The notes under the pieces are model-generated. The model did no database searches. It worked only from the letters and a program-made list of their open reading frames with translations, and was not told where the DNA came from. Positions 1-64,000 of a stretch of DNA of 64,000 nucleotides are shown in pieces. The DNA comes from Candidatus Latescibacterota bacterium (GTDB lineage: Bacteria; Latescibacterota; UBA2968; UBA8231): assembly GCA_965243025.1 (NCBI GenBank), contig CBDETY010000003.1, forward strand, positions 3,872,001 to 3,936,000. Reading direction: 5' to 3'. Each line of letters starts with the position of its first letter. Position 1 is the first letter of the stretch. The translations under genes and the position numbers were made by a program.

Positions 1-1
1 G

Positions 2-502
2 TTCCTGGAAATGTTCCAGCGCTTCTCGCTGACCTACCACCTCGACCCTTCCTTCTACGGCTCCCCCGACCACAACCTGATGGGGTACGTGATCGAGGAG
101 GCGGTGTACGCGCCGCTCTACTACGGGTACGGCGGCCTGGACAGCCAGTCGCCGCAGCGCAGCCCGGAGGGCCAGCGCACCGAGATGGCCCGCCTCTTCG
201 AGACCAAGATGCTGGAGAAGGCCCCCGACACGGTGCTGGTGCTGTTCAAGGCGGACCCGGCGGTGATCCGCCGGCGCATGCGGGAGGCGCCCCACACCCA
301 CCAGGTCGTGAGGGACGAGGACGTCGAGCAGGTGCTGGCGCGGTTCGAGGAGGAGTTCGAGGCCTCGCTGATCCGCAAGCGGATCGTCCTCGACACCTCG
401 ACGGCGACCGTGGAGGAGACCCTGGCCGAGTTCGTCGAGAAGTACCAGCCGTTCCACAGCAACGCCGACCTGCTGCGAATGCACCGGCGGGCCGGCGGGT
501 GA
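2..502 (+). CDS. 5'-truncated hypothetical protein, probably the C-terminal half of a P-loop NMP-kinase-like protein
   Basis: Frame is open from the window edge; VLVLFKADPAVIRRRM and IVLDTS resemble the lid and last strand of NMP kinases; the P-loop is not in the window. Confidence 0.5.
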   Translation, partial: FLEMFQRFSLTYHLDPSFYGSPDHNLMGYVIEEAVYAPLYYGYGGLDSQSPQRSPEGQRTEMARLFETKMLEKAPDTVLVLFKADPAVIRRRMREAPHTHQVVRDEDVEQVLARFEEEFEASLIRKRIVLDTSTATVEETLAEFVEKYQPFHSNADLLRMHRRAGG

Positions 503-548
503 CAGGCCCCAGGCGCTGATTAATTCCCTACCGTAAAGGATCCCGACG

Positions 549-1205
549 ATGTTGAGATTTCCGGAAGAACTGATGCTGCTCATGCTCGACGACGAGAACG
601 GCACGTTCGCGAGGGTGCCGGACCGGCTGCTGCGCTACGCCCTCGCCGGCGGGGTGCTGATGGACCTGGCCCTCGAAGACCGTATCGACACCGACCTGGA
701 GAAGCTGATCCTGGTCAGCTCCGAGCCCCTGCAGGACAGCCTGCTCGACCCGACGCTGGCCGACATCGCCCAGGCGACGGAGACCCACGACGCCCGCTTC
801 TGGGTGGAGCGCACCGCCCGCCTCAGCGCCGAGGCGATCCGCCGCGAGGCCCTCAACCGGCTGGTCGACCGCGGAATCCTCGAATGCCGGGACGACCGCT
901 TCCTGTGGGTGTTCCGGGCGCGGCGCTACCCGGCCATCGACGGCACCGCCGAACGGGAGGTGAAGCTCCGGATCATGGAGATCCTGTTCAGCGACCTGGT
1001 TCCGCTGCCGCGCGACGTGGTCATCATCGGCCTGGCGCACGCCTGCGACCTGTTCCGCCAGATACTTTCCGACCGCGAGCTCGCCAACGTCGCCACCCGC
1101 ATCGACGAGGTGCGCCAGCTCGACCTGATCAGCCGCGCCATGTCGCAGGCCATCATCGACATCGAGCTCTCCATCGCCCTCGCCGTCCAGACGACGCCGT
1201 ACTGA
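549..1205 (+). CDS. GOLPH3/VPS74 (GPP34) family protein
   Basis: EELMLLMLDD..G, LAGGVLMDLALEDRI, LVDRGIL and FLWVFRARRYP motifs; RBS aagga upstream. Confidence 0.85.
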   Translation: MLRFPEELMLLMLDDENGTFARVPDRLLRYALAGGVLMDLALEDRIDTDLEKLILVSSEPLQDSLLDPTLADIAQATETHDARFWVERTARLSAEAIRREALNRLVDRGILECRDDRFLWVFRARRYPAIDGTAEREVKLRIMEILFSDLVPLPRDVVIIGLAHACDLFRQILSDRELANVATRIDEVRQLDLISRAMSQAIIDIELSIALAVQTTPY

Positions 1206-1307
1206 CCGAAACTCCGGAGCCGAGGCGAGCCGGCGCCTGAACTCTGTTCCCCTGACGTAGGCCAGGTTCCAGGATCCAGGATCCACGCCGCCTGACAGGG
1301 AGACGTG

Positions 1308-2048
1308 ATGAAACACCAACTGCTCGAGAACAAAGCCGCCGTCGTCACCGGCGCCGCCCAGGGGATCGGCTACGCCATCGCCCGCCGTTTCGTCGCCGAG
1401 GGGGCGCGCGTGGCGATCCTCGACATCGACCTCGAGAAGGCGGAGCAGGCCGCCGACGAGCTCGGCGCATCCGCCTTCCGGGCCGACGTCACCGACGCCG
1501 CTTCCGTCGAGAGCGCCTTCGCCGGGGTCGCCGCCCGCTTCGGCAGCCTCGACATCCTCGTGAACAACGCCGGGATCGTCGGCAGCGACACCCCGGTCAG
1601 GGATCTCGACGAGGCGGACTGGAACCGCGTCCTCGACGTCAACCTCACCGGGACCTTCCTCTGCTCGCGGGAGGCGGTGCGCCACATGATTCCCCGGAAG
1701 TCGGGAAGCATCGTGTCGATGGCGTCGATCTCCGGCAAGGAGGGGAACGCCAACATGGCCCCCTACTCCGTGTCGAAGGCCGGGGTGATCTGCTTCACCA
1801 AAACCCTGGCCAAGGAGGTGCTTTCCGACGGCATCCGCGTCAACTGCGTCGCCCCGGCGCTGATCGACACGCCGATCCTCCGGGAGATGGAGCCGGAGCG
1901 GGTCGACTTCCTGACCTCGAAGATCCCCCTTGGCAGGCTGGGCCGGCCGGAGGAAGTGGCGGCGACGATTCTCTTCCTCGCATCCGACGAGTCGACCTTC
2001 GCCACCGGGGCCTGCTTCGACGCCAGCGGCGGCAGGGCGACCTACTGA
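1308..2048 (+). CDS. SDR family NAD(P)-dependent oxidoreductase (sugar-acid dehydrogenase-like)
   Basis: TGAAQGIG, NNAG and YSVSK (YxxxK) motifs; C-terminal SGGRATY. Confidence 0.9.
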   Translation: MKHQLLENKAAVVTGAAQGIGYAIARRFVAEGARVAILDIDLEKAEQAADELGASAFRADVTDAASVESAFAGVAARFGSLDILVNNAGIVGSDTPVRDLDEADWNRVLDVNLTGTFLCSREAVRHMIPRKSGSIVSMASISGKEGNANMAPYSVSKAGVICFTKTLAKEVLSDGIRVNCVAPALIDTPILREMEPERVDFLTSKIPLGRLGRPEEVAATILFLASDESTFATGACFDASGGRATY

Positions 2049-2989
2049 TGGCTTCTAAGGAAGCGGGTTGTCCCGCCGAGTTGAGAGCCGCTCTCGACTG
2101 CCCGGTTCCCTCGCTGCGCACGCCGTTCACCCCCTCGGGAGAGGTCGACTACGACGGGGTGCGCGCCCAGGTGGAGTTCGCCGTCGCCGCCAGGGCCGGT
2201 ACGGTGATGGTGACCTGGGGAGACAGCCAGTATTCGGTGCTGACCGACGACCAGGTCGCCGAGCTGGTCAGGGTCGTCGTCGAGCAGAGCCGCGGCCGCG
2301 CCAGGGTCATCGCCGCCGACAACTCCTGGGCGACGCCGAAGGCGGCCGCTTTTGCGGAATACTGCAAGGGGATCGGCGCCGACCTGCTCATGCTCCTGCC
2401 CCCGGACTGGGCCTCGTCCTCGACGACGGACACCCTGGTCGAGCATTTCAACGCCGTCGGACAACACATGCCGACGATGATCGTGACCGCCTTCTTCTCC
2501 CACATGGGCCCGCGCTCACCGGACCGCCAGCTGGGGGTGATCCGGGAGCTGTACGAACGCTGCCCCGACCTTGTCGCCGTCAAGGACGACCTGCTCGGGG
2601 AGGCGGGCATGCGCATGTGCATGCTCGTCCACGACCGCTGGGCGGTGGTCTCGGGCGGGTGGATGTCGAACCACACCCTCCAGGTCCCCTACGGCGTCGA
2701 CGGCTACCTCTGCCTGATCATGAGCTTCCGCCCCGACATCGCCTGGAGCTACTTCGACGCCGTCAGGGAGGGGCGCTACCCCGACGCCTGGCGCGTCGTC
2801 CGCGAAATCGAGTGGCCGCTGCGGGACCTGATGAGCAGCTTCGGGGTCAGCCTCAACTCGGTCTGGCACGGGATGTCGGAGCTGTTCGGCATCAGCGGCA
2901 GGCACCTGCCGCTGCCCTACTACACCCTCACCGACGCGCAGATGGAGCGGCTGGAACAGGGACTGAGGGACCTCGACTTCCTGCGCTGA
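2048..2989 (+). CDS. Dihydrodipicolinate synthase/N-acetylneuraminate lyase family protein
   Basis: TPFTPSGEVDY, GADLLMLLPP, Schiff-base Lys in VAVKDD; TGATG coupling to the SDR gene. Confidence 0.85.
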   Translation: MASKEAGCPAELRAALDCPVPSLRTPFTPSGEVDYDGVRAQVEFAVAARAGTVMVTWGDSQYSVLTDDQVAELVRVVVEQSRGRARVIAADNSWATPKAAAFAEYCKGIGADLLMLLPPDWASSSTTDTLVEHFNAVGQHMPTMIVTAFFSHMGPRSPDRQLGVIRELYERCPDLVAVKDDLLGEAGMRMCMLVHDRWAVVSGGWMSNHTLQVPYGVDGYLCLIMSFRPDIAWSYFDAVREGRYPDAWRVVREIEWPLRDLMSSFGVSLNSVWHGMSELFGISGRHLPLPYYTLTDAQMERLEQGLRDLDFLR

Positions 2990-3043
2990 GCCCGCCGTTC
3001 ACGTCGTTTTCTCCTGCAACCGGAAAACCCTGAGAGAACTTCC

Positions 3044-3787
3044 ATGAAACTGGGTGAAATGACCTGGCCGGAAGTCGCGGCCCTGGACAAGAGCAACCTG
3101 GTGGCCGTCTACCCGATCGCCGCCTTCGAGCAGCACGGCCCCCACCTGCCGTTCCTCACCGACACGATGGAGACCGACGAGGTGGTCGCCCGCCTCGAGC
3201 GGCGGCTGCCGGGCGACGTCGTCTGCCTGCCGACGCAGTGGCTGGGGTATTCCTTCCACCACATGCGCTTCGCCGGCAGCATAACGGCCACCTCCGACAC
3301 CCACGTCAACCTGATCGCCGAGACCGTCGGCTGCCTGATCGAGGCCGGCTTCGGCAGGGTGCTGATCGTCAACGGCCACGGCGGCAACCAGCCGGACATG
3401 GCCGTCGCCCTGCAGAAGGTAAAGGAGCGCTACCCGGACTCGCGGGTGTTCGCCGTGTCGCACTGGAAGGCGGCCGAGCCCCTCCTCGACGAGATCCGCG
3501 AGGCCGGCCCGCACGGCTGGGGCCACGCCGGCGAGATGGAGACGTCGCTGATGCTGGCGATCCGTCCGGACCTCGTCAAAGGTGAGCTTCCCCCCAGGGA
3601 CGGCACCCACCCCGAGTCGGAGTACGCCGACCGGGTGTCGCAGTTCCTGCGCATGGACGAGATGACGGAGCAGGGGATCTACGGGGACCCCACCTACGGC
3701 ACCGCGGAGAAGGGGGAGCGCATGTTCGAGGCGATCGCCGGCTGCCTCGCCGACATCGTCGGCGACCTTCAGAGCGGCAGGTTCTGA
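3044..3787 (+). CDS. Creatininase family amidohydrolase
   Basis: EQHGPHLP..TD, NGHGGN and GHAGEMETS metal-binding motifs. Confidence 0.92.
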   Translation: MKLGEMTWPEVAALDKSNLVAVYPIAAFEQHGPHLPFLTDTMETDEVVARLERRLPGDVVCLPTQWLGYSFHHMRFAGSITATSDTHVNLIAETVGCLIEAGFGRVLIVNGHGGNQPDMAVALQKVKERYPDSRVFAVSHWKAAEPLLDEIREAGPHGWGHAGEMETSLMLAIRPDLVKGELPPRDGTHPESEYADRVSQFLRMDEMTEQGIYGDPTYGTAEKGERMFEAIAGCLADIVGDLQSGRF

Positions 3788-3929
3788 CGTGGGCGGCTAC
3801 GGCCCGCGGTCAGCAGCTCGATCTATTGAGGCGGTTGAGGAAGGGGATGATTTCGTCATTGCTGCAGAGCAACTTTTAATCAACGTGTTGCTCAAGGGAT
3901 GGTTGGATAGCGACCCGGCCACCGGCCAT

Positions 3930-5330
3930 GAGCTACCTTCAAAAGGTGTGGAAATAGAGAAAAGGCGACCCTAACCTTCCATTAGACAGTTTCCACAAAC
4001 CGCCCGGTAGCCAGCCGGGCAACGGAAGGAGAGAGTCGCCATGAGAGAATCTACCCTCGAATCTGTAGCCCCGTCCATGCCCACGTTCGCCACGTTGGAA
4101 AGCTGGGCCCGATCCTCGATCCAGGATTTGTTGCAGCGGGTTCTGGAGGAGGAGGTGACGGAGTTTCTGGGACGGACGCGCTACCAGCGACGGACCGCCG
4201 TAGACGCCACCCCCGGCTCCCGCAACGGACACGGCAAACCGCGACAGGTGTCGCTGATGTCGGGCACCATCCAGGTGAGACGGCCGCGCGTTCGGGGACT
4301 GGAAGAGCGCTTTGAGAGTCGAATTCTGCCGCTGTTCCTGCGCCGCACCCACGAGGTGACCCGGATGCTGCCCGAGCTTTACCTGCACGGGCTGTCTCAG
4401 GGGGACTTCGAACTGGCTTTGCGGGGGCTTTTGGGCAACGGCGCTCCCCTGTCGGCTTCGTCCATTGGCCGCCTGCGGGCGCAGTGGGAGGAGGAGCTGG
4501 AGACCTGGCGGGAGCGCCGTCTCGACGACCGCGAGCTGGTGTATGCATGGGCGGATGGCATCTACGTCAAGGCCGGGCTGGAGAAGGACAAGGCGGCTCT
4601 GCTGGTCGTCATCGGCGCCATGAGCGACGGTCGCAAGGAGGTACTGGCCGTGTGGCCCGGCTACCGCGAGTCGACGGCGTCCTGGCTGAAGGTCCTGCGC
4701 GACCTGCGCGATCGGGGTCTGCGGGCCCCGCGGCTGTTGATGGCCGACGGGGGTCTGCCTATCTGGAGCGCCACCGAGCAGGTGTGGCCGCAGGCGTCGC
4801 ATCAGCGCTGCTGGAATCACAAGATCCTCAACGTGCTCGATGACCTGCCGAAAAAGGTTCAGGGAAAAGCGCGGGCGTTGTTGACGCAGATCCCTTCGGC
4901 GGAGACGCGCCAAGAGGCGCAGAAACGACGGGCAACCTTTGCCCGCCGCTACCGCGACCGGTATCCGCAGGCGGTAGCCACCCTCGAACGCGACTGGGAG
5001 CGCATGGTCACCTTCTACGAGTTTCCCAGGGAGCACTGGAAGCACCTGCGCACAACCAATCCGGTCGAGAGCCCCTTTGCTTCGGTGCGTCTGCGCACCA
5101 ACGCCGGCAAGCGCTACAAGCGGGTTCAGGGAGCGACCGCTCTGATTTGGCGCGTGTTGATGGTGGCAGAAAAACGCTTTCGAAAACTCAATGCGCCCGA
5201 ATTACTGCCCCTCGTCTACGCCGGACAACAATACCAGGATGGGAAGCCCATCAAGAACGAAAAGACATCCACCAGGAGAAGGTTGAAACGGGCCGCCTGA
5301 TCTCATTTACACACCTTTTGACGTGACCTC
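3930..5330 (+). mobile_element. IS256-family insertion sequence, 1401 bp, complete
   Basis: Imperfect ~30-bp TIRs (GAGCTACCTTCAAAAGGTGTGGAAAT vs revcomp of right end GAGGTCACGTCAAAAGGTGTGTAAAT); 8-bp TSD CCGGCCAT at 3922-3929 and 5331-5338. Confidence 0.95.
4041..5300 (+). CDS. IS256 family (Mutator-like) DDE transposase
   Basis: WADGIY / MADGG / RTTNPVES DDE triad, QRCWNH CxxH motif, RNGH..R; intact 419-aa ORF. Confidence 0.95.
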   Translation: MRESTLESVAPSMPTFATLESWARSSIQDLLQRVLEEEVTEFLGRTRYQRRTAVDATPGSRNGHGKPRQVSLMSGTIQVRRPRVRGLEERFESRILPLFLRRTHEVTRMLPELYLHGLSQGDFELALRGLLGNGAPLSASSIGRLRAQWEEELETWRERRLDDRELVYAWADGIYVKAGLEKDKAALLVVIGAMSDGRKEVLAVWPGYRESTASWLKVLRDLRDRGLRAPRLLMADGGLPIWSATEQVWPQASHQRCWNHKILNVLDDLPKKVQGKARALLTQIPSAETRQEAQKRRATFARRYRDRYPQAVATLERDWERMVTFYEFPREHWKHLRTTNPVESPFASVRLRTNAGKRYKRVQGATALIWRVLMVAEKRFRKLNAPELLPLVYAGQQYQDGKPIKNEKTSTRRRLKRAA

Positions 5331-5666
5331 CCGGCCATAACTTGAAGGTGCAAGTCATACCCATCGAGTAAGACATCCCCACAAGTGGTATTGTATCCAC
5401 CGCGTCTGTCTCAACATACCTTGGCTGACTGTCCCAAAGTACTGTGGCCCCGTAGATATCGAAGATGTCCTCGGTACCATTGGCCAGTATTGCTCGACCG
5501 CGACTCAGGCGGGTCAGTCCCAGTGCCGCGACGAGAACGGGCGGCAACGTGAGAAAACCGTTGAACCCAGTGTCAATGATGGCGTCAACCTCATGTTCCT
5601 GTCCCGCTGGTCCTTGTACCCAAAGATGGATAACTGCTTCGTAGTCGGTATTGACAATGCCCGTGA

Positions 5667-5942
5667 TCACGGGATCCCCTTCAGGGGACGTCCGCCAATC
5701 CGGTGCAGTGCACGATGGCCGACGCGCATGCACCAGATTTCAGCCTTGGGATATTGCTTGAGGAGACGCTCTGATGCAGCAAGGGCATTATCGGCAATGA
5801 GATAGTTCTCAGTGTCAACGTCGATGGCAACCACTTTCCCGTAGTGTATTGTTTCCACACGGGGACGGATAGCTCGCTCGTATATCTCCTCGCCACGCCT
5901 CGCTGTTTCCTCGGCTGAATATTGGGATTGACGGATCGGCAT
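5667..5942 (-). CDS. Small hypothetical protein (DUF5678-like), translationally coupled to the aspartic protease gene
   Basis: 91 aa, RGEEIYE..IR and GKVVAIDVDT motifs; GTGA overlap with the protease start; RBS ggag. Confidence 0.7.
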   Translation of the reverse strand: MPIRQSQYSAEETARRGEEIYERAIRPRVETIHYGKVVAIDVDTENYLIADNALAASERLLKQYPKAEIWCMRVGHRALHRIGGRPLKGIP

Positions 5943-5973
5943 GGCAGTTCTCCCGATTGATTACAGTCGTATT

Positions 5974-6015
5974 TCAGGCTTGTCAGGCTTGTCAGGCTTT
6001 TAATGTATAATACAT
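5974..6015. repeat. 3x 9-bp direct repeat TCAGGCTT[G/T] followed by the palindrome ATGTAT-A-ATACAT
   Basis: Copies start at 5974, 5983 and 5992; palindrome at 6003-6015; lies upstream of the 5667-5942 gene. Confidence 0.7.
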
Positions 6016-6083
6016 CTCCGCCTGCCGGCAGGCTCGTACCCCCGCCTTCCGATGCACCCTCAATTCTGACGCCGGAGGGAAGC

Positions 6084-7007
6084 TCAGCGCCCGCTCAGCC
6101 AGCAGGCGTCCCGCACCAGGGTCTCGACCTCGCTCTTCACGGCGTCCGGAAGCTCGGAGCCGTCCCCGTTCATGCCGCCGGCCAGCCCGGCCAGCTCCTG
6201 CAACTGCTTGATGACGAGGGCGATGTACGACTTGTCGCGCTGCCGGATCTGCTCGATGCGCACCATCGTCCAGTAGGTGTCGTCCCGCTCGAAGCTGCCG
6301 TCGGCGAGGCGCTTCAGCAGGCCGAGGGGCACGTCCGGGAAGGCGTTGCCGATCCCCGTCGACATGCCGCGCGCCGCCCCGACCGCGGCGTACGCCGGCA
6401 TCCACCAGCCCGCGGTGCCGCACAGCCAGGCGGTGCGCTCGTGCCCGAGACGGCCGACCATTTCCGCGTACTCGAGCAGCAGGCCGTTGTTCGCCAGCTT
6501 CACCCCCGGGACCTCGCAGACGTCCATCAGCCGCTCCAGGGTGGAGACCTTCATCGGGTGCTCGGGCCGCGGGTAGAGCATCGGCCCGATCCCGTGCCCG
6601 GAGAGGATCCCCATGGCCTCGCTGAAATAGGCGAACTGCTCCTCGGGATCGCCGGCGGCGGGAGGCATCATCATCGCGAAGGAGATGTCGAGATCGGCCA
6701 GGGCGGGCGCCAGCTGTTTCACCCGCTCGAGGGTGCGGCCGAGCCCGGTCCCGAGGCAGGGGTTGTCCGCCTTTTCGCGCGCGGCCGGTGCGACCGCTGA
6801 CAGCAGCTCGACCTGCTGCTCCGGCGACAGGAGGTCGTGCTCGCCGACGCCGCCGGCGTACACGGCAGCGGTGATGCCGTTGGCGAACAGGAACTCCGCG
6901 TTCGCGGCGTTCGCCTCGAGATCGAGCACCCTCGGCTGCTTCCAGATGGTTGTGGGCACGGCGACCGCGTTGCCGGTCAGTGCCTTGCGGGTATCATTCA
7001 CGTTCAT
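6084..7007 (-). CDS. DHDPS family lyase/dehydratase (5-dehydro-4-deoxyglucarate dehydratase-like)
   Basis: AGGVGE..LLS, MMMPP, PMLYP and GVKLA catalytic Lys. Confidence 0.75.
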   Translation of the reverse strand: MNVNDTRKALTGNAVAVPTTIWKQPRVLDLEANAANAEFLFANGITAAVYAGGVGEHDLLSPEQQVELLSAVAPAAREKADNPCLGTGLGRTLERVKQLAPALADLDISFAMMMPPAAGDPEEQFAYFSEAMGILSGHGIGPMLYPRPEHPMKVSTLERLMDVCEVPGVKLANNGLLLEYAEMVGRLGHERTAWLCGTAGWWMPAYAAVGAARGMSTGIGNAFPDVPLGLLKRLADGSFERDDTYWTMVRIEQIRQRDKSYIALVIKQLQELAGLAGGMNGDGSELPDAVKSEVETLVRDACWLSGR

Positions 7008-7083
7008 GGTCGGCTCCGTTTTTCGATTTTGATGAGGTCAGCATTTCTTCGGAATCCGCCCCGTAAGGCCGCCAACGGCCAGC

Positions 7084-8100
7084 CTACGGGACAAGGACGG
7101 CTTTGGGTGTGGTTTTCGCGATCGACGCCTCGAAGGCGGCCAGGGCCTCTCCGAGGGGGAAGGTCTCGACCAGCTGCTCGACCGGGATGTCCCCGGCGGC
7201 GAGGTGGGCCATCGCTTGCTCGTAGTCCTCCCGCGTCGAGCCGAAGGAGGTGTGCAGGCGCTGCTCGCGGCGAACGAGGTCGGTCGCCGGCAGCGGCACC
7301 GGCGCCGGATAGGTGGCGACCACGCCGATCATGCCGCCCGGCCTGACCGCTTCCGGGGCCGCGGCCAACGCCCCGGGGGCGCCCGAGGCCTCGATCAGGA
7401 TGTCGGCGGGTTCCGGAAGCTGACTCGCCAGCGGCGCCTCCTCGCCGACCACGATCGTCTCCAATCCGAGCTCGCGCGCCTTCAGCAGCCGCACCCCGGC
7501 GTCGGCGGCGACGCCGGTAATCGTCACCTCCGCGCCGCAAACCCTGGCCGCCAGGGCGCAGAGCAGCCCGATGATGCCGCAGCCGGAGACCACCACCCGG
7601 TCGCCCGCCGCGGCCCCGCACCCCTGGCGCACGCAGCGGCAGGCCACTGCCAGCGGCTCGATCAGGGCCCCCTCGAGATGGCTGAGGCCGTCGCGCAGGG
7701 GCACGGCGAAAGCGGCGTCGACGAGGCAGTACTCCGCCATGGCGCCCGGCATGCTCAACCCCATGATGGCCCGGTCCGGGCACTGCTGGGTGTCCCCGGC
7801 CCGGCAGCGGCCGCAGCGGCCGCACCCCTGGACCGACAATGCGCTCGCCCGCTGCCCGGCCTGCCACCCCTTCACCCCGGAGCCGGCGGCGTCCACCACC
7901 CCGGAGAACTCGTGGCCGAGGATCAGCGGCCGCGGCACCCAGTCGAAGTTCGGTTTGGCCTGGGCCGCGGAGACGTCGGACCCGCAAATGCCGACGGCGC
8001 GTACCGCCAGGCGGAGCTGGCCGGGTCCCGGCCGCGGCAGCGGCGCCTCGACCAGGGCGAGGTCGCCGGCCCGGTTGGACTGCATCGACAGCGCCTTCAC
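7084..8100 (-). CDS. Zn-dependent alcohol/polyol dehydrogenase (MDR family)
   Basis: GICGSD, GHEFSG, structural CxxCxxCx7C site, GCGIIG Rossmann motif. Confidence 0.92.
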   Translation of the reverse strand: MKALSMQSNRAGDLALVEAPLPRPGPGQLRLAVRAVGICGSDVSAAQAKPNFDWVPRPLILGHEFSGVVDAAGSGVKGWQAGQRASALSVQGCGRCGRCRAGDTQQCPDRAIMGLSMPGAMAEYCLVDAAFAVPLRDGLSHLEGALIEPLAVACRCVRQGCGAAAGDRVVVSGCGIIGLLCALAARVCGAEVTITGVAADAGVRLLKARELGLETIVVGEEAPLASQLPEPADILIEASGAPGALAAAPEAVRPGGMIGVVATYPAPVPLPATDLVRREQRLHTSFGSTREDYEQAMAHLAAGDIPVEQLVETFPLGEALAAFEASIAKTTPKAVLVP

Positions 8101-8119
8101 CGCCGGGTCCGGAACTCCA

Positions 8120-10234
8120 TCAGTCCGCCAGCCGCAGGGCGCGGACGCGGTTGTTGCCGAAATCGCTGATCAGCAGGATGCGGGAGTCGAAGAAGCAGAG
8201 GGCGCCCGGTTCGTTGAGGCGCGCCTCCGTCCCCTGCTCGCCGTCGGCGGACTCCCCCGGCTCGCCGCAGCCGGCCACGGTCTGCAGGCGTCCGTCGGCG
8301 CCGACGCGGCGCACGCAGTGGTTGTTGGTGTCGGAGAAGTAGAGGCTCCCGTCGATGCCGGCGGCGACGCCCGTCGGCCCGTCGATGCGGGCTTCGGCCG
8401 CCCTCGTGCCGTCCGGCGAGAACCCCGGCTCGCCGCAGCCGGCCACCGTGTCGATGACGCCGTCTGCGTCGACCTTGCGGATCGCGTGCCGCCTGCTGTC
8501 GGCGAAGAAGAGGGCGCCGTCCGGGCCGAAGCAGAGCGCCACCGGCTGGTCAATGCGGGCTGCGGCCGCGGGACCGCCGTCTCCGGAGTACCCGGGAAGT
8601 CCGGTCCCCGCCACGGTGGTGATGATGCCGCTGTCGGCGTCGACCCTGCGGATGCGGCCGACCGCGTCGCCGATGAACAGGTCGCCGTTGGGCCCGTGGG
8701 CGACCGAGTCGATCTGCACGAAGCAGGCGCTGACCGCCAGGGCGCCGTCCCCCTTGTCCCACTCCTGGCCGGTGCCGGCGACGACGCGGATGACGCCGTC
8801 GGCGTCGACCCGGCGGACGTGGGAGTGGCGGGTGTCGGCGATGACGACGCCGCCCTCCGGGTCGACGGAGACGTCGTGCGGGTTGCCGAGGTAGGCCTCG
8901 GTGGCAGGGCCGTTGTCGCCGCCGTAGGCGCGGGCGCCGTTCCCCGCCACGGTGCGGATGATGCCGGTCGCCGGCTCGATGACGCGGATGCGCTGGTTCC
9001 AGGCGTCGGCGAGGTAGATGCGCCCGTCCGCGGCGACGTCGATACCGGCTATGCCGTTGATGTACCCCTCGGTGGCCTCCTCGCCGTCGTGCACGTGGGT
9101 GCCGCCGACCACGGTGGTGACGATGCCGGTGGCCCCGTCGCAGCGGCGCGTGCGTCCCGAGCAGTCCCCCCAGAAGACGGTGCCGTCCGGATCCGCCCAG
9201 ATCCCCGCCTCGACCGAGTTGCAGTGGGTCTCGGGGCCGGGCAGCCCCTCCTCGCCGAAGCCGGGGCAGCCGTTGCCGACCAGGGTGGTGACGATGCCGG
9301 TTGCCGCCTCCACCTTGCGGATGCGGAATCCGTACTTCTCGCCGACGTAGAGGTTGTCGGAGGCGTCGAAGCAGATGGCGTCCGGCATCAGGGTGCTCGC
9401 CTCGACCGCGGGACCGCCGTCGCCGTTGGAGGCGCGCTGCCCGTTGCCGAGGACGGTGGTGACGATGCCGGTCTCCATGTCGATGCGGCGGATGCGGTCG
9501 TTGGAGTTGTCGCAGACGTAGAGGTTCCCCTTCGAGTCGAAGGCGAGGTGCTCCGGGTGGTGGAAGCCGGCCTCGGCCGCGGGGCCGCCGTCGCCGTGGT
9601 AGCCGCCGAGGCTTATTCCCGGGCCGCCGCCCGGCCGGCTGTCGCCCCGCTCGGAAGGGTAGTGGCGTCCGTCGAGGCCGGCGAAGCGCTCGATGATGCC
9701 CGTTCCCGCGTCGACGCGGCGGATGTTGTTGGCCCACTCGCTCGACAGGTAGAGATCGCCGTTGGCGGCGACGGCGATGCCGCAGGTGGTGTCCATCTCG
9801 GCGTCCACCGCCGGACCGCCGTCCCCGCCGCGGCCGATCTTGCCGCTGCCGGCGACCCGGGTGACGATGCCGGTTTCGGCGTCGATGCGGCGGTACACCT
9901 GGTTGCAGAGGTCCGACAGGTAGAGGTTCCCCTGCCTGTCGATGGCGAGGTCGTGGGGGTTGTTGAAGCGCGCCGCTGCCGCGGGGCCGCCGTCGCCGCT
10001 GAAGCCGCGGATGCCGTCGCCGGCGAAGTTGTGGAGGATGCCGTCTGCGTCTATGCGGTAGAGGCGGTGCCACTGGTAGTCGACGACGATGAGGTCGCCG
10101 TCAGGGCGGCGGACGACGCCGAGGGTCCAGCCGGCGTCGGCGTCGCGCGCCGGGATGCCTTCGCGGAAGCCCGCCCCGGCGATGCGGACGAGGGCGCCTG
10201 GGGCCATGCGGCCGAACAGTTCGGGAAGGTTCAT
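8120..10234 (-). CDS. Teneurin-like NHL-repeat beta-propeller protein (~704 aa, no signal peptide)
   Basis: About a dozen repeats of D..G.LY..D..N..IRR.D..TGII.TVAG.G..G..GDGGPA; start set at the ATG overlapping the upstream stop (ATGA). Confidence 0.88.
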   Translation of the reverse strand: MNLPELFGRMAPGALVRIAGAGFREGIPARDADAGWTLGVVRRPDGDLIVVDYQWHRLYRIDADGILHNFAGDGIRGFSGDGGPAAAARFNNPHDLAIDRQGNLYLSDLCNQVYRRIDAETGIVTRVAGSGKIGRGGDGGPAVDAEMDTTCGIAVAANGDLYLSSEWANNIRRVDAGTGIIERFAGLDGRHYPSERGDSRPGGGPGISLGGYHGDGGPAAEAGFHHPEHLAFDSKGNLYVCDNSNDRIRRIDMETGIVTTVLGNGQRASNGDGGPAVEASTLMPDAICFDASDNLYVGEKYGFRIRKVEAATGIVTTLVGNGCPGFGEEGLPGPETHCNSVEAGIWADPDGTVFWGDCSGRTRRCDGATGIVTTVVGGTHVHDGEEATEGYINGIAGIDVAADGRIYLADAWNQRIRVIEPATGIIRTVAGNGARAYGGDNGPATEAYLGNPHDVSVDPEGGVVIADTRHSHVRRVDADGVIRVVAGTGQEWDKGDGALAVSACFVQIDSVAHGPNGDLFIGDAVGRIRRVDADSGIITTVAGTGLPGYSGDGGPAAAARIDQPVALCFGPDGALFFADSRRHAIRKVDADGVIDTVAGCGEPGFSPDGTRAAEARIDGPTGVAAGIDGSLYFSDTNNHCVRRVGADGRLQTVAGCGEPGESADGEQGTEARLNEPGALCFFDSRILLISDFGNNRVRALRLAD

Positions 10235-11484
10235 GGCCGCCCCGCCACGACCGGGTCGGTCCGGTCCTGGGGTGACAGGGGCTCGCCGCCCCCCGCGGTG
10301 ACCACGAAGGAGCACTCGACCTGGAAGGAGAAGGCCCCCGGGTTGAACAGGCCGGCCTCCAGCGACAGCACCATCCCGGTCTCCAGCGGCAGGTCGGAGG
10401 GCTCGTCGACGCAGTCGTCGCGGATGCGCAGGCCGTTGTCGGGGACCAGGACCGGGTAGTCGCGGACCTCGAGGCCGATGCCGTGGCCGTGGGGAAAGGA
10501 CCCGGTGATTCCGCGCCCCTCCAGCAGGCCGCTCATGGCCGCGGCGACGCTCGAAGCCTTCACCCCGGCGCGGGCGGCCTCGGCGCCGGCGGCGACCGCG
10601 TCGCGGAGCCCCTCGTAGCGGGCGCGGTCCTCCGCGCCAGGCTCGCGCAGCGCCAGGGTCTGGCCGCTGTCGGAGAAGTAACAGTCGAAGACGCAGCCGT
10701 AGTCGGTGTAGAGGAGGTCGTCCTCGAGGAGGGTCACGTCCGGTTCCGTCGAGAGCCCGAGGCCGCGGACGCAGACCGCGAAGTGGTCGAGGTCCGCCCC
10801 CTCGCGCGCCACCAGGGTGCGGTACTCGGCCACCATATCCCGGGTCGAGGTGCCGGGGCGGGCGCCGGACAGCACCCGGGCGGCCGACTCCTCGCCGATG
10901 CGGCAGGCGGTGCGCAGGCGCTCGAGCTCTTCCGGCCCCTTCACCATGCGGATGAGGAGGATGAGGTTGGAGCAGTCCCTGATCGCGGCTTCCGGCAGGC
11001 TCTCGCGGATCCCGGCGAGGGTTGCGGCCGGCAGGTTGTCGCACTCGATACCGATGCGGCCGTCGGCGAGGCCGCGGTCGGCCAGCGCCTCCGCCAAGGA
11101 GCCGACCGCGGTGGCGTCCGGGTCGAGACGGCGGGCGAACTCGAGGAAGTACTGCTGCCGCTCGCTGAGCGGGAGAGCGGCCGGTGCCGAGTCGTCGAAG
11201 CCCCCTCCTCCCGCGGAACGCACGTCGAGCACCCAGGAATCGAGGGAGTTGGCGGCCAGCAGCGGCACCAGGACGAGGGCGGGCTCGCCGTGCCGCGGGA
11301 ACAGGGCGAACTGCTGCGTCAGCCCGGTGCCGGCGCCAGGCCGGGTCATGTACTCCTTGAACAGCTTGTCGAGCCAGCAGTAGTAGTCGCTGAAGTAGGT
11401 GATGTTGGTCGGGCTCGTCGCCACCAGGGCGTCGAGGCCGCAGCGGTCCATGTACTCGACGGCGCGCCCGCGGTTGAAAAGCAT
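10231..11484 (-). CDS. M24 family Xaa-Pro peptidase-like hydrolase
   Basis: N-terminal GLDALVATSPTNITYFS; pita-bread metal ligands D..D, HGHGIG, LEAG, VECS. Confidence 0.88.
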   Translation of the reverse strand: MLFNRGRAVEYMDRCGLDALVATSPTNITYFSDYYCWLDKLFKEYMTRPGAGTGLTQQFALFPRHGEPALVLVPLLAANSLDSWVLDVRSAGGGGFDDSAPAALPLSERQQYFLEFARRLDPDATAVGSLAEALADRGLADGRIGIECDNLPAATLAGIRESLPEAAIRDCSNLILLIRMVKGPEELERLRTACRIGEESAARVLSGARPGTSTRDMVAEYRTLVAREGADLDHFAVCVRGLGLSTEPDVTLLEDDLLYTDYGCVFDCYFSDSGQTLALREPGAEDRARYEGLRDAVAAGAEAARAGVKASSVAAAMSGLLEGRGITGSFPHGHGIGLEVRDYPVLVPDNGLRIRDDCVDEPSDLPLETGMVLSLEAGLFNPGAFSFQVECSFVVTAGGGEPLSPQDRTDPVVAGRP

Positions 11485-11501
11485 GATGTATGTACGTGCT
11501 C

Positions 11502-12275
11502 CTACCTGTAAGGTTCCATCGCTGCATCCGCCGCCGCCTGCAGCAGGCTGTACTCGGTCTGCCGCGTGCTGCCGAAGATCAGGCAGCCCCGCTCGCGCTC
11601 GCGCTCGTACGCGGCCCGGTCCTTCGGCATGACCGCCGGCTCGACGGCCAGGCCCCTGGCGAGGGCCGCGGCGATCACTTTCTCCATGGCGGCGAGCACC
11701 TCGGGGTGCTCCCACTGCCCGTGAAAGCCCATGGTGGCCGCCAGGTCCCCGGGTCCGAAGACAATGCCGTCCACCTGCTCGACCGCGAGTATGGCGTCGA
11801 TGTTCTCGACCGCCAGGGCCGACTCGATCTTGGGGATCACCAGCACCGCCTCGTTGGCCGCCTCGCAGTAGGCGGCGACGTCGCTGCTGTCGTAGCCGGC
11901 GTTGGCCCCCAGGGCGAGGCCGCGTTCCCCCGCCGGGGCGTACCTGCACCAGCGCACCAGCTCTTCCACCTGCCCGGCGGTATCGGCGTGCGACAGCACG
12001 ATGCCGAGGGCGCCGGCGTCGAGCATGCGCGACACCAGGGCGCGCTCCGGGGCCACCACCGTCACCCATGGGGCGAGCCCGTTGTCGCGGGCGAGGACGA
12101 GGAAGTTGGTCAGGGTCTCCTCGTTGTGGACCACGTGCTCGGTGTCGACCATGAGAAAGTCGAAACCGGCGCGGGCGGCGACCTTGGCCACCGACGGGCG
12201 CAGCGACTCGAAGACGTTGAACCCGGCCGCCGGATCCCCCCGCTTCCAGGCCTCTTTTACTGGATTGCTGATCAT
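11502..12275 (-). CDS. HpcH/HpaI family class II aldolase
   Basis: GFDFLMVDTEH, LDAGALGI, YAPAGERG, KIES, VDGIVFGPGDL. Confidence 0.9.
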   Translation of the reverse strand: MISNPVKEAWKRGDPAAGFNVFESLRPSVAKVAARAGFDFLMVDTEHVVHNEETLTNFLVLARDNGLAPWVTVVAPERALVSRMLDAGALGIVLSHADTAGQVEELVRWCRYAPAGERGLALGANAGYDSSDVAAYCEAANEAVLVIPKIESALAVENIDAILAVEQVDGIVFGPGDLAATMGFHGQWEHPEVLAAMEKVIAAALARGLAVEPAVMPKDRAAYERERERGCLIFGSTRQTEYSLLQAAADAAMEPYR

Positions 12276-12277
12276 GG

Positions 12278-14170
12278 TCAGTAGTGGAACCTCTGCTTGC
12301 GGCGGTCGCGCTCGTACGCGGCGCGGAGCTCGCGAGCCTCGGGGTTTGAGCTCACCTCGGCGACCTCGACGTCCCACCACATGCCGGAAGGGGGCGGGAA
12401 CCGGTGCTTCTCGATCTCGGCGGCGATGACGCAGGGGCGGGTTTCGGCCCGCGCCTCCCTGAGAGCGGCGCGCAGCTCCTCCTCCGTCTCGACGCGCCAG
12501 GTGGCCGCCCCCATGCTGGCGCCGTTGCCGGCGAAGTCGATGTCGAGGTAGTCGCCGGACAGGCGCCTCGTCTGCGGGTCGCGGGCGCGGAACTCGTTGC
12601 CGAAATCCCTCCCCGTCGTCGCCAGCTGCAGGCCCCTGATGCACTGGTACCCGTGGTTGTTGGAGACGATCACGGTGATCTTCAACCCCTCCTGCACCGC
12701 GGTGACGATCTCGGTCGGGGACATCAGGTAGGTGCCGTCGCCGACGAAGACGTACACCTCTCCCCGCGGCTGCGCCATGCGCACGCCGATGCCGGCGGGG
12801 ATCTCGTACCCCATGCAGGAGTAGCCGAACTCGAGGTGGCAGTGCCGGCCGCCTGCGGTGTCCCAGAGCTTGTGCAGGTCGCCGGGCTGGTTTCCCGCCG
12901 CCGAGATCACCGTGTCCCCCGGCTCCGCCTCTTCGTTGAGGATGCCGATCAGGTGCCCCTGGCTCATCGCCTCGCCCGGGGCCTGGGTGTAGATCTCCTT
13001 CTCCTTCTGCCGGCGCCAGGTCTCCCTCGCCGCGGCGATCTCCTCGACGTACGCGGCGTCCGGCTCGATGCCGGCCTCGGCGCAGGCCTTCGCAAGGGCG
13101 CTCAGGGCCTCGCGGGCGTCGGCGACGATCGGCAGAGCCCCCTGCTTGTACGCGTCGCGCCCGGCGACGTTGATGCCGATGAACTTCACCTCCGGATGGT
13201 GGAAGGCGGCCTGCGACGCGGTGGCGAAGTCGCTCAGGCGGGTGCCGGCGCAGATGACGAGGTCGGACTGGCCGATGATGCGGTACGCCGCGGGGTTGCC
13301 GCTGATGCCGAACGAGTGCAGGCAGAGCTCCGATTCGGCGGCCATGGCGCCGCGGCCTGCCAGGGTCTCCCCGACCGCCATGCCGGTCTGCTCGGCGAAC
13401 TCCCGCAGCTGGCGGGAAGCGTCGGAGTAGTGGACCCCGCCGCCGGCGATGACCGCCGGTCTCCGGGCGGCCCTGATCATCTCCACCGCCTCGGCGATCC
13501 GCCGCGGCTCCGGGGGCCGGCGGTCGACGCCCCAGGTGCGCTCCTCGAAGAAGCGGACCGGGAAATCCCAGGCGTGCGCCTGGACGTCCTGGGGCAGCGA
13601 CAGGGTTACGGCGCCGGTCTCGGCCGGGTCGAGGAGGACGCGCATCGCCTCGGGGAGCGCGGTCAGCAGCTGCTCGGGCCGCCCGATGCGGTCGAAGAAG
13701 CGGCTCACCGGCCGGAAGCAGTCGTTGACGCTGACGTCGGCCGCGGACGGGTTCTCGAGCTCCTGCAGCACCGTCCCCTGGTGGCGGGTGGCGTAGTAGT
13801 CGGAGGGCAGCAGCAGCACCGGCAGCCTGTTGATGGTCGCCGTCGCCGCCCCGGAGACCATGTTGGTCGCCCCCGGACCGATGGAGGAGGTGCAGGCGAG
13901 GGTCGCCAGGCGCCGGTTGGCCTTGGCGTACCCCGACGCCGTGTGCACCATCGACTGCTCGTTGCAGGGCTGGTAGTAGGGAAGCCCGGCGCCGCCGCAT
14001 TCCTCCAGGGCCTGGCCGAGGCCGGCGACGTTGCCGTGCCCGAAGATCCCGAACAGGGCCGGGACGAGGCGGCGGCGCTCCCCGTCCCGCTCGCTGTACT
14101 GGACCTTCAGGTATTCTACGAGGGCCTGCGCCATGGTCAGGCGCCGGGTCTCGTGATCGTGGATGCTCAT
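12278..14170 (-). CDS. iolD: 3D-(3,5/4)-trihydroxycyclohexane-1,2-dione acylhydrolase (decyclizing)
   Basis: RLTMAQAL, GIFGHGNVAGLGQAL, NEQSMVH, LEFGYSCMGYEI, GDGTYLM ThDP motif, WWDV. Confidence 0.95.
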   Translation of the reverse strand: MSIHDHETRRLTMAQALVEYLKVQYSERDGERRRLVPALFGIFGHGNVAGLGQALEECGGAGLPYYQPCNEQSMVHTASGYAKANRRLATLACTSSIGPGATNMVSGAATATINRLPVLLLPSDYYATRHQGTVLQELENPSAADVSVNDCFRPVSRFFDRIGRPEQLLTALPEAMRVLLDPAETGAVTLSLPQDVQAHAWDFPVRFFEERTWGVDRRPPEPRRIAEAVEMIRAARRPAVIAGGGVHYSDASRQLREFAEQTGMAVGETLAGRGAMAAESELCLHSFGISGNPAAYRIIGQSDLVICAGTRLSDFATASQAAFHHPEVKFIGINVAGRDAYKQGALPIVADAREALSALAKACAEAGIEPDAAYVEEIAAARETWRRQKEKEIYTQAPGEAMSQGHLIGILNEEAEPGDTVISAAGNQPGDLHKLWDTAGGRHCHLEFGYSCMGYEIPAGIGVRMAQPRGEVYVFVGDGTYLMSPTEIVTAVQEGLKITVIVSNNHGYQCIRGLQLATTGRDFGNEFRARDPQTRRLSGDYLDIDFAGNGASMGAATWRVETEEELRAALREARAETRPCVIAAEIEKHRFPPPSGMWWDVEVAEVSSNPEARELRAAYERDRRKQRFHY

Positions 14171-14307
14171 GGCATGTCTCCGTGTGCGCCGATTACTCGA
14201 TGGCCTCGCGTCACCTCAATTGACAGCTCGCCGTACCCTGGCTCGCGCGCCTGCCGGGTCCATGCAGCACCCGGGACAAAGCGCCCCGGCGGCGGCCTTC
14301 CTGCCCC

Positions 14308-15480
14308 TCATCCGCCGATCCTCCGCACCTGTTCCCAGCTCTCGCTCTCCCAGGACCTGGCGACGGCGTCCTGAACCTCGGCAACGGCCAGGGCCTCGGC
14401 AAAACCGGGTTCCCCCTGCCTGCCGGCGGCGATGCTGTCGAGGAATTTGCCGGCCTCGATCGCCTTGAGGTCGTCGTATCCCAGGCCGAGGGCGGGCCCC
14501 GGCGTGAAGCGCAGGTGGGACGGGTGCTCCGGGCCGCTGACGATGGTGGCGAAGCCGTCCTGTCCGCCGTCCTCTTCCGGAAGGTAGACCTGCAGCTCGT
14601 TCATGCGCTCGAAGTCCCAGCGGACCGCCCCCCTGGTCCCGTGCACCTCGAAGGCCATCTGGCACTTGAGGCCGCTGATTATGCGGTCGACCTCGAAGCT
14701 TCCCCGGGCGCCGTTGGCGAAGCGGACCAGGGCGCCGGCATAGTCCTCGTTGGTCACCTTTCCCCTGGGGCCGCCGCTGCTCACCGAGAAGTGGGTGCCT
14801 TCCCCGGCCGCGGCCAGGGGGCGCTCGCCGATGAAGGTGGCGCGGCTGCCGGCGACGCTCTCGATCGGACCGGCCAGCGAGTGCGCCATGTCGATTACGT
14901 GCGACATCAGGTCCCCGAGGGCCCCGAGGCCGGCGCGCTCCCGCTGGAACCGCCAGGAGAGGACGCCGTCGGGGTTGCTGGCGTAGCCCACGAGGAAACG
15001 GCCGCGGTAGTGGGTGAGGTCGCCGAGCCGGCCGTCGCGGATGAGCCGGCGGGAGTGCTGCACGAGCGGCGCCCAGCGGTAGTTGTAGCCGACGAAGCTC
15101 AGCACCCCTGCTTCCCTGGCGGCCGCCTCGATGCCGGCGGTCTCCCGCGGCCCGCGCCCCACCGGTTTCTCGCAGAAGACGTGCTTTCCGGCCGCCGCGG
15201 CGGCCTCGACGATCTCGAGGTGGCCGTCGTTCGGAGTGGCGATGCTGACGACGGCGACCTCGGGATTGTCGACGACCTCCCGCCAGTCCGTGGTGCTGCC
15301 GGCAAACCCGAAGCGCTGCCGGGCTTCGCGGGCGCGGCTCTCGACGTCGTCGGCGCAGACCACCAGCCGGGGCTGGAGGCCGCTGTCCCAGAAGCGGTCG
15401 GCGACAGTGCGGTAGGAGCGGCTGTGGACCTGCCCCATCCACCCCATTCCGATTACCCCGATGCCTGTGGTCCGAGCCAT
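14308..15480 (-). CDS. Gfo/Idh/MocA family oxidoreductase (inositol dehydrogenase-like)
   Basis: [23 protein letters not shown]; adjacent to iolD. Confidence 0.9.
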
Positions 15481-15635
15481 TTTCAATCCCGTCCGCTGCG
15501 AGCGGCAGAAGGTATCCGGGCTGTCCGCGCCGGACAAGCGGGGACCCGGGCGCACGACCGTTCCGGTGGTGAGCCATGTCGAAAACCGGGACCCGCCCCG
15601 GCCGGCCTTCCGGCTCCGTCCCCTGCCCGGACAGC

Positions 15636-15664
15636 TTGACTTTTACCGGCGGGGAGGGTAGCGT
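15636..15664 (+). promoter_or_regulatory. Putative sigma70 promoter for the polysaccharide export genes
   Basis: TTGACT - 17 bp - TAGCGT in the divergent intergenic region. Confidence 0.5.
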
Positions 15665-16019
15665 TTACTATTCTTTCCGCAGGTCATCCCCCCACGTTCT
15701 TCACCGGTCAACTCCCTTTCCTCGTTTCGTCCATGCCGTACTCCGCAGTCCTGTACCTTCCCGCGCGGGCTCCGCTCGGCAAGGGTCCGGCCACCTGATC
15801 GCCGCCAGTCACCGGCTTCGCGGCGCGGCCCTCGCCGCGTCACCCTTCCAGCGGCGTTTCGACACGCGAACCTTGCCGGCATACGGCCATCGACCTCACC
15901 AGGACAGTCCTGAAGTCATGAACAGACCCGCGGCGCGACGCCGGGTTGCAGGCAGCCGCCGAGGCTGGACCCGGGCATTTCGACGAAACCACCATGCCGA
16001 ATCGGCAACAGGAGGAATC

Positions 16020-17792
16020 ATGCCAATACGGATTTTCGCACTTGCTTTCGCCCTGGTTCTCCCCATGTCCGCGGGGCCCGGCCTCGCCCAGGACGAAGAG
16101 GAACTGCAGAGACTGGTCGAGGAAAGGGAGCTGGAAGAAGCCGAGTTGCAGCAGGTCCCGGGAGCGGAAATGAAGTTGCTGAGACAGGATCTGGTTTCCG
16201 GAAAGATCCGCCTCCCCAGCGGCGAGGAGGTGGAGAAGCTGCGCATCAGCCAGGACCGGGAAGTCGACCCGGAGACCTATGTCGTCGGCCCCGGCGACGT
16301 CATGCAGCTGTACGTATGGGGGGAGTTCGACATCGCCTACATGCTGCAGGTCGACCCCCTCGGAAACGTCATCGTCCCCACCATCGGCGCTTTCGAGGTC
16401 TCGGGAATGTACCTGGCCGACGCCAAGGACCTGATCCTCACGGCCGCCCGGGGCAAGTACCCCGGCGTCGACATCACCCTGACCCTGGCGAGCATGCGCT
16501 TCTTCACCGCCTACGTTACCGGCGCGGTACTGCAGGAAGGCAGCTACACCGTCCACCCGACCACCCGGGTTTCCGACATGATCGAACGGGCCGGCGGTTT
16601 CACCGATGAGCTGCGGGGGACCACGTTCCAGGACGAAGTGGGCGGCAAGCAGGTGACCCGGGTTCGCCAGATCATCGAGCAGATCACCGGACGCCGCTCG
16701 ATCAAGCTTCTCCATCTCGACGGCACAGCAGACCTCGTCGATCTCGACATGTTCCTCTCCACCGGCGACCTCGCCCACAACCCCTACGTGCGCATGGGAG
16801 ACGTGGTTCACGTCGGATACCGCGACAAGGCGCTTTACATATTCGGCGCCGTCAACCAGGAGGGCGAACAGGAGTACCGGTCCGGCGACACCATCGATGA
16901 CCTGGTGAATCTCGCCAAGGGTCTGCGCCGCGACGCCCCCCTGATCCGGGCCGAGCTGTGGCGCTTCCGCGAGGGAACCGAGGAGGCCCAAATCATCGAA
17001 CTGGGCAGCAACGAGGCGGGGGAATCGGGGTTCGCGTACGAGGATATTCGCGACGTGCCCCTGCAACCCAACGACATGGTGTTCATCCGCGCGCGCGCGC
17101 AGTGGCAGCTCATGCCGACGGTGATGGTCGTCGGAGAGGTCAGGTACCGGGGCCGCTACCGCATCTACCCGGGGATTACCCGGATCAAGGACGTGGTGGC
17201 GATGTCCGGAGGGCTGACCGAGGAATCTTCCCTTATCGGGGCAAAGGTGATCCGCACCAAGATGCGGACCCAGATCGACCCGGAGCTGGAACGGTTGCGC
17301 ACCCTGAGGGCGGTGACAGGGCTGGCCGACATGAGCGACGAGGACCGCGCCTATCTCAGGACCAAGGGCCGCGAGGAGAAAGGCCGCGCCGCGGTCGATT
17401 TCGAACGCCTGTTCCTGGAGGACGACGAGGAACAGAACATCCCCCTGGAAAGCGGGGACGTGGTCTATATCCCGGCGCGCCGGCGAACCATCAGCATCAG
17501 CGGGCAGGTGAGGAAGCCCGGTCTGGTCGACTTCGAACCTGACCGCGACGTTCGCTACTACATGGAAAAGGCGGGTGGCTATACATACGACGCCGACAAG
17601 GGAGGGGCCCGGCTGATCCGTGCGCGTTCGAGTATCCGGGAAGAGCTGAATGATGACCTTCTTGTCGAAGCCGGCGACGAGATCTGGGTGCCGCAGAAGG
17701 AGCGAGTCAACTTCTGGGAAGTGACCCAGTCCACCATGCGCACCATCGCCGAGACCCTGACCCTCGTAGTCCTGGTGCGGTCGCTGCAGTAA
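16020..17792 (+). CDS. Polysaccharide export protein with multiple SLBB domains (Wza/KpsD-like)
   Basis: Signal peptide, YVVGPGDVMQLYVWG poly_export motif, repeated V.V.G.V..PG SLBB units; strong RBS ggagga. Confidence 0.88.
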   Translation: MPIRIFALAFALVLPMSAGPGLAQDEEELQRLVEERELEEAELQQVPGAEMKLLRQDLVSGKIRLPSGEEVEKLRISQDREVDPETYVVGPGDVMQLYVWGEFDIAYMLQVDPLGNVIVPTIGAFEVSGMYLADAKDLILTAARGKYPGVDITLTLASMRFFTAYVTGAVLQEGSYTVHPTTRVSDMIERAGGFTDELRGTTFQDEVGGKQVTRVRQIIEQITGRRSIKLLHLDGTADLVDLDMFLSTGDLAHNPYVRMGDVVHVGYRDKALYIFGAVNQEGEQEYRSGDTIDDLVNLAKGLRRDAPLIRAELWRFREGTEEAQIIELGSNEAGESGFAYEDIRDVPLQPNDMVFIRARAQWQLMPTVMVVGEVRYRGRYRIYPGITRIKDVVAMSGGLTEESSLIGAKVIRTKMRTQIDPELERLRTLRAVTGLADMSDEDRAYLRTKGREEKGRAAVDFERLFLEDDEEQNIPLESGDVVYIPARRRTISISGQVRKPGLVDFEPDRDVRYYMEKAGGYTYDADKGGARLIRARSSIREELNDDLLVEAGDEIWVPQKERVNFWEVTQSTMRTIAETLTLVVLVRSLQ

Positions 17793-17832
17793 CCGTTCCT
17801 CCCTCTCAGTGCAGAGACGAGAAAGCATTGAA

Positions 17833-19026
17833 ATGAACCGAGAAAGAAAAGACACTGACCTCCTCGACCTGCTGGCCGCTCTCCACGCGGGGCGAAAGAT
17901 GATTGTCGGAGGCACCCTGGGCATGTGCGTCCTCGCGGGGGCGCTCAGTTTCCTGGTGCCGGAAGAGTACGAAGCGACGGCGCAGATTCTGCCCCCGAAG
18001 GAGCAGAAGCAGGGGTTCGGGTTTTCCGAGCTCCTGGCGGCGCTGCCGATCCCGACCCTGCGACTGGGAGAAAAGGGCACCCCGGCCGACATCTTCATCG
18101 CCACGATGAAGATCCCGGGAACGCGCCGGATGATGGTCGAGGAGTTCGACCTGCTGCAGCGCTATGACGTCGAAACCATGACCGACGCGATCGAGGTCCT
18201 CGCGGCGAAAACCACGGTGGACAAGACCGAGGAGGGCACGATCCAGATTTCCGTGCTCGACGAGGACCCGCAGAAGGCCGCGGACATGGCCAACCACTAC
18301 ATCGCGCTGCTCGACCTCACCAACAGGAAGATCTCGCACAAGACCGCCTCCGAGCGCCTCGACTTCATCCGCGAGCTTCTGGAGGAGGAGGACCAGAAGC
18401 TCGAGAAGAAGATGGACCTGCTGGAGGAGTTCCAGTCCGAGTACAACGCCATCTCCATCGAGGACCAGGCGCGCGCCGTTATCGGGGCCGCGGCGGGGAT
18501 GCAGACCGAAGCCATGGAGCTGGAGATCTCCCGCCAGGGGTTGATCCTCTCCGGACTCGACGCCGGACACGACAGGGTGAAAAAGCTCCAGCAGGAGATC
18601 CTGCTGCGGCAGGAAGCCATGGCCATTCTCCGGGACGGACTCGAGGTCGGCAGCGGCGACCTGCTCCGCAGAAAAACGCTGCAGCTGGAGCTGGACGAGA
18701 ACCTCTTTCTGCCGCTGAAGCAGATCCCGGGGGTCGCCCAGGAGTTCGCCACCCGGGAAAAGGACGTGCTGGTTCAGAAGGCGCTGTTGCAGCTCCTGCT
18801 GCAACAGGAGGCCGAGGCGCTGATCGAGGCCAAGAACACGACGTCGACGGTGCAGGTCCTCGATCCGGCCGTGGCGCCGGAGATCAAGGCGCGGCCGCGG
18901 CGGCTGCTCATCATCCTCATCACGGGGGTGCTCAGCCTTTTCGCCTCGCTCAGCTATACCCTGGGAATGGTGTACTTCGGGGATATCCGGCAGCGCTGGC
19001 GGGAGGAGCGAAGGGAGACCTCCTGA
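17833..19026 (+). CDS. Polysaccharide co-polymerase / chain-length determinant (Wzz/GumC-like, no kinase domain)
   Basis: N- and C-terminal TM helices, YEATAQILPP, coiled-coil core, VQVLDPAVAPEIKARPRR. Confidence 0.85.
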   Translation: MNRERKDTDLLDLLAALHAGRKMIVGGTLGMCVLAGALSFLVPEEYEATAQILPPKEQKQGFGFSELLAALPIPTLRLGEKGTPADIFIATMKIPGTRRMMVEEFDLLQRYDVETMTDAIEVLAAKTTVDKTEEGTIQISVLDEDPQKAADMANHYIALLDLTNRKISHKTASERLDFIRELLEEEDQKLEKKMDLLEEFQSEYNAISIEDQARAVIGAAAGMQTEAMELEISRQGLILSGLDAGHDRVKKLQQEILLRQEAMAILRDGLEVGSGDLLRRKTLQLELDENLFLPLKQIPGVAQEFATREKDVLVQKALLQLLLQQEAEALIEAKNTTSTVQVLDPAVAPEIKARPRRLLIILITGVLSLFASLSYTLGMVYFGDIRQRWREERRETS

Positions 19027-19085
19027 GGCCGGAGCCGGTCCTCGACCGCTCCCGATCCTTCCCGGGCATCCTGGGGCGGCCGCGG

Positions 19086-20234
19086 CTAACCCCTGCCGAC
19101 CGGCTGCCAGACCCGGTGGCGGCGGCCGCTCAGGAAGTGCAGGAGTCCCAGCAAGGCACCCCAGTTGGTGGCGCAGAAATAGGCGGGAATGTAGAACAGC
19201 CAGTGCCGCCCCAGTGGTTCCGGCAACGCGATGCCCAGCAGCGCCAGCCCGTAAAAGGCGGCCTGCAGGGCCAGAAGGACGCGATACGTCTCCCCCTCTC
19301 CGACCAGGAGGAGATTGAGCCCGAGAACCGCCACCAGCAACAGCGGCGCCAGCCAGCGCAGCAGTTTGTGCGACGCCATCTGAAAGGCGAAAAGGAGATG
19401 GGCGGCCGGGTTGAGCACCCCCCGCTCGGTCCAGAGACCGTACAGGGAGCGCGAGACGATGCGGCGGCGGCGGCGGCACTCGTCGGCGAAGTTGCCAGGG
19501 CTGACTTCGGTGGCCACTGCCAGCGGCGCGTACACCACCCGGTAGCCCTGACGCCAGACGCGGATGGGCATGATGAAGTCGCTGATTATTTCGCTTCCCA
19601 GCACCTCGAAACAGTCGCGCCTGAGCGCGTAGATCGCCCCGTTGGCCCCCAGTGTCGAGCTGAGCATGCTCTCCCTGAGCTTGAGGAACTGCTCGTAGCG
19701 CCAGTACGCCCCCTCCCCCTTGCCCGCCCCTCCTTCCCCGGGGTTGGCGTATCGAAGCTCGCCGCAGACGCACCCCACCCCCGGGTCGGCAAATGGAGCC
19801 AGAAGCTCCTTCAGGGCGTCGGGGGAATACATGCTGTTGGCGTCCGAAAACACCAGGAAATCCCCCCGGGCAAGCTCCACGCCGGCGTTCTGGGCCGCGG
19901 TTTTTCCGCCGCGCTCCGGCATCCGGTGAAGGCGCACCCCGCGCCCGGCGAATTCCGCAGCGATGCGGTCGGTGCCGTCCGTCGAAGCGTCGGAAACCAC
20001 GACGACCTCCAGCCTGTCGGCCGGGTAGTCGATGGCCAGGGTATTTTCCAGCTTGGCCCGCAGCACCGACTCCTCGTTGTAGGCGGCGATGACGATGGCC
20101 ACCCCGGGCAATTCCTCCATGGGAGCGTACCGGGGTGTCCTCCGTCCCGCGGTCAGCAGGTAGAGCAGAACGGGGTAGATCAGGTAGGTATGGGCGATGA
20201 GAACTACAGAGGCCCAAAAGGCGACTGCTGGCAT
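19086..20234 (-). CDS. GT2 glycosyltransferase (CesA-like)
   Basis: IAAYNEE, DASTDGT, FSDAN, GANGAIYA, SDF, RRRRI. Confidence 0.9.
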   Translation of the reverse strand: MPAVAFWASVVLIAHTYLIYPVLLYLLTAGRRTPRYAPMEELPGVAIVIAAYNEESVLRAKLENTLAIDYPADRLEVVVVSDASTDGTDRIAAEFAGRGVRLHRMPERGGKTAAQNAGVELARGDFLVFSDANSMYSPDALKELLAPFADPGVGCVCGELRYANPGEGGAGKGEGAYWRYEQFLKLRESMLSSTLGANGAIYALRRDCFEVLGSEIISDFIMPIRVWRQGYRVVYAPLAVATEVSPGNFADECRRRRRIVSRSLYGLWTERGVLNPAAHLLFAFQMASHKLLRWLAPLLLVAVLGLNLLLVGEGETYRVLLALQAAFYGLALLGIALPEPLGRHWLFYIPAYFCATNWGALLGLLHFLSGRRHRVWQPVGRG

Positions 20235-20389
20235 CCTGGTTGCTGGAATGAGAGGAGAATCGCGGCCGGGGGGTGTCTATGAATTATCTTCCGCTGATGC
20301 GGTAATCGCAACCGTTGTTCCCGGCCGCCGAGGGTTCGGGGGAGAGCGGGCCGGGGAAGCGAACTGAACGGAAGGATCCCGCACCATCC

Positions 20390-21502
20390 ATGCCCAGCGT
20401 CGTTCACTTTACCACCGTCCACGACCCTTTCGACAGCCGCGTCTTTCACCGCGAGTGCAAGACCCTGAGCGAAGCCGGCTACGACGTCGTGCTGCTGGCG
20501 CCGGGCGGGAACGACTCCACGGTCGACGGCATCCTGGTCGGAGGGCTGCCCCGATGGGGCAACCGCCTCCTGCGCATGAGCCTTGGAGTCGGCCGCACCC
20601 TCCTCAAGGCCCTGGGGAAGCGGGCCGACATCTATCACTTCCACGACCCGGAGCTGATCCCCGCCGGCCTGCTTTTGCGGCTCCTGGGAAAACGCGTGGT
20701 CTACGACATCCACGAGGACAACCGCACCGCCCTCGAGGAACGGGAATACCTCCCCGCCCCGCTGCGCGCCCTGACCGCCAGGCTCCTCTCCCGGGCCGAA
20801 GAAGGCAGCAGCCGGCACTTTCACCTCGTCCTTGCGGAGCGCTACTACGCCGAGCGCTTTCCCCGCGGGCAGACGGTCCTCAACTACGCCCGCTTTCCCG
20901 CCCTGGACGAAGACCGGTTGCGGGCCCGTCCCGGCGCCGGGCACCCGCGGCTCATATACACCGGGAACGTCAAACCCTACCGCGGGGCGCACCTCCACGC
21001 CGGGCTTCTGCAGCACCTTCCCGACGCCGAGCTCTTCCTGGTCGGCCGCTGCGAGCCGGAGCTGGCGGCCGGGCTTCGGGCGGGCTCCGACCCGGAGCGC
21101 CTCCACTTCGAAGGCGTGGGAGGCTACGTCCCCCACGAGCGTATCGTCTCGTACTATCTCCGCGAGTGCTGGACCGCCGGCCTCGCACTCTTCCCCCCCG
21201 GCCGGCACACCCGGCGCAAGGAGCTGACCAAGGTTTTCGAATACATGGCCTACGGCATTCCCGTGCTCTGCGCCGACTTCCCGAACCTGCGCCGGATCGT
21301 CGAAGGCGCCGAATGCGGAATCTGCGTCGACCCCGAAGACGGAGCCGCCGCCGCGGAGGCGGTGCGCTTTTTGTGGGAGCACCCCGGGGCGGCGCGGCGC
21401 ATGGGAGAGAACGGACGGGAGGCGGCGCGGACGACCTACAACTGGGACACCCAGGCGGAGAAGCTGCTGCGCCTCTACGAAAAGATCCTCCAACCCGGAT
21501 AG
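20390..21502 (+). CDS. GT4 glycosyltransferase
   Basis: DSRVFHREC..L, YHFHDPEL, YDIHED, KVFEYMAYGIPV. Confidence 0.9.
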   Translation: MPSVVHFTTVHDPFDSRVFHRECKTLSEAGYDVVLLAPGGNDSTVDGILVGGLPRWGNRLLRMSLGVGRTLLKALGKRADIYHFHDPELIPAGLLLRLLGKRVVYDIHEDNRTALEEREYLPAPLRALTARLLSRAEEGSSRHFHLVLAERYYAERFPRGQTVLNYARFPALDEDRLRARPGAGHPRLIYTGNVKPYRGAHLHAGLLQHLPDAELFLVGRCEPELAAGLRAGSDPERLHFEGVGGYVPHERIVSYYLRECWTAGLALFPPGRHTRRKELTKVFEYMAYGIPVLCADFPNLRRIVEGAECGICVDPEDGAAAAEAVRFLWEHPGAARRMGENGREAARTTYNWDTQAEKLLRLYEKILQPG

Positions 21503-21505
21503 ACC

Positions 21506-22264
21506 ATGGCCGACGCCCGCCTGCAGCGAGAAGCCGAGTTCCACGACCAGGCCTTTGCCGGAAACGCCCGTGCCCGCGCCGGCAAGTTCTACTCCGTCGC
21601 AGCCTCGGCCAGGCGGCACTACCACGCCCTGATCGGCGAAGACTGCGCCGGCCTGAGAGTGCTCGAGTACGGATGCGGCAAGGGCAGCCACTCGTTTACC
21701 CTTGCCCGTCTCGGCGCCGATGTCGTCGGCATCGACCTCTCCCCGGAAGGGATTCGACAGGCGACCTCCCGGGCGGGTGAAGAGAAGCTGGGAGACCGGC
21801 TTTCCTTTGAAGTGATGGACGCCGAAGCGCTGGCGTTCCCCGACAACCATTTCGACCTGGTCTGCGGCAGCGGCATCCTCCACCACCTGGACCTGGAGGC
21901 TGCCTGCGGGGAGTTGGTCCGCGTGCTCAAGCCCGAAGCCCGGGCGGTTTTCTTCGAGCCGCTGGGGCACAATCCGTTGATCAACCTCTACCGCAGGCTG
22001 ACCCCGAAGATGCGGTCCGAAGACGAGCATCCGCTTGTGGGGAACGACCTGAAAACACTCACCGGGCACTTCCGGGAGACCGATACCCGCTGTTTCGCCC
22101 TGTGTACCCTGCTGGCTGTTCCATTTCGTGGATGGCCGGCGTTCGAGCTGCTGGTACGGATTCTGGAACGAATCGACGGCCTGCTTTTCCGCCTGCCCTT
22201 TATGAGAAGGCAGGCCTGGCTCGTGGTCGTACGACTGGGGCGTCCCCTGAAGGACAACCGATGA
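21506..22264 (+). CDS. Class I SAM-dependent methyltransferase
   Basis: VLEYGCGKG, GIDLS, MDAE, ILHHL. Confidence 0.9.
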   Translation: MADARLQREAEFHDQAFAGNARARAGKFYSVAASARRHYHALIGEDCAGLRVLEYGCGKGSHSFTLARLGADVVGIDLSPEGIRQATSRAGEEKLGDRLSFEVMDAEALAFPDNHFDLVCGSGILHHLDLEAACGELVRVLKPEARAVFFEPLGHNPLINLYRRLTPKMRSEDEHPLVGNDLKTLTGHFRETDTRCFALCTLLAVPFRGWPAFELLVRILERIDGLLFRLPFMRRQAWLVVVRLGRPLKDNR

Positions 22265-22356
22265 GAGGCGCTCTCCTTTGGGGTTGCCCGGGATTGCCTG
22301 AGTTCGAGGAAATGGCCCCCGCAGGAAGGGAACAAGCCGGGCGCAGGATCGAGCGG

Positions 22357-23526
22357 TCACGACTCCTTTCCCTCGAGCACCTCCTCGTAAAGCGCGTGGA
22401 TCCGCGCCGCAGCCCGCCGGTAGTCGTAGCGTTCCCCCGTCCGCCGCCGTATCTCCTCCCGGTCGTAGCTTTCGTATTCGTCCAGGACGGCGAGAATGCC
22501 CTCGGCCAGGTCCCCGGAGTCCCCGACGGCGACCAGACGCCCTGTCGCGTCGTCCACCATCTCCTCGGGACCGCCGCAGCGGGTGGCCACCACCGGCAGG
22601 CCGCAGGCCATCGCCTCGATCAGCACGATACCGAAGCTGTCGTAGAAACTGGGCAGGACCACGATGTCGGACGCGGCCATGTGGCGAGGCATCTCTTCGG
22701 GGGGCACCGCATCCCTGAACTCCACGCATTCCGACAGTCCCAGGGCCGCGACCTGCGGCAGAAAAGGCCCGGACGTCCCGGTGGCCGGATGGCCCCCGAT
22801 CAGGGTCAGTGATACATCGGAACGGCGGCGGCGCAGTTTCGCCAGCGCCTCCAGCAGGACACGCAGCCCCTTTTCCTCGACGAACCGGCCCACGTAGAGG
22901 AGCCGCCACCCCCCTTCTCCCGGCCGCCGGGAAACCGCAGCGGAAAAGAGCCCGCAGTCGACCCCGTTGGGTATCCAGCGCACCTTTCCGGCGCCTACCC
23001 CGAGCTCCAGGACGTCGCTGCGAAGACCCCGGCTCACGGCGACGACGGCATCCGCCCTTTCCAGGGCTTCAACGGTCAGCCGCCGCCACCGGGGATCGAG
23101 ACGGGGCAGACTCTTGATGTCGAAACCGTGAACGGTGATTACCACCGGTTTGCCGTTGCGGGCTCCGTATTCCACGGCCGCCAGGCCGTCCGGATAGGCG
23201 CAGTGGGCGTGCACGAGATCCGGCGCGGCGAGATCGCAGCGTTCCAGGGCCCGGAGGTGGAATCGCCATTGCCTGGCGAACAGGATCCGGCGCGGCAGCG
23301 CAAGACGCCGGGGATGGCATATCCGCAAGCCATCCATCACTTCGACGCGCGGGACGCGCCGGTAGGCGCTCCAGCGCCCGAAGCCGGGAAACGGAAACCA
23401 GGGAACCGGTGCGGCCACCTCGATCGAGCAATGCTCCCCGAGAAACCGCAGCTGGTTGTGGACGAAGGTCCCGCTCGCCGGCGCGTAGCTGTTGGGATAG
23501 AGGTGGGAAAGGACCAGGACCTTCAC
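22357..23526 (-). CDS. GT4 glycosyltransferase (TuaC-like)
   Basis: LYP.....SG.FV, HAH..YPDG, VGRF...KG, PS..DSFGIVLIEAMACGLPVV. Confidence 0.9.
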   Translation of the reverse strand: MKVLVLSHLYPNSYAPASGTFVHNQLRFLGEHCSIEVAAPVPWFPFPGFGRWSAYRRVPRVEVMDGLRICHPRRLALPRRILFARQWRFHLRALERCDLAAPDLVHAHCAYPDGLAAVEYGARNGKPVVITVHGFDIKSLPRLDPRWRRLTVEALERADAVVAVSRGLRSDVLELGVGAGKVRWIPNGVDCGLFSAAVSRRPGEGGWRLLYVGRFVEEKGLRVLLEALAKLRRRRSDVSLTLIGGHPATGTSGPFLPQVAALGLSECVEFRDAVPPEEMPRHMAASDIVVLPSFYDSFGIVLIEAMACGLPVVATRCGGPEEMVDDATGRLVAVGDSGDLAEGILAVLDEYESYDREEIRRRTGERYDYRRAAARIHALYEEVLEGKES

Positions 23527-23635
23527 GTTTGCTCCTCGCCTCGGTGGAAGTCCGGCATCGGGAAGGAAACCGCCCGGAGCAAGCCTTCAGTCCCCGACGG
23601 GCCGGACCCGAAAGGACGCGAAGCGGCCGCGACGT

Positions 23636-25099
23636 TCACCCCGTGCGGGAATCCGGCTCCGTCCGCGAATCGGCATCCAGCTGCTGCACGGCAAACGTCA
23701 TGCCGATACAGAACCAGAACATGTTGTTGGGCAGGTCGCCGTTGAAGGACTGGTTGACCTGAAAGCCCACGAAGGTGGCGATCAGGCCCATCGCCACGGC
23801 GCGAAAGTAGGGGTCCTGCATCTGCCGGAAGCGTTTCAGGCTCAAAAAGAACGTCCGCCCCATCAGCCACACAAAGACAGCGAAACCGACGATACCCAGC
23901 TCCCCCAGGACCGTGGTGACGACGGTGTGGGCTTCGTTGACGTGGCTCCAGTGGGGGTACCCGGGGGGGGCGTACTGGGAGAATACATAGGGGAAAGCCC
24001 GCCAACCGATGCCGAGGACGGGATGGTCGAAGAACATGTCGAGGGAGGCCATGATCAGGTAGATGCGAGCCGTGCTCGAGGTGCGGCCGATCGAGCCGAA
24101 CTGGTCGAAAAGGGTGAAGATGGATATGAAGCGCTCGAAGATGTACTCGGCAAACGGAACGAACTGCTTCAACCCCAGGACGAGAATGACGGAGGCGAAC
24201 ATGACGATGAACAGATAGCGCAGCTTGCGGCTCAGCCAGAGGATGACCATCACGCCCAGCATCGTCGCCACCCAGCTCGAACGGCTGAACGAGGCCAGCA
24301 GCCCGGCCAGGCCGATGAGTACCGACAGGGCGAAGAACAGCCGCTGCCATACCGGCAGACGGTAGTTCAGCAGAACCGCCAGCAGCGGCAGCATTCCGCT
24401 CATCAGGAACATGGCGAAGATGTTGGGATTGTGGAACGTTCCCGTCGCCCTCGGCACGTTGCCGCCCAGGGCGGTGATGACCTTGACCGGCAGGTGGAAC
24501 TGGCCGGTGATCACCTGGTAGGTGCCCATCACCGCCCCGGCGATCGTACAGACGACCATCGACCACAGCACCAGGGACACCGCCCGCCTGGAGTCGATGA
24601 TGACCTTGATCATGTAGGCGAAGAGGCCCAGGGCGGAGATCCGGAAGAAGCTGACTGTCGCCTCGGGCTGGTTGGGGGAATAGGTCAGCGATACGGCGAT
24701 GCAGCACAGGAACAGGATCAGCGGCGCCTTTATCTCGAAATCGGGAAAACGGGTGCGCTTGTTCAGACAGACATGGGCTGCCAGGGCGAGTACCAGCAGC
24801 CCGAAAGTCAGGTGGAAGCCGGTCAGGTGAAAGATGCCCTTCACCTTGCCCGCCTCGGTCAACAGCCGTCCCGTGCTGTCCAGTCCGGAGGTCAGGAATA
24901 TGAGCGGGATGATGATCCAGGGCTTCATCAGCACCGCGGCGATGTAGGCGGCGACGCACAGGAAGCCGATCAGGAAGAAGGGCAGCAGCTCGGTGACGAA
25001 GATGCTTGCCGCCGCCACCGCCGCCTGGAAAACCAGGAACACCGCAAACCAGCGGCGGTCGAAGAGGTCGCCCAGGTTTCTCTCAACCGGGATGCTCAT
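23636..25099 (-). CDS. O-antigen ligase/polymerase (Wzy_C) family membrane protein
   Basis: Multiple TM helices; RATGTFHNPN, SFSRSSW, HPVLGIG, AH..V..VLGELGIVG. Confidence 0.88.
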   Translation of the reverse strand: MSIPVERNLGDLFDRRWFAVFLVFQAAVAAASIFVTELLPFFLIGFLCVAAYIAAVLMKPWIIIPLIFLTSGLDSTGRLLTEAGKVKGIFHLTGFHLTFGLLVLALAAHVCLNKRTRFPDFEIKAPLILFLCCIAVSLTYSPNQPEATVSFFRISALGLFAYMIKVIIDSRRAVSLVLWSMVVCTIAGAVMGTYQVITGQFHLPVKVITALGGNVPRATGTFHNPNIFAMFLMSGMLPLLAVLLNYRLPVWQRLFFALSVLIGLAGLLASFSRSSWVATMLGVMVILWLSRKLRYLFIVMFASVILVLGLKQFVPFAEYIFERFISIFTLFDQFGSIGRTSSTARIYLIMASLDMFFDHPVLGIGWRAFPYVFSQYAPPGYPHWSHVNEAHTVVTTVLGELGIVGFAVFVWLMGRTFFLSLKRFRQMQDPYFRAVAMGLIATFVGFQVNQSFNGDLPNNMFWFCIGMTFAVQQLDADSRTEPDSRTG

Positions 25100-25140
25100 G
25101 ATTCCGGATCAGCCGGCGAAGGGGTTTGCCGTCCGCTGCA

Positions 25141-26364
25141 TCAGCGGCGCAGGAAGGCGCCCCAGCCCATGCCTTCGCCGCGCAGGTAGCGCCCCCCGAC
25201 CAGGAGCGCCCACGCCGTGCAGGCGATCGATTTCGACCAGGCGGCACCCGGCAGTCCCCAGGCGGGGATGAGCAAGAGGCCGAGCCCGATGTTGAGGGCA
25301 AGGGCGACGGCCGCCGCCCACAGGGTGATCGCCGGATACCCCTGCCCTGCCAGCTTGGTGTTGCATACCGAACCCAGTCCGAGGAAAACGAGACCCGGAA
25401 GCATCCACGCCAGCGGCAGGAAGGCTTCGGGATAGGAGGGAAACAGCCAGCCGATCAGCGGCCTGCCCGCCGCCAGCAGCGCCAGGGCGGCGGCCAGGGA
25501 AAAGAGCAATATGCCCCGGGCGACCCGCAGGCTCAACTGATCGTCCTCGCCGCGCACGACCTTCGCCAGCAGCACCGCCCCGGCCACGTCCGGCACCCGC
25601 TGCATCATCTCGGCGAAGTTGAGGGCCACCCGGTAGCTGCCGACCGAAGCCTCGCCGAGGAAGTGCTCGATAAGGAACACGTCGGCGCGCAGGAGCAGGA
25701 GGACCAGCACCACCGAGACGGCGCCGCGCCCTCCCACGGCCAGCGTCCGCCGCAGAAGCCCCCGGTCGCCGAGGGTGAACCGCCCGGCGCCGATCAGCAC
25801 CGCGAAGGCCGTGAGCCCCGCGAGGCCGGCCGCGCCCGCATAAAGCATGAGAGCGTTTTGAAGGTTCAGCAGGCCCGCCCACAGGAGAACCGCGTTGCCC
25901 CCGAGATAGACCGCGATGAAGAGGACGGGGACCGCCGCGTACGGGCGGATGCGGTCCATTCCCAGCAGCACCGCCTGTCCGGTTCGCTGCAGGACCACGA
26001 GCGCCGGCAGCGCCCCCAGGAGCGGCCACCAGTGAAGCGCCAGCGGCCCCAGAAAACGGGAAGCGGCCCCGGCCACCAGCCAGGCGATCCCCATGCCCGC
26101 CGCGAACAGCGCCAGGAAACAGAGCAGCGCGTTGTCGCGCCCCCGAGCCCCGGCATCCTCCCGCCCCACGACGTAGGTGGTCCCGCGGCGCAGCCACTCC
26201 CCCAGCAGGGTGGCGGCGATCACCGCGGTGGTGGTCCACAGGGCGAGCTGCCCGTACCCGGCCTTGCCGAGGTGGTTGGCCAGCAGCCAGTGGTTGACCA
26301 GTCCGAGGGAGAAGGCTGTTCCGGTACATATCCCGTTCAGGGAAAACCCGCGAAGGAAGTTCAT
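25141..26364 (-). CDS. Wzx-like oligosaccharide flippase (MOP superfamily)
   Basis: About 12 TM helices; LG..GYG, RADVFLI..FLG...VG.Y, LIPAWGLPGAA. Confidence 0.82.
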   Translation of the reverse strand: MNFLRGFSLNGICTGTAFSLGLVNHWLLANHLGKAGYGQLALWTTTAVIAATLLGEWLRRGTTYVVGREDAGARGRDNALLCFLALFAAGMGIAWLVAGAASRFLGPLALHWWPLLGALPALVVLQRTGQAVLLGMDRIRPYAAVPVLFIAVYLGGNAVLLWAGLLNLQNALMLYAGAAGLAGLTAFAVLIGAGRFTLGDRGLLRRTLAVGGRGAVSVVLVLLLLRADVFLIEHFLGEASVGSYRVALNFAEMMQRVPDVAGAVLLAKVVRGEDDQLSLRVARGILLFSLAAALALLAAGRPLIGWLFPSYPEAFLPLAWMLPGLVFLGLGSVCNTKLAGQGYPAITLWAAAVALALNIGLGLLLIPAWGLPGAAWSKSIACTAWALLVGGRYLRGEGMGWGAFLRR

Positions 26365-26584
26365 CCGCGAAGGAAAGGGAGGGCAGCTTCCGCCTGGATG
26401 CTCCCGGCCCCCGGGACCGCTTTGCCGAGGGAATCCGGGGTCCGGTTCGCCCCGATGCCTGCCTGGCGCCCTGTCCTGGCGATCACTCTGGCGGGTCCAC
26501 TGATCCGGCGGGGTCGGATACCGCGCCCCCGCAGACGGGTCGGGGGACAGGGCGGGGGTTCCATCGCCTGCAGGAAGGCTCCAC

Positions 26585-27382
26585 TTACGCCTCCACCCCC
26601 TGGACCTTTCCGGGCTCCAGCCCCATCGACTGGTGCTGCCGGCGCGCCGAGGCGAGGTAGCGCTGGTGGGCCTCCTCGTCGAGGCGGCAGCTCTCGCCGT
26701 ACATCACCATGGCGAAGGCGCGGCGGTGCCGCGTCGCCGACTGGTTCGGGTCGGCCCGGTGGATGATCTCGCAGTGGTGCACCGCCGCATCTCCCGGCTG
26801 CAGGTGGATGGCAACCTCCCGCGCTTCGTCGTCGGGCCCGAAGTCGGAGATTCCCTGCGAGAATCCGAGCACGCTGGTCGCCGCGTGGGGGCGCAGGCCG
26901 CGCTTGTGGGCTCCGGCGACGTAGCGCAGGCAGCCGTTCTCTTCGTCGACCGGGTCGAGGGCCAGCCAGATGGTCGCCGCATTGGCCGGCTTGAGGTTGA
27001 AGTAGTAGTTGTCCTGGTGCGGAGGGGTCGGATGCAGGGTGTCGGGCGGCTTGTTGAACCACTCCGGCTCCTTGGCCTCCACCGCTTCCCCGAGCAGGTC
27101 CTCGGCCAGCCTCACCCAGCGCGGATGCCGGGCGTACCCGGCGAAGAACGGATCGTTCCCCCCCATGTGCTGCATCTGCTTCAGGGTCCCGGGGCGGCCG
27201 CGGTCCTGGTAGAAGGCGTCGGAGTCCGGCAGGGTCGGCACGACGTCGCGGATGTAGCGGTCGAGGTTCTCCCGCAGCTCGGCGAACTCCTCCCCGGCGA
27301 GGAACTGCGGCACCACCGCGTAGCCGTCGCGGTCGAAGCCGGGTTTGTGAGCGGCGAATGTTTCGGTGACAGTGTCGGTCAT
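26585..27382 (-). CDS. Phytanoyl-CoA dioxygenase (PhyH) family Fe(II)/2OG oxygenase
   Basis: F.RDGY, KPP, HQD...H facial triad, WLALD..D.ENGCL; RBS ggaggag. Confidence 0.92.
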   Translation of the reverse strand: MTDTVTETFAAHKPGFDRDGYAVVPQFLAGEEFAELRENLDRYIRDVVPTLPDSDAFYQDRGRPGTLKQMQHMGGNDPFFAGYARHPRWVRLAEDLLGEAVEAKEPEWFNKPPDTLHPTPPHQDNYYFNLKPANAATIWLALDPVDEENGCLRYVAGAHKRGLRPHAATSVLGFSQGISDFGPDDEAREVAIHLQPGDAAVHHCEIIHRADPNQSATRHRRAFAMVMYGESCRLDEEAHQRYLASARRQHQSMGLEPGKVQGVEA

Positions 27383-27442
27383 CGGTCGCTCCTCCATCGG
27401 TCAATAGGCATGTAAATATAACTGCCGGCTGCCGGGAGGCGG

Positions 27443-29668
27443 TCAGCTCGCCTCGAACCGGCGCAGCACGTTGCCGGTGATGCGGGAGACGTTGTTGTCG
27501 TAGCCGTTCCAGGAAAGGCAGCCGCACCAGCTGATCGAGCCGACGGAGAAGACCGCCCCGCCCTTCGGGCCTTCGTAGTAGACCATGTCGGCGCGCACGA
27601 GCGGGTTGCTGCCGCCGGTCGGCGGCCCGGAGGCCTTCTGGTCTTCGATCGCCAGCTGGTACTCGTCGGAATGCCCCCACGAGGAAGCGAGCAGGAGGGC
27701 GTGGGCCGGCGTTCCCAGCTCGTGGTCGAGGCGGTCGATCTCGAAGCCGGCGGCGCCGTGCCCGTACACCAGGGAGGGGAAGTCCCCGATCAGCTCGTCG
27801 CCGCCGATCCCCTCGAAAATGAAGGCCGCCCGCTCGTCGAAGCTGCCGGGCAGGCGCCGGTAGGGCCGGTTCTCGCCGCTGCCCATCGCAACAAACCCGA
27901 CGCCCACCGTTTTCTGCGGGGCGCGGTTGCGCAGCCGCCACAGGCCGCCCTGCTCCCCGGTGGTGCTGTGGTGGTACTCCCCCGGCATCGCCTCCCAGGC
28001 GCGCGTGCCGCCCCAGCGCCTGACCTCGATGACGTGCGGCCGCTCCGGGTCGAAGGAGGTGACCCAGTAGAGGCCGTTGCCGCCGAGGTACATCAGCCGG
28101 CCCCCGGCCGCCTGGTAGGACTGCATCGCGTCGAGCATCCGCAGGGTCCAGTACTCGGGATGAGTGCCGGTGACGACGACGCGGTACCGCTCCAGCAGCT
28201 CGGCACCCTCGAAGTGGAGGTCGTCGTCGCTGATCACGTCGTACCCGAACCCCCGGGCGTCCATCCAGTCGAGGAGGTGGAAGTCGGCGTTGAGGCCGTG
28301 CGGCCAGCCGGCGGCCAGCGACAGCTCGGCGTTCCGGTACCCCGGCTTCATGTTCATGATCGGCCGCAGGCGGGAGGAGTAGCAGACCCCGGTGCCGTCG
28401 CTGTGCATGTCGTAGAGGCTCATCAGGTCGTGGTCGCGCATGTACTGGTCGCGCGGACCGGCCCGCCCGCTGTCGCGGCGGCCGAGCTCGACCCGCATCG
28501 GGTCGTTGTACTGCTGGTTGGCGTAGGCGAGGTAGGAGACCGACGGGGCGAGAAAGGCGATGCGGGACTGCGGGCGGCCGCGGAAGGGCCTGACCGCGAA
28601 CGGCACGAAATCCTCCTCCCCGCCGGCGCGCAGCCGCGCCGCGTAGATGCCGCTGGGCAGCCCCTCGGGGATCTTCCACTCGAAGCCGGGCTCCCACCCG
28701 GCATCCTCGAGGTCGTCGTCGTGGAAGTGGATGGCTCCGTACTCGGAGGGCATCGCCCTGAAATCCGCCTCGCGGCCGCTCCAGTTGCGGCCCGCGGCCC
28801 CCCGCATCGGCAGGTTGACGGCGCGGCCGTGAAGACCGTTGGCGGAGGTGTCGGTCACCCGCGACGACGGGATGTCGAGGGAGAAATCCCAGCTGGCGAC
28901 CAGGTCCCCGGCGGCGACAGATTCTTCCCCAGTCCGGAGCCGCTCGATCTCTCCGGCGGCGAGGGCGCGCCGGAAAAGGCGGGGGCCGTCGATCCTGCCG
29001 TTGAAATGGGCGGTGGGGACAAGGGGGCCTTCCCCGGGGCGCCCCCAGTACGCCGCCATCAGGAAGTCGCGGGAGTTTGCCCCGACTGCCGGTTTTCCGA
29101 CGGTTTCCGCAACCGCTCCCGAGGGGTTGTCGAGGGGCCAGTCGGCCAGCGGCTTCTGGTACAGGCAGGCCTCGGCGGCGACGGGGTCCCAGGTGGCGGC
29201 AACCGAGTACCAGCGGGAAGCCCTCAGGCCGGCGCCGATTCCGATTCTTTCGACTTCCCCCTTGCCCGAGCCGAGCCAGAGCGCCAGGCAGCCGTCCCCG
29301 TCGATGACCAGGGCATAGCCGGTCTGCTCCGGTTCGCACCATTTCGTCAGCAGGCCCTGGACCCCCTTCTGCGGCGTCGTCGGATAAACCCAGGCGTGCA
29401 GGGTGAACCCGTCTTCGCAGTCGAGGCGGGGATCGCGCGGCACGGCCACCGACGAGCCGCTGCGGATCGGCTGCGGCCTGCCCGGGTACTCGCCGGCGAC
29501 GTCGGAGTCGACAGGATCGAACCTGAAGCCGGGGCCGGCGGGGTTCTCGTCGAGGTGGCGCAGGCGGACGATGTCGCCGCGGTAGGCCGGGGGCTCGCTG
29601 CTGACCATGAAGCGGACCGTCTCCCCCGGGGCGACGCTGAAGCGGTCGCTGTACCCGACGAGCTTCAT
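27443..29668 (-). CDS. N,N-dimethylformamidase large (beta) subunit family protein with LamG-like domain
   Basis: GYSDRFSVAPGET, GAIHFHDDDL.DAGW, SYLAYAN, SLYD.HSDG.G, THPEYW, YLGGNG.YW, GFEID, VFSVGSI. Confidence 0.9.
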   Translation of the reverse strand: MKLVGYSDRFSVAPGETVRFMVSSEPPAYRGDIVRLRHLDENPAGPGFRFDPVDSDVAGEYPGRPQPIRSGSSVAVPRDPRLDCEDGFTLHAWVYPTTPQKGVQGLLTKWCEPEQTGYALVIDGDGCLALWLGSGKGEVERIGIGAGLRASRWYSVAATWDPVAAEACLYQKPLADWPLDNPSGAVAETVGKPAVGANSRDFLMAAYWGRPGEGPLVPTAHFNGRIDGPRLFRRALAAGEIERLRTGEESVAAGDLVASWDFSLDIPSSRVTDTSANGLHGRAVNLPMRGAAGRNWSGREADFRAMPSEYGAIHFHDDDLEDAGWEPGFEWKIPEGLPSGIYAARLRAGGEEDFVPFAVRPFRGRPQSRIAFLAPSVSYLAYANQQYNDPMRVELGRRDSGRAGPRDQYMRDHDLMSLYDMHSDGTGVCYSSRLRPIMNMKPGYRNAELSLAAGWPHGLNADFHLLDWMDARGFGYDVISDDDLHFEGAELLERYRVVVTGTHPEYWTLRMLDAMQSYQAAGGRLMYLGGNGLYWVTSFDPERPHVIEVRRWGGTRAWEAMPGEYHHSTTGEQGGLWRLRNRAPQKTVGVGFVAMGSGENRPYRRLPGSFDERAAFIFEGIGGDELIGDFPSLVYGHGAAGFEIDRLDHELGTPAHALLLASSWGHSDEYQLAIEDQKASGPPTGGSNPLVRADMVYYEGPKGGAVFSVGSISWCGCLSWNGYDNNVSRITGNVLRRFEAS

Positions 29669-30036
29669 GGGCCCGCGGCCTCCAGGGCCTCCCGCGGCCG
29701 GACCGGGAGATGCCGGTTGCTCCGGGACAAAGCTGCGTCCGCAGTTGTCGGCGAGGCTGAAGACACCGGAGAGATCGCAAAGCAACTGCTCGCCAACCCG
29801 TGATAGCTGGTTCCCTGGTTTTCCATGGCTTCTGCAGGCGTTTTCCTGCCGGATTCGGGTTGGGTTGGAAAAACGCCAACCACAGGATGCCCTGCAAAGG
29901 AAGCTGAAAACCATGGGTTGCGCGAAACAGGGAGATTGGTCAGTTAGATGCGGGACGGGATTTGTCGCACCTGCGGGCAATGACCCATGGGGTTTTTCAA
30001 TGTCCAGACACGGAGGTTCAAAGGAGGGATGACAGG

Positions 30037-33000
30037 ATGATACCATTGCCGTTTCTGTGGTTGATCCTCGCGTCCGTTGCGGTCAGGGCCCTGCCGGACG
30101 GCCATATCGAGGGAACGGTCACAGAGGAGACAGGGGCGCCGCTTTTCGGTGCCAACATCACCGTGACCTCCTCCACCGGGGAGTACCAGACCGGTACCGC
30201 CGCGGTCGCGGAAGGGCGGTTCCGCATCGCCGTTCCCGAGGACAGCTACCGGGTCGAAATCACCTTTATCGGCTACAAGTCCGAGCTCCTGGAAAACGTG
30301 CAGGTGCGAGCCGGCGAGACCACCCGGATCGACGCGGTCCTGGCGGAGCAGATCATCTATCTCGGGCAGAGCGTGGTTTCCGCCTCCCGCCGGCAGGAGA
30401 AGGTCCTCGATGCCCCGGCCTCGGTCGCAATCCTCGAGGGCAGCGAGATCCGCGACGTCCCGGCGCTCAGCGTCGGCGATCACATCAAGGACCTGCCGGG
30501 GGTGGACTTCGCGAAGACCGGAGTGGCGCGGAGCAACGCCGTGGTGCGCGGCTTCAACAACGTCTTCTCCGGGACCCTGCTCACCCTGACGGACAACCGC
30601 ATCGCCCGGGTGCCCTCCCTGCGGGTCAACGCCTTCAATTTCATCCCCCTCACCAACGACGACGTCGAACGCATCGAGGTGGTTCTCGGGCCGGGGTCTG
30701 CCCTGTACGGACCCAACAGCGCCGACGGGGTCATGCACATCATCACCCGTTCCCCGTTTGCCTCCCGGGGCACCAGCGTCAACCTCGGGTTGGGGGAGCG
30801 CAGCCTGCGCCAGACCGCGTTTCGCCACGCAGGCGCGGTGGGTGACCGGCTGGGGTACAAGGTTTCCACCCAGTTCTACACGAGCACCGAGTGGGAGTAC
30901 ACCGACCCCGAGGAGGTGGTGGCCCGGGAACTGAGGCAGGCTGCGATAGAGGCCGGAGCGGATCTGCCGCCCCTCGAAGCGCGCGATCACGACTCGATGA
31001 CCCGGAGCGTCGAAGCGCGGCTGGACTGGCGCCCCACGGACAACCTGACGGCCATTCTATCGGCGGGGCACAGCAAGTCCGACGTGGTCGGGCTGACCGG
31101 CGTGGGGGCGTCGCAGACGCTGGACTGGCAGTACAACTACACCCAGCTGCGGCTGCTCTACCGCGACTGGTTCCTCCAGGCCTTCCGCAACTGGAACGAT
31201 GCGGGGGGCACCTATCTGCTGCGCACCGGCGATCCCATCGTCGACAGTTCCTCTCTCAACGTGTTCCAGGCGCAGCACACCTCCCGCCTGGGCGGGCGCC
31301 AGCGCTTCACCTACGGTTTCGACGCCCTGCTGACGCGGCCGGACACCGACGGCACCATCATGGGCGGGAACGAGGAGGACGACGACCTCAACGAGTTCGG
31401 CGGGTACCTGCAGAGCGAGACCTCCCTGGCCGATCCCCTCGACCTCGTGCTGGCCCTGCGCTACGACTACCACAGCCGCCTCGCGGATCCGGAGCTGTCG
31501 CCGCGGGCCGCCCTGGTGTTCAAGCCGCGGGAGACCCAGACCCTGCGGCTGACCTTCAACCGGGCTTTCAGCACCCCCACCTCGAACAACCTCTACCTCG
31601 ACATAATCACCCAACGGGATCCGTTCGGCCTGAGCCCGAGTTTCACCCCGCTGTTCAGCGCGCTCGGCGCGGGAGAGTTCAAGCCGATCGATATCTGGAC
31701 CCAGGGCAACTACCGGAGAAGCTCCGGCTACGGCTTCACCTTCCGGAGGGACGAAGCGGGCCGGCCCCTCTTCCGCTCCCCCTTCTCGCCGCTGGTGGCA
31801 GGCCAGGCCGCCCTTTCGGGCCTGTCCCCCGGGGATGCCGGTTATCCCATCGGACCGAACGGGTACATCCCCATGGACCACCCCCTGGTCACCAACGCGA
31901 TGTGGGGAATCGGGAGGGAGGGGGTGCTGGCCGGGTTCGGGCCCGCCTTCCGGCAGGTCGCCGCCGCCGCCATGATTGCCCAGGGCGTGGAGTCGGAGGA
32001 GGCCCAGGCGGCAGCCGCCCGGCTGGCCGAGGCTCTCCCGGGGGTCGTGCCCGAGCAGCTGCCCGGCCTGCGCAACGTCATGGGCAGGCTGAACATCGAG
32101 TCGGAGCCGCTCGGCGGGGAGCCGGATCCGAATCGACCGTCCTTCTTCTTCGTCGAGGCGGACGGCGCCACCCCGATCACGGCCTACGACATGCCGCGCA
32201 TCCACTCGGCCGGCACCCGGACCGTCGAGCTGGGCTACAAAGGAGTGGTGGCCGGCAAGGTGGTGGTGGCCGCCGACCTGTACCAGTCGAGGATCGAGAA
32301 CTTCGTCGGGGCGATTTCGGTGGAGACGCCCAATGTCTTCCTCGACCCGCAGAGTCTGGGAGCCGCCCTGGGCGAGGGGATCGGCCAGGCCCTGTCCGAT
32401 CCGGACAACGCCGAGCTGGCCGGGGCCCTGGCGGTGCTCGACGCGGCCCGGATCCCCGGGGTGGTGCAGGGAAACAACAACGGCACCCCGGTGGACGAGC
32501 TGGCCGGCATCCTCACGGCGGGGGCGGCGGCCATCCCCTACGGCACCGTCTCCCCGGAGCAGGCCACCGATCCCTACGCGATGATCATGAGCTACCGCAA
32601 CTTCGAGGACGTTACCATCCATGGACTGGACCTGAGCCTGGCCTGGTATCCGGCCGACCGCTGGAGGCTGGCGGGGAACTACTCGTTCGTCGACGACAAT
32701 TTCTTCGAGAACCTGAAGTTCCTGCATTCCGAAGGGGGAGCCGACATTGCCCTGAACGCGCCCAGGCACAAGGCCAAGCTCGGGGCGGATTACGACTTCG
32801 GCAGGTGGGGACTTTCAGCCGGCGGCCGGGTGCGCCATGTCGGCGCCTTCCCCATGAGCTCGGGGGTCTTCGTCGGCGAGGTCGATTCCTACACGGTGAT
32901 CGATCTCAACCTCGCGTACCGGCTGCCCCTGGAGCAGGACCTGGTGCTGGGGGTCGACGCGAGCAACGTCCTCGACCGGGCCTACCAGGCGTTCGTGGGC

Positions 33001-33051
33001 GCCCCGGAGGTGGGGCGCCTGGTCTTCGCGCAGCTGGGGCTGCGGTTCTGA
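30037..33051 (+). CDS. TonB-dependent receptor with N-terminal carboxypeptidase-regulatory-like domain
   Basis: Signal peptide, PL.GANI/FIGY domain, VVSASR TonB-box region, IEVVLGPGSALYG plug, C-terminal Phe. Confidence 0.93.
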   Translation: MIPLPFLWLILASVAVRALPDGHIEGTVTEETGAPLFGANITVTSSTGEYQTGTAAVAEGRFRIAVPEDSYRVEITFIGYKSELLENVQVRAGETTRIDAVLAEQIIYLGQSVVSASRRQEKVLDAPASVAILEGSEIRDVPALSVGDHIKDLPGVDFAKTGVARSNAVVRGFNNVFSGTLLTLTDNRIARVPSLRVNAFNFIPLTNDDVERIEVVLGPGSALYGPNSADGVMHIITRSPFASRGTSVNLGLGERSLRQTAFRHAGAVGDRLGYKVSTQFYTSTEWEYTDPEEVVARELRQAAIEAGADLPPLEARDHDSMTRSVEARLDWRPTDNLTAILSAGHSKSDVVGLTGVGASQTLDWQYNYTQLRLLYRDWFLQAFRNWNDAGGTYLLRTGDPIVDSSSLNVFQAQHTSRLGGRQRFTYGFDALLTRPDTDGTIMGGNEEDDDLNEFGGYLQSETSLADPLDLVLALRYDYHSRLADPELSPRAALVFKPRETQTLRLTFNRAFSTPTSNNLYLDIITQRDPFGLSPSFTPLFSALGAGEFKPIDIWTQGNYRRSSGYGFTFRRDEAGRPLFRSPFSPLVAGQAALSGLSPGDAGYPIGPNGYIPMDHPLVTNAMWGIGREGVLAGFGPAFRQVAAAAMIAQGVESEEAQAAAARLAEALPGVVPEQLPGLRNVMGRLNIESEPLGGEPDPNRPSFFFVEADGATPITAYDMPRIHSAGTRTVELGYKGVVAGKVVVAADLYQSRIENFVGAISVETPNVFLDPQSLGAALGEGIGQALSDPDNAELAGALAVLDAARIPGVVQGNNNGTPVDELAGILTAGAAAIPYGTVSPEQATDPYAMIMSYRNFEDVTIHGLDLSLAWYPADRWRLAGNYSFVDDNFFENLKFLHSEGGADIALNAPRHKAKLGADYDFGRWGLSAGGRVRHVGAFPMSSGVFVGEVDSYTVIDLNLAYRLPLEQDLVLGVDASNVLDRAYQAFVGAPEVGRLVFAQLGLRF

Positions 33052-33238
33052 TGCGGCGGGGAGAGCAATACCAGCGGGTAGGGGTGGCCGCTCCCCGCTT
33101 TGGGTGCGGCCGGCAGGCTCGACCGGGGACTTCCGGCAACCCCGTACTGGATGAGGTTGCGGGCCTCCCGGCCTCGGCCAAGCTGCTTCGGTGAGGAAGT
33201 CGGCAGGCCGCGAGCATTTTGCGGCCGTCAGGTGAGAA

Positions 33239-34042
33239 TCAGTCGGCCGGGGTTCGTTCCAGCGTTTCCAGCCAGCGGTAACCGTAGTCAGGAATATCCG
33301 ATGACGCCGCAGTTACACCATCGGGCAACATGTCGAAGCGTTCGACCCGCAGGCGGTAGCTGTAGCCGTGCCACGGCTGGAAACCGACGATTTCGCTGTG
33401 AAAGGCCTCACCATTGACCACGTTGCAGTACACCCGGTCGCCGCTGCCGCACTCGATCCTTCCTGGGCCAACGGTTATTTCTTCCTCATCCGTAGCGGCC
33501 GCTTCGGTTTTCGAGATCACCGAATTCAACAGGTACCGGCCATCGCCGTACCTGTTTGCGTCGAGGGTATAGTGAAAGCCGGCCTCGTATTCGAAGCTGG
33601 TGACAATGTCGTTGTACGGAGCGCCGTCGATCAGCAGACAGAAGTCGTCGGCCCGCGGGCACCTTACCCGGGCAGGTCCAACCGACAGGGTCGCGGAAGT
33701 GTAGGAAGCGGGAGTTTTCTCAAGCTGTTCCAGCAGACGGTAGCTGTACTGGCCCGCGTCCTGCGGCGGTTCCCCTCCGCCCCAGGGGTCGTACTTCCCG
33801 ATGCGCAGCCGGTAGTCGTAGCCCGCCTCGTAGTCTAAGCCCTCGATGCCGTCGTAGAAAAACCCCCCGTCAACCACCATGCAGGTCTGTTCGCCCACGC
33901 CGTAGCATTTGGCCAGGGCGGGCCCGACGGTTACTTCCCTGATCTCGAGGTATTTTTCTCCGTCAGGTCCCACGGGCCCGTCGTCACAGGAGGCAATGGC
34001 CAGGGCAAGGAGACCTGAAATCAACGGGATTCTCGTGCTCAT
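33239..34042 (-). CDS. Lipoprotein with three tandem DUF4377-like domains
   Basis: Lipobox IASC; 3x VGP...C...C..V/IDG.....I.GF.YE.GY.Y.L repeat; RBS ggagg. Confidence 0.8.
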   Translation of the reverse strand: MSTRIPLISGLLALAIASCDDGPVGPDGEKYLEIREVTVGPALAKCYGVGEQTCMVVDGGFFYDGIEGLDYEAGYDYRLRIGKYDPWGGGEPPQDAGQYSYRLLEQLEKTPASYTSATLSVGPARVRCPRADDFCLLIDGAPYNDIVTSFEYEAGFHYTLDANRYGDGRYLLNSVISKTEAAATDEEEITVGPGRIECGSGDRVYCNVVNGEAFHSEIVGFQPWHGYSYRLRVERFDMLPDGVTAASSDIPDYGYRWLETLERTPAD

Positions 34043-34185
34043 CGGTTTACCTCCGAGGTGCGGCAATCGCCGGGGATCCGGGCTCTCTTTTCCCGACGTG
34101 ACCGCAATTGGCCACCCTCCGCCGATCCCTTTCCTCGCGCCGCCAGATCTCTCATAGGACAACTCCACCTTTGAGGAGTTCCCGC

Positions 34186-35067
34186 TCAGGAGCACGCCCT
34201 GTGCTCAAGCGCCATCGCCATGTAGTCGGGCCGCACCGGCCAGAACACGTCCACCACGTCGACCCCGGCCGGGCGGATGCGGGCGGCGTGCACCATCCCT
34301 CCCGGCTGCAGGATCACGTCGAGGTCCTTCATCGGCAGCCAGTCGTCGATGATTCCCTCGTCCATCTCCCCCTGCAGGACCATCATCAGCTGGTCTTCCG
34401 GGTGGAAGTGGTGGGGGAAGGAGGAGCCGCCGTCCATGCGGATGAAGCTGAGCATGAAGTTGCGGCCCCACATCAGGGTGGTGTGGGCCGTCGGGGGCAG
34501 CGATTCCCGCCCCGGCATGACGACCGGCTGCCGCGGGATGTCCTCGAACCGGTACACCACCCCGGCCCGCAGCGACGGCTCGATCCCCTGGTCGGGAAAA
34601 CCAACCTCCGCATCCGCCTGCAGCTTCGTTCCGGCCAGCGCGAGGTGCCCTGCCAGCACGGGCGAGAACACTTCCATGGCGGCGAAGCCGCCGGCGCCCG
34701 CCCGCAGGGTCCGCCGCATTCCATCGGTCAGGTAGAGGAACGACCTGCCGCCCAGTTCCACTTCCCTGCCGTCGACCTCACAGGTGGCCGAGCCGCCCTG
34801 CACCGCGGTGATCAGCTCGCCGGGCAGGGTCTGTTCCGGGTACAGGGCCCCGGGCTCCATCTCGAGCCATTCCAGCAGGGTGCCGCGCCCCCACGAAACG
34901 GAAGCCCTCACCCCTTCGGCGATGGCGATGCCAGGCAGGTCGGCCGTGGCGTACACCTTGCCGGCCTCCATGGCGACCGCAACCTCCGGCTCTGGAACCT
35001 CGCGTTCGCGGCTGGTCAGTCCTTTTTCGGCGATGTACCGGGCGTTGTGGCCGGCCCATGCTTCCAT
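34186..35067 (-). CDS. Bicupin protein
   Basis: Two cupin halves; the C-terminal one has HFHPEDQ...MVH metal motif and DVFWPVRPDY. Confidence 0.8.
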   Translation of the reverse strand: MEAWAGHNARYIAEKGLTSREREVPEPEVAVAMEAGKVYATADLPGIAIAEGVRASVSWGRGTLLEWLEMEPGALYPEQTLPGELITAVQGGSATCEVDGREVELGGRSFLYLTDGMRRTLRAGAGGFAAMEVFSPVLAGHLALAGTKLQADAEVGFPDQGIEPSLRAGVVYRFEDIPRQPVVMPGRESLPPTAHTTLMWGRNFMLSFIRMDGGSSFPHHFHPEDQLMMVLQGEMDEGIIDDWLPMKDLDVILQPGGMVHAARIRPAGVDVVDVFWPVRPDYMAMALEHRACS

Positions 35068-35236
35068 GCCTCTCCTCCTTTTTCAGGGATACCTGCGATT
35101 TCCCGGATCGGCAAAATCCAGGCCGGGGCACCTCCGGGAACGCCCGGATTCAACGCCCCGCATGGGGAATCGTTCTCTTTCAACTGCCTCGCATCTGTCC
35201 GGAATTCCCGGATCAACCGCCCCCGCGGCATTTGAT

Positions 35237-36001
35237 TCAATCGAGGTTCTCCAGGGCCCTGGCGTAGCGCGGACGGAAGTGCATGCGGCGGAAGCCGAGG
35301 CGCCGGTAGACTCTCTCGGCGGGGCTCTCGCATTCGACCTCCAGCGTGGTCCAGCGGTTGCCCAGGGCCTGCGAGTCGGCGACGGCGCGCGCGACCGTTG
35401 CGGAGGCGACGCCGCGGCGGCGGTGCTCCGGCAGGGTGCCGACCGCGTCGATGTAGCCGATTCCGTTGCGGGAATACAGCAGCGCGGTGCCGGCCGGCTC
35501 CCCCCGCCTCGAGGCGAGGTAGAGGCGGACCTCGGGCACGCAGAGAACCGAGCGGCCAACCTCTACAACTTCGGGGGGATTGCCGAAGCAGGTGCACATG
35601 ATCTCCGCCCAGGTGCCGTACCTGCCGCCGCCGGCGGTCTCCACCTCGACGCCTTCGGCGGAATCCGGGCCCGCCAGCCTGTCGCAGAGCATCGCCACCG
35701 GCAGCAGCGCCAGCTCGAACCCCCGTTGCCGCAGCCGTTCGGCCATGTCGGCAGGCCGGTCCAGCGGCGACAGGGTGAAGAGGCAGTCGTACTGCTTCTC
35801 CCGAAAAAACCGGACGGCGGCGTCGATCAGCCGGTCCGCCTCTTCCCCGGCCACGTCGACCCGGGCGACGCGGTGGAACATGACCGCCTTCACCTCTTCG
35901 CGGCTGTAGGCGCGGGCCCCCCCGAGGTCGGTGCTGTCGCACCAGCGGGCGCGGAACTCGTTCCAGTGATTCTCGAAGGTCCTGGTGAATTCGTCCGTCA
36001 C
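35237..36001 (-). CDS. GNAT family N-acetyltransferase
   Basis: VGTLPEHRRRGVA motif A, VYRRLGF; GTG start with RBS ggag. Confidence 0.85.
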   Translation of the reverse strand: MTDEFTRTFENHWNEFRARWCDSTDLGGARAYSREEVKAVMFHRVARVDVAGEEADRLIDAAVRFFREKQYDCLFTLSPLDRPADMAERLRQRGFELALLPVAMLCDRLAGPDSAEGVEVETAGGGRYGTWAEIMCTCFGNPPEVVEVGRSVLCVPEVRLYLASRRGEPAGTALLYSRNGIGYIDAVGTLPEHRRRGVASATVARAVADSQALGNRWTTLEVECESPAERVYRRLGFRRMHFRPRYARALENLD

Positions 36002-36103
36002 CGAAAGTCTCCCGGGTATTGCGTTGCGCAGCCGAATCCGGCGGAGTAACGTACCCGCAACGATAGCCTTTCCCTCGACTCGCAGAAACCTGGACGCATT
36101 CGC

Positions 36104-38047
36104 ATGAGAGCGACAGCGCTTGCAGGCTCCCTTCTGCTTCTTTCCATCGTCTTTCCCATTGGGGTACGGGACGCTGCAGGCGCCGTCGTCGTCCGCCTGG
36201 GGACCCCGTTTTCCGCGGCGGAAAAGGACAGCCTGCGAGGCCTGGGTCTCGAATACCTGGAAATCGACTGGACGGTGTCCCAGCTCGAGGAGGGGCTCGA
36301 GCTCGATCTGCTGCAGGCCGGGGTGCTGCAGCCGAACTTCTTCGAGAAGGACGAGGATATCGCCGCCACGGTGCTGGGCAGGGGCGGCTGGGTGGGGGTG
36401 ACCACCACCTACAACTTCTGGGACAAGCTGGTCGGAGAGGTGCTGCTCGACCAGGACCCGGCCACCTCCTACGGCTGGCCGGCACTGTCCGCGGAGAGCT
36501 TCGACCTTTCTTCGGAAGCCCGCCTGCGGGGCGTCACTCTCGTGCTGGGCGGGCGTTTCCTCGTCCGGGAGATCCGGTTCCGCCCCCTCGCCGATCGTCC
36601 GGACCACTTCCTCGAGCAGTTCCGGATCGGCATCAGCGACGCGGATTTCAACACCTTCCGGGTCCCCTGGTTTCCGACCCTGATAGAGGTCAGGGAAAAC
36701 ACCGAGGACGAGGTCAGCGTCCTCCTCGATCCCCCGGTTACCACCGAGGCGGTTCAGCTGCGCATCACCCGCGACACCCCGAAGGAGATCGGCCTTGCCG
36801 ACTTCGAGGTGTACGGGGGAGGGTTCGTCGGCCAGGCGGCCTACGAGTCGGACGTCATCGAGCTGGACGAGATCGCCAGCTGGGGGGATATCCGCTGGTC
36901 GGGTCGAAGGGATTCCCTCGCCCGCGTCGATATCCGCACCCGCATCGGAAGCGACCCCCAGCCGGAGATCTTCTGGGAGACCCGCGTCGAGCAGCAGGAC
37001 AGCGTCGAGTTCCTTCAGGGGGGCGGGGACCTGAGCCTGGCGGAGTACAAGCGCCAGTACGGCAGGTTCTCCGACTTTCTCAAGCCGATGCTCGAGGAGG
37101 ACCGCGCGACTCCGGACACCGAGAACTGGAGCTTCTGGTCGAGCCCCTACCCCTTCGACGATCCCGGGGTCGGGATCGTATCGCCCGGCCCCCGCAGATT
37201 CATCCAGCTGCGGACAGAGTTCACGTCGACCACCGACGACGGGGGAAAAATCGACTACGTCGAGTTCAAGGCCTCGGTGCCGCCGTCGGTCCGCCGCCTC
37301 GTGGGCGAGATCCACCCGATCGAGACCATTGTCGGAGAGCCGACCCGGTTCACCTACTTCATCCGTCCGACGATCCGTTCCGGGGACATCGGCTTCGACG
37401 GGGTCGAGATCTCGACTCCGTCCGGGGTGCTCTCGGTCGACTCGCTGCGCATCGGGGGCATCGAGCTGCAGGACTTCACCTGGACGATCGACCCGGACCG
37501 CCGCGGGTTCGAGGTGCTCCTGCCCCGCAAGCTGGACACGACGGACAACGGCGCCCTGCTGGAGGTGGTGTTCAGAGCCCCGGTGCTCCGGGAGGTGGGA
37601 ACCCGGTTCGCCGGCCGGGTGTTCGACACCGGAAGCCCGCACGAGGTGCGGCAGCGGGTGGTTCCCGGCAACGCCAGCGACGACGTCGAGGGCAACCGGC
37701 TTTCGGTTACCACGTCCCTGAGCAGCTCGCTGGTTTTCGCGCCCCGTGTCTGGCCGAGTCCCTTCACTCCGAACGGCGACGGCGTCAACGAGGCCGCCAG
37801 GATTTCCTACAAGCTGCTGCGGGTGACCTCGTCCGTGCCGGTGGCGATCGGGGTTTTCGATCTGTCGGGGCGGCGCGTGAAACAGCTGTACGAAGGGACG
37901 GATCCTCTCGGGGAGTACGAGCACTCCTGGGACGGCCGCGACGACTCGGGCAGGCTGGTCCCTCCCGGACTCTACCTGTACAGGATCGAGGCCGACCTCC
38001 ATTCGCAGCGGGAAATCAACAGCGGCATCCTGTCGGTAGCCTACTGA
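36104..38047 (+). CDS. Secreted protein with discoidin-like N-region and C-terminal FlgD Ig-like domain
   Basis: Signal peptide; PFTPNGDGVN, VFDLSGRRV, WDGRDDSGRLVPPGLY, ends VAY; paralog of 41040-43661. Confidence 0.8.
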   Translation: MRATALAGSLLLLSIVFPIGVRDAAGAVVVRLGTPFSAAEKDSLRGLGLEYLEIDWTVSQLEEGLELDLLQAGVLQPNFFEKDEDIAATVLGRGGWVGVTTTYNFWDKLVGEVLLDQDPATSYGWPALSAESFDLSSEARLRGVTLVLGGRFLVREIRFRPLADRPDHFLEQFRIGISDADFNTFRVPWFPTLIEVRENTEDEVSVLLDPPVTTEAVQLRITRDTPKEIGLADFEVYGGGFVGQAAYESDVIELDEIASWGDIRWSGRRDSLARVDIRTRIGSDPQPEIFWETRVEQQDSVEFLQGGGDLSLAEYKRQYGRFSDFLKPMLEEDRATPDTENWSFWSSPYPFDDPGVGIVSPGPRRFIQLRTEFTSTTDDGGKIDYVEFKASVPPSVRRLVGEIHPIETIVGEPTRFTYFIRPTIRSGDIGFDGVEISTPSGVLSVDSLRIGGIELQDFTWTIDPDRRGFEVLLPRKLDTTDNGALLEVVFRAPVLREVGTRFAGRVFDTGSPHEVRQRVVPGNASDDVEGNRLSVTTSLSSSLVFAPRVWPSPFTPNGDGVNEAARISYKLLRVTSSVPVAIGVFDLSGRRVKQLYEGTDPLGEYEHSWDGRDDSGRLVPPGLYLYRIEADLHSQREINSGILSVAY

Positions 38048-38123
38048 TCCCCGGCGGCGCCGGGGCGGCGCACCTGTCCCGGCGCGGCGGAACCTTCCCC
38101 GGACGCCGCGGACAAGGGCAGTC

Positions 38124-38804
38124 TCAGCCGCCGCTCCTTTCGGACGACAGGACGACCTCCTCCGCCAGGTGCGGAGGGATGAAGAGCACCCCGGTCACGG
38201 TGCCGAGGACGACGTCCCCGGGAATGCAGGTCGCCCCGCCGATGCGGGTGACGCCGTTGATGTCCGGCATGGTGACCCCCGGTATCGCCTCCGGGTGGAT
38301 GCGCTTAACGAAGGTGCAGAAGTCGGGGATCTTCAGGATGCGCTGCAGGTCGCGGATGCCGCCGTCGATCACCATGCCGCGGCCCCCGTTCGCCTTGATG
38401 GCGGTGGTCAGGTTGTCCCCCACGAGGTTGACCTTTCCGAACAGGTCGGCCACCAGAACGTCGCCGTCCACCATCTCGTCGATCACCCAGGAGTTGAGGA
38501 AGCCGACGCGGCCCTCGGCTTCCCCGAGGCGCAGCAGGGCTTCGTGAAGCTCGGGGCGCATAGGCACCCAGCGGCAGGTGATGGCGCGGCCCACCAGCAC
38601 CCGGTCGGGGAAGAGGACGGTCCAGCCGCCGGCGAAGTTGTGCTCCCAGCCGTGCTTCTGCAGCACCGTCCAGGCGTCTTCGGTGGTAACCGATTTCATG
38701 CGTTCTAGGATGTCGTCGGGTACCATCGGGCGGCCGGCGGCGTCCCGCTCCCCCTCCCAGCGGCTGGTCACCTCGGCGATCATGTCGGGGTGGGTCAGTT
38801 TCAC
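38124..38804 (-). CDS. RraA/HMG-aldolase family protein (possibly C-terminally shortened)
   Basis: LVGRAIT, GDVLVAD, GDNL, G.VIDGGIRD, PGDVVLG...GVLFIP. Confidence 0.82.
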   Translation of the reverse strand: MKLTHPDMIAEVTSRWEGERDAAGRPMVPDDILERMKSVTTEDAWTVLQKHGWEHNFAGGWTVLFPDRVLVGRAITCRWVPMRPELHEALLRLGEAEGRVGFLNSWVIDEMVDGDVLVADLFGKVNLVGDNLTTAIKANGGRGMVIDGGIRDLQRILKIPDFCTFVKRIHPEAIPGVTMPDINGVTRIGGATCIPGDVVLGTVTGVLFIPPHLAEEVVLSSERSGG

Positions 38805-39940
38805 TGCGGCACCCCCTCGATCCCCAGCACCCGCGCCGCGCACCCGCCCATGATCATCGCCAGCCCGGCATCTCCCAGCCCCGCGGCCGGGGCGAAGTGG
38901 CGCTCGATCCAGTGGCGGGACTGGCGGTAGGTGCAGAAGCGGTTCTGGAACGGCATGTCGGTTCCGTACATCAGCCGCTCGGGACCGATGCGTTCCACCA
39001 TCGCCTCGAGCGCCGGCCAGACCTCGCGGTACGGGTAGTCGAAGAGGTCGCCGATGCGGACCGGGAAGCAGACCTCGAGGCTGAGGCGGGGGTTGGCGAA
39101 GGCCTCCCAGATTCCCTCGGGAAGGGAGATGCCGCCGCGGTCGAGGAAGACGCGCCAGGGAAAGCCGTGGGTGATGTTGCACACGAGGGAGGGGTGCTTC
39201 TCCATCAGCCGCGCCAGGATGACCAGCTCTCCGAGATACCCCTCCTGCTTCTCGGCGTCCGGGGCGATTTCCAGGCCGCGTCCCGGCCCGGTGCTCAAGG
39301 TGAAGAAGACCGGCACCCCGAGAGCCGACACCGCCTCCCAGAACGGCTCGTACGGCCCCCCGTCCCAAGGCTCCGGGCTGACGTCGTAGCCGTAGCTGCC
39401 GAACTTGATCGCCTGCAGCCCGAGATCGCGGATCGCCGCGGCGATCTCCGCGGCCGCCGCCTCGGGTTCGCCGTGGATCCGGGTCTCGTCGAGGCCGGCC
39501 ATCGACAGGATTCGCCCGGGGTACCTGCGCACGCACTGGGCCTGGTACCCGTTGTCCCGGCCCAGCATCGGGTTGGTGTGCAGCAGGACCCGCTGCACCC
39601 CGGCGTAATCCATCTCGCCGATGAGACTTTCCGGGGTGAACTCGAGATTGCGCAGGTTCGGCGGGTAGAAGTGCTTGGTCCAGGTCTCCCCTTCCCAGTC
39701 CCACAGAACGCGGCCGGCCTCCCTGTCGATGCGGAAGCCGACGTCGGGAAGGTCGTCGAGCCTGCCCCTGGACGAGTCGAGGACGTGCGACGGCCCCTCG
39801 ACGCCGTCGCGGATCCGGAAGGCGGGCTGGTGGTGGCGCGCCTGGGACTGCTGCACGATGGCGAGGTGCTCGCCGGCGCTGGCGTACCCCCGCGGACTGT
39901 CGGCGGGCTCGAAGCAGTAGGCGTGGGAATCGATGATCAC
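38801..39940 (-). CDS. Amidohydrolase_2 family protein (sugar-lactonase-like)
   Basis: IIDSHA, M..AGV, ITHG, RLMYGTDMP. Confidence 0.85.
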   Translation of the reverse strand: MIIDSHAYCFEPADSPRGYASAGEHLAIVQQSQARHHQPAFRIRDGVEGPSHVLDSSRGRLDDLPDVGFRIDREAGRVLWDWEGETWTKHFYPPNLRNLEFTPESLIGEMDYAGVQRVLLHTNPMLGRDNGYQAQCVRRYPGRILSMAGLDETRIHGEPEAAAAEIAAAIRDLGLQAIKFGSYGYDVSPEPWDGGPYEPFWEAVSALGVPVFFTLSTGPGRGLEIAPDAEKQEGYLGELVILARLMEKHPSLVCNITHGFPWRVFLDRGGISLPEGIWEAFANPRLSLEVCFPVRIGDLFDYPYREVWPALEAMVERIGPERLMYGTDMPFQNRFCTYRQSRHWIERHFAPAAGLGDAGLAMIMGGCAARVLGIEGVPQ

Positions 39941-40043
39941 GGTCGGTCTCCGGTGCTGTCGCGGGTGAATCCTGGGATTTCAACGCTATCCCGGAGGCCG
40001 TACCCGCGGCGGCCGTCCGGGCATTGCGGTTGCAGGTGCCTCC

Positions 40044-40826
40044 CTACAGGCTGGTCCAGCCGCCGTCGACCATCAGCGAGGTGCCGGTGACGTACTCCGA
40101 GGCGTCGGAGGCGAGGAACACCACCGCTCCCTTGATGTCGTCGTTGTGCAGCATGCGCCCCACCGGGGCGCGCTTTTCGTAGCTCTCGACGAACGGCTGC
40201 GGCTGGTTGTTGAAGTACCCTCCCGGGCAGATGCAGTTGGCCCGCACCCCCTGCTTGCCGTAGTAGTTGGCGACGTAGCGGGTGAAGTTGATCATGCCGG
40301 CTTTGACGAAGTTGTAGTCCGGGGGCTGCTTCATTTCGGTGCCCTCGTACAGGTTCGGATCGTTGCCGACGACCCCGTAGATGCTCGAGATGTTGACGAT
40401 CGAGCCGCGGCCCTGCTCGACCATGGCCGGGATGAAGGTCTTGCACATGGCGAACAGCCCGGACATGTTGCCGCCGGCGCTGTACTGCCAGTACTCCCAG
40501 GTCTGGTCGTCGAAGCTGCCGCCGCGCCCCACCACGGCGCTGTTGACCAGCACGTCGATGCGCCCGAAGCGGTCGAGCACCTCGCCGCCGAGCGCCGAGA
40601 TCGAAGCGGGATCCGTGATGTCGAGCTGCATGGCGTGGGCGTCGTGCCCCTCGCCGCGCAGGCGCCCGGCGAACTCCTCGTTGCGCTCGAGCGAGCGCGA
40701 CGCCGAGACGACCGTTGCGCCGGCCTCGGCGAGGCCCTCGCTGAGACTGCTGCCGAACTGGGGACCCGATCCCCCCGAGACCAGGGCGACGCGCCCCTGC
40801 AGCGAAAACTTGTCGAGTATCCCCAT
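40044..40826 (-). CDS. SDR family oxidoreductase
   Basis: FSLQGRVALVSGG, SSIYG, YNFVK, LMVDGGWT. Confidence 0.9.
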   Translation of the reverse strand: MGILDKFSLQGRVALVSGGSGPQFGSSLSEGLAEAGATVVSASRSLERNEEFAGRLRGEGHDAHAMQLDITDPASISALGGEVLDRFGRIDVLVNSAVVGRGGSFDDQTWEYWQYSAGGNMSGLFAMCKTFIPAMVEQGRGSIVNISSIYGVVGNDPNLYEGTEMKQPPDYNFVKAGMINFTRYVANYYGKQGVRANCICPGGYFNNQPQPFVESYEKRAPVGRMLHNDDIKGAVVFLASDASEYVTGTSLMVDGGWTSL

Positions 40827-41039
40827 CCTGAATGCTCTCCTGTGGTGGTCGCGGTTTCGAGCAGCCGCTTCGCGGTTCCATGCAGCCGCCCGGGCCCCTG
40901 CAGAGCCGACCGCGGACAATTTACGGGATTTGGACCGGGGGCAGACAGGTGCGATCTTTCCCGCAGCTGCCGAAGCGGGCAATTTCAAAAGGAAGCGAAG
41001 ACGCGTGGAGCGTCCGCGCATCTCCGAGGAAGATCGCCG

Positions 41040-43661
41040 ATGACAGGCTCATCACTCCACCCGGTACCGCCCCGGCGGGGAATCCTTTTCGCCGCCGCGG
41101 CACTCCTGCTCCCCCACGCAGCTTTCCCCCAGGAGGGCCACACGGTCACCGCGACCGAGATCCGCGCCGACCGCGCCTCCCACTGGCGCGCCTGGGACGT
41201 CGTCGGCGGCACCGTCGAGATCGCCCCCGACGGCTCGGTCAGCCCCCGGTTCCTGCGCAAGAACATCAACGCCGCCCTCGACGCCCTCGAGTTCTCCACC
41301 GAGGACACCCAGGGCGGCGTGCTCGTCGGCTCCAACCCCGCCGACGCCAACCTCGTCGTCGACGGCGACATGAGCACGAGCTGGGGCCCGAACCTCGACG
41401 ACCCCCTGGACGACTGGTGGATCGAGCTGCACCTCGGGCGCATCGTCGTGGTGCAGAAGATCGTACTGCGTTTCGCCGACGAGGGGGAAGGCGACCCGTT
41501 CCTGCAGTTCAAGGTCCGTGCCTGGCGCACCCCGACGTCGAGACTGGCGAGCGTCGGGTACCTCGACGGCACCGACGTGCCGAAGTTCTGGGAGCTGGGG
41601 CGGACCTTCAAACCGAACAAGGCGGAGCGGGAGTTCGAGTTCTTCCCCGACCCCGAGTCGCAGAATCCCTTCATTGGATGGGAGTCGCAGATCTCGGCAA
41701 ACGACGCCTTCGTCGGCGACCCCCTCGACCGCATCCAGATCATCATCACCGACTCGGACTTCGACCGCGGCGCGGAGCTGCCCTCGGAAGCGGAATGGAC
41801 AGCGCTCCCCGAGGGGCAGAGGGGGGCGGTCGACCACTACCGCAGCGAGCCGTCCGGCAGGGAGTCGGAGGTGAGCGAGGAGGAGTACTACGATATCGCC
41901 GAAGAGCGCCGCGGCTCCATCCGCTACTACCGGAAGGAGCGGCCGCGGCTGGCCGAGATCGAGGTCTGGACCGCGGGCGACAACATCATTCTCGGGGTCG
42001 TGGAGCGGGGGGGGTTCGTCAGCATGGAGGCGAACGCAGGCGACGCCAAGGACATCGGCGCCACCGCTTCCGACGGACGCTACTCTACCGGTTTCACGGG
42101 AACGATCTTCGGGGGGCTGGTATACGACATCTTCATAGACCTGGGGACCATCTACTGGCTCGACACCCTGCACTTCCTCAACGACGGCAAGAGCGGGTTC
42201 GAGCACATGGCCGTCGACGTCTCCACCGGGCAGAGGGCCCCCGACGGCAGCATCAAGTGGACGAGGGTGGCCGGCAGCGTCGACGACGTGCGCCTGATCC
42301 AGCAGGGGCGCGCCTCGTACAAGTTCCGGGAGTTCCGGATCGATCCGGTCCGCGCCCGCTACATCAGGGCGCCGTTCGGGATGCCGGTGTACACGGGCAC
42401 GCAGTCGACCACGGGAGCCCGCTTCATCACGCTGACGGAGCTGCTGCTCTACGGCGAGGGCTACGTCCCCGAAGTCCTGCTGACATCCGAACTGGTTCTC
42501 CTGGGGGGCACCAGGAACCTCGTCTCCATCGACTGGGACGCCGAAACTCCCCCCGGCACCGGCGTTCAGCTGCAGACCCGGTCGGGCAACAGCCTGGACG
42601 AGGTCCTCACCTACCACGACGCCAACGGCAACGTCGTCACCGAGTCCCGGTACAACAAGCTGCCGAAGTCGAAGAAGGGAGATATCACGAGCTTCTTCAA
42701 ACCGGGAGGAGACTGGAGCCCCTGGAGCACCCCCTACCTGGAGCAGGGGGCGCCGATAAGGTCCCCGAGCCCCCGCCAGTACATGCAGATCAGGGCCGCC
42801 CTGCAGTCCGAGGACCAGTACGCCGCCCCGACCCTGCACGCGGTCACCGTCGACGTCACCGATCCGCTGGCGAGCAGGCTCATCGGCGAGATCTGGCCGG
42901 TCGCCATCGACTCCCTCGGGCGCCCCAGCGACCTGTCGTTCTTCATCCGCCCGTCGTTCACCGTGAGAGGCCAGGGGTTCGACGAGGTGCGCATCGAGGC
43001 GACCGGGGAAACCTCGCTCGAGCTGGTCGGAGCCCTGACCGGAAGCGACGGCGACTTCGAGAACGGGGCCGCCGCCCTCCTTCCCGCCGCCGACTTGGAG
43101 GTAATGGAGTCGGAGCCGGGAACCCTGTGGTTCCGCCTGCCCGAGGCGGTCGGCAGCGGCGTCGATCTCGTCGAGGTCCGCTTCCGCGCCACGCCCTACA
43201 ACACCAGCACTTCGTTCCAGGCCCTCGGGCAGGATTCCGGAACCCCGGGCTTCTGGCAGCGCGTCGACGTCGGCGACGCCACCGAGCTCGTCGACAGCCA
43301 GTCGACGACGGTGCTGGCGATATCCGGCAACCGGGTGCTTCACGATCTCGCCTCCTCGCCGGTACTGACTCCGAACGGAGACGGCCTCAACGACGAGGCC
43401 ACCTTCGAGTTCAGCATCTCCCGCATCAGCTCCGGGGAGGCGGTGTCGCTGAGGATCTACGACCTGTCCGGCGGTCTCGTCGGCGAGTTCTCGGAGGAGC
43501 GCCAGGACCCGCGGGGAAGCTGGGAGATGGCCTGGAACGGACGCGACGTCAGCGGCAACCTCGTGCCCCCCGGGATCTACATCGCCTCGGTGGAGGTGGC
43601 GGCCCAGTCCGCCTCGGCCACCGGCACCACGGCGCAGCGGCTCCTCCACGTCGCCTACTGA
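41040..43661 (+). CDS. Large secreted protein with discoidin-like regions and C-terminal FlgD Ig-like domain
   Basis: Signal peptide; WSPWSTPY, SPSPRQYMQIR, LIGEIWP, TPNGDGLND, IYDLSG, WNGRD.SGNLVPPGIY, ends VAY. Confidence 0.8.
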   Translation: MTGSSLHPVPPRRGILFAAAALLLPHAAFPQEGHTVTATEIRADRASHWRAWDVVGGTVEIAPDGSVSPRFLRKNINAALDALEFSTEDTQGGVLVGSNPADANLVVDGDMSTSWGPNLDDPLDDWWIELHLGRIVVVQKIVLRFADEGEGDPFLQFKVRAWRTPTSRLASVGYLDGTDVPKFWELGRTFKPNKAEREFEFFPDPESQNPFIGWESQISANDAFVGDPLDRIQIIITDSDFDRGAELPSEAEWTALPEGQRGAVDHYRSEPSGRESEVSEEEYYDIAEERRGSIRYYRKERPRLAEIEVWTAGDNIILGVVERGGFVSMEANAGDAKDIGATASDGRYSTGFTGTIFGGLVYDIFIDLGTIYWLDTLHFLNDGKSGFEHMAVDVSTGQRAPDGSIKWTRVAGSVDDVRLIQQGRASYKFREFRIDPVRARYIRAPFGMPVYTGTQSTTGARFITLTELLLYGEGYVPEVLLTSELVLLGGTRNLVSIDWDAETPPGTGVQLQTRSGNSLDEVLTYHDANGNVVTESRYNKLPKSKKGDITSFFKPGGDWSPWSTPYLEQGAPIRSPSPRQYMQIRAALQSEDQYAAPTLHAVTVDVTDPLASRLIGEIWPVAIDSLGRPSDLSFFIRPSFTVRGQGFDEVRIEATGETSLELVGALTGSDGDFENGAAALLPAADLEVMESEPGTLWFRLPEAVGSGVDLVEVRFRATPYNTSTSFQALGQDSGTPGFWQRVDVGDATELVDSQSTTVLAISGNRVLHDLASSPVLTPNGDGLNDEATFEFSISRISSGEAVSLRIYDLSGGLVGEFSEERQDPRGSWEMAWNGRDVSGNLVPPGIYIASVEVAAQSASATGTTAQRLLHVAY

Positions 43662-43681
43662 CCCGCCGGCCCCCCGGGACA

Positions 43682-45364
43682 TTGCGGTTGAGGACGGCTC
43701 CCGGCCCTGCACGCCCCCTGCCCCGCGGGGCGCTGGTGGGGCTGCTGGCTGCGTTGGCCTGCTCCCCCGACGGGCCGGAACCCCCTGAATCCCCTCCCCT
43801 TCTGTTTGCGGAGACAACCGCGGAAGCCGGGCTCCCCGCACCGGCCCGGGTCCCGGACGGCACCTGGTTCCTTCCCGAGATCATGGGGGGCGGCGTCGCC
43901 CTCTTCGACGCCGACGGCGACGGCGACCTCGACCTGCTGCACGCCCGCGCTCCCGCCCCAGGCCGTCCCCAAGACCCGGCCCCGAACCGCTACTACCGGC
44001 AGGAGGGGGACGGCCGCTTCACCGAGGCGGGAGCCGCGGCGGGCCTCGACGATCCCGGATACGGCCAGGGGGTCGCGGTCGGCGACGTCGACAACGACGG
44101 GCATCCCGACCTTTTCGCCGCCAACTACGGCCCCGACGCCCTCTACCGGAACCGCGGGGACGGCACCTTCGCCCCCACCGACTCCGCCCCCTTCGCCGCG
44201 GACCGCTGGAGCACCTCGGCCGCCTTCGTCGACTACGACCGCGACGGCGACCTCGACCTCTTCGCCGTGCACTACGTCGAGTACTACCCCGGCGTCGTCT
44301 GCCGCTCCCCGAACGGCGTCGACTACTGCCCCCCGGGCAAGTTCCCCGGCGTGCGCGACGCCCTGTTCCGCAACGATGCCGGTGTCTTCGCCGACGTCTC
44401 CGGGGCCGCGGGGGTGAACGCCCCGGCCCGGGGACTGGGTGTCGCCTGCGCCGACCTGACCGGCGACGGCCGGGTCGACATCTACGTCGCCAACGACGGC
44501 GAGGCCAACCAGCTCTGGATCGCGCAGGGGGACGGCACCTTCCTCGACGAAGCGGTGATGCGGGGGGCCGGGTTCAACGGCAACGGCAAGCCGGAGGGGA
44601 GCATGGGAGTGGCGATCGCCGACGCCGACGGGGACGGCCGCCTCGACCTGGCGATGACGAACCTGTGGAACGAGAGCAACACCTTGTTCGCGGGGACCGG
44701 AGGGGGGCTCTTCAGCGACGCCTCCGGCCGCTCCGGGATGGCCGCTGTCGACCTGCCCCTCACCGGCTTCGGCTGCGGCTTCTTCGACTACGACCACGAC
44801 GGCGACCTCGACTTCGCCGTCGTCAACGGCCGCGTGCAGGGCTGGCCGCCGCTGCCGGCGGCCGGGGCGGACGATTTCTGGAGCAGCTACGCCGAGTCGA
44901 ACCTGCTGTTCGAGAACGACGGCCGCGGCCGCTTCGCGAGCGCCGGCGGACGGGCGGGCACCTTCTCCTCCCTGCCGGGGATGCACCGCGGCCTCGCCTT
45001 CGGCGACCTCGACCGCGACGGCGACCTCGATCTGGCGGTCGGCGGCCTCTGGCAGGTCAGGCTGTTCCGCAACGACGCCCCCGCGGCCGGCAACCGCTGG
45101 CTCTCGGTGCGCGCCGTGACCGGCAACAGGGACGCCATCGGGGCCGAGGTCGTCGTCTCCGCGGGCGGCAGGAAGCAGCGGCGCCTCGTCGCCGCCGGGT
45201 ACAGCTACGCGAGCAGCAGCTCTCCGCGCGCCCATTTCGGCCTCGGAACGGCGGGTTGCGATTCCGTCGAGGTCCTGTGGCCGGACGGCAGCCGGGAGCG
45301 CTTCGCCATCGCCGGCGTCGACCGCGCCGTGACCGTGCGGCAGGGGGAAGGGGCGGCGCCGTGA
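43682..45364 (+). CDS. CRTAC1-like FG-GAP repeat + ASPIC/UnbV lipoprotein
   Basis: Lipobox ALAC; many D.DGDG..DL repeats; C-terminal NRDAIGA.V..., HFGLG, V.WPDG; TTG start is approximate. Confidence 0.88.
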   Translation: MRLRTAPGPARPLPRGALVGLLAALACSPDGPEPPESPPLLFAETTAEAGLPAPARVPDGTWFLPEIMGGGVALFDADGDGDLDLLHARAPAPGRPQDPAPNRYYRQEGDGRFTEAGAAAGLDDPGYGQGVAVGDVDNDGHPDLFAANYGPDALYRNRGDGTFAPTDSAPFAADRWSTSAAFVDYDRDGDLDLFAVHYVEYYPGVVCRSPNGVDYCPPGKFPGVRDALFRNDAGVFADVSGAAGVNAPARGLGVACADLTGDGRVDIYVANDGEANQLWIAQGDGTFLDEAVMRGAGFNGNGKPEGSMGVAIADADGDGRLDLAMTNLWNESNTLFAGTGGGLFSDASGRSGMAAVDLPLTGFGCGFFDYDHDGDLDFAVVNGRVQGWPPLPAAGADDFWSSYAESNLLFENDGRGRFASAGGRAGTFSSLPGMHRGLAFGDLDRDGDLDLAVGGLWQVRLFRNDAPAAGNRWLSVRAVTGNRDAIGAEVVVSAGGRKQRRLVAAGYSYASSSSPRAHFGLGTAGCDSVEVLWPDGSRERFAIAGVDRAVTVRQGEGAAP

Positions 45365-46626
45365 GGATCCCCCTCCTCTCGGCGCTTGTCCTTTCGGCGC
45401 CGGTCATTGCCGGCCTCGGCTGCGGCGGCCGGAACCCGGAGCAAGTCCCGCTTCCCGACCTGACCCAGATCGCCGACGAGCGGCTGCTGGCCGCCGTCCG
45501 GGAAGCGCGGGCCGCGGTCGAAGGGGACCCTGGCCCGGCGGCCGCCTGGGGACGGCTCGGCCACATCTGCCTCGCCCACGGCTGGCCGCAGGAGGCGTCC
45601 GAGTGTTATCGGCAAGCGGCTTCGCGGGAAGCGGGGGCATCGCGGTGGCTCTACTTCCTGGGGCGCGCCCTCTACCAGGTCGATGCCGCCGGCGCGGCCG
45701 ATGCCTTTGCCCTGGCGGTATCTCTCGAGGCCGGCGGCGCCCCGGTCCCCTACTACGTCCACGGCGCCCGCGCCCTCCGGAACCTCGGCCGCACCGACGA
45801 GGCCCTGGCCCTTCTCGAAGGCGGGCGTGAACACCATCAACGCAGCTCCTCGCTCGAGCTCGCCCTCGGGCAGGTCCACCTGGAGGCGGGCCGCTACGGC
45901 GAGGCGCGGCGTCACCTCGAAAGCGCGCTGGCCCTCGACCCCGAACGCGGCGAGACCCATACCGCTTTGTCGCAGGTGCACATGGCTGCGGGGAACCGCG
46001 GCGAAGCCGCCCGCCACGCCCGGCTCGGGGTGCGCCACTTCGAGCAGGGGAGCATGCCGGATCCGCTGTTCGCCGAGGTTGCCCGGGCCGGGGTCAGCTC
46101 CTTCTGGATGCACCGCCGCGGCAAGAAGCGGCTGCAGGAAGGGGATTTCGCCGGCGCCCTCGAGGAGTACTCGCGGGCGGTCGCGGCCGGGGAAAGCGAT
46201 CCGATGATCTGGAACGGGTACGGCAGCGCCCTGCTCGGGGTCGGACGCCACGAGGAAGGAGTCGCCGCCCTGGAGCGCGCCCTCGAAGCGGCGCAGAGCG
46301 GCTCGGGGGACGGCGACCTTGCCCCGGACAACATGCGCCTGATCCACACCAACCTCGGCCACGCCCTGGCGGCCAGCGGCGACCTCGACCGCGCCGGGCA
46401 TCACCTGCGCGCCGCCCTGAGGCTCGACCCGGCCTCGGTCACGGCGGCCTACAACCTCGCCCTCCTGCATTTCCGCCGGAAGCAACCGGAGCTGGGGCTC
46501 GAGGCGCTTTCCGGAGTTCCGGACCTCGAAAGCCAGCCCGAGGCGGCGCGGCTGCGCGCCCGGCTGCGAGCCGCCGCCGGGCGCCCCGATCAGCTGTCCC
46601 CCGGCGAGGGCGGGGAGAACCGGTAG
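45361..46626 (+). CDS. TPR-repeat lipoprotein
   Basis: GTG start overlaps the upstream stop; lipobox GLGC; repeated A...LG...../Y..A...DP helices. Confidence 0.85.
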   Translation: MRIPLLSALVLSAPVIAGLGCGGRNPEQVPLPDLTQIADERLLAAVREARAAVEGDPGPAAAWGRLGHICLAHGWPQEASECYRQAASREAGASRWLYFLGRALYQVDAAGAADAFALAVSLEAGGAPVPYYVHGARALRNLGRTDEALALLEGGREHHQRSSSLELALGQVHLEAGRYGEARRHLESALALDPERGETHTALSQVHMAAGNRGEAARHARLGVRHFEQGSMPDPLFAEVARAGVSSFWMHRRGKKRLQEGDFAGALEEYSRAVAAGESDPMIWNGYGSALLGVGRHEEGVAALERALEAAQSGSGDGDLAPDNMRLIHTNLGHALAASGDLDRAGHHLRAALRLDPASVTAAYNLALLHFRRKQPELGLEALSGVPDLESQPEAARLRARLRAAAGRPDQLSPGEGGENR

Positions 46627-48302
46627 ACCCGCACCTCCTCCGTCTCGAACAGCAGCTCCAGGGCTCCCATCCTCCGCAGCAGCCCGCGCAGCGCCGGAGA
46701 GGCGCGGTCGAGATCGACCAGCAGGTAGCGGGTGCCCCGCGCCCGCAGATAGTCGATGTCTGCCGCGGTCGGCTTCCGCAGCCTGCGCCTGAACTCGCGG
46801 TGATGGTCGGGGAAGTACCCCGAGAAGCCGTTCAGGAGCGGCTTCTCGAACTCCAGCCCCCGCAGCATGGCAAGCAGCACCGGCTCGAAATGAGCCGCCC
46901 GTCCGCTCGGTGAGGGGGGCAGCAAGGCCACCGGCCCGGGCGGCAGCTCCCGCAGCCGCACCATCCAGCCCGGAGAGTACACCTCTTCCCTCCCCGGGCT
47001 GAAGCGCTGGAGCGGCGGCAGCACCTCGGCCAGGGCGAGGGCAACCAATGCGGCGGCGAGGACGCGGCCGGCGCGGCCCTTCCGGTCCCAGAGGAGCTGG
47101 AGACCGATGGCGGCCAGGGCCAGCAGCCCCACCTGCATGAAGGCGGCGAGGCGGAAGGAGCTGCGCATCTGGGAGAACCCCGGATAGACCTGGCGCAGCC
47201 ACTCGTAGGGGGAGAACCCGAACAGGCCCACCCGCGGCCCGAAGCTCAGCAGGAAGGCCAGCGCCGAGAACGCAGCGAAGCAGAGGACGAGCCGGCGGCG
47301 GCGGCCCGCTTTCAGGGAAAGCGCTGCCCCGGCGAGGGCCAGCAGCGACAGCGCCGTCCCGGGGTAGAGCCGCTGCGGCGCCGCGGAGCGGTCGCCGAAC
47401 TCCTCGCCCCCGAGCCAGGGGACCAGCCCCGCGGCGCCGGCCCGGGAGCGCAGCTTCAGGAAGTGCTCCGGCACGGCGCTGCCGATGGCGAGCGCCGCCT
47501 CGTTGCGGCTGAACTCCCGGGTCGACTCCAGCTGGCCCGGCAGCACCGGGGCCAGCAGCAGCAGACAGACCGCCGCGGCCGCGGCGGCTCTCTTCGCATT
47601 CGCCGCGGTGAGCTGGTCCCTGCCGACCAGCAGCGCCCCCGCCAGCAGCAGGAAAAGGGACAGGTAGACCCCGAAGTAGTTGGAGGTGAGGTATGCCGCC
47701 GCCGCCCACAGACCCAGCACCACCGCCCGGCCGTAGCCCGGCGATTGCAGAAACCGGACCAGGGCGGCCACGGCGAAGAGGACGGGGAACAGCACCGTCA
47801 TCTGGATCACCCCGAGCTCGTTCGAAACCCACGGCAGGCCGACCGCGAGCAGGCCGGACAGCAGCGCCGGGGCGCGTCCGGCTCCGAGGGCCGCGGCCAG
47901 GTGAGCGGCGGCGGCCCCGTTGAGCGCGAGGATGGCGAGCAGGCAGAGGTTGTAGGAGAGGAAGGGGTTCGAGGTCGCCAGGCGCAGGATCGCGAACAGG
48001 AGGCCGGTGGCCGGCATCGGATCCGACAGGCCGAAGGCAGCTTCCTGCGGGTGGAAGACCGGCGCGTCCCAGTAGCCGGAGAACAGGTGGGCGGCGCGGT
48101 CGGCGTTCCAGTTCAGGGTCCAGAGGTTGAACAGCGGCAGCGTCGCCGAAGACTCGCTGCCCAGGGGCAGACGCGACCCCACCTCAAGCAGGAGCGGCCA
48201 GGTGAACAGGACGGCGAGCCCCAGGTAGAGAACGGGCGCCGCGATTCCCCGCGCGGTCCTGCCCGCGGCCGTCCTGATCTCTCCTGAGAGGCCGGGCGGC
48301 AC
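46590..48302 (-). CDS. GT-C fold membrane glycosyltransferase (YfhO-like)
   Basis: Many TM helices; W.L.W...., WDAP.F.P...AF.LSD, LYPG, R...R, PLLNGFSGY. Confidence 0.72.
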   Translation of the reverse strand: MPPGLSGEIRTAAGRTARGIAAPVLYLGLAVLFTWPLLLEVGSRLPLGSESSATLPLFNLWTLNWNADRAAHLFSGYWDAPVFHPQEAAFGLSDPMPATGLLFAILRLATSNPFLSYNLCLLAILALNGAAAAHLAAALGAGRAPALLSGLLAVGLPWVSNELGVIQMTVLFPVLFAVAALVRFLQSPGYGRAVVLGLWAAAAYLTSNYFGVYLSLFLLLAGALLVGRDQLTAANAKRAAAAAAVCLLLLAPVLPGQLESTREFSRNEAALAIGSAVPEHFLKLRSRAGAAGLVPWLGGEEFGDRSAAPQRLYPGTALSLLALAGAALSLKAGRRRRLVLCFAAFSALAFLLSFGPRVGLFGFSPYEWLRQVYPGFSQMRSSFRLAAFMQVGLLALAAIGLQLLWDRKGRAGRVLAAALVALALAEVLPPLQRFSPGREEVYSPGWMVRLRELPPGPVALLPPSPSGRAAHFEPVLLAMLRGLEFEKPLLNGFSGYFPDHHREFRRRLRKPTAADIDYLRARGTRYLLVDLDRASPALRGLLRRMGALELLFETEEVRVYRFSPPSPGDS

Positions 48303-48305
48303 CGG

Positions 48306-49247
48306 TTACCCCCGCGGCTGCGACCGGTACCAGTCGATGGTCCTGCGCAGGCCCTCCTCGAGACCGACGGAGGCTCTGAAGCCGAAAGCCCGGGCCGCTC
48401 TCGAGGTGTCGACCCTGCGCCGCAGTTGGCCGTTGGGGCGGCTGGTGTCCCAGACGACCTCGCCGCGGTACCCGATCATCTCGCACAGCATCCCGGCCAG
48501 ATCCGCAATGGAGATCTCCCTGCCGCTGCCGAGGTTCACCGGCTCCGGCCCGTCGAACTTCTCCGCGGCGAGCAGGATTCCCTCGGCGGCGTCCTCGACG
48601 AACAGGAACTCCCGGGTCGGGGTGCCGTCCCCCCAGAAGACGACCCTTTCCTCCCCGGCTTCCTCCGCCTCGGCGATCTTCCGAATCATCGCCGGGATCA
48701 CGTGCGAGGAGGCGAGGTCGAAGTTGTCCCCGGGGCCGTACAGGTTGGTCGGCAGCAGGTAGACGGCGTTGGTGCCGTACTCCTGGCGGTAGGCCCGGGC
48801 CTGCACGAGGAGCATCTTCTTAGCCAGGCCGTACGGGGCGTTGGTCTCCTCGGGGTAGCCGTTCCAGAGATCCTCCTCGGCAAACGGCACAGGCGTGTTC
48901 GCGGGGTAGGCGCAGATCGTGCCGACGGCGACGAACTTCGCGATCCCGAAGCGCCGCGCCTGCTCCATCAGCTGCACCCCCATCATCAGGTTGTCGTAGA
49001 AGAAGGAGCCGGGGCTCGCCTGGTTGGCCCCTATGCCCCCAACGGTCGCCGCCAGGTGAATGACCATGTCGGCGCGCGACTCCTCGCAGAGGCGCACGAC
49101 ATCCTCCTCGCGCCGCAGGTCGTACTGCCGGGAGCGCGGCACGACGACCTCGCCGCAGTCCCGCCCGGCGAGCCGGGCGACGACGCGGGACCCGAGGAAA
49201 CCGGCGCCGCCGGTAACGATCACCCGCTGCGATTGCCAGAAACTCAC
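48306..49247 (-). CDS. fcl: GDP-L-fucose synthase
   Basis: [64 protein letters not shown]. Confidence 0.92.
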
Positions 49248-49267
49248 GCTTCCTCCCAGTGTCCCGC

Positions 49268-50887
49268 CTATCTGCCGGGTACGCGGTATATCGTCAAACC
49301 GGGCCCCGGCCGGACCACGGCGCCGAACCCGGCCACCGGGATGTAGAAGGCATCGGCGGCGTCGAACACCGCCTCCTGCGACCTGCCCTCGACGAACGGG
49401 CTGAACCTCCTGACCACGGTGCCTTCCCTTTCGAGCAGATCGCCGACCGCCGGCGGCGGCTGCGGCGAATAGGCGGAGATGGGGTGGCTGTCGACGACGA
49501 ACCAGGCCGGGGCCAAACGCCGCGGATTCCGCGCCCTCGCGTCCCGGTAGCGGGTGAAACTGACGTACGCCCCCGGCCCCGGCAATTGGGGCCGGGCGTA
49601 CTTCAGGCGGCCGCGGGCGACGAGAACGTCCCCTTCCGGGACGTTGGCCTCGATCCACTCGCGGGCGAGCTGCCGTGTGTCGACCCGGCCGGCGATGCGG
49701 TTGAAGCAGACGGTGCGCCAGGCCGGCTCCGCCGCGGCCAGCAGGACGACCGCGGCGGCCGCTGCGAGACTCCAGCGCGTGCCGAAAACCCCCTGGCAGG
49801 CTGCGAGCGCCGCATTGGCGGCCAGCAGGCAGAGCACCGGCATCGGCAGCGCCATGTAGCGGAAGAACAGCACCACCGTGAGGCAGTACGCGGCCAGCAC
49901 CGTCCCCGCAAACGCCAGCAGCAGCAGCGCCGCGTCCCCACCGGGCCTGCGGCCTGCCGCCAGGTAGAGCGCGTACCCGGCGCCGGCGGCTGCCAGGGCG
50001 GTGAGGAGATACCCGGCGCCGTAGCGAAGCCCGAAGCCGAAGATCCAGGGCAGGCCGGCGCTCAGCTCCCCGACGGGCAGGCCTTCCCCGCGCAGCAGCT
50101 CCCCGGTGATGAAGGTCGACACGTCCTCCCGGAACCGGCCGCTGTTGAGGAGCACGTAAGGGGAGGTGCAGGCGAAGGCGGCGAAGGCGGCGGCCAACCC
50201 CGCCAGGGGCCGGTCGAGCAGCAGCGGGCGGGCCCACTCCCCGCGCCGTTCGCGGAGGGCGAACAGGTGGGCGGCCAGGCAGGGCACCGCGAGCACCGCG
50301 GCGGTGTATTTCGTAGACACCGCCAGTCCGGCGAGCCCGCCGGCGAGCAGGTAGTCGCGCCGGCGGGCGCGGCGCGCCAGGGGCAGCAGGCGCCACAGGA
50401 CCAGGGTGGCCAGCAGCGCCGCGGGCACGTCGGTGGTGGCGAAGTGGGACTCCCTGGCGTGCGAGAAGTTGAGGGCGAGAAGCATGGCCCCGAGAAGACC
50501 GGCGCCGCGGCCGAAGGCATCCCGTCCCAGCAGGTAGGCGGCGAAAACGCCGGCGACCCCGAGGGCGGCGGTGGTGAGCCGGCCGGTCAGGTAGACGGGG
50601 ACGGCCTCGCGGGCGGCGGCGAAAGCGGCGAAGCTCATCCCGCCGAAGAGGCCGAACAGCTCCCCCAGGTTCTGCACGGCCCCGAGTACGAGGGAGGTCG
50701 CGTAGATGTAGAGGGAGGGGTAGACGTAGAACCCGGGGTCGAGCTGCCCCTGCAGGACGCGGAACGCCTTGAGGACGATGTACCCCTCGTCCGGCCGGTA
50801 GCGGCCGGGAAAGCCGAAGTCGATCGACCACAGCCGCAGGGCCGCGGCGGCAACGAGCACCGCGGCGAGGATCCAGCGCTCGCGCAT
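49268..50887 (-). CDS. ArnT/PMT_2 (GT39/GT83-like) membrane glycosyltransferase
   Basis: LRLW.I.FG.P...RPDE, YPSLY.Y, SHFATTD, GLA..TKY, RY.LP, DTR..A..WI..N.P. Confidence 0.85.
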
Positions 50888-51675
50888 CAGCCGGCCCCGG
50901 CCCGGAGGAGGCGGATGCGGGCGAACATCGCGGTGGCCCCGGCGGCGAACCCGAGCGCGCGCTCGACGCCGCTCCAGAAACCGAAGCTCCATCCCGGCAT
51001 GAGCTGGCGCAGCGACAGCCCCCCTGACAGCAGGTAGCGGAACGGCATGTACGGCTCGACCCGGTCGAGCCGCCACTCGGGGAAGCCGCTCTCGAAATGG
51101 GCCCTGTCTCTCGCGAAGACGATCCAGGGGAGGGCGGAGTTGGCTCCCGTCATCGGGCCTGTGCCCGGAGTTTCCCACTCCCGGGCATGCACGTCGATCT
51201 CTTCGTGGTGGAACCTGCCGTAGATGAACCGCGACCAGGGGGTGCACCAGGGCTCGATCATGACTACCGCCCCCCCGGGCCTGACGCAGCGGGCCGCCTC
51301 GGCGAGGAAGCGGCGCGGTTCCGGCAGGTGGTGGAAGACGTTGGTCATGGCGATCCCCCGCAGTACCCCGCCGGCGAACGGCAGGCGCTGCCCGTCGAGC
51401 ACGAGGTCGAGGCTGTCTGAAAAAACCAGGTCGGAGCTGAAGCAGCCGCGGGTGCGGTCCTCCAGCAGTCCGCCGGCGCCGGCACCCAGTTCGATGACGG
51501 CGCCTGGCCCCTCGGGAATCGAGGCGCCCAGCCACTCCCCCCACTCGGCGTATACGCGCCGCAGGAAGGGCTTGGCCTCGATCAGCTTGCGGTGCGCCCC
51601 GGCGCGGCCGGGAGCGTCGAGGTCGAGGCCCCGCACCGCGGGTTCGGCGAGCAGCCGGCGCAGGGCGGAGATCAC
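50887..51675 (-). CDS. Class I SAM-dependent methyltransferase-like protein
   Basis: [35 protein letters not shown]; coupled at both ends. Confidence 0.82.
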
Positions 51676-53126
51676 GCGAACTTGAGCTTGCGCATGGCGA
51701 TGGCCGTCATCTTCAGCAGCAGCCAGCCGTGGCGGAAGCGCTGGATCTGGGTGCTGCCGTAGCGCCTCTCGCGGTAGCGCACCGGGACCTCGACGATGCG
51801 CAGCTGCAGCCTGGCGGCGCCGAAGAGGAGGTCGAAGTCTCCGAAGGGATCGAGGTCGCCGAAGTAGGCGCGCCCCGCGGCGATGCGGGCGTAGTCCCTG
51901 GCGAAAAGGACCTTGGTGCCGCACAGGGTATCGCGGATGCGCTGCTCCAGCAGGTAGGTGAAGGCGACGCTGAAGAGCTTGTTGCCGAGAAGGTTGAGCA
52001 GCCGCATCGCCTGGCGCTCCATCGGGTAGACGAGGCGGGTGCCGTTGATCAGCTCCCCCCGGCCCTCGACCAGGGCGTCGTAGAACCTCGGCAGGTCCTC
52101 CGGGGCCACGGTGAGGTCGCCGTCGAGGATCATCAGCACCTCCCCGCCGGCGCGGGCGAAGCCGCGGCGGACCGCGTCCCCCTTGCCGCTGCCGTTATCC
52201 TGGCGGACGAGCTTGATGTCGCGCTGCGGGTACGCGGCGATGACGCGCTCGATCTCCTCGGCGGTGCCGTCCCGGGAGCCACCCTCGACGAAGATCAGCT
52301 CGGTGCGGGAGCCGATGTCGGGGGTGCGCAGGACCGCCTGCTCGACGTTCCCCTTCTCGTTGCGGCAGGGAATGATTACTGAGCAGGCCGGCGGCTCGGG
52401 GCGCGCCTCCGGGGCCGCGGGGCGGGCGACGACGAACTGCGACAGGCAGAGCCTGCGGATGCCGGGAAGCCTGGCGAGGAAGCGGTTGACGAAGGGGGAC
52501 AGCAGCGGCACCCGCCGCGGCGCCAGGAAGCGGTAACCGGAGTTGACGGTCTCGAAACCGGTGAGGTAGAGCAGGTTCCCGATGTCCCCGGCCGAGAGCC
52601 AGTTCTGCAGCGGCACCTTCATCTTCAACCGCAGGGCCTCCCCGAGCTTGAGCAGCGGCTCCCACAGGTAGTTGAAGCTGGTGACGATGACGCGGGTATG
52701 GGGCTCCGACACCTTGTGCAGCTGCGCGAAGGCGCCCTGGACGTCGAACAGGTGGCCGACGACGTCGGAGAGGATTACGTAGTCGAAGGTCTCGTCGACC
52801 TCGAGGTTCTCGGCGTCGCCGGCGCGGAACTCGAGGCCGGGGTGCCGTGCCGCCGCCAGCTCGACCATCTTCGGACTGATATCGATGCCGAGCCCGCGGC
52901 CGGGAGAGACCGCGGCGAGGAGGTCGCCGGTGCCGCATCCGATCTCGAGCACCCTCGACCCGGGCGGGATCACGAAGCGGCAGAGGTCGGCGACCTGCCG
53001 GTAGTAGTAGCGGTTGCGGCGCAGCCAGCGCTCGCGCTCAGGGGCCAGGGCGTCGAAGAGCGGGGCCATGCTCTCCGGGCGCAGCGCCGGGCCGCGGCGG
53101 CTCGTCCAGGGCAGCCAGCTCGTCAC
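51672..53126 (-). CDS. Fusion of methyltransferase-like domain and GT2 (polyprenol-phosphate glycosyltransferase-like)
   Basis: N-terminal VLEIGCGTG; C-terminal IIPCRNE, GSRDGT, GKGDAVR.G, ILDGDL, DTLCGTK. Confidence 0.88.
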   Translation of the reverse strand: MTSWLPWTSRRGPALRPESMAPLFDALAPERERWLRRNRYYYRQVADLCRFVIPPGSRVLEIGCGTGDLLAAVSPGRGLGIDISPKMVELAAARHPGLEFRAGDAENLEVDETFDYVILSDVVGHLFDVQGAFAQLHKVSEPHTRVIVTSFNYLWEPLLKLGEALRLKMKVPLQNWLSAGDIGNLLYLTGFETVNSGYRFLAPRRVPLLSPFVNRFLARLPGIRRLCLSQFVVARPAAPEARPEPPACSVIIPCRNEKGNVEQAVLRTPDIGSRTELIFVEGGSRDGTAEEIERVIAAYPQRDIKLVRQDNGSGKGDAVRRGFARAGGEVLMILDGDLTVAPEDLPRFYDALVEGRGELINGTRLVYPMERQAMRLLNLLGNKLFSVAFTYLLEQRIRDTLCGTKVLFARDYARIAAGRAYFGDLDPFGDFDLLFGAARLQLRIVEVPVRYRERRYGSTQIQRFRHGWLLLKMTAIAMRKLKFA

Positions 53127-53472
53127 CGGGCGGCGTCTCCGGTCCCGGCGCGGGGGCGGCGTTCTTCCATGACGGGGAACATAACCATCCCGGAGCCCGC
53201 CCGGGAACAGAAAACCCGCCTCTTCTTCCCCCTGCCCGAAGACTGGTTGCCGCCCCGGGGTCTTCCCGCCCTGGTCTGCAAACCGGTCGTCTCCGGTTCG
53301 ACAGTGCGTCGGCTGTCTTCGGCAGCATTGCCCGCCCTCGCCTGCAGAGCAACCTTATCCGGGCTGTCTGGATGACTTTCCACCGATGATTTCGAGTCCT
53401 TTGCGTTTTCCCCAAACCGCATTCGAGTGGGGAGAATTCGACGTGACGGAAACCCGAGTTGACGAGACAACC

Positions 53473-55710
53473 ATGACGCGGACACGACGATCTCCCCTCT
53501 GGATGCCGCTTCTCTGCTGCCTCGCCGCGGCTCCGGGGTGCTCGCCGGACCCGGACGGGGATACAGCGGCGGAAGGCACCCGCGCCATGGCCGAGCGCCT
53601 CGAAGCGATCGCCGCCGGCGTCGACCCGGAGGCCAACCCCTACGCCAACGGGGTCCGGGTCGAGCACTTCCGCCGGCGGCTGGACAGCCTGCGGACCTCC
53701 GCAGCCGCAGAGGAGCCCCCCCCTGAGCCGATCCTGCGCGCCCGTTTCACCCTCGCCAACGAACTGCTCCTCGACGGACAGTCCGCGGAGGCGGCCCGGG
53801 AGTTCGAAGCCCTGCTGCAGGACGCCGAGAAGCCAGGCAACCGACACAACATCCGCATCCTCCTCGGTCTGACCTGGCTGCGCCTCGGGGAGCAGGAGAA
53901 CTGCGTGGTGCGGCACACCATAGACTCCTGTCTTATGCCCGTAGGCGGCTCGGGGGTGCACCTCATCGAGCGCGGCTCGCGCGGGGCCGTGCGCGAGTTC
54001 GGGAAGGTGCTGGAGCGCAACCCCAGGGACCTGTCCGCCCGCTGGCTGCTCAACATCGCCTACATGACCCTCGGGGAGCACCCCGGAAAGGTGCCCCCCC
54101 GGCACCTGATCCCGGAAGAGGCCTTCGCGTCGGACTACGACATCGGGCAGTTCCGCGACGTCGCCCCCGCCCTCGGCCTCGACCTGGTGGGCCTGGCGGG
54201 GGGCGGCATCATGGAGGACTTCGACGGGGACGGCCACCTCGACGTCTTCGCCACCTCCTGGGGGCTGCGCGACCAGGTGCGTTACTTCCGCAACGGGGGC
54301 GACGGCTCCTTCTCGGACCTGACCGAAGCGGCCGGACTGCTCGGCATCGTCGGGGGCCTCAACGCCCTGCAGACCGACTACGACAACGACGGCTGGGCCG
54401 ACCTGCTGGTGCTGCGCGGGGCCTGGCTGAACCGCCCTCCGGCTACCGACGGGGGGCGCCATCCCAACTCCCTGCTGCGCAACCTGGACGGGGTGGAGTT
54501 CGCCGACGTCACCGCCGAAGCCGGGCTGCTGAGCTTCCACCCGACGCAGACCGCGGCCTGGGGGGACTGCGACAACGACGGCTGGCTCGACCTCTACATC
54601 GGCAACGAGAGCCTGGGAACAGACAGGCATCCCAACGAGCTCTACCTCAACGCCCGGGACGGCGCCTTCCGGAACGCGGCGGCGGCCAGCGGAGTCGCCC
54701 TGGAGGGGTACGTCAAAGGAGTGGTCTGGGGGGACTACGACAACGACGGGCGGCTCGACCTCTACGTGTCGCGCCTGCTCGAGGAGGAGCCGAACATCCT
54801 GTTCCGCAACCGCGCCGGAGACTCCGGGCCTCCCCGCTTCGACGACGTCACCGAGGCCGCCGGCGTCCCGGGTCCGGCCTACAGCTTCCCCGCCTGGTTC
54901 TGGGACTACGACAACGACGGCTGGCTCGACCTGTTCGTCTCGGGGTACCGGGCCCGCGCTTCCGAGGTGGCCGCCGACTACCTCGGGATTCCCCACTACG
55001 GGGAGCTTCCCCGCCTTTACCGCAACAACCGCGACGGCAGCTTTGCCGACCTCACCCGGGAGGCCCGCCTAGACAAGCCCCTGCTGACCATGGGCAGCAA
55101 CTTCGGCGACCTCGACAACGACGGCTGGCTCGACTGCTACATCGGCACCGGGTCGCCGGGGCTGACGTCGCTGATGCCGAACCGGATGTTCCGCAATGCC
55201 GGGGGCCGCTTCTTCCAGGACGTGACCACGTCTGGGGGATTCGGCCACATACAGAAGGGGCACGGGGTCGCCTTCGGGGACGCCGACCACGACGGCGACC
55301 AGGACGTGTACGCGACCATGGGGGGCGCCTACGCCGGCGACGTGTACCAGAACATCCTGTTCGAGAACCCCGGGCACGGGAACCGCTGGCTCAAGCTGAA
55401 GCTCGTCGGGGTGCGCTCCAACCGGGCGGGGATCGGGGCGCGCATCAAGGTTACGGTCGACACCGGGGAGGGGGAGCGTCAGATCCACGCCACCGTCGGC
55501 AGCGGCGGCAGCTTCGGAGCCTCGAGCTTCCGCAAGGAGATCGGCCTCGGGCAGGCGAGCGCCATCCGGTCGCTGGAGGTCTACTGGCCGGCCAGCGGCG
55601 AGCGCCAGCTGTTCGAAGAGGTTGAGATGGACCGGGTGCTGCAAATCACCGAGGGAGACCCGGCCCCGCAAGTCCTGCACTACGAGCCCTTCCGCCTGGG
55701 AGCCGGCTGA
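53473..55710 (+). CDS. CRTAC1-like FG-GAP + ASPIC/UnbV protein with N-terminal TPR-like region (probable lipoprotein)
   Basis: Signal peptide with APGC; LRLGEQENC..., D.DNDGWLDL repeats, SNRAGIGARI, EIGLG, VYWP. Confidence 0.88.
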   Translation: MTRTRRSPLWMPLLCCLAAAPGCSPDPDGDTAAEGTRAMAERLEAIAAGVDPEANPYANGVRVEHFRRRLDSLRTSAAAEEPPPEPILRARFTLANELLLDGQSAEAAREFEALLQDAEKPGNRHNIRILLGLTWLRLGEQENCVVRHTIDSCLMPVGGSGVHLIERGSRGAVREFGKVLERNPRDLSARWLLNIAYMTLGEHPGKVPPRHLIPEEAFASDYDIGQFRDVAPALGLDLVGLAGGGIMEDFDGDGHLDVFATSWGLRDQVRYFRNGGDGSFSDLTEAAGLLGIVGGLNALQTDYDNDGWADLLVLRGAWLNRPPATDGGRHPNSLLRNLDGVEFADVTAEAGLLSFHPTQTAAWGDCDNDGWLDLYIGNESLGTDRHPNELYLNARDGAFRNAAAASGVALEGYVKGVVWGDYDNDGRLDLYVSRLLEEEPNILFRNRAGDSGPPRFDDVTEAAGVPGPAYSFPAWFWDYDNDGWLDLFVSGYRARASEVAADYLGIPHYGELPRLYRNNRDGSFADLTREARLDKPLLTMGSNFGDLDNDGWLDCYIGTGSPGLTSLMPNRMFRNAGGRFFQDVTTSGGFGHIQKGHGVAFGDADHDGDQDVYATMGGAYAGDVYQNILFENPGHGNRWLKLKLVGVRSNRAGIGARIKVTVDTGEGERQIHATVGSGGSFGASSFRKEIGLGQASAIRSLEVYWPASGERQLFEEVEMDRVLQITEGDPAPQVLHYEPFRLGAG

Positions 55711-55852
55711 AGCGGAACAGGGCGAGACCCCTGCTCGCGTATGTAAGCGCAAGGAACGCGGCGAGCCGGGATGCAGTGAGAGCCGGGTTCACGGAACTGC
55801 GTGGAGAGGCATCAGGCCGGGGCCAGCCCGGCCGCAGATGGCGGTGCGACGG

Positions 55853-56860
55853 CTAATCCATCTCCAGCGAGGCCTTGATCCGCCCCCAGGAAACCGACTC
55901 GACCGCGCTGTTTTGCGGCCCGGCGCCGGCCGGCAACAGCAGTCCGTCGAGAAAGTAATCGGCGGCAAAACTTTCTATGTCCCAGAAAACTTCACGATCG
56001 GATGCCATGACCTGGACTTCCGGTGCCAACTGGGCAGTAGAATTCCTCCCCTTGTCCGCATCATACACGCCAATCGCGAAGCCGATGATCTTGCCTGCGC
56101 TCAGATCGCTTGGGGCAGACCCGTCGGGACTGGTCAGGTCTTCCCTGTGGTCGAACGGCGTGATGTACAGCTCGATTGTCCAGATGACGGGCGCTTCTCC
56201 GGCTACGCCGCCGCCGGCCTCCGCGTAGGGGGGCAGGGTCATCCAGGAAAAGGCCCCCGTCATATATCTGGACTGCCACTCATCCAAAGTCGGTCCACTG
56301 GGAGTTTGGGAAATGGCCTCATATGACTGAGCCTCCCCGGTAATCTCCAGGAATCTCCCCGGTCTGACAGGAACTGCCAGGTCACGCCCGGGACCGCCGC
56401 TGTGATCTCCGTCGATTCCGAGGACAATACCGTCGTTATATCCACCAAGGAATACCAAATTATCCTTACCAGACTCTATCCAATTGTCCACATCGTAGGT
56501 GTGGGTATTTACGTATCTGTCATCGGTGGCCACGAAGGCTACATAGAGGCGAGCCGGCTCATCGTGCCAGGCCAGCCAGATCCGGAAGTCCAAGTCGGCC
56601 GGATCATGCGTGGATTCCCTGAACTCGTCCATGAAATCCACCAAGCTCAGGGCAGGCTCACCGATCAGATCGAACCACTCCTCCACCGAGCCGTCGTGGA
56701 GCTGAATCTCTGAAAGCATCTCGTCGGTCAACTCCGCGAACGGGAAGACCCGACTGCCGACGTGGGCTTCTGCCTGGTCAGCCAGGCCGGCGGACAGGGC
56801 CGACCCGACGAGCAGGCCGAGGGCCATGCGCCAGTGATTCCTGCTGAAAAAAAAGGACAT
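55853..56860 (-). CDS. Secreted DOMON/CBM9-like protein with C-terminal SAVESVSWGRIKAS tag
   Basis: Signal peptide ending AEA; DG...EW, WLAW....LYV, DGDHSGG, W..E..I, IIGF.I.V.D.D. Confidence 0.7.
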   Translation of the reverse strand: MSFFFSRNHWRMALGLLVGSALSAGLADQAEAHVGSRVFPFAELTDEMLSEIQLHDGSVEEWFDLIGEPALSLVDFMDEFRESTHDPADLDFRIWLAWHDEPARLYVAFVATDDRYVNTHTYDVDNWIESGKDNLVFLGGYNDGIVLGIDGDHSGGPGRDLAVPVRPGRFLEITGEAQSYEAISQTPSGPTLDEWQSRYMTGAFSWMTLPPYAEAGGGVAGEAPVIWTIELYITPFDHREDLTSPDGSAPSDLSAGKIIGFAIGVYDADKGRNSTAQLAPEVQVMASDREVFWDIESFAADYFLDGLLLPAGAGPQNSAVESVSWGRIKASLEMD

Positions 56861-56884
56861 CTGTTTTCCTTCCTCCTCTTCAGG

Positions 56885-56934
56885 AAAAACAAGGGCGAGG
56901 ACCCATCCCCCTGAAGGGGACGGAGCCCTCGTCC
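56885..56934 (-). terminator. Rho-independent terminator between the peptide gene and the WGRIK gene
   Basis: Minus-strand RNA CGAGGGC(U)CCGUCCCC-UUCAG-GGGGAUGGGUCCUCG followed by UUGUUUUU; G-U pairs favour the minus strand; a second hairpin lies at 56941-56962. Confidence 0.7.
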
Positions 56935-56969
56935 TGGAATTCCGCGTCAGCGAAAACGCGGAAGGATGC

Positions 56970-57225
56970 TCAGTTCCTGCACTCGCAGTACCAAGCCCCT
57001 GGGCCGGGGAGGTCGCGAACCCGGTAATCGTCGTGCCAAAGCCGGGAGCAGTTATATGCGCACGTTCCGTCCGCCTCGCTGTTCGTGTAGGCGTACATGG
57101 TGTGGCCGTGGTGCCAAGGAGGTACTCGATTCGGCCTCCACCCAGGACACGCCTCCGGTGGTGAGCAGGAACCCCCGCCAGAACGCCAGGACGGCCTTCA
57201 TGCTCTGCTTCAACTGATTTCCCAT
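56970..57225 (-). pseudogene. Cryptic secreted Cys-containing mini-protein (signal peptide + CxxxC...CxC), frameshifted or miscalled
   Basis: RBS AAAGGGGG and ATG at 57225 give MGNQLKQSMKAVLAFWRGFLLTTGGVSWVEA; the +1 frame continues PWHHGHTMYAYTNSEADGTCAYNCSRLWHDDYRVRDLPGPGAWYCECRN* (stop 56970-56972). Confidence 0.6.
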
Positions 57226-57285
57226 TGCTGCCCCCTTTGTTTTCGGGGTCGCGCCTGTTCGCTACCCCCGTTCACCAAAAAGAGA

Positions 57286-57302
57286 TGCAAATGGCATGCC
57301 TG
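57286..57302 (-). promoter_or_regulatory. sigma54 -24/-12 promoter
   Basis: CAGGCATGCCATTTGCA has exact GG-N10-GC spacing, about 60 bp upstream of ATG 57225. Confidence 0.7.
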
Positions 57303-57342
57303 TACCTGGCCGGCGGCTCCATCAGTGGTGTCCGTGATGACG

Positions 57343-57355
57343 TAACCTGTTGTTT
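57343..57355 (-). promoter_or_regulatory. IHF-binding site
   Basis: AAACAACAGGTTA, one mismatch to WATCARNNNNTTR, with adjacent A/T tracts at 57360-57390; lies between UAS and -24/-12. Confidence 0.55.
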
Positions 57356-57434
57356 TCCTGTTTTTTGAACACCTGTTTTTTTTTATTTCGACGACAAAAA
57401 GCTCGCCCTCGCCGCCACCGGCTTCCCGGTACCG

Positions 57435-57490
57435 TCGTATTTAATACGATTTTGTCGTATTTAATACGATCCGGCCGTATTTAATACGAT
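57435..57490. repeat. Three tandem palindromic operators (T)CGTATT-T-AATACGA at 20-bp period; probable bEBP enhancer (UAS)
   Basis: CGTATTTAATACGAT starts at 57436, 57456 and 57476; an extra half site CGTATT lies at 57494. Confidence 0.85.
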
Positions 57491-57615
57491 TTCCGTATTG
57501 CCGCGGCCCGGCTGAGGACTGCTTGCTTCTGCAAAATCAGCTTCCGTCCCGAATTTGCGTGTCCCCGGATGGATTGATATGATTTTACGAATACAGTTTT
57601 CATACTTGGGTAAAC

Positions 57616-57831
57616 ATGCGAATTTCTGAACGAGGACAAATCACCATTCCCAAGCGACTGAGAGATCGCTTCGGAATGAATCCCGACGTCGAAGTCGAGA
57701 TCACGCCGACAGAGCACGGCCTGCTCATTCAAAAACGGACCGCAGCGAGGCACCCTGTCGAGCGCGTGTACGCCATCCTGGGAAGCGGCGCAAGCACCGA
57801 CGATTACATCGAGGAAATCCGTGGGAGATGA
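57616..57831 (+). CDS. AbrB/MazE/SpoVT family antitoxin
   Basis: MRISERGQITIPKRLRDRFG swapped-hairpin motif; ATGA coupling to the PIN gene. Confidence 0.9.
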   Translation: MRISERGQITIPKRLRDRFGMNPDVEVEITPTEHGLLIQKRTAARHPVERVYAILGSGASTDDYIEEIRGR

Positions 57832-58223
57832 TCACCGCGGTCGATACGAGTGTCCTGTTGGACGTGTTTCTCCCCGACGAGCGTCACGGCCCCCGGTCGA
57901 AGGAATTGCTGCGGGACGCCTATGACAGGGGGGCCATTTTCATCTGTGAGGTGGTCTATGCGGAACTCGTTCCCGCGTTCGATGACCGGGCAAAGCTCGA
58001 CGGAGCGCTGCGGGAGATCAGCGCTGCGATTTCACCCATCGATACCGATATTGCTTTCGAAGCCGGGCATCGCTGGTCTCGCTACCGGCAGGCCGGCGGG
58101 TCCAGGAATCGGATAATCACGGATTTTCTGATCGGCGCCCACGCGGTTGTAAAAGCCGAAACTTTTCTCACACGGGACCGCGGCTTCTACTCGACCTACT
58201 TTCCGGAATTGCATAGAGGGTGA
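57828..58223 (+). CDS. vapC: PIN-domain VapC toxin
   Basis: VDTSVL, VYAEL, DFLIGAHA, LTRD acidic tetrad. Confidence 0.9.
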   Translation: MITAVDTSVLLDVFLPDERHGPRSKELLRDAYDRGAIFICEVVYAELVPAFDDRAKLDGALREISAAISPIDTDIAFEAGHRWSRYRQAGGSRNRIITDFLIGAHAVVKAETFLTRDRGFYSTYFPELHRG

Positions 58224-58355
58224 GGTTCCCACCCCACCCTCTGTGGGCGTCTCCACCGCAGGGCCATCCAGGCGCCAGCAGGCCACCGCGACAAACGCGC
58301 CGCTCCTCAGTCAGCTTCCAACCCCCCGAGACCTTGGGGAGCCGTCGGCAGACAA

Positions 58356-59321
58356 TCACTTGGAGTCCGGCACACCGGATTCCCCGCTACGGCCTATCTG
58401 CGCCTTGACCGCCCCCCAGGCCGCGGCTCGAATCGCGCTGGCCGCCTCCGCGGAAATCCAGGCCGGGTAGATCGCGTCCGTCGAGGTCTGGGTCAGGTTG
58501 ACGGGGTTCGAGCCATCGGCATCCATCACGTAGATGTCGTAGTCGCCGTCCCGGTTCGAGGCGAAGGCGATCCGGGTCCCGTCCGGGGACCAGGCGGGCC
58601 AGTAGTCGGCGTACGCCTGGTTGCGGGTGATATCGACCGGGTTCGAGCCGTCCGCATTCATCGTGAAGATGTCTATGTCCCCCCCGTTGCGGCGGGAGGT
58701 GAAGGCGATAACGGAACCGTCGGGGGACCAGGCGGGACGGGAGTCCGCGGCGGGATCGTTGGTCAGGTTGACGGGGTTCGAGCCGTCCGGCCCAATCGTG
58801 TAGACCTCGAGATTGCCGTCTCGCAGGGAGTGGAAGGCGATGCGGTTGCCGTCGGGAGACCAGGCGGGATAGGCGTCTTCCTCGGGGTGGCGGGTGACGT
58901 TCAACAGGTTCGTGCCCCCGGCTTCGATCGTGAAGATGTTGAGGGGGCCGTCGAAGTCGGAGGTGACCGCGATGCGGCTGCCGTCGGGAGACCAGGATGC
59001 CAGTCCGAAGCGATGGTGGGTGTCGGTGACGTTGACCAGGTTGGAGCCGTCGACCGACATGACCCAGAGGTTCTGGAAGCCGCTGCGGTTGGAAGCAAAC
59101 ACGAACTTCGTGCCGTCGGCAGTCACCGCCGGCTCCCAGTCCCGGGCCGGGTTGTTGGTGAGGTTGACGGGGTTGGATCCGTCCTCCTCCATCACGTAGA
59201 TCTCGACGTTGCCGTCGTCGCGGTCGGTGGCGAAGGCGATCTTGCAGTCGCAGGCGGCGCCGCTCCGTTGCGCTGTCAGAGCTGCCGCCAGCGCGGCGAT
59301 CAGCAGGGGGGATCTGCCCAT
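58356..59321 (-). CDS. Secreted TolB-like (PD40) beta-propeller with C-terminal SAIRAAAWGAVKAQ tag
   Basis: Signal peptide; about 6 repeats of PAWSPDG.RIAF.S.RDG..IY.M..DGSNP.NLT. Confidence 0.88.
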   Translation of the reverse strand: MGRSPLLIAALAAALTAQRSGAACDCKIAFATDRDDGNVEIYVMEEDGSNPVNLTNNPARDWEPAVTADGTKFVFASNRSGFQNLWVMSVDGSNLVNVTDTHHRFGLASWSPDGSRIAVTSDFDGPLNIFTIEAGGTNLLNVTRHPEEDAYPAWSPDGNRIAFHSLRDGNLEVYTIGPDGSNPVNLTNDPAADSRPAWSPDGSVIAFTSRRNGGDIDIFTMNADGSNPVDITRNQAYADYWPAWSPDGTRIAFASNRDGDYDIYVMDADGSNPVNLTQTSTDAIYPAWISAEAASAIRAAAWGAVKAQIGRSGESGVPDSK

Positions 59322-59376
59322 GGCGAGCTCCTGTGAATGACCGGCGCCCGCGGAAGGCCGCGGGAGCCGGCCGCGT

Positions 59377-60501
59377 TCAGACGCGGTTGTCCTCGATGTA
59401 GTCCCAGTCCAGCTCGAAGCCAAGCCCCGGTTTCTGCGAGACGATGACGTTCCCCTCGCCGTCGAAGGGATCGCAGATCTCCTTCATGTACGGAGGCGGC
59501 ACCTCGTAGGCCTCGTCGTGGCCGGGGGCGAACAGCCCGCGCTCGAAGTACTCGATGGTGTCGACGTTCGTCGAGGCGTAGATGTGCAGGTTGCCCCAGC
59601 CGCCGCCGTGGATCGTCGCCCGCATACCGAACGACTCGTACAGGGCCACCGATTTCCTGCAGCCGGTGATGCCGTTGAAGTTGACCTCGGTGCGCCCCAT
59701 GTCCGCCGCCTTCCTGACGATCCACTCGGTGCGGCTGTACGGCAGGTTGCCGAGCTGCTCGGGGGCGCAGACCGGCACCTCGAGGTTTTCGGTGAGGCGG
59801 ATGTAGGGTTCGATGTTGTTCTCCGGCATCGGGCTCTCGAACCAGAAGAAGTCGAGCCCGGCGATCTCCCTGCCGACGTAGAGCGCCTGCTCGTAGTTGT
59901 AGATGCCGGCCTGGTCGAGCATCAGGACGATGTCGCCGCCGACGCGCTCCCGCACCGCCTCGCAGACCTCGACGTCGTGCCGGGGAAAGGCGGGGTTGCG
60001 GGGGGCCGGCTCCATCCTGACCGGGTCGTACCACATGTAGGCGTGAATCTTGTAGGCGGTGTACCCCTTTCTCACGCACTCCTCGGCGTGGTCGGCGAAA
60101 ACCTCCGGGGAGCCCATGTTCGGGTAGGAGCTGGCATAGCACTTCAGCCTGTCGCGGTAGCCGCCGAGCAGCTTGTGCACCGGCTGCTCGAGGCAGCGGC
60201 CGGCGAAGTCCCACAGCAGCATGTCGAGCAGCATGTTGCCGCCGCTCAGCTGCCAGAGCTGCTCGCGGTCCATCGGGTCGCGGCCGATGGCGAGGGCCTC
60301 GATCCAGGGGGGCAGGCCGCCGCCGCGTGGAAACCAGTAGCCGCTGACCCCGGTGTCGGTCTCCAGCTCGAACAGCGTCGTCGCGGTCTCTTCGGGCTCG
60401 GTCCGCAGCAGCTCCAGCGGGTAGATCGAGTACCCGTACTTCCCCTGGTAGCGGCGCGACATGGTTTTGAAGCGGTGCTGCTTCACAGCGGTGATCTTCA
60501 T
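59377..60501 (-). CDS. Mandelate racemase/muconate lactonizing enzyme family (enolase superfamily)
   Basis: DMLLWD..G...QPVHKLLGG, YKIH, LMLD, WFESP, APE, KPGLG; RBS ggaggag. Confidence 0.9.
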   Translation of the reverse strand: MKITAVKQHRFKTMSRRYQGKYGYSIYPLELLRTEPEETATTLFELETDTGVSGYWFPRGGGLPPWIEALAIGRDPMDREQLWQLSGGNMLLDMLLWDFAGRCLEQPVHKLLGGYRDRLKCYASSYPNMGSPEVFADHAEECVRKGYTAYKIHAYMWYDPVRMEPAPRNPAFPRHDVEVCEAVRERVGGDIVLMLDQAGIYNYEQALYVGREIAGLDFFWFESPMPENNIEPYIRLTENLEVPVCAPEQLGNLPYSRTEWIVRKAADMGRTEVNFNGITGCRKSVALYESFGMRATIHGGGWGNLHIYASTNVDTIEYFERGLFAPGHDEAYEVPPPYMKEICDPFDGEGNVIVSQKPGLGFELDWDYIEDNRV

Positions 60502-60515
60502 TTTTCTCCTCCTCC

Positions 60516-62519
60516 TCACCAGTAGTGCACGCGGTGGCCGTCGGCCGGGAACCAGATGGCGTCGATGACTCCCGAGAGGACCACCCCGGCGACGTAGCCG
60601 ACCCCGAGCCCGTAGAAGAAAGGCTTGCCCGCCTGGTAGGCGCCGCCGCCGCCGTAGCGCAGCAGGGTCAGCTTGACGATCCAGACCAGCAGCAGGCTGA
60701 ACCAGTAGTGCACGAGGCCGGGGGCGTACTGGAAGGCGAGCCCGACCGGGTGCAGGGCGAACCAGTGAAAGCGGCCCCGAAGGTAGGCGAGTCCCGCCGC
60801 TTCGAGAAACCCCGTCAGCCAGACCCCCCATTTGCCGAGGTCGAAGGCCCGCGGGTGGTTGAGCAGCGTCGCGATCTGCGGGTAGACGTTGAAGGCGTAG
60901 GGCAGGTGCACGGCCCCGCCCTGGTCGTAGGCGACGGTGATGCTGCAGAGGGAGGCGACCAGGCAGCCGACGGGGAAGGCGACGAGCACCACGGCGCAGA
61001 CGCGGCCGGGCTGGAAGCGCAGGGAGAATATCCGCAGGTGATGGGGCAGGGCCGGCCAGGCCGGCAGGCGTATGTTGCCGAAGAAGGCCTGGCTGACGAA
61101 CAGCTTGAAGGCGACGACGTTCTTCGCCGACAGGTTGGCCGAGCCGACGAGGTCGGTGATGAACAGCCCCCCCTTGGCGTTGGCCCAGGTCGGCATCAGG
61201 TAGGGGAACCCGGTGGCGGCGATCAGCTTGATGGTGACGAAGAACGACACCGTCATCAGCGCGAAGGTCGCCGCCGCCAGCGGCAGGCTCGCCCCCAGGC
61301 TGACCCCGAAGGAGATGACGTACACGGCCGAGACCGCCATGCCCGCGGCGGCGATCCGGTAGATGCGGACGTCGGCGGGGTCCCCCTCGCCGCGGGCGAT
61401 GCTCCCCCAGACCTCGCGCAGGTGGCGCCGCGCCAGCCACAGCGACCAGAGGGCGATGCAGACGATGGCGCCGTAGCTCTCCATGTCGAGGATGTCGCCG
61501 CTGCCGAGCTGCTGGCCCGAGGAGCCGACGCTGAACCCGAGCTGGTCCATGGCCCCGGTCTTGGCGACGGCGAGGAAATAGAAGAGCACGAGGCTTCCGA
61601 GAATGTCGAGGGGGCAGAGGTAGACCAGGGCGAGGACCAGGGGCAGCACGCGCAGCACCGGGGACGGCCAGGGGCGCGGCAGGGTGATCTGGAAGCGCTC
61701 GAGGTAGAACTCCGCCTGCGGCAGCCCCGGGGTGAACCAGGTGCCCATGTTGTAGAACAGGGGCAGGAAGACGACGCCGAAGCCGATCCAGAAGAGGCGC
61801 GAGTGGAACAGGTCCGGCAGCCGCCGCGGCCCGTCGAAGCCGCGGGTCAGCTCCAGGGGCATCTGCGCCAGCGGGAAGGTCAGCCTCTCCGCTTCGATCC
61901 ACTGGCGCCGGAACAGGATCACCAGGCAGAGGCCGAAGACGACCATCGCCAGCGACGCTGAGAACCAGCGGGCGATGGCGCCGGCCCAGGCGTCCCAGGG
62001 CAGGGGCATCCCTTCCGGCAGGCCGAGCCAGAAGGTGTGGATGACCCGCTCCGTCGGCTCCGGGAAGGCGTTCCACGGCATCCAGGGGAGGATCAGGGTG
62101 TCCCACTGGTTCTCCGGGGTGGCCATGAAGAACGGGGCTCCCATGACGGCGACCCAGTAGTCGCTCCACCCCCACATCGGCAGGGCGCCGACGATCCACG
62201 TCATCGAGAAGATGGTCAGCAGCTCTCCCCGGGTCAGCGCCGCGCGCGGCCGGATCGATTTCAGCAGGACGTTGAGGAAGAGCCAGAGCACGAAGGGGAT
62301 GACGGCCACCATCGGGTACTGGGAGAGCACGAAGGTGCTCGAGGCGAGGTTGATGCCGACGACGACGATCAGGCAGTAGAACCAGCCGGCGACGGTCAGG
62401 GCGCCGACGAACACGCCGCGCCAGGTGATCCTCAGCCCCTCGTCACCGTCCTCCCCTGCCGCCCCCGAATGCCGCTGACCAGGGCCTTTTCTCCTGCTGT
62501 CCGTCGACACTGATTCCAT
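60516..62519 (-). CDS. Polytopic membrane protein, DUF6785/DUF6784-like (putative peptide transporter)
   Basis: GELL.IF, ATPENQW, QW...ERL.FPL...P, W..LHPVG, K...LRYGG...Y...KPFF.GL. Confidence 0.72.
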   Translation of the reverse strand: MESVSTDSRRKGPGQRHSGAAGEDGDEGLRITWRGVFVGALTVAGWFYCLIVVVGINLASSTFVLSQYPMVAVIPFVLWLFLNVLLKSIRPRAALTRGELLTIFSMTWIVGALPMWGWSDYWVAVMGAPFFMATPENQWDTLILPWMPWNAFPEPTERVIHTFWLGLPEGMPLPWDAWAGAIARWFSASLAMVVFGLCLVILFRRQWIEAERLTFPLAQMPLELTRGFDGPRRLPDLFHSRLFWIGFGVVFLPLFYNMGTWFTPGLPQAEFYLERFQITLPRPWPSPVLRVLPLVLALVYLCPLDILGSLVLFYFLAVAKTGAMDQLGFSVGSSGQQLGSGDILDMESYGAIVCIALWSLWLARRHLREVWGSIARGEGDPADVRIYRIAAAGMAVSAVYVISFGVSLGASLPLAAATFALMTVSFFVTIKLIAATGFPYLMPTWANAKGGLFITDLVGSANLSAKNVVAFKLFVSQAFFGNIRLPAWPALPHHLRIFSLRFQPGRVCAVVLVAFPVGCLVASLCSITVAYDQGGAVHLPYAFNVYPQIATLLNHPRAFDLGKWGVWLTGFLEAAGLAYLRGRFHWFALHPVGLAFQYAPGLVHYWFSLLLVWIVKLTLLRYGGGGAYQAGKPFFYGLGVGYVAGVVLSGVIDAIWFPADGHRVHYW

Positions 62520-62830
62520 CCGAAGGGGTTATACCTGACCGTCCCGCCCCGCGAAGGGCAGGCGGGATCCATTGTCCTGTCCCATCAATATCCTGCAATT
62601 CTTGCCCCGATCCATCCCGGCTCGCGGCGGGTTTTTTTCAACCTGCTTCCCGGCAGGACACCAGGCTGGACCCGGCTGCCCTTCCATCGGCGAGACCGGG
62701 GTACGTGAGGCGGCGTATCTGTCCGGGCAGTGGAGCATTATCTTTTCATACACTGAAAACTTGCCGGTTTGCACCGCGGCCCCGGCGGAACCCGCCACAG
62801 AGAGGGGCTGCCGATTCGCACTCACCATCG

Positions 62831-64000
62831 ATGAAGCTCTTCCCGCACTTCCGAGCCGGCCCGGCCTTCTTCCCGGCCGCCGCCCTCGCCCTTTCCCTCG
62901 GTCTGGCAACCTGCTCCTCCCCCACCGGGCCGGGCCCGGCCGTGGTCATATCGACCGTCGTCGGCAACGGCATCGCCGGCGACAACGGCGACGGCCTGCC
63001 CGGACCGGAGACCTCGCTCTACCTCCCCCAGGACATGACCTTCGGCCCGGACGGGGTGCTCTACTTCGCCGACTGGAACAACCACCGCATCCGCCGCCTC
63101 GTCGACGGGGTCGTCGAGACCGTGGCCGGCACCGGGGAGCTGGGGGACGCCCTCGACGGCTCCGCCCTCGAGACCCGGTTCAACCATCCGACCAGCATCG
63201 CCTTCGACGGCGAGGGCCGCATGGTGATCGCCGCCTGGCACAACAGCAAGATAAAAAGGGTCGACCTCCTCACCGGGAGCATCGAGAACATCGCCGGCAA
63301 CGGCGACCGCAACTTCGGCGGCGACGGCGGCCCCGGGAACGAGGCGATCCTCGACCTGCCGAGCTCCGTCGCCGTCGACGCGGCGGGCAACATCCTGATT
63401 TCGGACCAGGCCAACCAGCGCATCAGGCTGCTCGAGCCGAACGGCACCATCACCACGATCTGCGGCGACGGCGAGCCGGGGTACTCCGGTGACGGAGAGG
63501 TGGCGGAGAACGCCCGCCTCAACTCTCCCTCCGGCCAGTCCGCGCCCCCTTCCGGCAGGATCTCCCTCGACGCCCTCGACCGCATCTACATCGCCGACAC
63601 CGGGAACCACGTCGTCCGCGTGATCGACAACGACCGCCGCATCCGCACCATCGCCGGCACCGGCAAACGGGGCTACAGCGGGGACGGCGGAGCGGCGACC
63701 GAAGCGCAGCTGAACACTCCCAGCGACGTCGCCGTCGCCGATGACGGGACCGTCTACATCGCCGACACCATGAATCACGCCATCCGCAGGATCGATTCCG
63801 ACGGGGTCATCACGACCTTCGCCGGCACCGGCGAACGCGGCTACGACGGCGACGGGGGAGCGCCCGGGGCCGCCCTGCTCGACAGGCCGTACGGGGTGGC
63901 GATCTCTCCGGACGGGGAGCTCTACATCGCCGACACCCACAACCACCGGGTGCGCCGGGTCACCGCCGACAATTCCGCCACCGAGGTCGTCGTCGCTGCG
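62831..64000 (+). CDS. Teneurin-like NHL-repeat lipoprotein, 3'-truncated by the window edge
   Basis: Absent from the ORF track (no stop in window); MKLFPHF...LATC lipobox, then YFADWNNHRIRR and G..GDGG repeats. Confidence 0.85.
   Translation, partial: MKLFPHFRAGPAFFPAAALALSLGLATCSSPTGPGPAVVISTVVGNGIAGDNGDGLPGPETSLYLPQDMTFGPDGVLYFADWNNHRIRRLVDGVVETVAGTGELGDALDGSALETRFNHPTSIAFDGEGRMVIAAWHNSKIKRVDLLTGSIENIAGNGDRNFGGDGGPGNEAILDLPSSVAVDAAGNILISDQANQRIRLLEPNGTITTICGDGEPGYSGDGEVAENARLNSPSGQSAPPSGRISLDALDRIYIADTGNHVVRVIDNDRRIRTIAGTGKRGYSGDGGAATEAQLNTPSDVAVADDGTVYIADTMNHAIRRIDSDGVITTFAGTGERGYDGDGGAPGAALLDRPYGVAISPDGELYIADTHNHRVRRVTADNSATEVVVAA

Follow-up and report, generated by a model that had tools for sequence, protein, structure and literature searches.

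The window, the whole 64,000-nt stretch of Candidatus Latescibacterota DNA that was analyzed, carries on its minus strand two genes for exported proteins with a common C-terminal ending, and two further genes upstream of the second. The features are as follows:

55853..56860, minus strand: CBM9/DOMON-like protein gene; ORF of 335 aa, exported; the product ends ...PQNSAVESVSWGRIKASLEMD before the stop
55856..55909, minus strand: C-terminal tag of the CBM9-like protein, residues 318-335: SAVESVSWGRIKASLEMD
58356..59321, minus strand: PD40 beta-propeller gene (TolB-like repeats); 321 aa, exported; the product ends ...AEAASAIRAAAWGAVKAQIGRSGESGVPDSK before the stop
58404..58439, minus strand: tag core of the PD40 protein, residues 295-306: SAIRAAAWGAVK
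58359..58403, minus strand: tail of the PD40 protein after the tag core, 15 residues: AQIGRSGESGVPDSK
59377-60501, minus strand: enolase-superfamily (MR_MLE_C) enzyme gene (Pfam), upstream of the PD40 gene
60516-62510, minus strand: DUF6785/DUF6784 multi-pass membrane protein gene (Pfam), upstream of the PD40 gene

The ORF of the PD40 protein spans 58356-59423 (minus strand), and translation probably starts from the ATG of a 321-aa product (58356-59321). Its body consists of five PD40 repeats (Pfam, 1.1e-50). Its TIGR02800 (TolB) score, 262 bits, is below the equivalog cut-off of 343, and it is described here as a PD40 propeller only. The MR_MLE_C and DUF6785/DUF6784 genes are context for the PD40 gene and provide no tag-specific partner.

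The CBM9-like protein matches no Pfam family at E<=1 and no NCBIfam model. Its AF2 model (pLDDT 83, pTM 0.82) was matched by Foldseek to CBM9 1i82_A (E 2.7e-7, TM 0.71 on the target), with further matches to 7nwo, NxrC 7b04 and 2ivf_C; as modeled, the protein folds as a CBM9/DOMON-superfamily sandwich. PF06452 (CBM9_1) is matched by tagged CBM9-family proteins of two other genomes: L092 at 7.5e-11 and L030 at 2.6e-9, the latter grouping with the rest of the tagged CBM9-like proteins from the small genomes. The source genome has about 100 paralogues of this family, the window protein among them, and none of that protein's 895 homologues at E<=1e-5 has a name. Two claims of the preliminary description can be upheld at this point. 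The bodies of the two proteins, propeller and sandwich, are unrelated, and both have signal-peptide-like N-termini according to a hydrophobicity heuristic, the method behind all signal-peptide calls here. In the CBM9-like protein the signal peptide covers approximately residues 1-32 and ends with A, followed by H.

Anatomy of the shared ending

The ending common to both window proteins is [ST]-A-[VI]-x3-[SA]-W-G-x-[IV]-K, and the two tags align in register with 18 others. Judged by its sequence, the tag is a modular C-terminal element of about 17 residues. A flexible Pro/Gly-rich linker leads to a box of fixed sequence, [PG]-T-[AS]-V-[EQ]-x-x-[ST], after which come W-[GA]-x-[IVL]-K and finally a short tail. 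Most lineages have x-[LM]-[FY]-[KR]-COOH as the tail, and the family of the source bacterium has A-S-L-[E/S]-x(0-2). Both window proteins conform to the core, [ST]-W-[GA]-x-[IVL]-K at a fixed spacing after T-[AS]-V-[EQ]. Across 57 homologues of the CBM9-like protein, W325, R327, K329 and L332 are invariant; six residues (ASLEMD) follow the K. The PD40 tag is a degenerate T-A-V-E-x-x-S-W-G-x-I-K, with S, I, R and A at the T, V, E and S positions, and more typical tags are present on other members of the PD40 cluster. Its tail of 15 residues is unusually long for the tag. Neither C-terminal end has a match in Pfam or NCBIfam, and the literature, as far as searched, contains no description of the tag. 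Assignment to a known domain, which would have refuted the original proposal, was thus not seen, and the tag is very probably undescribed.

As previously noted, there is no TM helix in the tag, which argues that no intramembrane sortase is involved; the residues after the core are mostly polar. In the AF2 model of the CBM9-like protein, pLDDT falls below 50 over residues 317-335, with a low-confidence helix only, which places the tag outside the fold. The same ending had been thought to resemble a short amphipathic helix. The analysis does not support this: at 0.33-0.39 the helical hydrophobic moment is unremarkable (random 10-mers, 0.30), whereas the strand-type moment is high (0.50-0.60 versus 0.28). 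The tag has strand-type rather than helical amphipathic periodicity.

Distribution of the tag and readings of its tail

In a six-frame translation of the whole 6.8-Mb source genome, 107 of 146 WG.[IVLM]K matches lie fewer than 10 residues from a stop. A TAVExx[ST]WGx[IVM]K DNA pattern, which imposed nothing on what comes after the motif, placed 68 of its 70 matches in public genomes 2-11 residues from the stop. The shared tag first reported from two proteins is therefore real and far beyond chance, and its strict C-terminal position also holds across the phylum of the source bacterium. With crude gene calls (5327 genes), the tag is found on 128 genes, or approximately 2.4%. Of these, 101 have a signal-peptide-like N-terminus, versus 164 of 600 size-matched controls put through the same procedure, which bears out the proposed enrichment at the C-termini of secreted proteins. 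Counts per tag position comprise 101 tags plus some 27 variants, picked up by profile, that have W-A in place of W-G. Tails in this genome are acidic, of the form K-A-S-L-[E/S]-x(0-2), and mostly 4-6 residues long (range about 3-9, up to 23). All synonymous codons are used at the conserved positions (Ser TCN and AGY, four for Gly, six for Arg), which indicates selection on the peptide and not a DNA repeat.

A single CBM9/DOMON-like paralogue family supplies 100 of the 128 tagged genes, so family expansion is behind much of the count. The other 28 fall into 17 clusters, making 18 body clusters in all, and the tagged bodies include PD40, Kelch, Cache, fasciclin, FGE-sulfatase, LTD and Temptin_C. 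Elsewhere the bodies are NHL, TED+Big_1, beta-helix, CHRD, BNR, LTXXQ and X25. The tag is thus modular across unrelated folds, in line with the original suggestion of a motif on diverse exported proteins. PD40 homologues of tag-free phyla end 0-6 residues past the propeller. Carriers are MAGs labeled Gemmatimonadota, Latescibacterota, Eisenbacteria, Handelsmanbacteria and Poribacteria; all known ones are uncultured. Within the phylum, the tag is present in 63/63 genomes of the bacterium's own family and in 0/30 and 0/19 genomes of sister families. This distribution partly tracks one family, since the CBM9-like family was not found in five tag-free genomes.

The joint absence and the 100 family members would both be expected if the tag had no common function and were simply the tail of the CBM9-like family, occasionally copied onto other genes by recombination. 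However, at least 17 other body clusters, and more elsewhere, keep the core under peptide-level selection; in Eisenbacteria, NHL and other proteins are tagged at loci that lack the CBM9 operon; and a library of 1.84 billion proteins gave 505 tag matches at E<=0.001, all diverse representatives. We regard this reading as largely refuted and give it scant credence.

Among the best 150 of the 505 library matches, 146 have the tag within 12 residues of the C-terminal end, 105 have a tail of exactly four residues, and 92 end in YR or FR. Two lipoproteins among the library matches bear three to four tandem tags, for which a binding motif is a better fit than a cleaved end signal. Sequence comparison confirms WGRIKASLExE as a local variant of the [ST]WGxIKx[LM][YF][RK]-stop tag of Eisenbacteria, Poribacteria and others. 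The two forms have the same T-A-V-E-x-x-[ST]-W-G-x-[IV]-K core, and both are C-terminal on signal-peptide carriers of many folds. The canonical tail is basic, and appears as ...KALF[KR]-stop in other families of the source bacterium's phylum; neither window tail conforms to it. The source-genome variant is set apart by its derived acidic tail, its W-A copies and the dominance of one CBM9-like family among its carriers. Recognition of the free C-terminus cannot be universal, because this variant lacks the basic end and has tails of up to 23 residues.

These tails bear on three further readings. PDZ domains read C-terminal strand-like ligands, and in most lineages the tag is just such a peptide, at the extreme C-terminus and a fixed distance from the carboxylate; a PDZ-type periplasmic protease or regulator might then take it as a degron or processing signal, with no role in localization. 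The variable tails of the source family and the internal tandem copies argue against reading of the carboxylate, a degron on 2.4% of genes, many of them in expanded nutrient-capture families, is hard to see, and the patchy distribution of the tag does not fit the ubiquity of PDZ proteases. We consider this most improbable.

Alternatively, the invariant Lys, conserved in every alignment, might serve in a transpeptidation reaction, as nucleophile or acceptor, by which the protein becomes anchored to peptidoglycan, to LPS or to a second protein; the enzyme could be a transglutaminase, an L,D-transpeptidase (as for Braun lipoprotein) or sortase-like (compare the Lys of the pilin motif). Escherichia coli Lpp ends ...K-Y-R-K-COOH, which the canonical ...K-x-x-Y-R-COOH resembles, and the fixed residues on either side of the Lys have the look of a site recognized by an enzyme. 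However, C25, the enzyme family examined, does not follow the distribution of the tag, and the equally invariant W is not accounted for. We consider covalent attachment very unlikely. The tandem internal tags are neutral on this point.

The third reading dispenses with a protein receptor: a Trp/Lys/aromatic-rich tail could insert into the leaflet interface or lie on anionic LPS, and so tether soluble exported proteins. The invariant W and K, the aromatic-plus-basic end, and a tag that has no TM helix and is disordered until bound are consistent with this, as is the failure to find a tag-specific protein partner (see below). Tandem copies would give avidity, and tethering near inner-membrane transporters would be sensible for CBM9-like proteins beside DUF6785 genes. 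The PBP5/PBP6 anchors and the MinD membrane-targeting sequence are likewise short, TM-less, terminal, and rich in aromatic and basic residues. However, they are amphipathic helices with loose sequence needs, whereas the tag combines ordinary helical amphipathicity, matched by 28-38% of random 10-mers, with strict residue identity and spacing. Lipid or LPS binding leaves unexplained the invariance of W and K, the fixed 8-residue spacing to the T-A-V-E box and the exact four-residue tail, and the acidic tail of the source family would be unfavorable at an anionic surface. We judge it quite unlikely.

Relation to the type IX secretion system

The source genome encodes a type IX secretion system (T9SS), with SprA at 470 bits (over the cut-off) and 99 TIGR04183 matches; a PorV-like gene adjoins a C25 peptidase gene. 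The T9SS CTD and the tag never occur on one protein: none of the 128 tagged genes falls within the 172-gene CTD set. Moreover, the tagged protein g05118 shares 65% identity over 387 aa with g00743, which runs on into an extra domain and a CTD exactly at the start of the g05118 tag, and a PD40 homologue in a tag-positive genome (G155) ends in a CTD. As far as these sequences tell, the tag is an alternative to the CTD, with close paralogues carrying one or the other from the same point onward.

Tagged genes also lie beside those for CTD proteins in conserved operons. A CTD cluster is present in 47 of 66 loci, and locus L075 contains two C25-CTD peptidases with three tagged genes on their flanks. 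In the source genome, 28 of 92 tag loci are near CTD genes at +/-4 genes, only a mild enrichment (17.8 +/- 3.7 expected), and adjacency for the same 92 loci is not significant at +/-1 or +/-2 genes. SprA was found in 87/87 tag-positive genomes tested, but this co-occurrence carries little weight because T9SS is present in 150/151 genomes of the phylum sample, 69 of them without the tag. A TAVE box precedes PNPFN by 19-22 residues in 13 of the 172 source-genome CTD proteins (background rate, 0.27% of windows) and sits in a disordered linker, as it does in the tag. CTD proteins of other loci lack the box before the CTD (0/117 cluster-A and 0/15 PNPF-type).

Four candidates were examined as the cognate machine suggested in the preliminary description, and none is tag-specific. 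DUF6785 (46 paralogues in the source genome, 10 near tags) is also present in the tag-free families f2 (24/24) and f3 (6/6); the 930-aa family B was excluded; the tag-positive genomes G003 and G009 have no additional C25 peptidase paralogue; and T9SS presence alone does not explain the tag, as SprA is also found in tag-free families.

It remains to consider whether the T9SS itself reads the tag as a miniature CTD, through PorV, SprA or the periplasmic ring, with exit via SprA and PorU processing or attachment near TAVE. The mutual exclusion and exchange with the CTD, the SprA co-occurrence, the shared operons with CTD cargo and the TAVE boxes of the source genome all favor this, and the ends of tag and CTD both weakly resemble K-x-hydrophobic-hydrophobic-[KR/Y]-COOH. 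However, the T9SS signals known so far take the form of folded domains, some 70-100 aa long, and the CTD models TIGR04183, PF18962 and PF13860 have no match on either window C-terminus at E<=1. The 69 tag-free genomes with SprA, the CTDs elsewhere that lack the box, the missing extra C25 paralogue in G003 and G009, and the loss of the basic C-terminus in the source-family variant also count against it. On balance we find recognition by the T9SS unlikely.

A putative docking signal and its known counterparts

We propose, with moderate confidence, that the tag is a C-terminal address or docking peptide on Sec-exported, mostly single-domain ligand-binding proteins, for which a receptor is predicted. 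Sec export and signal-peptide removal would come first, with the tail unstructured; a single shared envelope receptor would then bind the tail in an extended, strand-like form and may thereby keep the tagged protein on the cell surface or outer envelope, next to T9SS cargo. The tag would serve as a short stand-in for the roughly 80-residue CTD of close paralogues. An LTXXQ protein (Spy/CpxP-like, normally periplasmic) also carries the tag, and in that case periplasmic retention fits as well as surface display. A more specific version, which we hold only tentatively, is that the tag represents a new TM-less, domain-less envelope sorting signal: a 12-17-residue peptide that a putative outer-envelope receptor would take up as an extra beta-strand, and a cheap CTD alternative for displaying small ligand-binding modules in several uncultured phyla. 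If true, some 2.4% of source-genome genes would use it.

Sortases, exosortases, rhombosortase and T9SS are all envelope machines to which a C-terminal sorting signal led the way. The sharp family pattern (63/63 versus 0/30 and 0/19) makes the hunt for the tag reader a well-posed problem in comparative genomics. Annotation would benefit as well: a CBM9-like family of about 100 members and no fewer than 505 sequence clusters are currently without a name, and the tag would mark its carriers as envelope-targeted binding proteins beside T9SS cargo, in polysaccharide-utilization-like operons.

The architecture of the tag is unlike that of the signals read by those machines, with neither a TM helix nor a folded domain. 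LPXTG, PEP-CTERM, GlyGly-CTERM, PGF-CTERM and MYXO-CTERM are, like the tag, short C-terminal motifs on unrelated exported proteins, and sortase/exosortase-type signals share its patchiness across lineages. In those signals, however, the motif is followed by a TM segment and basic residues, whereas neither such a segment nor a basic cluster comes after the tag core, which is mostly followed by 3-6 residues; the NCBIfam sorting-signal models match neither window protein. The T9SS type A CTD (TIGR04183/PF18962 Por_Secre_tail, PF13860 FlgD_ig-type) is likewise C-terminal, modular, and found on signal-peptide proteins of the same genomes. It is, however, a folded sandwich of approximately 80 residues, in contrast to the roughly 17 disordered residues of the tag, and its carriers are larger, with a median of 745 aa versus 308 aa for tagged proteins.

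Two tagged proteins of the window

Two genes of the window, both on the reverse strand, encode proteins that end in the same peptide of about 17 residues, a tag with the core [ST]-W-[GA]-x-[IVL]-K and, at fixed spacing before it, the box T-[AS]-V-[EQ] (TAVE box). One is a CBM9/DOMON-like protein and the other a PD40 propeller.

Window features discussed in the text (- and +, reverse and forward strand)
51672-53126 (-): ORF with a class I methyltransferase domain (residues ~40-195) fused to a family 2 glycosyltransferase domain (~246-380), in a stretch of PMT_2, methyltransferase and epimerase genes
53503-55710; 59377-60501; 60516-62510: members of large paralogue families
55853-56860 (-): gene of the CBM9-like protein; ORF, 335 aa, C-terminal end ...PQNSAVESVSWGRIKASLEMD
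57676-57831 (+): 51-codon ORF, sharing 4 bases with the PIN-domain gene downstream
57828-58223 (+): PIN-domain gene (Pfam 3.7e-13)
58356-59423 (-): ORF of the PD40 protein; 321 aa (58356-59321) from the most likely ATG start, C-terminal end ...AEAASAIRAAAWGAVKAQIGRSGESGVPDSK

The PIN-domain gene and its upstream ORF (57676-58223, +), which lie between the two tagged genes, are probably an inserted toxin-antitoxin pair of the VapBC type; the stretch that holds them, 56001-60000, has the lowest GC content of the window (0.616).

The CBM9-like protein has no match in Pfam or NCBIfam. An AlphaFold2 model built from an alignment of 57 homologues (A1) is confident (pLDDT 83, pTM 0.82), and its best solved look-alikes are the CBM9 modules 1i82_A (E 2.7e-7, TM 0.71 on target) and 7nwo, followed by NxrC, BACUNI_03838 and the ethylbenzene dehydrogenase gamma subunit. 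The label "DOMON-like" in the preliminary description is therefore correct at fold level. In the model the tag (residues 317-335) lies outside the fold, at pLDDT <50 and with only a short low-confidence helix. Among the 120 best database homologues, 114 likewise terminate in the tag, and none is a named member or carries a Pfam domain. The signal peptide in this family always ends ...A↓H (window 56762-56770, residues ~31-33; about 100 paralogues genome-wide), with A32 and H33 nearly invariant and the forms A↓HEPPG, A↓HDPPEF and A↓HKPEG in other subfamilies. The mature protein may therefore begin with His1, which could form with the invariant H153 (in D-G-D-H-S-G-G) a putative histidine-brace-type copper site, as in LPMOs and CopC. 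In the PD40 protein, Pfam recognises five PD40 repeats (1.1e-50); its TolB score of 262 bits falls short of the model's 343-bit cut-off. Neither Pfam nor NCBIfam has a match over the C-terminal end of either protein.

A portable peptide in the source genome and beyond

That the two proteins share a C-terminal tag is confirmed genome-wide. The window covers positions 3872001-3936000 of contig C3 of the source genome. In a six-frame translation of the source genome (G000; 6.8 Mb, 65% GC), WG.[IVLM]K has 146 matches, of which 107 are fewer than 10 residues from a stop, with the tag consensus [PG]-T-A-V-E-x-x-[ST]-W-G-R-I-K-A-S-L-x(0-3)-stop. A profile made from these tags adds about 27 "SWARIKASL" copies, so the Gly is not invariant, whereas the Trp and Lys are. 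Every synonymous codon is in use at the conserved positions; it is therefore the peptide that is conserved. Tags occur on 128 of 5327 genes (2.4%) in a set of crude gene calls. Signal-peptide-like N-termini are enriched among the tagged genes: they are present in 101/128 of these and in 164/600 size-matched controls, both scored by one identical procedure, and several of the failing tagged genes are fragments.

Stripped of the tag, the 128 proteins form 18 clusters of differing domains, so the tag is portable. The bulk of the count is nevertheless one expanded family: 100 are paralogues of the window CBM9-like protein, and six, the window's included, are PD40 propellers. The other bodies include Cache, fasciclin, Temptin_C, lamin-tail, Kelch and FGE-sulfatase domains, and several have no Pfam match. 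A Peripla_BP_6 protein (L015) with FWGPMKK 18 residues from its end was dropped as a weak, chance match. Paralogue families in this genome are in general very large, with 46 DUF6785/DUF6784, 60 MR_MLE enolase-superfamily, 40 FG-GAP/UnbV (CRTAC1-like), 172 T9SS-CTD and ~100 CBM9-like members.

In other families of the source phylum the tag reads P-T-A-V-E-P-[ST]-[ST]-W-G-x-[IV]-K-x-[LM]-[FY]-[KR]-stop, and the Lys is almost always followed by exactly four residues. The DNA pattern TAVExx[ST]WGx[IVM]K, which leaves the downstream residues unspecified, is found in at least 67 stretches of public genomes, those listed being MAGs titled Gemmatimonadota/-etes, Latescibacterota, Eisenbacteria, Handelsmanbacteria and one Planctomycetota, plus unnamed bacteria; among the matches listed, 68/70 lie 2-11 residues from a stop. 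A search of 1.84 billion cluster representatives with a 31-position profile (A6) yielded 505 hits at E<=0.001. Of the best 150 of these, 146 are <=12 residues from the C-terminus; the tail is four residues long in 105, and 92 have YR or FR as their last two residues. Thus the WGRIKASLEMD of the window is a derived form, with an acidic tail, of a tag that is widespread. Phylum names in the source lineage are not to be taken at face value, as the record titles of its nearest relatives are split between "Latescibacterota" and "Gemmatimonadota/Gemmatimonadaceae" (L184-L187; L065, L079). By title, the nearest relatives of the source genome's PorV-like protein include two from Latescibacterota (72% and 69% identity) and one from Gemmatimonadaceae (67%).

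Within the phylum, a survey with tag alignment A2 found the tag in 82 of 151 sampled genomes, counts that carry no statistical claim because kin are not independent. The pattern by family is sharp. All 63 genomes of the source genome's own family (f1) have the tag, and f5, f6, f7, f9 and f11-f14 are tag-positive; it is present in 1/13 genomes of f10 and in none of f2 (0/30), f3 (0/19), f4 (0/2) or f8 (0/5). The CBM9-like family was not found in five tag-free genomes, and the tag pattern within the phylum therefore partly tracks the CBM9 system.

The preliminary description took the tag for a short amphipathic helix, which is not supported: its helical hydrophobic moment is ordinary, and random 10-mers reach about half of its strand-type moment. 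The spacing of the box T-x-V-x3-[ST]-W-G-x-[IV]-K is fixed in all alignments. Moreover, two homologous library lipoproteins (P0122 and P0129) have the tag three or four times in tandem at their ends, ...TWGRIKALYRK...TWSTIKGVYS...TWGRIKALIA...TWGGIKAQVL. The tag would thus be a linear peptide held by a protein receptor, probably as an added strand, a reading that fits because of the strand-type moment, the fixed spacing, the tandem copies and the disorder in the model. A generic membrane-seeking helix fits these features less well, as does a transmembrane-dependent sortase signal.

Gene neighborhoods and candidate readers

Tagged CBM9-like genes head a conserved operon, in which they are followed by lipoprotein C (no Pfam match), three proteins with the T9SS cargo domain or CTD (FlgD_ig/CHU_C, F5/8 type C) and family B. 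It was found in MAGs titled Gemmatimonadota, Latescibacterota and Handelsmanbacteria (L056, L058, L066, L095, L108, L099 and others), frequently close to a SurA-like PPIase and a DUF6785/DUF6784 membrane protein. The source genome holds 39 paralogues of B, 17 of the PPIase and 7 of C. The layout of the operon resembles an envelope system of the polysaccharide-utilisation type that lacks SusC/SusD. The Eisenbacteria loci show tagged proteins (NHL or unnamed) in alternation with CTD proteins (FG-GAP, multihaem, trypsin), and one of them (L075) has two C25-CTD peptidases amid three tagged genes.

Every candidate tried as a tag-specific partner failed, and four candidates for the reader, the cognate receptor or machine of the tag, are excluded. 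The DUF6785/DUF6784 protein adjoins tagged CBM9-like genes for 10 of its 46 paralogues in the source genome, and also in a distant family, but tag-free families have it as well (f2 24/24, f3 6/6, f8 5/5). Family B and lipoprotein C share an operon with tagged CBM9-like genes; they are present in the tag-positive genomes G003 and G009 and were not found in the tag-free G007, G057 and G010. The search for family B, the one covered by the Eisenbacteria check, found no copy in three tag-positive Eisenbacteria genomes or in tag-positive G155; B and C belong to the CBM9 system as partners and do not read the tag in general. Also rejected was a second, dedicated peptidase of the C25 (PorU-like) type, with 1, 1 and 2 copies in tag-free genomes versus 1 and 1 in tag-positive ones; the source genome has three. 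The MR_MLE and FG-GAP/UnbV neighbors are merely large paralogue families (9/60 and 12/40 near tags).

Family B (L089:988-3732, -; alignment A3) is itself without a sequence match in Pfam, NCBIfam or PDB. Its members are ~930 aa long with a signal peptide, an invariant acidic block (VDDNDDQD...PG-x-DENND...PDYEEPF...NNN...END...PDYPY) reminiscent of a calcium-binding site, and a C-terminal end ...F-x-T-x-Y-A-G-L that resembles an outer-membrane strand; they may be a new family of large outer-membrane proteins.

The tag and the T9SS C-terminal domain

A titles-level literature search on the motif spellings and on T9SS or sorting in these phyla found nothing relevant. All tests made are consistent with the tag being a so far undescribed signal for sorting or anchoring that would have a cognate machine, a function that we infer. 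Beyond the preliminary description, the analysis contributes the variant with an acidic tail, the sharp pattern of presence among families, the paralogue swaps between tag and CTD, the conserved operon and the four excluded readers.

The T9SS is present in the source genome, with its translocon SprA (470 bits) and 99 TIGR04183 matches, and SprA was found in 87/87 tag-positive genomes tested. However, T9SS presence does not explain the tag or discriminate, because SprA is in 150/151 sampled genomes, the 69 tag-negative ones included. The folded CTD of ~80 residues is found by a profile made for this analysis in 172 genes of the source genome, none of which carries the tag, and tagged proteins have a median length of 308 aa versus 745 aa for CTD proteins. 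A CTD-protein cluster is present at 47 of 66 loci from other genomes. In the source genome, 28/92 tag loci are within four genes of a CTD gene versus 17.8 +/- 3.7 (16/2000 shifts), a mild enrichment that is absent within one or two genes.

Tag and CTD endings are exchanged between close paralogues. The tagged g05118 and g00743 are 65% identical over 387 aa and split exactly at ...GSGFY-x-x-P, after which g05118 has the tag and g00743 an extra domain and the CTD; g03530 and g01749 show a similar swap. Homologues of the PD40 protein in tag-free phyla end mostly directly after the propeller; those in two Poribacteria MAGs have a tag-like end, and one in G155, which is tag-positive, has a CTD. A TAVE box also stands in a disordered linker, 19-22 residues before PNPFN, in 13 of the 172 CTD proteins of the source genome (contig C3: g00149, g00150, g00694, g01039, g01040, g01715, g01902, g02524, g03110, g04294, g04956, g05097 and g05108). 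It is not a general feature of CTD linkers, being true of this genome only (0/117 and 0/15 CTD proteins in other loci). In these 13 proteins the box may mark a past exchange, at that same junction, between the tag and the C-terminal domain of the T9SS.
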